Positions 1 through 64,000 of a stretch of 64,000 nucleotides of DNA are shown here, in pieces (position 1 is the first letter of the stretch; every line of letters begins with the position of its first letter). The DNA comes from Pocillopora damicornis. Taxonomy: Eukaryota. The stretch spans positions 1 to 64,000 of the forward strand of contig NW_020846127.1 in NCBI RefSeq assembly GCF_003704095.1. The letters are read 5' to 3'. The notes under the pieces were generated by a model. It worked only from the letters and a program-made list of their open reading frames with translations, was not told the DNA's origin and did not search any database. The translations under genes were made by a program, and so were the position numbers.

Positions 1-754
1 AAATATCGAGGTTTGGAACCTTTGGTAAATTAATGTCCTAACACACCGTCACACATAGCAAAAGTTAAGTCTTTGGGTACTGTGAATCTGTTGGCTGAAT
101 TATATGGTTTGGTTAAAAATTGATTATAAAAAAAATAGTCTTACTTCACTGGAAGGAAATGAGACAGAAATAGGAATTGATGGTCATTTCAAGTGCATTC
201 ACAATCATTAACTATGTCAGTATACTTAGTAAGCACCACTTTTGGCTAACATTTGTGCTACAGTTATCTCTTCAAGTTTAACCAAGCACAGACAGGATAT
301 TGATTCTAAGTTCTCTCTGTTGAAAAGTCATCCGCAATGATGTCAATGACTTCAAATTAACTCTATATACAGCGCTGCACCGCTTCGGTTGAAGTCATGA
401 AGAATATTCTTCCTCTTGTTAGTAGTAGTTCAGAAAAAAGATGAAGTAAACAAGTGCACTATTAAGAGATTACAAAAGTGTGGGTCAGCTGCTATGTTAA
501 GTTTACCGGTTTAAGAATTAAATAAAAAACGCTTTAAAAACCTTCACTGTGTGTTTAACTAGGGAGTCAAATATTAACTTGTTACGTAGAAAAGGTAACG
601 ACTTCCGAAATTAATGGGCAGATGTGTAAAACCACATTGAAGTTCTCGAAAGTTCTCCCTAAACAGAAGGGCATTTGATGGACTTAACTGTTGAGTGTTT
701 GTTCATTGAGATGTAGTAGTTATTGAAGTTAATTGTTTACAAATTCAATTGTGA

Positions 755-1240
755 TTATTCTACGGGGACCCAGTTTAGCCATTTCATAAATTCCCAGAAC
801 GAAATCTTCCCATTCTTGTGTTCATCAAGGTATTCGAAAAACCTCTCCACGTCGACTCCTTTATATCCCAGCGAGTCAAGCAGCTCTTTGAACTCATCTT
901 TGCTTAAGTTGTTATTATTGTCTTTGTCATAAGTTTTAAACAATTCCACAGCTTTACAGAGATTCTTGAACCTGGCTTTATTGTTGACGGCCTCAAAACG
1001 CTCTCCGCTACGAAGCCATTGAAGAAATTCTTCGAAGGAAATGCTTTGATCTCCATCTTTGTCCAGCAGCATGGAGTAAGCCTTTGCTTCTTCTTTTGCA
1101 AATCCCAAATCCTTCTGTAAAAGATCGTCTAACTCGCTGCAGTTCAGTCGTCCGGTTCCGTCTTTGTCGTACTTGTCGAAGAGGCTTCGAATGACGATTG
1201 ATGGAGTGTTGTCATTGAAATAACTGTTTCCCGCTTGCAT
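755..1240 (-). CDS. Calmodulin-like 4-EF-hand calcium-binding protein, paralog 1 (intronless, 161 aa)
   Basis: Four EF loops: DKDGTGRLNCSE, DKDGDQSISFEE, DKDNNNNLSKDE, DEHKNGKISFWE. Clearly similar to the ORFs at 2249 and 6492. Confidence 0.92.
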   Translation of the reverse strand: MQAGNSYFNDNTPSIVIRSLFDKYDKDGTGRLNCSELDDLLQKDLGFAKEEAKAYSMLLDKDGDQSISFEEFLQWLRSGERFEAVNNKARFKNLCKAVELFKTYDKDNNNNLSKDEFKELLDSLGYKGVDVERFFEYLDEHKNGKISFWEFMKWLNWVPVE

Positions 1241-1388
1241 TGCAAATCGATGAGCAGTCTGTGAGTGAAAGGTGCCTTGGTCGTTCGTTATATGGGGAAG
1301 GAAGACTGTTCTCTTGAATCGAGACTTTGAAGTCGAATGCAGGTGGTTTTTATGCTGATTTGTAATTCTCTAATTTTAAAAATAAACT

Positions 1389-1402
1389 ACGTGACGTCAC
1401 GT
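1389..1402. promoter_or_regulatory. Full CRE (TGACGTCA) inside a 14-bp palindrome, upstream of EF-hand paralog 1
   Basis: ACGTGACGTCACGT ~150 bp upstream of the ATG. Further full CREs at 3583-3590, 6179-6186 and 7779-7786. Confidence 0.55.
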
Positions 1403-2248
1403 CGCGCTTTCCGCATGACACGGCATTTTCATTGCCATAGACACGTTGTGAATGCGTGACTCAAAAGCTTAGAATCAAGAATTTTTCCCTTTAAACATAT
1501 TTTATACAAATAAATAAGGATTGTAGTCGTTTTTGCCGAAAAACTAATGGGGATACGTGATCCAGCGTGATGTCATTACTTTTGGACTTTGACTTAATGA
1601 CGATTCACTTTAAAGAGGTAATTGTTTGTAAAGCTAAACTTTTTAATTATTGCCCCAGGGCAGTTTTGGAAACGTCGCTAAAATTGAAGGTGTGCTTTCT
1701 TCTGTGCAAATCGCGTTATTTTCGGATTAATTTGTATCAAAAAGTGTTAAAATAAAAAACAAAACAAAACAAACATCAAGACGGTGTTTCCCGTTTACAA
1801 CCTCCCACTTCTCGAAGGAGGATTCCGGAAAAAGTCCCTCGAGGTGAAGAGGGCCATAGCTATCCCTAGTCCAAGGTAATTCCTTTCCCCCCGACTTACC
1901 CAGGTTTTCTTCAAACAAAGAAATCCCTCCACGCTGTTCACCAATTTTTGGAAATAATCAACTTTTTATTTCGTTTACGCCTACAAATTCATACTGATTG
2001 TTTAAGTAGTAAAAAAATCAAATTGTCTGGCGACAAACTTGACCTACGCCTTGTACAAGTATAAAGCTTTTTCCCCTGATAACATCGGCATGCTATGTAG
2101 TAAATTAAGATCATCGTTTTTCTGCAATGATTTTCCTTGTCTATACGGAAGTCAAAATTGTTCGAAGTCGTCGCGCGCGATATGCGCGAGTTCGTTGTAA
2201 GACGCGAGGTTCGGTGGGTCACTCGCTTGTAAACGGGTCAACCGTGAA

Positions 2249-2737
2249 CTACTCAATTGGTGCCCAGTTCAACCAAATCATGAATTCCCAAAAGGAGATT
2301 TTTCCATTGTTATGTATGTCCATTTTGGCAAAAGCCTTGTCCATGTCTTGGTTGTGATAACCGAGATATTTCATCATGGCTTCAAACTGCTCCCTGTCCA
2401 AAGTACCGCTGTCATCCGTGTCAAACGATTTGAAATACTGAAATGCTCTGCTAACACGTTCAAACTTAGGGTGATTGTCTAATCGCTGAAATCTTTCCCC
2501 GCTGCGTAGCCAGTCTTTGAACTCTCCATATGACACCTCCAGATCTCCATCTTTGTCTAGGAGGAAAAAGTATATTTCCGATTGATGTAGGTCCAATCCC
2601 ATTATTTCCTCTAGGAAAAATTTCATTTCTTTCTCGTCGAGTTTCCCATCTCGCTTGGTGTCGTACTTGTCGAAGAGACTGTGAATAGCCACCGATGGCA
2701 CGTTTCTGTCAAAATAGCTGAAACCAGTGGACATCAT
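2249..2737 (-). CDS. EF-hand calcium-binding protein, paralog 2 (intronless, 162 aa)
   Basis: EF loops DTKRDGKLDEKE, DKDGDLEVSYGE, DTDDSGTLDREQ, DIHNNGKISFWE. TATA box (TATAAAAAG on the - strand) at ~2830-2838. Confidence 0.92.
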   Translation of the reverse strand: MMSTGFSYFDRNVPSVAIHSLFDKYDTKRDGKLDEKEMKFFLEEIMGLDLHQSEIYFFLLDKDGDLEVSYGEFKDWLRSGERFQRLDNHPKFERVSRAFQYFKSFDTDDSGTLDREQFEAMMKYLGYHNQDMDKAFAKMDIHNNGKISFWEFMIWLNWAPIE

Positions 2738-3351
2738 AGAATTAAATGTATCAACTCGGGTAAAATTTATGAAAGCTTTGCACTTGATTTCCCGCTAAGC
2801 TTTTCTGTGCAAGCCTATGATTACGTTCCCTTTTTATAGCCGTGGTCAGGGCGTAAACTGTTAATTAAGAAGGATTGCGGAAAGGGAAAATTTATCTAAT
2901 TCCCAGAAACAAATCGATTCAACGCGTCTGATCAAACCATGTGATCCAGTTGAGACGTCATTGACCTTTGTTTCTCGGTAGGAGGAACGCGTAACAGCTA
3001 AATTTAGCAGAACTTTCCTGGAATTGTTTGTTGTAACTCATCCAAATAATTACTAGTGCGATTTGCTCAACAAACATCATCTAGGGCGAGGGGGAAATTG
3101 ATGCTTATTCCTTTGTTGTAGGTAAAATCAATTTCCGCTCCGCACGTCGAGAACGACAATTTCGTTTCGGGAGACGAAACTTATTGAAATAGCAATATTT
3201 CCATTCACTAAATTGTGAACTAAAATCCCATAGAGTAAAAGAAGGTAACCAAGCGATCAGGCAATAAGTAAAATAACAAGCTGCTCATATGGTAATAGCA
3301 TTACTGTAACACGATAGATAGGAAATATGTCCTCAAATTACACTGTTTACT

Positions 3352-3520
3352 TGATAGCAGGTAATTTGGTGTTAACAACTGAGTTGAAAACGTAAATTGG
3401 CCACCCTTTACGGTGGCCAATTTACGTCGTCTTCAACTCAGTTGTTAACATTCAATTACCTGCTATACTCTCCCACCGACGCAGCACCACAGTTTCTCTA
3501 GAAACTAACCCCCTTAATTC
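3352..3520. mobile_element. Foldback fragment of a Penelope/retrozyme-like dispersed repeat
   Basis: Inverted arms ...gtaatttggtgttaacaactgagttgaaaacgtaaattggccacc / ggtggccaatttacg...caactcagttgttaaca...attacctgctat. Related copies at ~28393-28450 and ~39620-39778. Confidence 0.5.
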
Positions 3521-3660
3521 ATTTGTTTAATTGATACACACGTCACACAGGTGTGGAAAGTTTGAAACTCATTCGGCGGAAATGACGTCATGTCTAGACG
3601 GCAAGCATAGTTTTCAAACGTGATGTTTAAATCTTTTGTCCAAGACCAATGGAGATGGAA

Positions 3661-3691
<31 letters not shown>
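3661..3691 (+). repeat. Poly-G tract (31 nt)
   Basis: Uninterrupted G homopolymer. Confidence 0.95.
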
Positions 3692-3693
<2 letters not shown>

Positions 3694-4232
3694 TACGACG
3701 AAAGATACACTTTTCTTTACTTCTTAACCTCTATTCAACAAACCTTTAATAGACAAGGGCATTAACAACGGTTTTCTCTCCATTTTTATGACTAACAGTT
3801 GAGGCATCATCGGTATTTTATGACCGAAAAGGTGATTTTTGCTTGAACAGACTGTTATGGGGAGGGCCCCCTAATCCTCCAGGGTATTGAACATTGAGTA
3901 GAAAGGTAATGAAATGAACTCGATCACTTGCTAAATCGTTAGAATGAATTTTTGAAGCTGAATGAGTAACGATTTATTGTCAAAATAAGTGTGTAGTACA
4001 AATTCAGCAGGTCATCAGTAGACAACATTTACCTGGAAAAAGATTTCGTTACCAGAAACACAGGAAAGGATTGTATATCAATTTACCTCAGGGACGAGAG
4101 GCTTGGGAGAGATTTACAACTACCCATGCAACGTGGCTCGAGACTTGCATCAGCCAACCTCGTTTTCGAGAACTCGTTTCTTGGAAGTCACGTTTCTATA
4201 AAAACCCAGAAAGCCGTACTCTACAATCAAAA

Positions 4233-4452
4233 GTTAACTCTTGATCCTTTCCACCCTAACATCAGTATACATATTCTCCATACTGTTCTCTATACATTTC
4301 CTCAGGTGCTGACAAGGAGAATTTTTTCAACAATCAAAAGCTTCATTAGTTGGTTATCATTTATTTTATGCCCGTGACCTTCATTCTGCGTTGGGGTGAA
4401 CTTGAAAGGAGAGATTAGAAGTTAGTCATTCTTTTACGGTTTAAAGGGTTAA
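4233..4452 (+). mobile_element. ~210-bp TTAA-flanked MITE, family 1
   Basis: Core ccctaacatcagtatacatattctccatactgttctctatacatttcc...aaagggttaa. Other copies at ~14177-14380(-), 15140-15340(-), 18778-18970, 27667-27876, 31366-31540(-), 40545-40700, 53518-53727, 55235-55444. Confidence 0.8.
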
Positions 4453-6491
4453 GTAACGGAAAGTGAAACTTTTTAGAGTTCTTTACTGCTGTTATAGAAA
4501 ATTTAGGAGAGACTAAATAAACTGAATTTGAAAACGACTTGAACCACACCAAGTGAAAGTTTCCAAGTTTGAGTCGGAGACGAAATGAGTCAGTTTTATT
4601 CGTTTATTTGCTAACCTCTCTGTTTTCTGTGGCTCTCCTTTTTAGCTGCCATGTCAGTACCCCAAACTGTCACATCGGTGACAAGGACAATTATTGAAAC
4701 CGTGAACATTCATCACCGAAATACGATCGCTCATAATGTGTGTAATGATATTTAATGAGTTCTTGCGGACTTCAAACGCGGCCTCGATACTTTCTATTAC
4801 GATATCAAATAAACAATGAAAGATCTTTATAAACAAAGATTGCTCCTCGCATGGACGGTTTCTGGAAACTACTTTCAGCGAAAATGATAATAAACAACTC
4901 CCTTTGTTTCTTCCGAGTGGCAATCAGCCCTTTCGCTTGAGGTGTTCTGTGCATGACAATCCAAAGTCAACCTTGAACACATAAAACTGAGCTAAGGAAT
5001 ATTCAAATCCATAACTGTCATTTTGGAGTCACTCCAATAACCTAGTTAATGACATTCAAATCCGTGGGGTGGTGACCAGTGGTCACATATTTGATCTTGT
5101 CAGACCTTAGAGTAACTCTTGACCTACTCGGGAACAGCATTCGGATGAATCAAATGTTCAAGGTCATTTTGTCTATGCTGAACTCAAACGTTTAAAAGTG
5201 CTATACAGAGCTTTTCTTTCCTTACTTCATTTTCATCTATACCCATTGTTATAATGGCAATGGAAGGAGATTTAGTCGCATTAGTTTATATCCAATATTC
5301 ATATTACAATATTCCATGTGAGTAAAGTCTGAATTTTCGTTGAGCTAACAGGACTGATTAGGTTTTTGAAGCCATTTTTACGATAACGCAAATCGATTTC
5401 GACATGTAATTTTTTTTGTCGGCTCATCAAATAATTGGAAAAAAAAATCAATATCGCCATGGTTTCGTCACAGGAACGAACCCATTCCGACGATCACGTA
5501 TGGATTTCTGAAGCTGAAAAGGCAGAATTGAATTTTTTCTTGCTTCTTTTTTTTGAAAAGATTCAGCTAAACAGATTGAGGCTGAACGTTGAGAAAATGC
5601 CCAAAGAGGCGTGTGACATCATAGTTATACCTTCGAATGATACTCAGTGAAATGTTCGAAGAGAAAAAACCCCCTTGAGTGAGAGAGTCCTTGTTCCAAC
5701 GTTTACACCGGCGGAGCTCACGCAAGACCTAGTGTTTATGTAATACAAATGACCACAACTTCCGAAAATTTTCCTTTTGCAGTTAATCACATCGCGTTTC
5801 ATACATTTTCTTGCTCGAAGCAATGTTAATTTTCCTAAAGATGATTCGGTTCCTATTTTTGTTAAAAATTCCTAAATTAAGTTGAAGGAAGTTTAAGGAA
5901 AAGTTTTCTGAAAGTGGATCGGCTAAAGTATATGCTTACTACCATGTAAAAGAAAATTACAAAAAAACAAAAACAGTAAATGGTGAATTTTATGGCGCTG
6001 TTCGATTCTAGAAGCACGTGCCTACGATCTCCATGGCGAACTTGAGTTTAACAACAAAGGTAGACTCTTGGACGGGCATCCGATTTCATGTCAACTTCCT
6101 AAAACACTGGAGAGTTTGTGGTCTCGTAAATGAAGTGTAGATGTTGATTTTTCGCTTATTTTGCCCGTATATGGTCACTGACGTCATGTTGCCGGAAGAG
6201 ACTACTCACAGGGCGGCTGTTAAACTCTCAATAAAATGATTATGTCGGAAATCTCTGTTCATTACTATTCCACAAGCCAGGATTACATGTCTAGGATATA
6301 ACTGCGCACTTCCCTGTAAGAAAGCAAAACAAAAACACACATTACGTAGGACCATTAATTAGATAAATTTTTCATGTGCTCAAATGCTATATAAGCGGGG
6401 GCAGACTGTTCCTTCGTGGCAAAACTAACGGAAAGCAGAACTAGATAAAGAAGAAGATAGAGAAGCTTGAACAAGCACTGACTTATCCAAA

Positions 6492-6980
6492 ATGCAAGCT
6501 GGACTCAGCTTTTTCGACAAAAAAGCCCCAGATGTTGTTGTTCGCAGCCTCTTCGAAAAATACGATACGAATGGAAATGGTAAACTGGACGAAAAAGAAA
6601 TGCAAACCCTATTAGAAGGAGATTTAGGCCTGGATCGAGAACAAACTGGAGTGTACATTCCCCTTGTGGACAAGAACGGTGACCATGATGTCTCCTTTGA
6701 AGAATTCAGCGACTGGCTTCGCAGCGAAGAACACTTTCAAATTTTACATGACAAACAAATGTTTGAAAAACTTTCCAAAGCGTTCAGATATTTCAAGAGT
6801 TTTACCACAGATGACGGTGACACTCTTGATCGCGTTCAGTTCGAGGAACTGATGAAGTTCTTTGGGTATGAAACCATCGACATGGAGAAAGCTTTCGCGA
6901 AAATCGACAAGGACAAAAATGGGGTAGTGTCTTTTTGGGAGTTCATGGTATGGTTGAAATGGGTGCCAGTTTTGAACTGA
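6492..6980 (+). CDS. EF-hand calcium-binding protein, paralog 3 (intronless, 162 aa)
   Basis: EF loops DTNGNGKLDEKE, DKNGDHDVSFEE, a degenerate TTDDGDTLDRVQ, and DKDKNGVVSFWE. TATATAA at ~6388-6394. Confidence 0.92.
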   Translation: MQAGLSFFDKKAPDVVVRSLFEKYDTNGNGKLDEKEMQTLLEGDLGLDREQTGVYIPLVDKNGDHDVSFEEFSDWLRSEEHFQILHDKQMFEKLSKAFRYFKSFTTDDGDTLDRVQFEELMKFFGYETIDMEKAFAKIDKDKNGVVSFWEFMVWLKWVPVLN

Positions 6981-8258
6981 TTAACACTTTTACGAACTAC
7001 TCAATTAAGTGTTTGTTTTAATATATCTGAGGTGTGAAATTACCGAAGAGAACTGAAATCGTTATCTTTGAACGTAAACTCGAGAACAAAATTATCTGAG
7101 TTTAGTAGCCCACTGACAATTTTGCAAGAGGCCATATATTTCATTCGATTCCGTGCTTTATCTCCAGGTCGTGCGAACCATGCATCAAATTTCCAAACCT
7201 AAAAAAAATTCTTGCATAATCTGGTTTTATCAAATGAGTTGATAATGTAAAAGAGACCTGTTACGTAAGAGTTCTCACTCATCACAATTGTATTTATTTA
7301 TTTTGTATTTATTCAACTTAGATGTACATATTTCGTTTTCATGAATCATCCTATTTAAGTTGTATACACTGATTCGCTAATTTATTCAAAATGGACATAG
7401 TTCAATTTTATTCACAAAACACTTTTCTTGCCAACTTTATGTTGGTGAATGTATTAAAGAAGCGTAATTGCTTGATGCTGTAAAATGTTATGATACACAT
7501 TGTTAACTTATGCGAAATTAAAGGTAATGACGATGGAAAAACAGAGCCTCGGTCTTCTTAATTTTTTCTGATGCCTCAGTGACTTCTGTCATCCGACCGC
7601 CATCATTTTTCATTTCGTCCCACTCATGAATTAAAATTAGACAAAAGTAGAACAAAACATCAGCTAAGTAACATAAAACAAATAAAAAGCGCTACAAATT
7701 GCTTTGTTTCTTTCTTCTTTCTAATAAACTTTCAACAAATGCCTTAACAGCGTGGTTAATTGCGTGGGTACACCGACGTGACGTCAAATCGCAGGGAAAA
7801 CCCTTGATGTCGTAAACGTGACAAAGGTGTGACAGCTCATTCTGATTGCTTTTAGTTTGTTTAAGCCCATCTTATTAATTCTTTTGAAAGATCAGTCGCG
7901 TTTTCTTAAAAAAAAACAAAGCCCTTTATTGATAGTTCTCATGATTACACACTAACCGTAAATACAATCTAGGACTGGTCTTTATGCAAATTCCAGACTG
8001 ATTGCTAGTGCGAAATACTACCATTACCATACGAATAAAAACATGTATTTATCCGTCGCTTAGTCATACTGCTTGAGTGGAAATGACGATTAATCTGTTT
8101 CAAGTATTCAAAAGTGGATTAACACATGTGCGAACGCATGCACTTCGAAATAAAAGATAACAAAATCCCTAGAATCCATTGGAAATCCGCCGTTTATCAT
8201 TAAATATTAGTTTTTGCATCATAGTGTAAAAATATGTTACCTTCCTGACACAATGACT

Positions 8259-11200
8259 TTAATCAGGTTTCTCTGAATAAATTATTTTCGTTCTCCCGAC
8301 TAAATTCGTTAAGCAAAGTACAACAATAACACATAAAGTTAACAAAAGAGTCTTCATCGCTTCGTACAACAACTTTGGTGAGAAGACACTCCAAACAAAC
8401 AGATGATACCGCTGAACAAATACCAACGTACAGTAGGAACAGAGGATCAGAGCCTGGCAGAGTGAGATAACGTAACACACTTGATGGAGAGAATACTGTA
8501 ACCTGATTGTAAAAAAGTGAACTGAAATCAGTACAAAATAACCAAATACGATTACAGCAAAAAGCTTACCGAGAACCATTACAGAGCTGGGATAGGAGAA
8601 TCAATCCCGAGAAAAGAGTCTTCCTCCAAAGCCAAATTGTAAATAGCAGAAGGAGGATGGAACACCTTGTATATGTGATGTGTGGCTTAAAGGAGAGTTT
8701 CCGATCAGCCTCTTAGTCCACAACTTTTTGAAATTACATGAGATAGCTTCCGAGAAGGCTCTTATAAGCACTGTAACATGAGCTACCACCCGCCAATCCT
8801 CTTCATTTTAAGTGCGATACAAGGCCACAACAATCTCTTTCCTTTAACCCCTGTTTTGTGAGCATGTTCTGCCTTACCCATGAGAATTTACCTCACCGAG
8901 CTAAGCCAGGACAGTGTGGTACCAGGTGATTTTCAGTCGACCATGTCTTCTGTCACCAAATGGTGCATGCCCAGTGCAGGGCAACCTTTAGGATACGACC
9001 CTGAAGAATAACACGTACCATAACCCTTACACGCTCACTTCACTCGGCGGCTCGAATCACGCGGGTCTTACCGCTTGTGTCGCAGAACTAATAACAGCCC
9101 GCACGTAAGGCATCGTCTGAAGCGATAAGAATTATTGCAATTCGTACTGTATGAGATTCTCGCACATTGCAAAGAATCTCCAACATAATTACTGATTCAT
9201 TGTAACACTGAAGCACTGCGAGAGAAACGGCTACTACTACTACTCTGTACAAAAGAAGAGCGCACGTGTGCCCTTACCTCTTAACATCTCGAGCGTTTCT
9301 CACAATAGACAACACTGCTGCCATTAGCCAAAGTAAAAGCCCACAGTAAGTAGCTACACATGTTAAGGGCCCCACAATAACAGGTATATGGTCCTCTAAT
9401 CCCACATAGCCAGCTGATATATCCACTGACGCAAGGCTGTTGGAGTTTCCCAAGGAAAAGTACATAGCGTGTCCCATCCAAAAAGAGCTGAGTACAATAA
9501 GCCATGTGTTCTCCTGACTAAAAACCAAAATATGATTGTCAAGAGACAAACTCTAACGTGGTTATAAGATTGAGACATAACTGAAATGTTAGAGATGCCC
9601 GAGATTCGACCAAGACTGAACACTCTGTTTTGATGGTGTAACTTTGTAGCGATGCATGGTTGGCGCTGGTTTCGCACACAACCAACAGCAAATTAGAGCA
9701 GACTTCAGAAAAGAAATTATGGGAAACCTTTTTTGACTCTCAGCCTCTGGCTGCGATGTATATGTTAATCTATCCATTAATTTTTGCCCATTTCAACTGA
9801 TGGCACTATTGGCGGCCACTATTGGATTAATTCCAAATTCTCCCGTCTAAATATACTAGGAAAAGTATGGCAGAAAGTAGGGAAGGTTACTAATCGGATC
9901 GAGGGAGTTTAAGGAAAATATCTTCATAATTTGGCCTACATGTACCTTTTCCAGAGCAATTTCCTCAAGATATGTTCCTGAACCACAAAGACCGCTAAAA
10001 GTGGTGCGTTGTGAGGCCTCTGAAGGAGAATTTCTAACAATAGTAAAGCTGATTGAATCCCTTCTAACGATCCACAGACGTCAAAATTATATTCCTGGAA
10101 AGTCTTTTTCTTATTGCTGTTTCTCTTTCTCCTACATAAATTAATAACATTCCCTATTGCTATTATTGCCACGCAACAATACGTCAATCGTGCTGCTGGG
10201 ACCCCCTTCGTGATAGATTCATTCGGTATCCATGGTAACTGAAGACTTCCTGTGACAGTCCGATATACGTAGGCGCTTACAACACCGACAACAAAGACAA
10301 GGGTGATTAGCACATTTTGACAGTTGTAGCGAAATCCTACGATGAAGAGAAGCGATACAAAATAACTTAAAGACAGCACGTTTCGGTTGTAAGGCTTCAC
10401 AAGCCAGTCTCCAATATCAGGTCTATCTGCCCATTTTATTCCAGTTTGGTTCCAGCTCCTTGACAATCTTCCTAAAACAAGAAGTACAAAACATAACAGA
10501 AGTTTCCACAAAATTCCCCTCTTGGACGTCATGACTTCCAGTCCCAAAGCTCTTTTTTCATTTATGTGATTCCCAGATCCCGTTGAAGTTGAAACTGACC
10601 GAGAAAGATCTTGGTTCGAGATTGCATTTTCAGTTCCAGTCCTTATCCTATCAACGTCTTGACTCGTCAAGCAAAGCCCATCCGCGTTATGTCTACTTAT
10701 TGTGGAATGGTGAGAATTTTTGTGAGAACTAGCGTCACCAAGTTTACTGTAAAGCTCAAAAGACTTTCCTTTCCCACATTTGTGTGTCTTGTTATTGCCC
10801 GAGTCCTCGTCCTTTATCACCAAACGATGGTGAAGTTCTGTTTCATTGAGATGCTTACAAGATGTGATTTTCTCAAGAAAAATGATAACGAACAAAGTAG
10901 ATGTCAAAAGGTACCAAGTTTGATGTTCTTCTTCTACAAAACTACTCGAAGGGAGACTGACAACATGGAGGAAAACTCCTATGACAAGAAAGCAGCAAGT
11001 CTTATTTTGAAAAAGCGATGAAAGGGCTGATGTAACCACCCAGAAAAAAGGCTGAGAGCTTGAAAAATGATGAAAAAGACCAATCAGAACAGATCCAAGT
11101 GTGACTCCTGATAGCAATGCAAATATAGAAGAGAGAACGATAGATTCCAGGCTAGTTACTGAACACAAAATGTCGCTTCCCCCTGAAAAAAGAAAAGAAA

Positions 11201-14200
11201 AAAAATAATTTGACGATTGTGGAAAAAAAACACTTGGAAGAACATTCTCCGCCTTAAGTGTCTGACGCAGAGTTTGAGTCAGGATGAAAATGTTCTAAAA
11301 CGGTGTGAGGCATTTTAAGACTTGTCACAGGAATAAGATGCACTGAAATGGAACCCAGTACTCCACGAGCCGCGTTGCAGTAATTTTTAAAGAAACCCTA
11401 TAAAGTGACTTTTGTAGACCAGTTACAAAGAGAAATTTGTGAAGAGCAATCCAAGATAATTTTTGACACTCAATTGAAATTGCTTCAAAGCAGTCACTTC
11501 CCCAACAGCAGAAGCTATACAAAAGTTTACTTGAGCACTGTTAAAATTGCTATCCATACTAAGGTGATTTATAAAAGAACACAGAAAAAAAATTAATTAG
11601 CGAAGTTATTTGGATGCTCTATCAAGTAATAGTAATAGAGTAATAGAATACATTCTTTAAATTATCTGCAATTGCTGATGGCCCTGCCACAGAGATATCT
11701 TCTTACCAAACACTGTGCTGGAGCAAGTAGAAAGATGAAGAACTGCAACAAGTAGAACAGCGCCGCTCACAACAATAACAGTTGTTGCTGAAAAATTCAT
11801 CTCATCTCTTGTCTTCATGTCAAACGAAAGTTGAAGCAAACCACAGACGAACCAGTATAGAGTTTGAAAAAGAATAGCTATGCCGTAAATCATAGCATGT
11901 AGGTTGTAGTTTGAAAGAGAGGCTGTCACATGACCACTCATTTTCTGAAGTGCCAGGATGTACTGCTTAGCAACCTTAGTTGCTGAGGTAATCTGGTTTC
12001 TTGTAGTACTCAGGTCAACCTCTGCTGATTTAAGCCAATCAGAGTGCAGCTTGTGGGCGTGTTGAGGTTCCCACATGTTGTCAACAGAATGCCCATTTGT
12101 GATGAGCACTTGAGATAGTTGGTGTGAATTAAGCTGCATTGCTCGTAGCTTTTCTCTTGCACTATGGGAACCGAATAGTTCGGGAAGAAGGATTCCTAAG
12201 CTGAGAGAATGGAAGGTTGAGACATAGGTAAATAATATGATGCAGAAACAATTAAGACTAACTGTTATTAACTAGATATACCTATCGATAGAGTGCCAAC
12301 GAGCGATCAATTTGTGGTTTGATAAGGGGGTTTATGCTGAGGCCTAGTTTTTTCCAATTGATAAAAGGGTTTTTAATAAGAGTAACATGGAAACTGCACT
12401 AAGGTTTTAAGGGCTTGGTAATATTAACCAAGTCATTTAATAACTTGAACATGTGAAAGGATGTGAATAGTTCTTGTTATTAATGTAACATTATAAAGAA
12501 TAACATAACAAAGAATATGAATCGTGTTGTATTGTATAACTGTTGCTTTGAAAGAGCATAAAAAAACAACACTGAATTTTTCATTTACAATGTAACACGT
12601 CTTTTCATTGGCTTGAATAGTTCCTTCCTTGCAATTGGCTTAAACTGAGACATTCTTACATCTTACACCTTACACCTTACACTTACACTTTTCAATGCCG
12701 ATCGAGAATTTTTTCGCATACACCATTCTTCGCGCGGCACTATTCTCTGCCGCCTCGCCAGCCGAGCGTCTTCGCTCGGCTGGCTCGTTGGCAATTACCT
12801 GTTTTTAGGTACAGGAAGCCCCAGGAGAAGACTCAAGGTTGGAACAAGATCAATTTGTTGAACTTGTTTCTTTGAAAACTCTTCACCTCCACCATTCTCA
12901 AATAATGGGCTCATAAACACAAGGGGTGTGTTTGTCTCTGCCAGAGATGCTCCACCATGACTGCCTACCTCACTCATTCCATGATCACCGCACAGCACCA
13001 ATAATGATGGTGCCTTTCTTTGTTGATGCCAATGGAGCATTTCATTGTAGATATCACTTACAACTTGGTCCATTTCTAAGAGTTTTGGTGCAACTAAGGG
13101 ACTTGAAGGTCCTGCAATATGTCCTATATGATCAAGGCCCAGGTAATGAAGAATCATAACATCCCAGTCATTGCTTCTCAACTCTTTACCAATGTGTCTT
13201 GTAACATTGTTATCTACCTGTAATAGGATATTATCAGAACAACTAAGAATGTTGATCTGAATCTATAAGATCCTTTCCTAAGTATGGGAAAGGATCATAA
13301 AGAAAGAAAGCAAATGAACTAAAACTAAGCTAAACAGTCCTAAATCAGCTAAAAAAAAACTCACACAAAGGACCAAGACAGAATGTCTCTTCACTATATC
13401 TATACAATATCATGCAGACAAGTGATGTGAATTAAGATAAATATCCATTATGGGATTACTAATTGATCCAATACCAAATTCTCCATTCTAACATGAGAAT
13501 CATTTTGCAGACAGTAAGGAGAATTATTTATGAGATCTTGGGAGTTACAGGGTAGATGGCTGAGTTTTTTAGGTTGAAAATGTGACAGTTTATCCCAATA
13601 CAAATTCTTATATTTTGTCTGTTGCACAATATTAACATATTTGACTGTATATTTATAGAGGTTCATTGCATGAGGTTAAGCTAATTGAAACATTTTAAGG
13701 ATAAATTCATTTTTTTCATTCTGTGGAACAAAAGGGTTAATTCAAGAATATTTTGTTTGTACCTCCGTATAATCAGTCACAAAAAATGATGTGGTTCCAT
13801 CAGTTCTTTCAAAGTGTCCAGGAAACAGCTTCATCCAGGTATCATCACCATAAAAAACAAGCTTCTTATTTGCAAACTTCATCTGACTGATCAAACTGTC
13901 TTCTTGTAAAGAACTTGAGTCCATATTGAGAACAACATCAATAAATCCTGGTATGCCACCTGTTGTGAGTGCCTGTCAGAACATATCAACATGTCATATG
14001 AAAACAATACAAATTCTGCACCCATCTCTTGTTTAGTTCTTGTGAAGGTGTGCTTCATAGAGATTCATGCATGAGAAATATTGGCATCCTTTAGCTCCAA
14101 GATATTTTGACCAAAAGATCTCCATTTCATATGTAGTGAAACCTCTGATAATGATCAAGCTTGGTTGATAAATCTCTTAACCCATTAAACCCACAAAGTG

Positions 14201-15697
14201 ACCAGCACGTAATTTCTTCTTACAGTAATACTGGTGAATCATTCATGAAGATCTTGAGAATAAAGGAAATCAACCTAAGAAGCTTTGATTGTTAAACCAA
14301 TTCTCCTTGTCAGTGCCAAAGGAAATGGATAGAGAAGAGTAACAAGAATATGGATACTGATGTTTGGGTGTTCTGGGTTAAGTAAGCCAGCAGTAAGTAA
14401 CAGTCTCAGTGTTCATTAATGGCATCAATGCTCTGCTCTCTAATTTGCCGGGTATTGTTCCATGACCTGGGATACACAATGACTTCTCTATAATTTTTTT
14501 TGGGGCAAGAAGCAGTTGCCTAATGGTTGGTGCACTGGACTCCACATCAAGAGGTTTCGGGTTCAAGACTTGGCTAAGTCATCATATTGTGCTCTTGGGC
14601 CAGACATTTTACTTTCACAATGCTCCTCTCCACCCAGGAGTATAAATGGGTACTGTCCCTCTCCTCCCAGGAGTATTAATGGGTACTGGTGAAATGTCAG
14701 GGAATCCTGATGAAACACTGGGAGTAACCTTGCAATAGACTAGCATCCAATCCACGGAAAAAGTAATACGCCATGTCACTTCATGCTATAGAAACTGGTA
14801 TAAGCTCTGGCCTGCAGGGCTACTTGGCTCCAGTACAGACTCTTTCTTTTATCTATAGTATTTATATTAAGAGCCTTGCAGAGTTATTTTTTTGTCTACA
14901 GATATGAAACATACTTAACTGACCTTAATTCTTGGCATAGTGACAGTTGGTGGATGTGCCTTTGCCATGAAACTGAGGAGTATTACACAAGGATAGTAAA
15001 TATGTACATGTATATCCTCACTGAAAATTCAGTAAATAACAAAGCGATAATAGTGAATAAGGGTCTCCAGGTTATGTCTTAAAAGGTCCCTGAGGTTTCT
15101 ATTTTATTGTGACCAATAACATAACGGAATCAACCCTTGGACCCCTAAGAGTGACTAACATCTGAATTCTCCTTACAATATCACCCCTGAATCCTACATT
15201 AAGGTCTTAAGAATATAGGGAATGATCACCAACTAAAGAAGCTCTGATTGCCAAACCAGTTGCTCTTGTCAACACCTGTTGAAATGTATATCAAACAGTA
15301 CGGAGAATATGCATACTAATTTTAGGGTGTAAAGGGTTATTGTCAATGATCCACCTGATCTCTGAGAGCTGGTAGTTATAATATACACTGAATTCAATTT
15401 AATTCACCTGAATGATTTATTTAGTCTGATCAGTTCTTGCGTAAAAGGCATCCTTATCTGCTCACTGTAAACAAAATCTGCTCTCAGTGCATCTATCAAC
15501 ATGATGACCACTCTTCCAAATTTCGGAGGCAAAAGATCTCCTTTCCCTTCAAATGATGGCTCAGGTGGAAGATTCTCGTTAGTTGCTCTTCCATCTATGG
15601 CTTTCTTAAGCGGAAAGAAGCCTCTTAGGAACAATATTAAGCCCAGGATTTGACAAAGAAGCAGGAGAACTATGAGTACGCTATGACCGTGAGGCAT
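8259..15697 (-). CDS. PIGG: GPI ethanolamine phosphate transferase 2 (multi-exon)
   Basis: Motifs VVIMLIDALRADF, HPPTVTMPRIK, FYGDDTWMKLFP, ILHYLGLDHIGH, CGDHGMS...GSHGG, SSSFVEEEHQTWY, GNSNSLASVDISAGYVGL, RYHLFVWSVFSPKLLYE, in GT-AG bounded exons. Confidence 0.95.
14512..14841 (+). mobile_element. tRNA-derived SINE in a PIGG intron
   Basis: A-box-like GTTGCCTAATGG and B-box GGTTCAAGAC, followed by a body cctctccacccaggagtataaatgggtac...gactagcatcc. Probable reverse fragments at ~33400-33480 and ~51745-51865. Confidence 0.65.
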
Positions 15698-15917
15698 CTC
15701 CTCGACGAAAGGTGTTTTTTCTGATGAACACGATCAAGAAATCAGCGATCTAAAAATCAATATTTACACGAGATCGCTATGACACGTCAGTATTAAGAGA
15801 TAACTCCAAGAAACTTCGACTAAAGAGAGCTAAATCTTCCGCCATTTTGAAAATGTGACTACGATACTAGTGGCCTGCGCGACACAACAAAGAGCATATT
15901 CAACAGAGTAAAGCAAC
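15698..15917. promoter_or_regulatory. Bidirectional promoter PIGG/KRI1
   Basis: 220 bp between divergent ATGs; YY1-type CCGCCATTTTG at 15839-15849. Confidence 0.7.
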
Positions 15918-24309
<8,392 letters not shown>

Positions 24310-25095
24310 AAGTTTTTTTTGTGATCTCCAGCGCAACTGATTTTGTTCCTAAAACTGAGATCTGTCCACCTGCCGCTCAGTTTTCCTTGATTGACACGAC
24401 TTAGCTCTCTCTCCCCTCCCTTCTCTTCACTCGGCACAGTAGATCACAATATAATAAGGGGGGGGGGAGGTTGCATCCTACAACTTTATCTACTCATTCC
24501 CGTGTTCAAAGTAATCCGCTGACTAAACACGTGCAGTTTAAGAGAGAGGCTCCGAAAGAATAAATTTATGAATGAATTTAAAATGAATTTGCAACATTAT
24601 TCGTTAATATTGGAAAAAATAATTAAAATGTCTGGTCATATTTATGATTTATAGCCAACAGAATTACGATCAGCTATACTTTCCGTTAAGGATAAATCTA
24701 CCTTAAAGTAGTGGCCGCGAATCGATTGCGGGCGCTGCTTCACTAAGATAAATTTGAGAAAGCAGTAACCCGCAACTGCGTGTGACTGAGTCAGCAGAAT
24801 TGCAAGGTTTAATTACACGTCGGGGAAAATAAACGCGTATCATGAAATCTTTTTAAAGGATTGCTTCTAATTGATGAGCATTAGAATGAATCACTGGTGA
24901 AGCGATTTTCATGACGTATTTAAAATTCAGTTTCCCCGGGTAATTAGATACTAAAGAAATTTCGTCATAATGGTGCTTTCGTATTATCGCTCTAGAATTG
25001 ATAAGAGGGCAATCGCGAACTTGTTCCGTTGTATTCCGTTGTTGTTTTTCTGTTACAACATTTTGTTTGAGTGAAGCTTATAGGAAAAGCGACCC

Positions 25096-25596
25096 ATGTA
25101 TCACGACTGTCACGACGACTATGATTATCACAGTGCTGAAGAAGAACTGTTTTGTCCGAGTAGTGCCGAAGCCTCACGAACAGATAACGATGGATTACGA
25201 AAAGGTCGCGATGATTCAGAAGAATCTATAGTTCTCCAAGACTACTATGATAATTTGCCAAGGCCAGGAAGTCCAACACGTGATGATTATATTCAGCAAC
25301 TGCTTGAAGCTTTAGACAAACAAGAGCAAGAGATTAAAGACCTTGACTACAAACTACAAGATTTACGGGGAGAGGTTCGGGAATACTTCTCAGGCTTGGA
25401 ACAGAAGCTGTCCTGCTTCGAGGAAAAAGTTGACTTTGTTATAACCTTGGTGTCCTCGTGGGTCAATCATCCGCCCAACAATCGGGGATGTCGAGGATCT
25501 TGTTCAAACCACGTACGAACGGATAACTGCTTGTGCCGTGGTTTGAAGGAACCTCATCGATGCTGTGGGCGTATTGGAGGAGTTTGTGCTTGTTAA
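25096..25596 (+). CDS. Uncharacterised 166-aa protein: acidic N-terminus, coiled coil, Cys-rich C-terminus
   Basis: Single ATG-initiated ORF; heptad-like segment YIQQLLEALDKQEQEIKDLDYKLQDLRGEV; C-terminus with 8 Cys. Confidence 0.55.
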   Translation: MYHDCHDDYDYHSAEEELFCPSSAEASRTDNDGLRKGRDDSEESIVLQDYYDNLPRPGSPTRDDYIQQLLEALDKQEQEIKDLDYKLQDLRGEVREYFSGLEQKLSCFEEKVDFVITLVSSWVNHPPNNRGCRGSCSNHVRTDNCLCRGLKEPHRCCGRIGGVCAC

Positions 25597-26490
25597 AAAT
25601 TGATCATCTTTAAAATTCTACTCACCAACCAACCCACGTTGTTCTAATACCAGTTGAGAGAAATTCTCTAACCATCGAAGCTGGTTCGTAACGACGACCG
25701 CTTGTTTTTTTTTCTTCGATAATTATACCTTATTTTCTCATTCAACAGTTTGTTTATGATCACTGTAATTTTGAGAATTTTTATCGAAACATTTTTGTCA
25801 CGTAACGTGACTTGCGCATATGAGACCACATGATCCTGTCAGGTTTGAGACACAACAAACACAAAGCTGTCGAAGCCTCTACTCGTAGTAAACTTTTGTA
25901 TATTTGCATTAACTGTTTTGGACATCTCACAGCGCATTGGTCCATCGTTACGATACTTAGATGTGTTCCAAGGTTCCTAAGCGTAAAATCCATACGTCAG
26001 CCATCTGATCGGCTATGAAGGTGTCTCTTGATCTGTCGGTCAATTTTCATTTCTTAGCTAAGCGCGCGGTATTAACTTGCGCAGTCTAATAAAATGAGAA
26101 GCTTCTCATGGTTTGTATGGTAGTACGCTTGGATAATACAGCACTCTCGTGAGCCAAATGCGCATTCCGATTAGAGCAATTTTTCACGCAGTCTCAAAAA
26201 CAGTCTCAATGGTCGATCAGAACTAACGAAAATATCACACGGAGCCAATCAGCACTCAAAGAAAAAAGGAGTACGGGAAAACGCGAGGGACTAAGTCTAT
26301 GGTTTTATCTTGGAGTCTAAGCATAGTTGGTTGAGAAGATGGCACACATTTTGAAGACATTTCACGGGGCGAATTACACCAAAACCATTCTAGTCTTTAA
26401 AAAAATCGAGCTCTTTTATTTCTCCTTTCACAACATTACAACGTGGCACAAAACAACTTTCTTTATACGCATTTCGTTCATGTGCGAGGG

Positions 26491-26554
26491 GACTGGTAAC
26501 AAATTCAAAAACCTACAAAAAAGCTTTACTGTAAGTTCGTCATAAAAACCCGTC
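26491..26554 (-). promoter_or_regulatory. SECIS element 2 of SelP-like gene B
   Basis: GACGGGT-TTTT-ATGAC-GAACTTACAG-TAAAGCTTTT-TTGTAGGTTTT-TGAA...ACCAGTC: core, helix II with one bulge, AAA loop. AATAAA ~70 nt further downstream (26415-26420). Confidence 0.7.
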
Positions 26555-26606
26555 TGAGATCTCGCGATGAAATGTTCTATTTCTCTGATTTCAACCGAAA
26601 ACTGAT

Positions 26607-26660
26607 GACTTCCATCCAAACAAACGGTTAACACTCTTTCCCGTTTATTCTTCATAAGTC
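26607..26660 (-). promoter_or_regulatory. SECIS element 1 of SelP-like gene B
   Basis: GACTT-ATGAA-GAATAAACGG-GAAAGAGTGTTAA-CCGTTTGTTT-GGAT-GG-AAGTC: AUGA/GA core, 10-bp helix II, AAA in the apical loop, helix I GACTT/AAGTC. Confidence 0.8.
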
Positions 26661-27229
26661 TTCATATTTGTAAAGGCTGAAACATAAGACTTCCCCACTA
26701 TCACAAATTCGGCACCAACTGTAAGGCATTGGAAAGGTGCTATGATTCGACTTTTTTTCTGCTACAGCAAATAATAATGAAAAAAAAGAGACCAAATAAG
26801 ACCCAGCTTTATATTATCATATTCATAGAGTTTTCATTAATGGACTTTCTACCGAATGCTATCGCTTGAGTTTGAAATTTTCTTTGATCTGTAATAGGCA
26901 CGGAAACAATTCCGTAAACGGACATAGAACAATCAAATTGCACGGAGCAATTTGATTGTTCCTCGAATCATTTTTTTGGCTTTCAGGGGGCAGATTCATT
27001 TCGCTTTGTTGTCCTTAAGGCTTTGTTACTTACTTTGCGGGCCTTATCGACTAGGAGCGACTAATTTCCTCTGGCGTTTAAGTCCAAATGAAGAAACTCT
27101 ACGACAAAATTCCTACCACGGAATTAACCCCCTCCCCCCTTAAAAGTTAAACCCTTGTGATAACCAACTAAACTCTACGGAAAGCGCGAAATCACATCAG
27201 TTTCATTCCAGACTTGAAGGCTGAGCATC

Positions 27230-28870
27230 TTACGGAGTGGTCACCTTGCCTTGAAATCGAGTTTTTTCTGGAGCAGGTTTGTTACACTGCGGGCAGTTTC
27301 TGTAAGCATCTTCGATGACTTTCCTGCAAATCAGCAAAAGACGAAAACTGGTTCAACGGGTTTCTAAAAATGTGGTATACGGGTTTGCCTAACACGCACG
27401 TTACAAAGAAACGGTTGTCCCAAATAGCAACGAAACTATCAGCAAAATTAATCTTCACTTGATTCCTGACAAAATTTAGCATTCTCAAAAGTGATAGACT
27501 TGTAATTTCTTTTCACAATATGTATGCATAATTTTAGCAAACAGGTGATAAGAAAAGAGAAACTTTCCGCCGGAGTCTTCTTGATTAAACAATTAATTCT
27601 CCTTTCTAATTTACCCGCAAATGAGTGAATTCTAGAAGAGAGAATTACTAATTTGATCTTAGTGGTTTAACCCTTTACCCCCAACATCAGTGTCTATATT
27701 CTCCATACTATTCATTATACATTTCCCAAGGTGCTGACAAAGAGAATTTGTTTAATAATCAAGAGCTGCTTCGGTTGATGATCATTTCCTTTATTCCCAT
27801 GACCTTAATGTTTGATTCAAGGGTGATGTTGTAAGGAGAAATTAAATTCTAGTCACTCTTACGAGTTAAAGGGTAAACTCACCATTCAAGACGGATATCC
27901 GAAGGATTTAAGGGAACTACTGGGAATAACTGGAGTTCCCCCTCAAGACTTCCGCAACGGTTATAAACAAATATTCCAGTCTTGTTCAAACCAAATTCTG
28001 TAGACAGGAGACCCGGGGTAGGCTCCTCGAACATGCCATCAGTTTGATTCCAGGACTGAGAGAAAACATTCTGGCCAACCACTGTCATGAAAACAATGTC
28101 ACCCATCTCGCTGTAGATGCGAAAAATGTGTGTAAGAATATAAAGAGCGGCTACTAATCCACTCGAGCCACAAGCCTGACCTTGATGCTTCGTGGGGAGA
28201 GCTATTTCTTCTTTTATTTTGATTAGGATAACCTGTTTTTATTGAGACAAGTGGGCTGAATTTTTTGGTAGGGAGCCCTACAGTGGTACCTTACTGGAAT
28301 TAAGTAATTGTCCTACTAACCGATTAACCTTTATCTTCCTCTGCGAAAGAAATCGCTCGGTAAACATTTATCCTTTAGAAAAGCCAACCTTAGAAACGTC
28401 AGCTCTCTTCCGTGGCGAATTTACATTATCAACTCAGTTGATTAAACCAATTGAAATTATCCATTTCGAAATAGTTGCTCGAGTATTATAGTAACCCCAC
28501 GCAGAGTGATTGAGCGAGAGGTGACGTAATCTTCGTCCGACGAGAGCGCCCCTATCTCTGTTGACAGCTGAACGAAAGAAATAACCGATGACTTTCGGTT
28601 GCACTCTTCACTAACGACTTACCTCCCCTTAGCGACCTCACGCATCTCGTCCATTTTCGCAATGGCCTTGACGCGACAGTCAGCCTGTCATCAGACTCTC
28701 TGCCGTCAAGCGGAGTTTATCACCCCTAGGACCACCACGGATCCCTGTGCCCGAGCGTCGAGCACTGGACCCATGGATGGCCGCTGTCATCGTCACCGTC
28801 AAAGAGAATCCGACAGCGACACACAAGCAAGCAGAGTGACGAAGAGGAATGCCAACATTCCCTTCGCCAT
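27230..28870 (-). CDS. Selenoprotein P-like gene B, 189 aa, six predicted Sec (U24, U26, U28, U55, U60, U61). Exons 28870-28623, 28110-27883, 27323-27230
   Basis: Hand translation: MAKGMLAFLFVTLLACVSLSDSLURURUQRPSMGPVLDARAQGSVVVLGVINSAURQRVUUQADCRVKAIAKMDEMREVAKGS/EMGDIVFMTVV...GIFVYNRCGSL...RLEW/KVIEDAYRNCPQCNKP...GKVTTP*. Both introns are phase 2 and exon 2 is 228 nt, identical to gene A. Two SECIS downstream. Confidence 0.82.
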
Positions 28871-30226
28871 GTTTCGATTTCTGCAATGTTTAAAGAAGGC
28901 AATGATTAACAATGATACATAACAGAATGTCAAAACAAATGCCTACTTCGGTAACATTTCAGGACTAATATTTATTCTAGATAATGTTGATTTAGAGATA
29001 AAAATTCCTTCAAGCTGCCATCAGAAGCTGGAAAGATCTTTTAGACTCTATTTTCTGATGATCAGAGATGTTTCTTGACTTAGTCTGAAGTTCTCCTTTC
29101 AAAAAGTACGTTTTGGTACGATGAGCTAATTGATTGAAAAATTGAGTCCTCTTCCCTCCCCCCCCCTCTCTCTTTTTTAACTGTTGTTCCCATAATGCCA
29201 CGCAAATATATTCCAACGAATGCTCTCAATGCTGAGAAGCATGCGTGACCACAGGATTGTGATATTGGTGTGACTTATTTCAACTGTCTTAGATTTAACT
29301 CCAGTTATTCAACAGTTAATAGTATAATCGTAACATATGACCGGAAGCAAGACTAAATATTTTAACAACGAAGCCTCTTTAAAACTTTCCAAGGCTAAAA
29401 ATTGCCTGATCGCGCGTGGTAGATGAGAAACTTTCATCAGAAAAGTTGTTCTCTTCCTTCCACCCAGGTGCCCGCAAGTAGTAGAGTCGTCACTCAGTGC
29501 GAAAAAGGTCGTGTGACGAGCTCAAACGACAGAAACAAAGGGGAATGGCTCACCAACCACTGTATGATTGTTTTTTTGCGTGCGCCTTGCGAAGAGTTTC
29601 AAGCGTGATTTCATTTTGCGTGCTAAAATTTCAAACTATTTTCGAAAGCAAGACGCGAGTGAAATTACACATCAAACAGAGCAGAATAGGTTTAAATTAC
29701 ATCACGCGCCTTGGAATCGAGTTTCAATATCTAATTTGAGAAAGATCCATCTATTTTCCTTTAAACAGCAAAACCTCTCTAATGAGTGGTTACTCCCGGA
29801 AAAATAAGCCAGACGACTGTTTTACATGGATTGTCCATTTCATGGAGGTTGACTTGCTTTTAATCATTATTTCGTTTGGAAAGTTCTTTGCGTTCTTGAC
29901 CTGTAAAATGTATAGGTAATCACGTAACATAATATATCAACGGAAAAAGTTGATATATTCCTCTTCTGCATCGAAATTTGAGGACCATAGACTCTCGATG
30001 TATTCTTCAAAATCATAAGAACTATTACATAAAGCTGAGTAATTTGTGAAAAAAGTTTTCTTTCCTAGCCCTGTTGCGAAACGAAAATTTAAGAGGTACA
30101 GCGAATACTAAAAGCTCGAACTATTGTCGCGCGTTCCAATCTGTTTGAATTTAATTGTACACACGATTTCGCAAACTTGACTGAAATAGTTCCGTTTAGC
30201 TTACTTAATTAAGAAGGAGTTGGTTA

Positions 30227-30255
30227 AGAAGAAGAAGAAGAAGAAAAAGAAGAAG
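30227..30255 (+). repeat. (GAA)n microsatellite
   Basis: aagaagaagaagaagaagaaaaagaagaag. Confidence 0.85.
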
Positions 30256-31564
30256 GTTGTTTGTTGCCCAACGTCGCCTCGATGACCCGCGACGGCTCAA
30301 TCACATATCTGAGAGACTGAACGCTCTGCGTTAAGAGAAGACGGGTGTTGCATTCTTCTATCCTAGACAGGCTTTATAATTTTGCGCGAAGGTGTTACAG
30401 GAAATGGCTGCAAACAGAGATTTCATTTTCTACAAAGGAAAGGCATTTTTGGAACTCCTTATCCTTGGGAGAGTCAGGTTTTTAAAAACCCCTGTCCTAA
30501 AAATTTATCGGGTACAACCCTTCCAGTTTGATGGCAAGAAAAGCTAGAGCTGGTTAAGCGTAGTAAGCTAGCGTTTTAAGCTAGATTTTGGTCGAAAAAG
30601 GGGCAATCGACATAGAATAATATGCGAATTCTGTACTTACGGCTTACAGCGTGACTGCTTTGTCCTGGTCGATTTGCCGACTAATGCTGACAATCCGGTT
30701 TCACCGGTGATAAATCTGCCCTCGCAGCAAGTGTCCAATTGTTGACAAGGAGTCATGTTATTTCTGCATGATCCAATTACAGAGTACTCTCAACCTGCGC
30801 GTGACAAGCCAGTGGAAAAAAATCGCCCGCGGTGAGTCCAAAGAACGAGTTATAAACATAGGGTCATAACGTGACTTTCCCCAGACGCGCTCCAGACGAG
30901 GCTTAATGTAGAGATCTCATGTACACGCGCGCAGATAAATACATATGAAGGTGAATGAATGGAAATGTGGGTATATGAAGGAGAGTGAATATATACTTCA
31001 TATAACTTTGTAAATCACATTTTGGAACTCTTGGTGGGTATATACATAAGATCTTTCCCCCACGAGAAATGACCCCACGAAAAATACTAAGCTAAAAATT
31101 AACTTTATTCTTTCAACGGAGATCAGGCAAAGGATGGGACTCTAAGCCACTGGGGAAAAGAGTGAGCCGAGAGAAACGGGGAAAAATTTGTAAAGAGCGC
31201 TCTGAGTAATGACTGAGGACGGATCTTTCAAGATTTTTATGATTAGTAAACTGATTTAACAAGGGGAGTCGTTAATTCTTTCTTTTATTAATCTAAACAG
31301 AGAAGCCTTGGCTTAGGCGCCTGGTATAAGCAACCGGCGGCTCTATATATCCGCTCTCGATGATTTAACCCCCAACTTCTCTCCACAGTATCACACCTGA
31401 ATCAAACAGTTCATGAGAATACAGGGAATGATCAGTCAGTTAAGAAGCTCTTGATTGTCTAACATATTCTCTTTGTCAGTAACATTGGAATGTACAGAGA
31501 ACAGTGTGGAGAAAATGCATTATGATCAAGGGGTGCAGTGAAGCTGAGTAGATGCTTAGTGTTG

Positions 31565-43726: not shown

Positions 43727-45220
43727 CTCTCAGCCTGAAGATGTGTTTATTACAGTTCTTTTTTATACGCGCGGAAAGATCGCGCAGTTTTACCCATCGC
43801 ATGAGTGTTTTAGCCCCCTTTTATCAATTGTGTCTTAGAGAAAAACACTTAAATGTGGCGGTATCCTTTACTGTGACCTCTCTGCCTTCATCTCGCGAGG
43901 GGCGCAGGCGTTACCTTCAAATTGGACACTAATTTGTGAGGGAGTTTTTTTCGAAACATCCACTAGAAAGTGGTGACTTTACCCTTACACAACTGGCATT
44001 TTCATCTTAACCCTGACGAGTATTCACAAGTTTAGGATGATAAAGATTTTAGTGTAAACAGAAGACAGTCAACGATTGCAACTAGCGGAGAGAGATCTCC
44101 GATCTTTGATACCACTTGATCGATGTTCTGTAATACTGACGACAAATATGCCTATGACTGTTCGGCAAACACACTATAGCAACGTTCTAAAGAGACAGAT
44201 TGCACTTTTGCTTAATCCTCAAGGAATTTCCCTCGTCACCACATCGCCTCCTTGACCATTTTTACACCCGTCCGAGATATTAGTACCCGAAAAAAGAGCC
44301 CGAAATTGATGTGAAGAAATATCGTTCTTAATTCTGGTAAAATTTACCTGAAACTCACCAAGATTGCCGGTTCCAATAATGCTCAGATCAAAATACCTTT
44401 AATCCTCCTCAGAGTACGCTTTATGGCTCGGTTCCAAATATGAATTCTGCTGGACAGGAAACATTACACCCTCGCACCCTGACGTTCACCGCAAGCACGA
44501 CAACCGTGACGCGATGTCACGGTTAGTCACGTTTTCTATCAGTAGGTAAGGAACTCTTATCCTGAGTGTGCTTTCAGGAAATGAAATGGGTATCAAGGCA
44601 AATGTCAAAGGTCAAATATGCTCTAGTCGAAGAAGAAAAAAGTGTCCACTTGTAAAAGAAGACCTCTCGAAAAAATGACGAGGTGTGTGACGACCGGAAA
44701 CATTAAGTACAAACACACGCTGAGATTTAACAATATTAACTATTTCATACATTTCTTGACAACTTAAGAAAAATATTCATAATCAATTAAACAGTAATTA
44801 ACTGTGTTTTCTATTACCTTAATCCATTTTTTAAATATCTTTCACCTTCACATTTGCTCCACTCACTAGTTGAACAATCGAAAATCTTAATTATCGTATC
44901 CGTTTCCCCTAACAAGTAACAGAATGTAATTCAAGCTGTCATTGATATGAAGCACAAGTATGATTAACCGGATAGTAAAGTGTGATCTCATAAGCATCTA
45001 AGGTAACAGTTCATGTTATGTATCTATATATAAACACAACAATATTGTCATGCAATTTCTGTCGCGCGACAAGCGTGACAAACAATGGCAAGAGCACTGT
45101 AACTTTTTAAAAATAATTAAGAAAGACAGCTATCAGTTTCCAAGTGATAACAAAGATAGCGTTTAAACTTTACTTTCAGTCTTGCCAATATAACCAAACA
45201 AATATATAAGTATTATATGT

Positions 45221-46201
45221 TCACACTGTATGGTTTAAAGCAAGTTTATGCTGTCCCAGAGCGGTATGAGTTTCAAAAAACCTTCCACATCGCACACAGG
45301 CCCAGTGGAAAAGCTCTTCACTGTGCTGATTCAGACTGACTTTGGACTGAAAGCTCTTAAAACAAACGCCACAAGTGTACAAGACATCTACAAAACGCGA
45401 TGGATCCCTCAAACGGCCGGTGCGAACGCAATAGACCCGCTGTAAAAACGCTTGTCTTTTTTTAAACCACAAGGTGGAGCTAAAATGGAAACCGTACTCT
45501 AAACCAGAATACTCTGACGTCTCAGAATTTCGGCGGCTGCGACTCCGCTCTTCTAGGCTGTCAACGCTTTGCTGTCGAATCCAAAGAGTGGTGCCTGCAT
45601 ACAATTCCCTTTGCACACGTGGCTCTTTGTGTCCACAGTATGGGTGGTAACGCTTCCTACGTCGTCTACGTCTAGACATGCTAGATGTACGACTGCCACA
45701 ATGCTTAACATTTTTCTCATTGTGCTGTGAACCGCTCCGGCCTCTCCTTTGCAAATCTTGTCGGGTTTTCCTTTCATCCTCTTCGTGATAAATTTCGACC
45801 TCTCTTGACGGAGTTCGCCGTGTTGTGATTCGCAAGTTGTCACCTTCCCACGTGAACGTACGGTTTTTTTCTGCCAGAGCTGCAGAACCATAGAGCAAGG
45901 TGGGATACTCAAAGATATTTTCCTGGTACTCAACTCTCTTAGTTTTCACATAGCGACATTTTCCAATCTTTTCCAGCTCTTTTAAGACCCACAGTCGCCG
46001 GTTGTTTAGAGTGAACCATTCCCATTTCTCGGGATAGAAAACAACCTCTATTGCAGGGACATCCTCCAACAGAATTTCTCCATTCTTTATCTGAGTGAAG
46101 GTCTCCGAGAGGGGAATTCCGTTGTCAAATTCCGATGCGAGTAAGTTCTTCGTGAAGCGTATTTCAGAAGGCTTCAAGAGGACCATGTACACGAAACTCA
46201 T
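45221..46201 (-). CDS. Uncharacterised protein with an N-terminal ParB/sulfiredoxin-like domain and two C-terminal C2H2 zinc fingers (~326 aa)
   Basis: LKPSEIRFT...F.NG..L.ET...VPAIEV...WFTLNNRRLWVLK; basic RRRRRRKR patch; CGVC..F...LNQH....H and CVRC..F...LGQH....H. First ATG at 46201. Confidence 0.75.
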   Translation of the reverse strand: MSFVYMVLLKPSEIRFTKNLLASEFDNGIPLSETFTQIKNGEILLEDVPAIEVVFYPEKWEWFTLNNRRLWVLKELEKIGKCRYVKTKRVEYQENIFEYPTLLYGSAALAEKNRTFTWEGDNLRITTRRTPSREVEIYHEEDERKTRQDLQRRGRSGSQHNEKNVKHCGSRTSSMSRRRRRRKRYHPYCGHKEPRVQRELYAGTTLWIRQQSVDSLEERSRSRRNSETSEYSGLEYGFHFSSTLWFKKRQAFLQRVYCVRTGRLRDPSRFVDVLYTCGVCFKSFQSKVSLNQHSEELFHWACVRCGRFFETHTALGQHKLALNHTV

Positions 46202-46722
46202 CTTGAAATTATTGCAATACTTGAATTCAAACGAGTTGTCAAACACATTGTACACGTGAAAAGATGGGCGCGAAGCACTCCCTGGGGAGTCTTGCAAAAA
46301 TGTACTCGGCAGGGGTGGGAGAGAGGAGGACAAAAGTTTTCAGGTTTTCATCTACTGCTCTTCATATTCACAGTCATCCCTTCTATTTCTCGTAGGGGAG
46401 AAAGAAAGAAACAAAACATAGTGAAAAAAAAATTAATCAGGCGACAAAAAAACCCCATGAGAGAAAGACCAGAAAATTAAATTCGTGAAAGATAATGTGG
46501 TCACCATTGATAATAAAACAACAAAGAAAAGGAAATTTTTAAAAAATTAAGTGAGTTTGATAAAACAAAAGGGATTTTTGATGAAACTATTTTAAGGTAA
46601 GGGGCTATAACAAAGGCTGAGTACATGTACACAAATTTCACCCGTGTAGGGTAGGGGTAAGAGTTAGTACCCAATCTCTTTCAACTTTCTCGGAGTTTGA
46701 AAGCTTCAACTAACAGTGTAGC

Positions 46723-49427
46723 ATGGCCAAAGCATTTTCGTTTCTTTTCGTTATTTTGAGCTATTCAAGCTATTTATCGATAACTATAGAGGTGGAACCA
46801 ACTCCTGAAGAGTGGGTGAATCCTTGGGATATGACTAAATACGATGCAGCTGCTAAAACCATTGATCACGGGGTGAGTTTTTTTATACATTTACTTCCGC
46901 GCGAAGACCGAATCCATCTTTTTAGCGTTATCAAATAAACAATTGTATCGCGTCGTTCGCTGGCAATGCTGGTTTTCTCCAGCTCAGTGCAGACCTGTGA
47001 CCTCTTAAATGAACCTGGTGAAAACGATGAATCGATTAGAGGGACGAGCTTTTAAGTTTGAGGGCCGGTTAGAGAGATCGTAGTTGTTTAATACCGGGCT
47101 AACCCACTATGAAACTGAGTGATTCCAGTTGATTATTGATACAAACTTCCACAATTTCACAATGAGGTGGAAATGTGTATAGTTAAAAGTAACAGTTGAT
47201 TTAGATTTTTCTTTTCTTTTGCTTTAAGTGATGTGAGTGCAATCAATTGGGGTAATCAGTTGTATCATTTTTCATCTTTAAGGACACTTTAAGTGGCCTT
47301 CCAAAAGATGGTGATTCCAGTCCTAACCACAATCCATCCATGAGCAGGCTTCAAGCACAGCTAACACAGTGTCAGAAAGATTTGAAAAAGCTGCCCGCTC
47401 AGTGCCAGGCATGTGCTGAGGAAACTGTTGCTAATGCCTCACCGTGTGAAACGCCACACTTTAAGAGGGTAATCAGAATCATATTAGGCAATCTTGAAGA
47501 TCGTGGTGATCATGATGTGACAATTACTGCTTCAAAAGATGACACTGCAACCTTAGAAAAATTCATCAAATCTGATGACGGAAACATCCAAGATGCCGCA
47601 GAAGTAGTCACTACTATCATATCTAACTTTAAAAGCAAAGGTAGCATGTATGACTTTAACAAATGGGACTCATCATCCTTCACTTATGTAACTAAAGAGG
47701 CAGTTCTTGTCCTGGCAGCACTGTTTTTTGTGCTCTGTGCTGCAGTGGTTTTTGAGAGGTATACAACTTTAACTTGGAGGAAGCAACTTTGGTGTGTTCT
47801 TTTCCTGTGCTTTGCTGTAAGTATTCCGTGGGAGTGGTACCATCTGTACAGAAAGGCATTTGCTTCTAAACAAGCACAGATGGAAAAGGAGATTCCCAAG
47901 GAGTGCCGGCCAGATCATCAGTTACGACCACTTGAGTCTCTAGTACTTTGGTTTAGGAACTCATTTACCTTTACAGATGACATTTGTATCAAATACCAGG
48001 AGACATTGCTTGTTGATCCATTCTGGGAAATCTCTCCCTCTAAAGTAAGTATATTTTCATTGAGGTAATCTTGGATCCTTTCTCTTCCAAGATCTCATGA
48101 TTAATTCTCATTCCTGCCTGTCACACATGTCAAATGATGTTAGTTTGGAGAACTTAGTTTTGGATCAACTAATTATCACCTAATTGATATTGTACTATAT
48201 TCTCATCTATGCTTGATATTGCATTGATATTTTAAGGAGAAATTCTGTCTTGATCACTCATGGGAGTTAAATGAATTACAGCAGCTCTCTAAAAAAACTC
48301 TTACTGCATCTCAAGCCATCTGTTTAGATTTAAACTAAAACTTGTTTATAATTCATATTTTGAATTCCAATCTTGGGGTCGGTCTTTTGTACTTGCCTCG
48401 GTTCTTGTCAAGTTTTCATAACATAAATTAATGCTGCGATTTCTGTTCTCTTTATGCACTGAAGATCATGGGATTTACTCTTTCAGAATTTTGATTTGTT
48501 TACAAAAATGTTAACAATCCTACACACTAAGCACCCTCTTAGAAATGGTGATGTCCATGCTTAACTTTGTGGTGGTTGTGTTAACTAAAAGTGACAAACT
48601 AATCATAATGTCAGATATAACTATTGAGTTTGGAATCAAGTATTGAAACAATACAGTTAATTGAGACTGTTTTAATCAAGGGGCAAATATGCAAAGCAAG
48701 TTTCAGATTGTGTTTAAATCAGTGACATCTATATGAACTCTTTCAGGCAATTTCTGCAACAGTGGCCAGTATCATTGCTCAGCCATTTGAACACATTGCA
48801 GAGGCCTTGGGCAAGAGTTTTCGAGCATTGTTCAGAGAGGTTCCATTGCAATGGCAGCCGTTTGTGTTTATTGCTGTAATCTTTTTAATTGTTGTCATCA
48901 TTTTCACAATTAGTGGATTACAAATAAGGCTGCCATTTGTAACAATCGCAACTACCACTGCCCCTGCCCTGCCTGGAAATATCCATGGAAATCTGCAACA
49001 GCTTCAGGACCAACTCCAGAATGTTGTGCGTCACTTAAATGATGTGCCTGCACAACCCAGAGGTGCAATTGATAATGCTCCCTTACAAGAGGACATCCAC
49101 AATCGTTTAGGGCAGGTTTATGATGTTTTGAATGCCATAAATGAAAGACAACAGAGATGGGGAGAGGACATGCAAAGAGCCCAGCCTATGATTCAACAAG
49201 CTCCTCAGCCAGCACCAGAGGGCCTTGGTCATGTGGAGGCTGGTGCTACTGTGGTTGGGGTACAGGAGGAGAGACCCGGGAGACAGCCTGTCTCAGAAAC
49301 ACACCCTGTTGCAACAACATGCGCTGTTACAGAGACACATCCTGTTTCAGAGACTTCCGATCCTAAAACTCCTGTTCAGAATATAGATACTGCTCATGTG
49401 AGGGATTTTGACTTCAAGGAATCTTGA
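46723..49427 (+). CDS. CLCC1: Chloride channel CLIC-like protein 1. Exons 46723-46872, 47283-48044, 48747-49427
   Basis: Signal peptide plus WVNPWDMTKYDAA; SIPWEWYHLYRKAFA; C.KYQETLLVDPFWEISPSKA; PFEHI...LFREVP..WQ. Frame is preserved across GT-AG introns. Confidence 0.9.
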
Positions 49428-50369
49428 TATATTCTTATGTAAGGTTGATTCTTTGCATATGAATGAATGAGATCAGTAAAGTTGTTCAATCCCTGCAAGA
49501 GGCTACAGGAAAGTGCAAAAGACCAACACTCTAATTTATTCCTGGCTTGTTCTGATAAAATTGGTTAGGGTGCCTTAGCATAGGAGTATAACTGGAGAAA
49601 TTTGACAAGTAAATAATCTAGAAGAAGTACTGTTAGAAGTACACTTACATAAGGTTTTAACAGCTTTAATTTTGTTGTTGAAATTCCACTATTGAATTTC
49701 TTTCAGTGTTAAATTAATTTTATGTAAGAAAATAAATAGTGATGTAGTCACCTATGAAATGTGAACAGTTCTCAACTATAATTCAATAAGTTGTATGTCT
49801 TCCTGTGATGTGATTTGTAACTCTCCCTACTGGTTGCCATACCTATTTTTGCTAGTTTGTTGAGAGCATTCAGTGTGATATCGAGGAGAAACCCTCTGGC
49901 TAATAAGTTTTCATTATTTCTTCACCTTAATACTGGGTAATGTAATGACAATGTAGGGAAAGTAACAAAGTAGTAAGTGCTGCAGTATAGTTAGTGAACT
50001 CAAGTGTTCAACACCAGGAATCTCTAGTTCAGCTCCAGGGTGTTGATCAAGAATCAAAGTGGAAAAAAAATTGCAGGTTAAATCTTGATGGACTGAGATT
50101 TTTTGTATATTGTGAAGTGAAAATTATGCCTTTGTTACTTTACCCTTTTTTTTCATTTTAGTGTTTCCTAATGAAAACCCTGCAACTCTACTGATTTTGA
50201 GATAACTAAGGTTTGAGGTTTTTTTTCAGAACTTTTCTGTTTTAAAGGAAAAAAATTTAATGTGACTGAGTTGTTACTCTCATTTGATAATCTCCTATCA
50301 GTATGCTAATGTAGTAGCTAGCTGAAGATTTTATTTACTAACCATGTATTAATAACAAATGTTCATACA

Positions 50370-54519
<4,150 letters not shown>

Positions 54520-54665
54520 CTTACAATAAATTTTCCTTCTCCAATCTCACGAGTTCCGGAAAAGTACATGGCACAGAACGGGGCGGGGAGCTGGGTTCCA
54601 TTTTCCGCGCAAAGGTCCACGGGTGACTTCATAAGGGCCGCCATTTTGCCGGGGTCTACTACAGG
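54520..54665. promoter_or_regulatory. Bidirectional promoter UROD/ATP5F1D
   Basis: 146 bp between divergent ATGs; GC box GGGGCGGGG (~54579-54589) and YY1-type GCCGCCATTTTG (~54637-54648). Confidence 0.75.
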
Positions 54666-57469
54666 ATGTTGGGATTAATTTCTCGTCAAGCGCCTCGTCT
54701 TTTGAGACAACCAGGATCTTTGATCTTCAGGAGAAGTCTCGCTGATGGTAGCCCTGCGGTTTCTCTTACATTTGGATCGCCTTCAGAGGTGTGTTTTGTA
54801 TAGAAGACACTTCTGTAACAACATGTGCACGGGTTACCACCATTCTATGATTTACAGATCTAATATTAATTTTGGATAATCTAACCGTCGTATTGAGGGA
54901 CTCTTTGAGGTTGAATGTTTATATGTGCTTGGAAATTAAATTGGATATTAGTTAAAATCATACAGTTGTTGAGGCGATGTGTCAAATTAACAGCTGTTGA
55001 TTACTTAATGTTATTCATCAAAATCAACACAGCTTCAAATATTAGTATTTCAGATGGAAATCTTTCGGAAGTAGTTCAAACATGTGTCCATTATGGATTT
55101 GTAGTGAGCCAGTTATGAATTACCTCTAGCCTTCTGCATTCATCACACTTCTACACCCAGTTGTTGAACAGCTCACAAATACACGTAAACTTTTGCCATA
55201 TCCTCTTTCTAAATGAATGTGTGAATACTCGCCCATCACACCCTAATATTGATAGATCTGCATATTCTCCATACTATTCTCCATACATTTCATAAGGTAC
55301 TGACAAAGAGAACTTGTTTAAGAGTCAAGAGCCTCTTAAGTTGGCTACCGTTTGATTTATTCTCATCACTGTAATAGTTGATTTAGTAGTGATACTGTGA
55401 GGAGAAGTTAGATTTTAGTCACTCTTAAGAGTTCAAGGGTTAAAGCATCTTCTCAGGATAATTGACTGTGAATGATTTTCTCCAAGTAAATTGAGGATAC
55501 TCCACATTGTGGTCATTAACTATTTGCTAGTCAAGAACAGCATTTTTTTCATGATTACATTGCATTTAAATTGTTTTGGCTTTTGGCCAATTAATTTGTT
55601 TCTGTTTTTGTTTAGTCATTTTATTCAGAAGCTGAAGTGAAGCAAGTTGATCTTTCAACCACAGCTGGTAGTTTTGGTATTCTGGCCAACCATGTTCCCA
55701 CTCTGGCAACTCTGCGACCAGGCCTTTTGACTGTGACTGATGAGGAAGGTGTTCATAAATATTTTGGTGAGTATTGAAAATAGAGTAATAGAGTTTAGTG
55801 AAAAATGGTTATTCAGTGTTTGAAACAGGCATATTCAGAAATAACAAACTTTTAGTTTTCCCAAAAGGAGTTGTAACTATGACCTTCTCATTGGTACTTG
55901 AGATACTCATGTTTTCCAGTTGTACAAACATGGCTTCCAGTCTCCTCCTAATCTGAGTCTACTCATGTTTGTCTTGATCATTTAATAATTCTTGTTAATT
56001 CAGGATTACTGACAAACTCAAAAAACAGTGAATAGTTGAAATATTTTAGAAATGTTTATTAAGTTGAGATAAGTCACCTAGATGTTATTAAACTAAAATA
56101 CCACAAACTCATAACATGAACTATTTCATTTAATCTTTTGTTCATTTTGATACTTCATTCCTGTAATATCTCAGTGCTCATAGGTATCTCACTTTGCCAG
56201 CAAAACTTTTTGAAGGATTTTAATCTCCTGTTTTTTAAGATTTTTCCAACAGATGGGTTTAGAGGTTTTATTGATTAACTCAAAATCAGCCTTAGATTTT
56301 GCACTTATATAAATCATACCAAAACAATGAATAGTTGTGGTTGGGAATATGATGTCTTGTATAACTAGGGGTGTATAACTGCATGGATTGTTTAGAGTTA
56401 ACTTGCTGCAAGAGATGGGGGCACTGACTTTCCTTTCAACTTCCTCTTTCCAGCAAGCAGTGGGACAGTGACCATTAATGCTGACTCTACAGTTCAAATT
56501 CTTGCTGAGGAAGCCCATCCCATAGACAGATTCGATCCACAGGTATGTCATTTAACCTTTTAAATTCAGGATCTGATTGTAAATTCTCCCCTCTAGCCAT
56601 CACGCATTTCCTTGTCAATAAGTTATCAGAATTTAGTGTCAGATCAAGATCACTCATACCTGATAAGTTTGAGTATTCTCATTACCTGTTTGCTGGGCAG
56701 TGTAGTGATAATAATTATTATTGGAAGAAGTTACATGTTACTCACTTCTGGGAATAAAAGTGTTTAATACATGTAGTTAGAACCAAACTGTATTTACTCC
56801 AGCAGGGAGAATTTCTTTTTTCAGACACCCAAATGAAGGACTCTGGCAATTCTTTATTTAAAGCTTGGAATTACAGTAGCATGTGGCAGTTAGAGACAAT
56901 ACATATAACCCTTTCACTTCCAAGATCAACTGTCAAATTCTCAGTGCCATCTGTCTTAAATTTTGCAAGTTTTTTTGCAATGAGAGTTTGATGTGAAATC
57001 AAACAGTATTCCTTTGTTTTTCTTTCTTCTCATTACCCATCTGGTTAAAAATGTTTTGATCCTGAAAAGAGAAATCCCCCCCCCCCCTGGTCACGCTTGT
57101 GGTAGTGGAAGGGTTAAGAGATTGAAATGAAAAGTTAATTTGGTTTTGCTTCTTTAATTGAGTGGTGGCCATATTTTCATGAACTACCTTAATCAATGAA
57201 GATTGTTACTATAGCTACTTTTTGCAAGTTCAAAGTACCCAACTTAAAATAAATCATTTAAAAAAATCAATATAGTAATGAATGTAGAAAAGGCTCTCAG
57301 GGTTCTTGTCATATTTAATAACTGTCTTGTTTTCCTTATTCAGGCTGTTACCCAACAGTTAGATCAAGCTCAACAAAGCTTATCAAATGCAGCAAATGAT
57401 GAAGAGAAAGCAAAAGCACAAATTGCAGTGGAGTGTCTAGATGCTTTAAATAAAGCCTTGGGACATTGA
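54666..57469 (+). CDS. ATP5F1D: Mitochondrial ATP synthase F1 subunit delta (4 exons)
   Basis: Presequence MLGLISRQAPRLLR; SLTFGSP, VKQVDL...GSFGILANHVPTLATLRPG, ASSGTVTINADSTVQILAEEA, AKAQIAVE. Confidence 0.96.
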
Positions 57470-60400
57470 TAATAACTCTTTACTTCTCCTTTTGTTTTTT
57501 TCTACTTGAATAAACTCTGAAAGGCACACAAGATTTCTACTGTGGTGGTGTTGGTGTAATGTTTGCCTCTAACCTGTAAAATCACCATTTGACAATGTAC
57601 TAAGTTTTATGGCCTCTTCATAGCCCACCACTATTCAAATTGCTTGTAGAGTTATTTTGTGTTGAATAAAATGTGATTAAAGCTTACACACACTCTTTGC
57701 TACCATCAAATGAATGATAATATTAATTACCATTTTGTCTTTCTTGTCTGGGCTTGAACATTACACTTTTTTTGATTGGCACTTAAATGATTTTGGAGAT
57801 GATGTTTTACGCAAAATACAACGCAGCACTTGTAATTGTAGGGTTGAAAATAGGCCTTTAATAACTACTGCTGTACTGCTTCCTTTCATTGACTCTCCAT
57901 TATAGAAACCCTGGCTAGAATTTTAACACCTCATTTTCTCCATGCAGAGGCAATAGAAATCACTCAATCAATTATGTCAACATTGCATAAGATGTCATTT
58001 GGTGCAATGGACTTTCTGGGGAAAGAGAAAAATGCCTGTAGTACAACTGGGCTCATTTCAGTAGTATCCCTTTGATCAGTCAACCCTTTTACTCCCAAGA
58101 TCTTGTTAGTAATTCTCCTTACTGTCTACCATACAATTCTTGTGATGCTAGTCAGAAGAATTTGGTTTCAGATGAATTAATGATCCCCTAATTGATGATT
58201 TTCTTCATTCTGATCACTTATCTGTTTGACATTTTAAGGAGAAATTCTGCCTCAGTAACTCATAACACTCTGGGAGTCAAAGGGTCAAAAAGATACCTGG
58301 TAAACTAAAATTTTAGGCCCATAGATGTGTATCTAGTTCTAAAAGCCATCACATTGTCATACCTCACTGCATTTTCCACAGCATCGGTATCATTCAACCT
58401 TCAAGGTAACTCAACTTACTTATCCACTATATTGAATATCAATATCGGTAGGATCCTGGGAACAACTAAGTCCATATTTCCCACAGGTCTTTTCGAGCGT
58501 AGTCTACCGCCATATTGCACTTGTCTGAAAAGTCTCATTGCGATGGATTTAAAGTTTGGATATCGGTTTATTCGTGTAATCTTCGTACTAATGCAAGCTC
58601 CAATATCATGAGTGTTTATGAGGAATTGACTGAAGTGTTTTGCCTAATTGCGGGCACCTAGGCAAGGATCACAAATTATGACGGTCTCCTCACATCAGCG
58701 ATTAATGGTAAGCTGGTAATTTTACGTTTAATTTGGCTTTTATTTGGATAATGTATTGGTAAATCTTAGGAAAACTGCAGAATACTTCGCTGTTGCACGA
58801 TCCTTCTGTTTCCTCCACTTGTTTGAGCTGTTATAAACGAGGCGTTTTAATGCAGCAGTCACAACTTTGTATTCAATGAAATGCAAATGAGCTTTTGTTA
58901 GGGTAATCTGCAGCTAAGCTATAATTTAACTGAAAGCGTTGATTTTATTTTTTGTGAAGCTAGATCATTGATTATGGAGCTATTTCATATCCTCACTGAG
59001 AAAAGCTTTTTCTAAAGAGATTTTTCTATAACCAAATACCATTCCAAAACAAAGCAATAGCTCCAAAGGGGAACTATTTTTTCCAGTCAATGGTTTCCTA
59101 TATCAGTTAATTACGCATTTTGAAGTATGAGGCTTTATGGGAATCTTGCCGTTTTTACTGGCTGTTGAGTCATGTCCAAGTGTGATTTAATTTAACCCTT
59201 TCACTCCCAAATCTCTTTAGTAATTCTCCTTACTGTTTGCAATACAATTTTCATATTGTTAATTCAGAGAATTTTTATTTACATTTCTCTTCATTATCAT
59301 CACTTTTCTGTTTAATGTTGTATTGGTAGTAGTGGGTGAAATTCTGTCATGGTTACTAAAGAAATTTGAAAGGGCAAAGTCTCAAGTGTTAGGATTTTTT
59401 TTTGGCTGTCCTATTAATATATACTGCAAACAACAGTACATAAGCTGCACCTTTTTCCCCAAATTTCTGTAACAGATCAGGGGTTAAACTTATCTGTGAG
59501 AACATCTGGAAATTGTGCTAGAAATTTAGTGTAAGTTAAACTATTCAATCAAAATTTTTGTCTCATCAAATGCCTGGCCACTATGTTACAAATGATGCCA
59601 ATAATTAACTAAAGATTTCCTCCAAATGTTTCTTTTCTGTGAATGCCATTTTTCTGTTGATGTTTATAGTAACTGACTGAATAATTGTTTGATTGACAGA
59701 CTGACCATATATCCTTGGCTCTCCTTTCATTTTTAAGAAATGTATCCAAAAAAACTTTTTATTTCCCTTCTACAAATTTGTTCTCAAACAAACAATGTAC
59801 AGCTGCTAAGTTTCATATTCATTGCCAATGTTCCCTTGATAATGTACTAAAAATTTGAGAATTTGAGAAATTTTGAATTTATTTATCAATTGGTATTTCA
59901 TCTTATTTTCTCCAGGTCAGATGTCTGATGAACAAGTGGACCTGAAGCTTCAAGAGCAGATTTATTTCAGGATGCTTGTTTTATTTTGCAATCCAGCTGT
60001 AAGGTGAACCAGATAAACAAACTCTTTTAATAGGCCAAGCTTTGAGTTGATGCAAGGTGGTAAATGCATGATGCTGCTAACTTAGCACAAAGCAGCATCA
60101 GTGCATGTGGGACATAAACTTAAAATTCACCTCAGACATGCAGTGTATCAATTTATTGTGGATTAAGGTGGCACTTTTAGAGTTTTTTTGGAACAGTTGA
60201 CTCTTCGATTTGCAATTCCAAAAAGGACCAGACTGCCAGATACTGTAGATGACTAGAAATTTATTTGAGGGAGCAATTTGTCACAAGAAGCTGTATTGGT
60301 GGTTTGTTTAATTTTAATATTTCCAAATTGAAGACTTACCAATTCACCATTGTTCTTATCACTACTGGATGAACTTGGGAACTGGTGCTGGGCAACATGT

Positions 60401-60479
60401 CTAGCATAGGGAACTGGCTACAACTGAGGTACCGTCAAGTGAAAAAAAAAGTTGAGGGTCCAATCAATCTGATTTGCAA

Positions 60480-62610
60480 ACTGAAAGTTCACTGACTGAC
60501 AAACTGACTGACCAGCTAACTGACAAACAAAAAGACTTACTGACTGACTGTCCTATTGACTGATGGACTTACTGAGATAGAGACTGATTGACTGACTGGT
60601 TATATGAATGAAAAACTGACTGACTGACTGGCTAGCTGACTGACTGACTGATAGACTGGCTTACTGATAGAGTGATTGCCTGACTGACTGACTGACAAAC
60701 TGAAAGACTTGCGTGCACTGACTAGCTAGCTGACTGACTGAATTACTGGCTCAATGGCAGGCTGAAAGACTGGCTAACTGACAGACTCACAGACAGACTG
60801 ACACACTGAATGACAGACAAACTGATGGACTGATAGTCTCACTGACTGAGTAACAGATAGACAGACTGAAGGACTGACTTTCTGACTGACAGACTAAATG
60901 ATGGACTTACTAGCATACCAAAAGATTGACTTACAGACAGACAGAGTGATGGGTGACAAGCTGACTGGCTGGCTGACTGGCTGATGATCAGTTGCTCAGC
61001 CTGTTAGGGAAACATTTAGATGGACAGTCAGTGGCTTCACTGATTGTGAGCCATGCACATAGGGTATAGATGGAACAGCATCAAATAGCAGTTTCTATAC
61101 TTCAATTTGTCAACTGTTACAAAATATATTGGAGGTGCCAAGACCTTGAATCCACAATAATAAGTACTCATTCAATAATGAAATTAATAGTTTATTATTT
61201 GAGTGATGGTCTGCCTCAAAGTGACTCACTGACCTACATGTACCTTTTGTACAACATACCCCAGAACATGTTTGCTACAGTTCAGCTAAAGATCCAGAAA
61301 ATTCTTCAAGGTTGTAGGAAATACAGAAACTTTACTTGGATGGAGAAAAAATTGAAATTTTAATAGAAAATGTTTGAAAAATTGAAATCATAGCACCACA
61401 ATGCATCCAGTTGTCATTGTTTTTATTGAGGCCACAATTTTGTTGCCAGGTGCTATTGCTCTGGTAAATAACTGACTAACGTGTAGACTCGCCGATAGAC
61501 TAACTGACCCAATTGATAAACTGGATGACTGACTGTTAGAATACTGACAGAATGACTTATTACATGTAGTTTAAGAAACTAACTAACTAAATGACTGACT
61601 CAAATAATCAGTTAATGGAATGGCTGACTTGTCAATAGACTCACTGACACATTGACAAGGTGAATAAATGACTTAAAGATTGACTGAATCAATGAATACC
61701 TGAATGAATGACTCACCTACAAACTCAATTGGTTGCTGACTGTCTTAGGGATTGATGAATAATTGACTGCCTGACTACCTGACTCATTCATTGACTGACT
61801 GACTCATATGTTGACTGACTGTTGGACTAAAGGGGTAAGGCTTACTTACTGAGGTACTTACTGGCTGACTGATTGACTAGCTGACTGACTGATTGACATA
61901 CTGGCAGGCTGATTGTCTTATTGACTGAGTGGCTGACTGACTGACTGACTGACTGACAGACTAACTGACTGACTAATTGACTGGCTGACTGACTGACTGA
62001 CTGAGGTACTTACTGGCTGACTGATTGACTAGCTGACTGACTGACTGATTGACATACTGGCAAGCTGATTGTCTTATTGACTAAGTGGCTGACTGACTGA
62101 GTTACTGCCTGACTGATTAATTAACTGACTGACTGGCTGACCAACTGACTGAGTTACTTAGTGGCTGACTGATTGACTAACTGACTGACTGATTGACATA
62201 CTGGAAAGCAGATTGTCTTATTGACTGAGTGGCTGACTGACTGAGTTACTGCCTGACTGATTAATCAACTGACTGACTGGCTGACCAACCGACTGAGTTA
62301 CTTAGTGGCTGACTGATTGATTAACTGACTGACTGACTGACAGACAAACTTACTGGCAGACTGATTTCTTATTGACTCACTGGCTGACTGACTGAGTTAC
62401 TTGCTGCCATACTGATTGTTTCACTGACTGACTGAGTTACTTAGTGGCTGACTGATTGATTAACCAACTGACTGAGTTACTTAGTGGCTGGCTGATTGAC
62501 CAACTGACTGAATGGTTGACTGACTAATTCATGTAATGAATGACTACTGAATGAATAAGAGAACAGAACAAAAACTTACTAATTAAATTACCTCCTCTCA
62601 GATTGACTTT
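60480..62610 (+). repeat. Degenerate (ACTG)n simple repeat with higher-order minisatellite units
   Basis: Dense gactgactga runs at ~60490-60985 and ~61470-62610. A longer unit (tacttactggctgactgattgactagctgactgactgattgacatactgg...gattgtcttattgactgagtggctg) recurs at ~61855, 62007 and 62154. Confidence 0.9.
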
Positions 62611-64000
62611 CTGACTGATGACTGTCCAGGTGGCTATAACTATTTGACATCTGGTTGGAAAACTAATTCACAAACTTACTTGCAACCAGATAACTTTGGT
62701 CACACATAAGTGTGCTACAAAGCTGTTTAAAACTTGGGTAATTCTCAAGAATTTAAACTGAAGAACAAAATGAGATGCAGGTAACCAGACATGTTCATGG
62801 GTTTGTATGAGCACCTGGTTTCCTAGCAGTTCTCTAATCTCGTGTGCCTTTCTTTGTGACACACTGCATGTCTGGGTTATTTACTACAGTCAAACATCCT
62901 TGTTAAGGTAGCCAAAACAAACATCCTTATGATGTGAATCCATTCTATGTGACACACTAAGGAAAGTCCTTATGTTGTGTTATGTGGATAATTCAACCTC
63001 TTAAGAGGATCTGATGATGAGTAAGTTTTGTTAAACCTCTCCTGGTTATCCTCCTTTAAATTTGAGTAAAATCTTGACAACTTATTCTCCAAAAAGCCTC
63101 TGAAACATGTATTTAATATTGCAGCAGGAAGTCTCCAATTTATTTCAAGTTTTTCACTCCGTGAAGGTCATTAAAATAAACAATAACCCAATTCGTAGAG
63201 TTACTGTGTTTAACCAAATTATCTTATTGCTGCGTTTCAATCACCTTGTGTGACAAAACTGACTGAATTCTTTGTAACAAATGAACTGCAGTAGATTTTC
63301 ATTTTCTTAAAAATATTTTAGGACTAGGGACATTAAAATTTCTGGTCAATTATCGACGGAATGACTGAAATTCATATTTTCAATAGATTGCGCGTCAGAG
63401 TGACGTTGTGTGACTAAATTATGTAACACGCGTTGTGTGACCGTAAATAGGAGACAAAACGTATCGAACAATTAGAACAAATGTGAACTATTTTGGGCAA
63501 TATCTAACTTACTTTTGAAAAATTTAGGGTCCGTTTCACAGCCGATCAAGTTTCATGAGGATCTCAAAACGTTGAAAAGAAGCAAAGATTTAAAAGTTTC
63601 GACTTTTAAATAAGAAATGCGTGTAAAATGACAAGAAAAATTTGCATACTTGTTTTGATTTCAAGTTCTTTTAGTTCTTTTTCTTCAAAATTAAAACTTG
63701 ACTACGATGCTGCTGCAATCTTGAATGTATATTTCCTGTTAAAGTCAAACGCACTGGGAAACTATATGGGGAACGTATTTCCGTGACAGTATTTTAAAGT
63801 CTTTGCAAAACTTTGGCTTATTATTGTGAGTTTATCTGGTTCACTTTTAAATGGTTGGATTGTAAAGTAAAGCAACACAGAAATGAATATGACAATATTT
63901 TATTGATGAAATAAAATTGTCTGTCTTGTCCATCACTTTATTTCAGGAAAAAAAAAATCAATAAATTATTCCAACTTTAGAATCCTGGTAAGTGCTATCT

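Follow-up and report, generated by a model that had tools for sequence, protein, structure and literature searches.

The window analysed here comprises 64,000 nucleotides of Pocillopora damicornis (assembly GCF_003704095.1, contig NW_020846127.1, positions 1 to 64,000 of the forward strand) and carries two SelP-like genes on its minus strand, which we refer to as gene A and gene B. Gene A runs from 42522 to about 40986, has one UGA and a U-x-x-C motif, which is the canonical SelP active site, and is the sole match to Pfam SelP_N (PF04592) in the genome. Gene B gave no match to Pfam SelP_N, and its exon 2 matches that of gene A with a BLASTP E-value of 3e-4 and an hhalign probability of 68.6% (E 4.6e-5). 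These weak but consistent similarities suggest that gene B is a divergent SelP-N-domain paralog. The two paralogs are separated by a single-exon gene for a 323-aa G-protein-coupled receptor (31565-32536, minus strand), whose orthologs carry Pfam 7tm_1. Since the same receptor gene adjoins the SelP-like genes in loci L004, L005, L019 and L021, as it does in the window, the loci are syntenic among corals.

Transcription of gene B through both hairpins

Gene B is represented by RNA contigs from four sequencing runs, and its splice joints were confirmed in runs from three studies. The joint 27322>27882 was found in four runs and the joint 28110>28623 in three, both with GT..AG borders on the minus strand. 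A single RNA contig covers 26411-27324 with zero mismatches and thus joins exon 3 to the 3′UTR through the two hairpins that are the subject of this study, E1 (proximal) and E2 (distal). A contig from an oligo-dT library stops at 26391, where 22 consecutive T on the plus strand correspond to the poly(A) tail, and further contigs end at 26396-26411. The earlier note on this DNA had named a gene B transcript ending before 26660 as the outcome that would undo its proposal of tandem SECIS hairpins. The RNA indicates otherwise, as the mRNA continues past both hairpins to about 26391. Thus, both E1 and E2 lie in the 3′UTR of an mRNA that has in-frame UGA codons. The features of both genes are listed in Table 1.

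Table 1. Features of gene B and of the SECIS-like elements behind genes B and A (window positions).
Feature	Position	Strand	Basis or detail
Gene B, 189 codons, three exons	27230-28870	-	RNA splice joints, translation, weak SelP_N homology
Gene B exon 1	28870-28623	-	all six UGAs
Gene B exon 2	28110-27882	-	
Gene B exon 3	27322-27230	-	TAA at 27232-27230
Gene B 3′UTR	26421-27229	-	about 810 nt to poly(A) signal, holds E1 and E2; one RNA contig
Poly(A) signal and cleavage site	26391-26420	-	AATAAA 26420-26415, cleavage near 26391; RNA contig ends
E1 (proximal SECIS of gene B, probable)	26591-26680	-	MFE fold, descriptor, Rfam SECIS_1, pairing in orthologs
E1 outer helix	26680-26675 with 26596-26591	-	
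E1 helix I	26664-26656 with 26611-26603	-	below small internal loop
E1 AUGA	26655-26652	-	
E1 helix II	26650-26641 with 26627-26618	-	10 bp
E1 apical loop	26640-26628	-	13 nt, starts G-AAA
E1 3′ GA	26616-26615	-	
Linker E1-E2	26566-26590	-	conserved; identity 0.72 to four other corals
E2 (distal SECIS of gene B, probable)	26484-26565	-	Rfam SECIS_1, descriptor, pairing in 7 species
E2 outer helix	26565-26561 with 26488-26484	-	GCGAG/CUCGC
E2 helix I	26554-26548 with 26497-26491	-	
E2 AUGA	26543-26540	-	
E2 helix II	26538-26529 with 26518-26509	-	10 bp, four G-U
E2 apical loop	26528-26519	-	10 nt, starts U-AAA
E2 3′ GA	26506-26505	-	
A1 (proximal SECIS-like element of gene A, E1 homolog)	40219-40284	-	AUGA 40272-40269, GA 40234-40233
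A2 (distal SECIS-like element of gene A, E2 homolog)	40110-40164	-	AUGA 40158-40155, GA 40119-40118

Several other features of the gene B transcript and its introns were recorded. RNA contigs of two runs differ from the window by a 14-nt insertion at 26788 and by about 15 substitutions across the 3′UTR, a sign that those samples include a second allele or a closely related coral. The upstream, poorly conserved part of the 3′UTR contains a further near-perfect hairpin of 16 bp (26927-26961, minus strand) that the UTRs of other species lack. It may be a lineage-specific insertion, and the ortholog L016 is without about 360 nt of this upstream part, around the same place. Intron 2 contains a dispersed repeat of about 195 nt (27665-27860) with thousands of candidate copies at 86-91% identity, and intron 1 a 50-60-nt fragment of another dispersed repeat (28400-28505) with at least 295 candidate copies. 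The peaks of RNA depth within the introns, at 27672-27855 and 28408-28499, are due to these repeats.

Structure of the two hairpins

Folding and a descriptor search both place two hairpins of the proposed AUGA, helix, AAA loop and GA design on the minus strand within 26491-26660 and its immediate borders, and the AATAAA expected after them is the poly(A) signal of Table 1. E1 and E2 share a common design in which an AUGA/GA internal loop separates helix I from a helix II of 10 bp, which is capped by an apical loop with AAA. The SECIS core quartet, with AUGA on the 5′ side opposite GA on the 3′ side between helix I and helix II, is present in each, although the quartet of E2 attains the canonical register only if one U on the 3′ strand is bulged out. 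The length of helix II falls within the range of about 9-12 bp seen for SECIS elements, and the unpaired AAR, which should lie 10-13 nt after the core, begins 12 nt past AUGA in E1 and E2 alike. The helix I stems are about 48 nt apart and the two AUGA motifs 112 nt apart.

Folded on its own, E1 has a minimum free energy of -26.1 kcal/mol (z -3.4), a value matched by none of 200 shuffled sequences. E2 alone reaches -13.2 kcal/mol (z -0.7), which is no better than shuffles. Both hairpins still form when the whole 830-nt 3′UTR of gene B is folded. An RNA variant at 26513, an allele found in three runs, turns a U-G pair of E2 into U-A. The apical loops are open and 10-13 nt long, with a mini-stem of at most 2 bp predicted in E1; in these predicted folds both elements, with their AAR in the apical loop, look like form 1 SECIS.

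Compared with the elements of ordinary single-SECIS mRNAs (Rfam RF00031), E1 and E2 agree in the AUGA/GA quartet, in a helix II close to 10 bp long, in the AAR 12-13 nt past the core and in lying in the 3′UTR. The coral case differs in that two elements are present and in that their AU- and GU-rich helices score below the gathering threshold of the family. As a candidate microRNA precursor, E1 was rejected, as its match to mir-703 (16.4 bits against a threshold of 88) is noise.

Descriptor search and a second pair behind gene A

To match the descriptor, a site had to have [AG]UGA, AA 10-13 nt further on and a 3′ GA; helix II could contain no more than one bulge, and helix I had to span 4 bp or more. 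Applied to both strands of the window, the descriptor returned six matches, and in four of these helix II is 10 bp or longer. All four lie on the minus strand and form two tandem pairs, E1/E2 and 40272-40233/40158-40118, which sit 575-830 nt past the stop codons of the two SelP-like genes. The second pair, A1 and A2, lies 714 and 828 nt past the stop of gene A, the two matches being 114 nt apart. Both fold like E1 and E2, helix II of A1 is in register with that of E1 in an alignment of 11 sequences (A3), and an ATTAAA is found just past A2, at 40100.

The earlier note had found a single SECIS behind gene A and had taken the dual arrangement behind gene B as the mark of a multi-Sec mRNA. The first of these statements is wrong, as gene A has two elements, as do its orthologs L017, L019 and L021, and the distinction built on it falls as well, the single-Sec gene and its orthologs having a homologous pair. 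Two SECIS elements in one SelP-family 3′UTR are therefore a feature of gene B, with E1/E2, and probably also of gene A, with A1/A2 behind its stop. Because gene A and its orthologs carry the homologous pair, the pair predates the A/B duplication and does not track the number of Sec codons.

One explanation for such hairpins is that they arose by chance in AT-rich sequence or belong to a dispersed repeat. AT-rich helices that include several G-U pairs do form readily, and two repeats are present in the introns of gene B. However, in 60 block-wise dinucleotide shuffles of the window the expectation for matches whose helix II has 10 bp or more was 0.15, with a maximum of 2, versus the 4 observed, all at matching positions. 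The 301-nt block holding the gene B elements is single-copy in the 234-Mb genome and is conserved in orthologs. On the sequence evidence we therefore reject this explanation, which we judge to have practically no chance of being correct. A further 258 kb or so of coral sequence (both strands counted) was also scanned with the descriptor. Other loci of the same genome, 83 kb on both strands, held a single match, the best Rfam SECIS match of that genome, and in 175 kb of loci from other corals 14 of 14 matches were copies of E1/E2-type elements.

Rfam SECIS_1 scores

The gathering threshold of Rfam SECIS_1 (RF00031) is 35 bits. In local searches E1 scored 20.5 bits and E2 19.1 bits, both below this threshold, and SECIS_1 was the best Rfam family for E1. 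These weak matches surfaced only in short local searches; over the whole window Rfam gave no match at the gathering threshold and no SECIS match at the E-value threshold, and SECIS_1 gave no match for A1 or A2 in the window. In the Rfam check suggested in the earlier note, neither hairpin reaches the gathering level.

The orthologs score higher. Values of 31.8 bits for E1 of L016, 21.1 bits for E2 of L016 and 30.4 bits for A2 of L021 were obtained, the best matches found at these loci. These near-threshold scores at orthologous positions support the SECIS assignment. Genome-wide, the best SECIS_1 match reaches 33.9 bits and no scored candidate attains 35; the SECIS_1 model is thus insensitive in this genome. 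This top match, L001 (G000:C1708:1290035-1290099, plus strand), is also found by the descriptor, and the 1.5 kb upstream of it show no recognisable coding exon. A 23-bit match, L002 (G000:C3230:409008-409068, minus strand), lies inside a cyclophilin-type coding exon and is a false positive. Because of this match, a SECIS_1 score of about 20 bits is noise at the scale of the genome and has little meaning alone. Sec-type GPx genes, which have an in-frame TGA, are present in the same genome, and neither Rfam nor the strict descriptor found a SECIS in their 1.5-kb flanks; the real elements of these genes probably lie farther out or fall outside the descriptor.

Conservation and compensatory change in other corals

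Relatives were found by protein searches with pieces of exon 2 (68-99% identity), and their contigs were compared. Of the gene-B loci, six extend far enough (L016, L004, L014, L005, L006 and L007), and all six have both elements, 111-115 nt apart; their exon 2 is 68-91% identical to that of the window. Loci L008-L013 end before the 3′UTR and were left out, and L015 ends just past its copy of E1, with one descriptor match. The three gene-A loci named above likewise have both elements, 114-136 nt apart.

Identity across the block formed by E1, the linker and E2 is 0.70-0.76, compared with 0.31 for the upstream 3′UTR, the first 500 nt of which barely align. Conservation also covers the linker and the sequence from there to the poly(A) signal, and AATAAA is kept in the orthologs that reach that far. 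Taken alone, conservation therefore does not single out the hairpins. When the 3′UTRs of A and B were aligned globally with MAFFT, the elements did not line up, which shows how far the two UTRs have diverged; outside the elements there is no alignment between them.

The base pairs of the elements were read by anchoring on AUGA and GA. Each of the 22 elements has the same AUGA, 3′ GA and AAR, and standard pairs fill 216 of the 220 helix II cells. Changes on both sides of a pair occur at pairs 1, 7, 9 and 10 of E1 and at pairs 1, 4 and 10 of E2. At E2 pair 4, seven B-type copies have C-G and four A-type copies have G-C. In one alignment of E2 with A and B types (A4) the 3′ strand is 2 columns out of register, and this alignment was left out of the pair counts. 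In alignment A3, helix II of E1 is 98.2% paired, compared with at most 57% when the strands are slid, with four pairs changed on both sides. Its covariation is 0.382 versus 0.264 in shuffles, a level reached by 0 of 500. The two-element structure is 91.6% paired in seven B sequences, against at most 47% when slid, and helix II of E2 is 100% paired in 7 species.

Covariation across corals, one of the checks proposed for these hairpins, thus gives a positive answer for helix II of E1 when the A paralogs, which are few and related, are added to the alignment. Among the seven B orthologs alone, which are few and close, covariation is not above the shuffle control. Compensatory change that preserves pairing is seen in helix II of E1 and at E2 pair 4.

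These data also bear on whether both hairpins are needed. A single hairpin could work as the SECIS, with the other being a conserved structure for mRNA stability or 3′-end processing, or a slowly decaying duplicate. E2 is thermodynamically weak, its distance to the poly(A) signal is 85 nt, the conserved block extends beyond the hairpins down to that signal, and gene A with its one Sec should require just one element. Furthermore, mouse Sepp1 mutants without SECIS 2 are healthy, although their plasma Sepp1 dropped sharply (PMC5133445). Against this, the AUGA, GA and AAR stand at canonical distances in every one of the copies compared, helix II of both elements has been kept through changes on both sides, and each type attains roughly 30 bits on SECIS_1 in some species, in the E1 and A2 orthologs scored above. 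The pair also survives in both paralogs although the remaining UTRs no longer align. We consider it unlikely that only one of the two works, and at least one of E1 and E2 is almost certainly functional as a SECIS.

The six UGAs of gene B

The UGAs of gene B are at codons 24, 26, 28, 55, 60 and 61, and the frame has no TAA or TAG before its terminal stop. They form the pattern U-x-U-x-U followed by U-x4-UU, and exons 2 and 3 have no UGA. The base after UGA is C at five of the six; the sixth is followed directly by the next UGA. Among the loci compared (L004, L005, L007, L008, L009, L010, L014 and L015), orthologs keep the six UGAs in frame as U-Q/R-U-Q/R-U and U-x4-UU-Q-A-D/E-C (window 28688-28801, minus strand). 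At Sec 55, L005 and L007 have Cys instead, as does L015 at Sec 60, and replacements are by Cys codons only. The genome has two tRNA-Sec genes (77.8 bits, anticodon TCA).

The hairpins had been put forward as independent support that the six UGAs are decoded. A functional SECIS is a necessary condition for reading them, and the hairpins support decoding as such; the part of the argument that relied on a contrast with gene A does not hold, as gene A has the pair. In comparisons of the coding sequences, decoding is more strongly and independently supported by the conserved in-frame UGAs, by their exchange for Cys and by the lack of TAA and TAG.

Alternatively, the hairpins might be unrelated to selenocysteine, with the UGAs terminating translation or the protein beginning at a downstream Met. 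Automatic gene prediction (P0002) does start the protein at the Met just past the last UGA, and this reading is in keeping with the unreached Rfam gathering score and with the missing Pfam SelP_N match of gene B. However, the frame upstream of that Met opens with what looks like a signal peptide, includes a segment similar to the Sec-containing strand of gene A and is free of TAA and TAG. The UGAs are conserved across species with Cys as their only substitute, the kink-turn and AAR motifs are exactly of the SECIS type, and gene A, with its canonical SelP motif, is followed by the same module. An origin of the hairpins outside selenocysteine biology is therefore very improbable in our assessment.

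Discussion

In this study, we examined two tandem hairpins in the distal 3′UTR of a spliced, polyadenylated coral mRNA by their anatomy, their position in the mRNA, their conservation and their compensatory changes, alongside UGA codons that are exchanged for Cys and a genome that has tRNA-Sec genes. We conclude with good confidence that both hairpins are functional eukaryotic SECIS elements. The pair is very probably a genuine, inherited SECIS module rather than a mark of multi-Sec decoding.

From the known action of SECIS elements we infer how the pair would serve gene B. The AUGA/GA kink-turn core of each element would bind SECIS-binding protein 2, which would recruit eEFSec with Sec-tRNA(Sec) to ribosomes at the six exon 1 UGAs, and these would then be read as selenocysteine. 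E1 and E2 may divide this labour between them. The module is older than the duplication that gave rise to gene A (one Sec) and gene B (six Sec), and both lineages have kept it.

The closest familiar counterpart is vertebrate SELENOP (Sepp1), where two SECIS elements also occupy one SelP-family 3′UTR behind several UGAs, the distal element is also near the poly(A) site and the sequence between the elements is also conserved (PMC5133445 and, in part, PMC9337670). In vertebrates, SECIS 1 is of form 2, SECIS 2 is of form 1 and most Sec codons belong to a C-terminal tail (PMC5133445). The coral pair departs from this arrangement, since both gene B elements are form-1-like, with a proximal element that is not of form 2, and their AUGA motifs are only about 112 nt apart. 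It also does not serve a C-terminal multi-Sec tail. The six Sec codons of gene B are all in exon 1, within the first 61 codons and with no tail, and gene A has one UGA. Unlike vertebrate SELENOP, the coral pair also serves a one-Sec paralog, and the genes are short and consist of SelP_N only. A 2016 study of SELENOP reported that, among the sequences it sampled, both elements never accompanied a short coding sequence (PMC5133445).

Amphioxus offers a second comparison, with the tandemly duplicated SelP genes Bf.SelP_a and 3NSelP (Jiang et al. 2012, PMC3473315). As in the coral, a single-Sec SelP gene without C-terminal Sec nonetheless has two SECIS elements, and the other duplicate gained extra N-terminal Sec (PMC3473315). 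The means differ, however, as amphioxus adds Sec by repeats of whole Trx-like domains (PMC3473315), whereas coral gene B has one domain with clustered Sec. In the cnidarian Nematostella, SelP was not found (PMC3473315). The coral genes, like one amphioxus gene, are short coding sequences with both SECIS.

Variable UGA numbers have reportedly been described for metazoan SelenoP by Baclaocos et al. (2019, J Mol Biol). In that work the oyster SelenoP is said to have two SECIS that were not functionally differentiated in vitro, and the SelenoP genes reportedly have an expanded C-terminal multi-Sec module, unlike those of the coral.

Whether a UGA is a stop or selenocysteine is decided by SECIS elements, which automatic annotation misses. 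With hairpins behind gene B that are real, conserved and part of the transcript, it becomes credible that this gene encodes six Sec. Sister genes with homologous SECIS pairs, one with a single Sec and the other with six, constitute a natural test system for the role of a second SECIS, a question that also arises for vertebrate SELENOP.

A fuller reading, to which we give even odds of being right, is that the pair is ancestral to the coral SelP family and that in gene B it drives the decoding of six clustered N-terminal UGAs more than 1 kb upstream of the elements. The clusters are U-x-U-x-U at codons 24-28 and the adjacent UGA-UGA at codons 60-61. If this is true, paired SECIS elements would not exist solely for processivity along a tail, since the one-Sec sister gene keeps its pair, and corals would have a route to a multi-Sec protein that is independent of the C-terminal Sec tail of SELENOP.

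Follow-up and report, generated by a model that had tools for sequence, protein, structure and literature searches.

The question raised by this locus is whether six in-frame TGA triplets crowded into the first 61 codons of a gene resembling selenoprotein P are read as selenocysteine (Sec, U), and what kind of protein would result. The gene lies on the minus strand of the window, by which we mean the whole 64-kb stretch of Pocillopora damicornis DNA analysed here (contig NW_020846127.1, positions 1 to 64,000). It has three exons spanning 28870-27230, and its 570 coding nucleotides give 189 codons and a stop, with TGAs at codons 24, 26, 28, 55, 60 and 61 and a terminal TAA. The coding part of exon 1 (28623..28870) starts with ATG at 28870-28868 and runs without TAA or TAG to a donor, AG/GTAAGT, at 28623/28622 in phase 2. 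In order, it encodes a leader (codons 1 to ~20), the segment U-R-U-R-U-QRP, a beta-strand VVVLGVINSA, the loop U-RQRV-UU-QAD-C, and the start of a helix. The first three Sec codons are at 28799..28801 (Sec1, codon 24), 28793..28795 (Sec2, codon 26, supported by the sequence and the ortholog table) and 28787..28789 (Sec3, codon 28). Sec4 (codon 55, 28706..28708) comes immediately after the beta-1 strand, and a tandem TGA TGA (codons 60-61, 28688..28693; Sec5 and Sec6) is followed by QAD and Cys64, a TGT at 28676..28678.

RNA contigs from four runs in four studies match exactly these three exons, with splice joints and a poly(A) end, and show that the three-exon mRNA is real, polyadenylated and highly transcribed. 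Exon 1 is covered by contigs from 28623 to 28880 or 28897, and those of X1 and X9 retain all six TGAs unchanged. Intron 1 (GT..AG, 28111..28622) is removed in three runs by a joint from 28623 to 28110 that skips 512 nt, and intron 2 (GT..AG, 27324..27882) in 4/4 runs by a joint that skips 559 nt. Depth in the exon contigs is in the hundreds to thousands, against ~6-16 for intron-spanning contigs, those across intron 1 having ~8-16. A repeat-like segment lies within intron 1 at ~28334-28527, and a dispersed repeat, on both flanks of which RNA contigs show loose ends, within intron 2 at ~27679-27861. Exon 2 (27883..28110, 228 nt, phase 2/2) encodes a conserved N-x-T sequon (WNQTD) and the motif FVYNRCG, and the coding part of exon 3 (27230..27323) encodes WKVIEDAYRN-CPQC-...TTP before the TAA at 27232-27230. 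There is no Sec-rich C-terminal tail, as the TAA falls 30 codons into exon 3 and the mRNA then continues as 3'UTR to the poly(A) with no further joint. This 3'UTR is ~839 nt long (26391..27229) and carries an AATAAA signal at 26415..26420; cleavage is at ~26391, where the X9 contig closes in 22 consecutive T, read on the plus strand. The 5'UTR is short (28871..28897, the X9 contig reaching 28897) and the leader is variable: at least one run uses an acceptor-like ttgcag whose last letter is at 28881, the X5 contig stops matching at 28880 with unlike letters beyond, and the X6 contig extends to 29186. The gene is single-copy in the genome. A preliminary description, made from the sequence alone, had given the TGA coordinates, the frame free of TAA and TAG, the splice and exons 2 and 3, and all of these features are present; mapping of RNA to the three exons, a check proposed beforehand, confirmed them, exon 1 included.

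The TGAs are conserved in other corals. Across twelve orthologous sequences of Robusta-type and Acroporidae-type lineages, UGA is invariant at five positions (Sec1, for example, is present in 12/12 tabulated sequences), and at the sixth only Cys takes its place. All six TGAs are found in transcripts L001-L003 and genomic loci L007-L010, and Sec4 is TGT (Cys) in a single lineage, L004/L005. The deep-branching transcripts L012/13 and the Acropora-cluster transcripts L015/16 have seven TGAs, since Cys64, which is TGT elsewhere or TGC in L014, is TGA in these two lineages; L014 has six. In the tree, L012/13, L014 and L015/16 branch outside the Pocillopora/Orbicella clade, and the orthologs recovered, which include Orbicella-like, Acropora-like and deep lineages, reach a synonymous divergence of ~1 or more. 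Exon 1 has a dN/dS of 0.14-0.64 with dS up to 1.0-1.5, and the coding sequence to either side of the TGAs has dN/dS below 1, the segments between them being conserved in frame. Exon 1 was not recognisable in L011, for which only 1.1 kb of upstream sequence is available. Sec/Cys exchange at two positions is thus demonstrated, and the UGAs, the surrounding frame and two 3'UTR SECIS elements are kept across distantly related stony corals. The expectation that the TGAs would be conserved or exchange with Cys in other corals was in this way met, with dN/dS below 1. The earlier emphasis on Secs interleaved with Arg was only partly borne out: Arg separates the first Secs in Pocillopora only, and Q, P or S takes its place elsewhere. 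The conserved feature is instead the C that follows 59/60 non-tandem TGAs, whichever residue comes next (R, Q, P, H or L).

The two SECIS elements lie close together in the distal 3'UTR. SECIS 1 (26598..26672, minus strand) has an ATGA core at 26655-26652 and GA on the 3' side, and SECIS 2 (26482..26567, minus strand) has its ATGA core at 26543-26540 and TGAA on the 3' side; each has 12 nt to an apical AAA and a 10-bp helix 2. Between species only the distal 3'UTR aligns, from ~445-560 to ~760-816 nt past the stop, and both elements are inside this block. Pairing is kept at 91.3% and 98.4% in the two elements, against 33-55% in slid controls, and compensatory pairs were 31/49 GC<->AU and 23/70 GU<->UG, in 7-8 related sequences with few double changes. 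Both elements recur in the deep-branching L014, at 55.9 and 53.5 bits with models built without L014. Support from the general family model is weaker. Searches of short regions with Rfam SECIS_1 gave full-length matches of 19-32 bits at the SECIS sites, under the 35-bit gathering score; SECIS 2 scored 19.1 bits and the L003 ortholog of SECIS 1 scored 31.8 bits, SECIS 1 being listed only through its ortholog and not through the window's own copy. At gathering thresholds Rfam had no match anywhere in the 64-kb window, and when 16 kb was searched with E as high as 10 the SECIS_1 signal was swamped; only the short-region searches brought out the sub-threshold matches. The SECIS comparison leaves out Acropora, Montipora, L001/2 and L012/13. 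The contigs of Acropora, L001/2 and L012/13 end too early, the Acropora-cluster contig L015 stopping 484 nt into the 3'UTR without a poly(A) tail. The genome also contains two tRNA-SeC(tca) genes (77.8 bits, confirmed by ARAGORN). The UGAs behave as Sec codons, because they are conserved, exchange with Cys and are accompanied by two SECIS elements and by tRNA-Sec in the genome. Two SECIS elements are a hallmark of selenoprotein P genes, and are described as a trait of SelP genes (PMC3473315).

Membership of the SelP family rests on several similarities. With Pfam SelP_N (PF04592), searched with stop-free pieces only and each exon separately, the best match had E=0.0017, and such bit scores as were reported, 11-15, fall short of the 23.2-bit cutoff; SelP_N was nevertheless the sole recurring Pfam family, in 8/17 members, although below the gathering score on every piece scored. 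The nearest Atlas clusters by language-model features are SelP-like and SelPb. Closer evidence comes from a neighbouring SelP gene, gene A, on the same strand (exon 1 from an ATG at ~42521, with CQRP and LAS-U-QF-C; exon 2 at 41891-41664; exon 3 ending at ~40989; a SECIS at ~40215-40290). It sits 13 kb from the six-TGA gene. Against gene A, the exon-1 piece gives E=5e-6 and exon 2, by hhalign, E=1.3e-5. The two genes share a pair of phase-2 introns placed at homologous positions and a 228-nt exon 2, and both encode QRP...VVxLG, F-x-x-D/N-R-C-G and an exon-3 CxxC. The gene A SECIS is related to SECIS 1 (28.3 bits, E=3.6e-4). Gene A differs in having a single Sec in a canonical UxxC, Cys where the six-TGA gene has Sec3, a Thr/Ser-rich C-terminal extension and a strong SelP_N match (1.6e-17). 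The protein is very probably a divergent SelP_N-type domain, the product of a transcribed and spliced paralog that has no C-terminal tail. It is an N-domain-type member only and not a full-length SELENOP, because the C-terminal His-rich/Sec-rich domain is absent. Signs of secretion are a conserved leader, M-A-x-G-I-L-x-F-L-V-V-A-L-L-A, followed by small polar residues (the signal peptide was judged by eye), and the N-x-T sequon together with this hydrophobic leader fits secretion. AlphaFold2, given the stop-free 117-aa part and 17 sequences, returned a low-confidence model (pLDDT 54.5) in which the order of helices and strands fits the later part of a thioredoxin fold.

Which Sec corresponds to the catalytic one is ambiguous. 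U55 after VVVLGVINSA parallels the U after VVLLGLMLAS in gene A, in a modified UxxC context, but the loop from U61 reads U61-x3-C64 in Pocillopora, an exact UxxC in L014 and UxxU in L012/13 and L015/16. U55 may not be the catalytic Sec because one ortholog has UU-QA-C and two others have UU-QA-U; both U55 and U61 remain candidates, and we regard U61...C64 as the probable equivalent of the canonical motif. The initial proposal that U55 is the catalytic Sec therefore held only in part. The other proposals on homology fared better: the alignment of exon 2 with that of the neighbouring SelP, with the same length and phases, was upheld, as were the alignment of U28 (Sec3) with the Cys of CQRP in gene A and the description of the gene as a SelP paralog without a C-terminal tail. 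The proposed signal peptide stands as a signal-peptide-like leader, by inspection, and the suggested SelP_N profile search gave the sub-threshold matches described above.

It is highly probable overall that the product is a secreted protein, 189 residues long, with Sec at all six UGAs, and that the Secs form a redox relay or metal centre, although selenium incorporation is unproven and the function inferred, there being no protein-level evidence. A Se-carrier, redox or metal-binding role had been suggested at the outset, and this remains an inference. In the mechanism that we propose, the two SECIS elements would recruit the Sec-insertion machinery, each UGA, in its UGA-C context, would be a poor terminator, and together these features would let ribosomes insert Sec at 3+1+2 close sites in the first 61 codons. 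After cleavage of the signal peptide the product would be a thioredoxin-fold, SelP_N-type domain with no Sec-rich tail, with a flexible U-x-U-x-U arm at its mature N-terminus and, in place of the UxxC of canonical SelP, a larger redox loop of the form U-x(4-8)-U-U-x(2-3)-C/U. The Secs may form a selenol/diselenide redox relay or a metal-chelating centre in an extracellular or ER-lumen oxidoreductase. We favour a redox relay or metal centre over bulk selenium cargo because the number and spacing of the Secs have been fixed over deep time, unlike the fast-changing tails of SELENOP.

Known selenoproteins share parts of this arrangement. Nearly all have one Sec, and the multi-Sec cases have either the variable C-terminal tail of SELENOP or only two to four Secs. 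Vertebrate SELENOP, which combines SelP_N (PF04592) with a Sec-rich C-terminal domain, is likewise secreted with a thioredoxin-like N-terminal domain, a Sec just past beta-1, a D/N-R-C-G motif, a Cys pair after the domain, two 3'UTR SECIS elements and multiple Secs per chain. In contrast, the coral protein lacks a His-rich or Sec-rich C-terminal domain and has all its Secs within residues 1-61, in a number that is fixed where that of SELENOP varies; its UxxC is widened to U-x(4-8)-UU-x(2-3)-C/U, a UxUxU is added at the mature N-terminus, and its SelP_N match is sub-threshold on the pieces that could be scored. Fish SELENOP2 (SelPb), among the nearest clusters, is also short, tail-less, SelP_N-only and the paralog of a second SelP gene, but has one Sec in UxxC rather than six or seven. 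Amphioxus 3NSelP shows N-terminal Sec gain, two SECIS elements and a tandem SelP neighbour (PMC3473315), and is similar in that its extra Secs are in the N-terminal part rather than in the tail only; there, however, the whole Trx-like domain is triplicated with one Sec each, whereas the coral protein has six or seven in a single domain. In the lamprey, SELENOP2 (CXXU, 139-162 UGAs; PMC13134290) likewise illustrates how a lineage can remodel both the redox motif of its SelP paralogs and their Sec content, although its expansion is in a long Sec-rich region while the coral protein is compact, with a fixed number of N-terminal Secs. The U-Q-A-U of L012/13 and the Acropora cluster is a UxxU diselenide-type motif such as that carried by SelL (cited in PMC3473315), and the adjacent UU is analogous to the vicinal Cys-Sec redox pair on the mobile arm of thioredoxin reductase, whose Cys-Sec pair is C-terminal; in both cases the protein families differ. 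To our knowledge, no protein combines UxUxU, UU and UxxC/U.

Among the alternatives, the one that survives best is that carrying or storing selenium is the protein's main role, making it a mini selenoprotein P whose Sec-rich 'tail' has moved to the front, with Secs as cargo for coral cells or algal symbionts. In its favour are the SelP_N family and two SECIS elements as in SELENOP, the apparent secretion, and the neighbouring paralog that keeps the ordinary single-Sec form; U-R-U may also resemble motifs in the tail of human SELENOP. Against it, lineages separated by a dS of 1 or more show essentially no change in the spacing of their Secs or in their number (6-7), whereas SELENOP tails vary widely among species (PMC8744743), three Secs are in or beside the thioredoxin-fold active-site loop, and the Sec/Cys exchanges fall exactly at redox-motif positions. 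We consider this reading unlikely. Much less probable is that translation starts at Met72, the upstream region being a 5' leader in which codons 1-23 are a short regulatory uORF closed by the first UGA. The NCBI model and those of orthologs do begin there or at the homologous Met, and no protein data oppose it. However, the inter-UGA segments are conserved in frame with dN/dS below 1 and have homologous counterparts in gene A, namely its beta-1 strand and QRP motif, the product would be without a signal peptide and active-site loop, and the conserved SECIS pair, UGA-C contexts and Sec/Cys exchange would be left unexplained. It is also very improbable that near-cognate tRNAs (Trp, Cys or Arg) simply allow read-through of the UGAs, with no selenium involved. 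UGA-C is the leakiest eukaryotic stop context and 59/60 UGAs have it, but six or seven successive leaky events would give a negligible yield, two SECIS elements are conserved and tRNA-Sec is present, and exchange is specifically with Cys. Finally, decay of a duplicate of the neighbouring SelP, with TGAs as nonsense mutations (for example CGA to TGA), would be compatible with the canonical paralog 13 kb away and with the several TGAs beside CGN codons in Pocillopora, but can be almost entirely dismissed given that the TGAs are common to all recovered lineages, Acropora-type included, that dN/dS stays below 1 to either side, and that the gene is single-copy with an abundant, correctly spliced transcript.

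Existing annotation has hidden the Sec-bearing part of this family. By protein identity the gene corresponds to Pocillopora damicornis LOC113676882, for which NCBI XP_027049421.1 is a 117-aa fragment starting at Met72; NCBI models of orthologs begin at the homologous Met, and all public models found (Pocillopora, Orbicella, Acropora, Montipora) are truncated and named "uncharacterized protein", without signal peptide or Secs. The prediction that gene finders would truncate or miss the gene was thus correct as to truncation, and the family exposes a systematic annotation error. A profile search of 1.84 billion proteins gave 21 matches. The five long matches (P0029-P0033) were set aside as spurious; scans of four of them showed PPR, WD40 or LRR repeat proteins. 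P0087 (190 aa), a candidate full-length Cys form, was rejected as its ORF reads through an intron. Look-up of Montipora P0020 and Acropora millepora P0073 returned no database record. Nothing relevant was found in the literature searched for coral selenoprotein papers or for the gene and protein accessions, a coverage that did not include the metazoan SelenoP survey of Baclaocos et al. 2019 (PMC6885538).

A bolder form of our preferred reading, that of a redox relay or metal centre, is that stony corals hold an unrecognised class of compact secreted poly-Sec protein, with one thioredoxin-fold domain, a UxUxU arm and a vicinal UU fused to UxxC/UxxU, which is older than the split of the two major coral clades and whose selenium chemistry, such as a multi-selenol relay or a selenolate metal site, is unlike that of any characterised selenoprotein. 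We see this as no more probable than its opposite; if true, ribosomes would have to insert Sec efficiently and processively at three alternate codons among the first 30. The arrangement itself, in which a coral protein that is small, abundant and secreted carries a constant six or seven Secs near its N-terminus, is new, and offers a natural test case for how ribosomes decode close UGAs (UGA-x-UGA-x-UGA and UGA-UGA) very early in an mRNA, which bears on the contribution of the uniform UGA-C context and of two SECIS elements. It also hints at unexplored selenium biology in reef-building corals, which may involve oxidative stress, metal binding and selenium traffic in the holobiont.

The six-Sec gene lies on the minus strand, and on our reading of the sequence its frame opens at the ATG at 28870 with a hydrophobic leader, followed by in-frame TGAs at codons 24, 26, 28, 55, 60 and 61. 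Exon 1 runs, free of in-frame TAA or TAG, to the donor AG/GTAAGT at 28623; phase-2 splicing keeps the frame into exon 2 (28110-27883, 228 nt), and exon 3 (27323-27230) holds CPQC and ends in a TAA stop, giving a coding length of 570 nt, or 189 codons. The joined exons were translated only as a local check of frame, and database searches used the exons separately. To assess transcription, contigs from four public RNA runs, each from a different study, were compared with 26200-32000 of the window. Contigs with depths of hundreds to thousands span 26391/26411-27324, 27882-28110 and 28623-28880/28897, while those across the introns reach a depth of only about 6-16. All four runs contain the joint 27323/27882, and three contain 28110/28623, both reading CT..AC on the plus strand and thus GT..AG on the strand of the gene. 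One contig stops at 26391 in a T run, the poly(A) tail, 24 nt past AATAAA (26420-26415). All six TGAs are present in the mRNA contigs of run X1 (zero differences) and run X9 (two differences, neither in a TGA). The transcript is therefore real, and its three exons, exon 1 included, are confirmed. The preliminary description had placed six TGAs in a frame from this ATG without TAA or TAG, which held exactly, and had proposed the phase-2 splice into a 228-nt exon and on to an exon with CPQC, which held. Its claim that gene predictors would truncate or miss the gene also held: by cluster look-up, NCBI entries of the family are only fragments of about 116-118 aa named 'uncharacterized protein', from Pocillopora damicornis (XP_027049421.1 / RMX41488.1, identical to residues 72-189 of our model), P. 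verrucosa, P. meandrina, Orbicella faveolata, five Acropora species and Montipora capricornis, and all begin downstream of the last UGA.

Two intronic islands at about 27679-27861 and 28334-28527 are covered at depths of hundreds to thousands by contigs whose sequence on both sides is unlike the window; we rejected them as alternative exons, since these loose ends indicate dispersed repeats whose RNA comes from other genomic loci. The three non-identical runs differ from the window by about 1.3% in coding sequence and 1.8% in the 3'UTR. Transcripts of related corals carry a 14-nt insertion after 26788 (X9) and an 8-nt insertion after 29053 (runs X5 and X6), and the two exon-1 differences of X9 are amino-acid replacements, V66A at 28671 and L37P at 28761, the second of which X6 shares.

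The gene is single-copy in the assembly. Exon 2 alone as query returned 15 short predictions at 68-99% identity, and more distant orthologs came from a profile run against 1.84 billion proteins. In every ortholog the DNA 5' of exon 2 encodes, in order, a leader (MATGILKFLVVALLA...), the motif U-x-U-x-U-Q-[LR]-[PS], a conserved segment that closes with VVVLGxIxSx, and U-x(4-8)-U-U-Q-A-(D/E)-C/U. Of the six TGA positions only the fourth varies, being TGT (Cys) in L004/L005 and TGA in their close relatives L006/L007; the position of Cys64, the Cys after the tandem UU, is TGC in the deep-branching transcript L014 and TGA in the deep-branching L012/13 and the Acropora cluster L015/16, which thus have seven Secs. 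Exon 1 dN/dS is 0.14-0.64 in 36 of 36 pairs with dS up to 1.0-1.5, values at which unconstrained stop codons could not have persisted. The preliminary description had proposed checking in other corals whether the TGAs are conserved or exchange with Cys and whether dN/dS is below 1 downstream; conservation and Cys exchange held, and exon 1 dN/dS is below 1. In a maximum-likelihood tree, Pocillopora, Orbicella and L001-L011 form a single clade with good support, and Acropora, Montipora, L012, L014 and others lie outside it. Established taxonomy divides scleractinians into two major clades, Robusta and Complexa, and the tree placement taken with this taxonomy implies that the family covers both.

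Sequence around the UGAs and in the 3'UTR is consistent with decoding. Among 72 UGAs from 12 sequences, 12 precede the second UGA of a pair, and the next nucleotide is C at 59 of the remaining 60. The residue after the UGA varies (R, Q, P, H, L) while the C stays, so it is the nucleotide that is constrained; among eukaryotic termination contexts, UGA-C is the weakest. The 3'UTR can be aligned between species only distally, from about 445-560 to 760-816 nt past the stop, and there (26491-26660 region examined) two hairpins share one layout: a lower helix, an ATGA core with GA on the 3' side, an upper helix of 10 bp and, 12 nt from the core, an apical AAA. Across seven sequences, excluding those of Acropora and Montipora whose 3' ends were not reached, 91.3% of cells pair in SECIS 1 and 98.4% in SECIS 2, and shifting the partner by 1-3 columns lowers this to 33-55%. 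Two-sided changes preserving the pair are seen at 31/49 in SECIS 1 (GC, AU, GU) and at 23/70 in SECIS 2 (UG to GU). Rfam SECIS_1 aligns full-length at both sites with all scores under its 35-bit threshold (window SECIS 2, 19.1 bits; SECIS 1 and 2 of ortholog L003, 31.8 and 21.1; L014 SECIS 2, 21.4). Covariance models trained without L014 find both elements in it, at 55.9 and 53.5 bits. A tRNA search over the assembly (234,350,878 bases, 4,393 contigs) found two tRNA-SeC(tca) genes.

Pfam SelP_N, also a proposed check, matched the stop-free pieces of the gene only weakly and under cutoff (best E=0.0017), but was the sole Pfam family to recur (8 of 17 members). The exon-1 piece matches gene A, the neighbouring SelP paralog, at E=5e-6, and the family profile matches gene A exon 2 at E=1.3e-5, an exon that itself matches SelP_N strongly (1.6e-17); the closest language-model clusters are 'selenoprotein P-like' and 'Selenoprotein Pb'. 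Gene A (exon 1 from about 42521, exon 2 41891-41664) shares the strand, the intron phases and a 228-nt exon 2. These matches and the identical exon structure indicate a divergent, N-domain-only SelP paralog. In contrast to the six-Sec gene, gene A has the canonical LAS-U-QF-C, and CQRP in place of UQRP, so the proposed match of U28 to this Cys held. Gene A (42521-40989, minus) is apparently single-Sec, its exon 3 leading into a Thr/Ser-rich stretch; no Sec-rich tail was seen up to the true stop at about 40989. About 700 nt past that stop its 3'UTR has a well-formed SECIS (40223-40279, about 40215-40290; ATGA...AAA...GATG, lower helix CTTTGA/TCAAAG). The SECIS 1 model of the six-Sec gene matches it at 28.3 bits, marking the two elements as related, and it is the only SECIS found for gene A.

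The preliminary description aligned U55 with the catalytic Sec, which remains ambiguous. The distance from Cys64 to the exon end, 18 residues, equals that of the UxxC Cys in gene A, and L014 has UU-QA-C at this site. U61 and C64 may therefore form the canonical redox pair, in which case U55 and U60 would be additions. It is also possible that U55 is the old catalytic Sec, in a loop lengthened by seven residues. Interleaving of Sec with Arg, also claimed, held only in part, being true of Pocillopora but not of orthologs with Q, P, H or L.

Near the gene, a plus-strand ORF at about 25095-25560 (starting MYHDCHDDYDYH...), acidic, then coiled-coil-like with a Cys-rich end, converges on its 3' end. 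In L004-L006, L008 and L010 a gene on the opposite strand, coding for 162-175 aa, occupies the corresponding place, which indicates a syntenic neighbourhood. Two other corals have an opsin-like GPCR (7tm_1) gene upstream of their ortholog (L004 1-10, L008 1-279), synteny that favours orthology. The proximal, non-conserved 3'UTR has a perfect 15-bp inverted repeat at 26927-26961 (GAACAATCAAATTGC...GCAATTTGATTGTTC). At 32637-32707 an inverted repeat, nearly perfect over about 29 bp, forms a G+C-rich hairpin (UAGCCUACGUGUAGCC...GGGGGG), possibly a MITE end, palindromic repeat or hairpin RNA; several microRNA precursor models matched it, on both strands, well under thresholds (best 46 bits vs 76).

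Reviews describe SELENOP as having one Sec in a thioredoxin-like domain and a variable Sec-rich C-terminal domain (PMC8744743). A survey of metazoans detected no SelP in Nematostella and reported an amphioxus SelP whose N-terminal Secs are multiplied through domain triplication (PMC3473315); lamprey SELENOP2 has CXXU and >130 UGAs (PMC13134290). A UxUxU/UU cluster in a single N-domain is undescribed in these three papers; Baclaocos et al. 2019, the survey likeliest to have met this gene, was outside our comparison, and prior description is not excluded.

The mRNA, conserved UGAs, SECIS pair and tRNA-Sec are shown; what follows is inferred. The SECIS pair and UGA-C contexts may permit processive Sec insertion at 3+1+2 sites, without protein-level evidence as yet. 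The leader, judged by eye, would be cut near SLS|DSL, and a conserved N-x-T sequon is compatible with secretory-pathway transit. The mature protein would carry a U-x-U-x-U arm which, if extended, would set three selenols on alternate residues along one face, and a vicinal UU beside a UxxC/UxxU centre where helix 1 begins, although the structure model is of low confidence. The number of Secs and their spacing have stayed fixed since deep time, and the sites of Sec/Cys exchange belong to the redox motif. On these grounds, and as a matter of judgement, we lean without great confidence towards a catalytic or chelating role for the Secs; selenium cargo is a reading that we think unlikely and rank lower.
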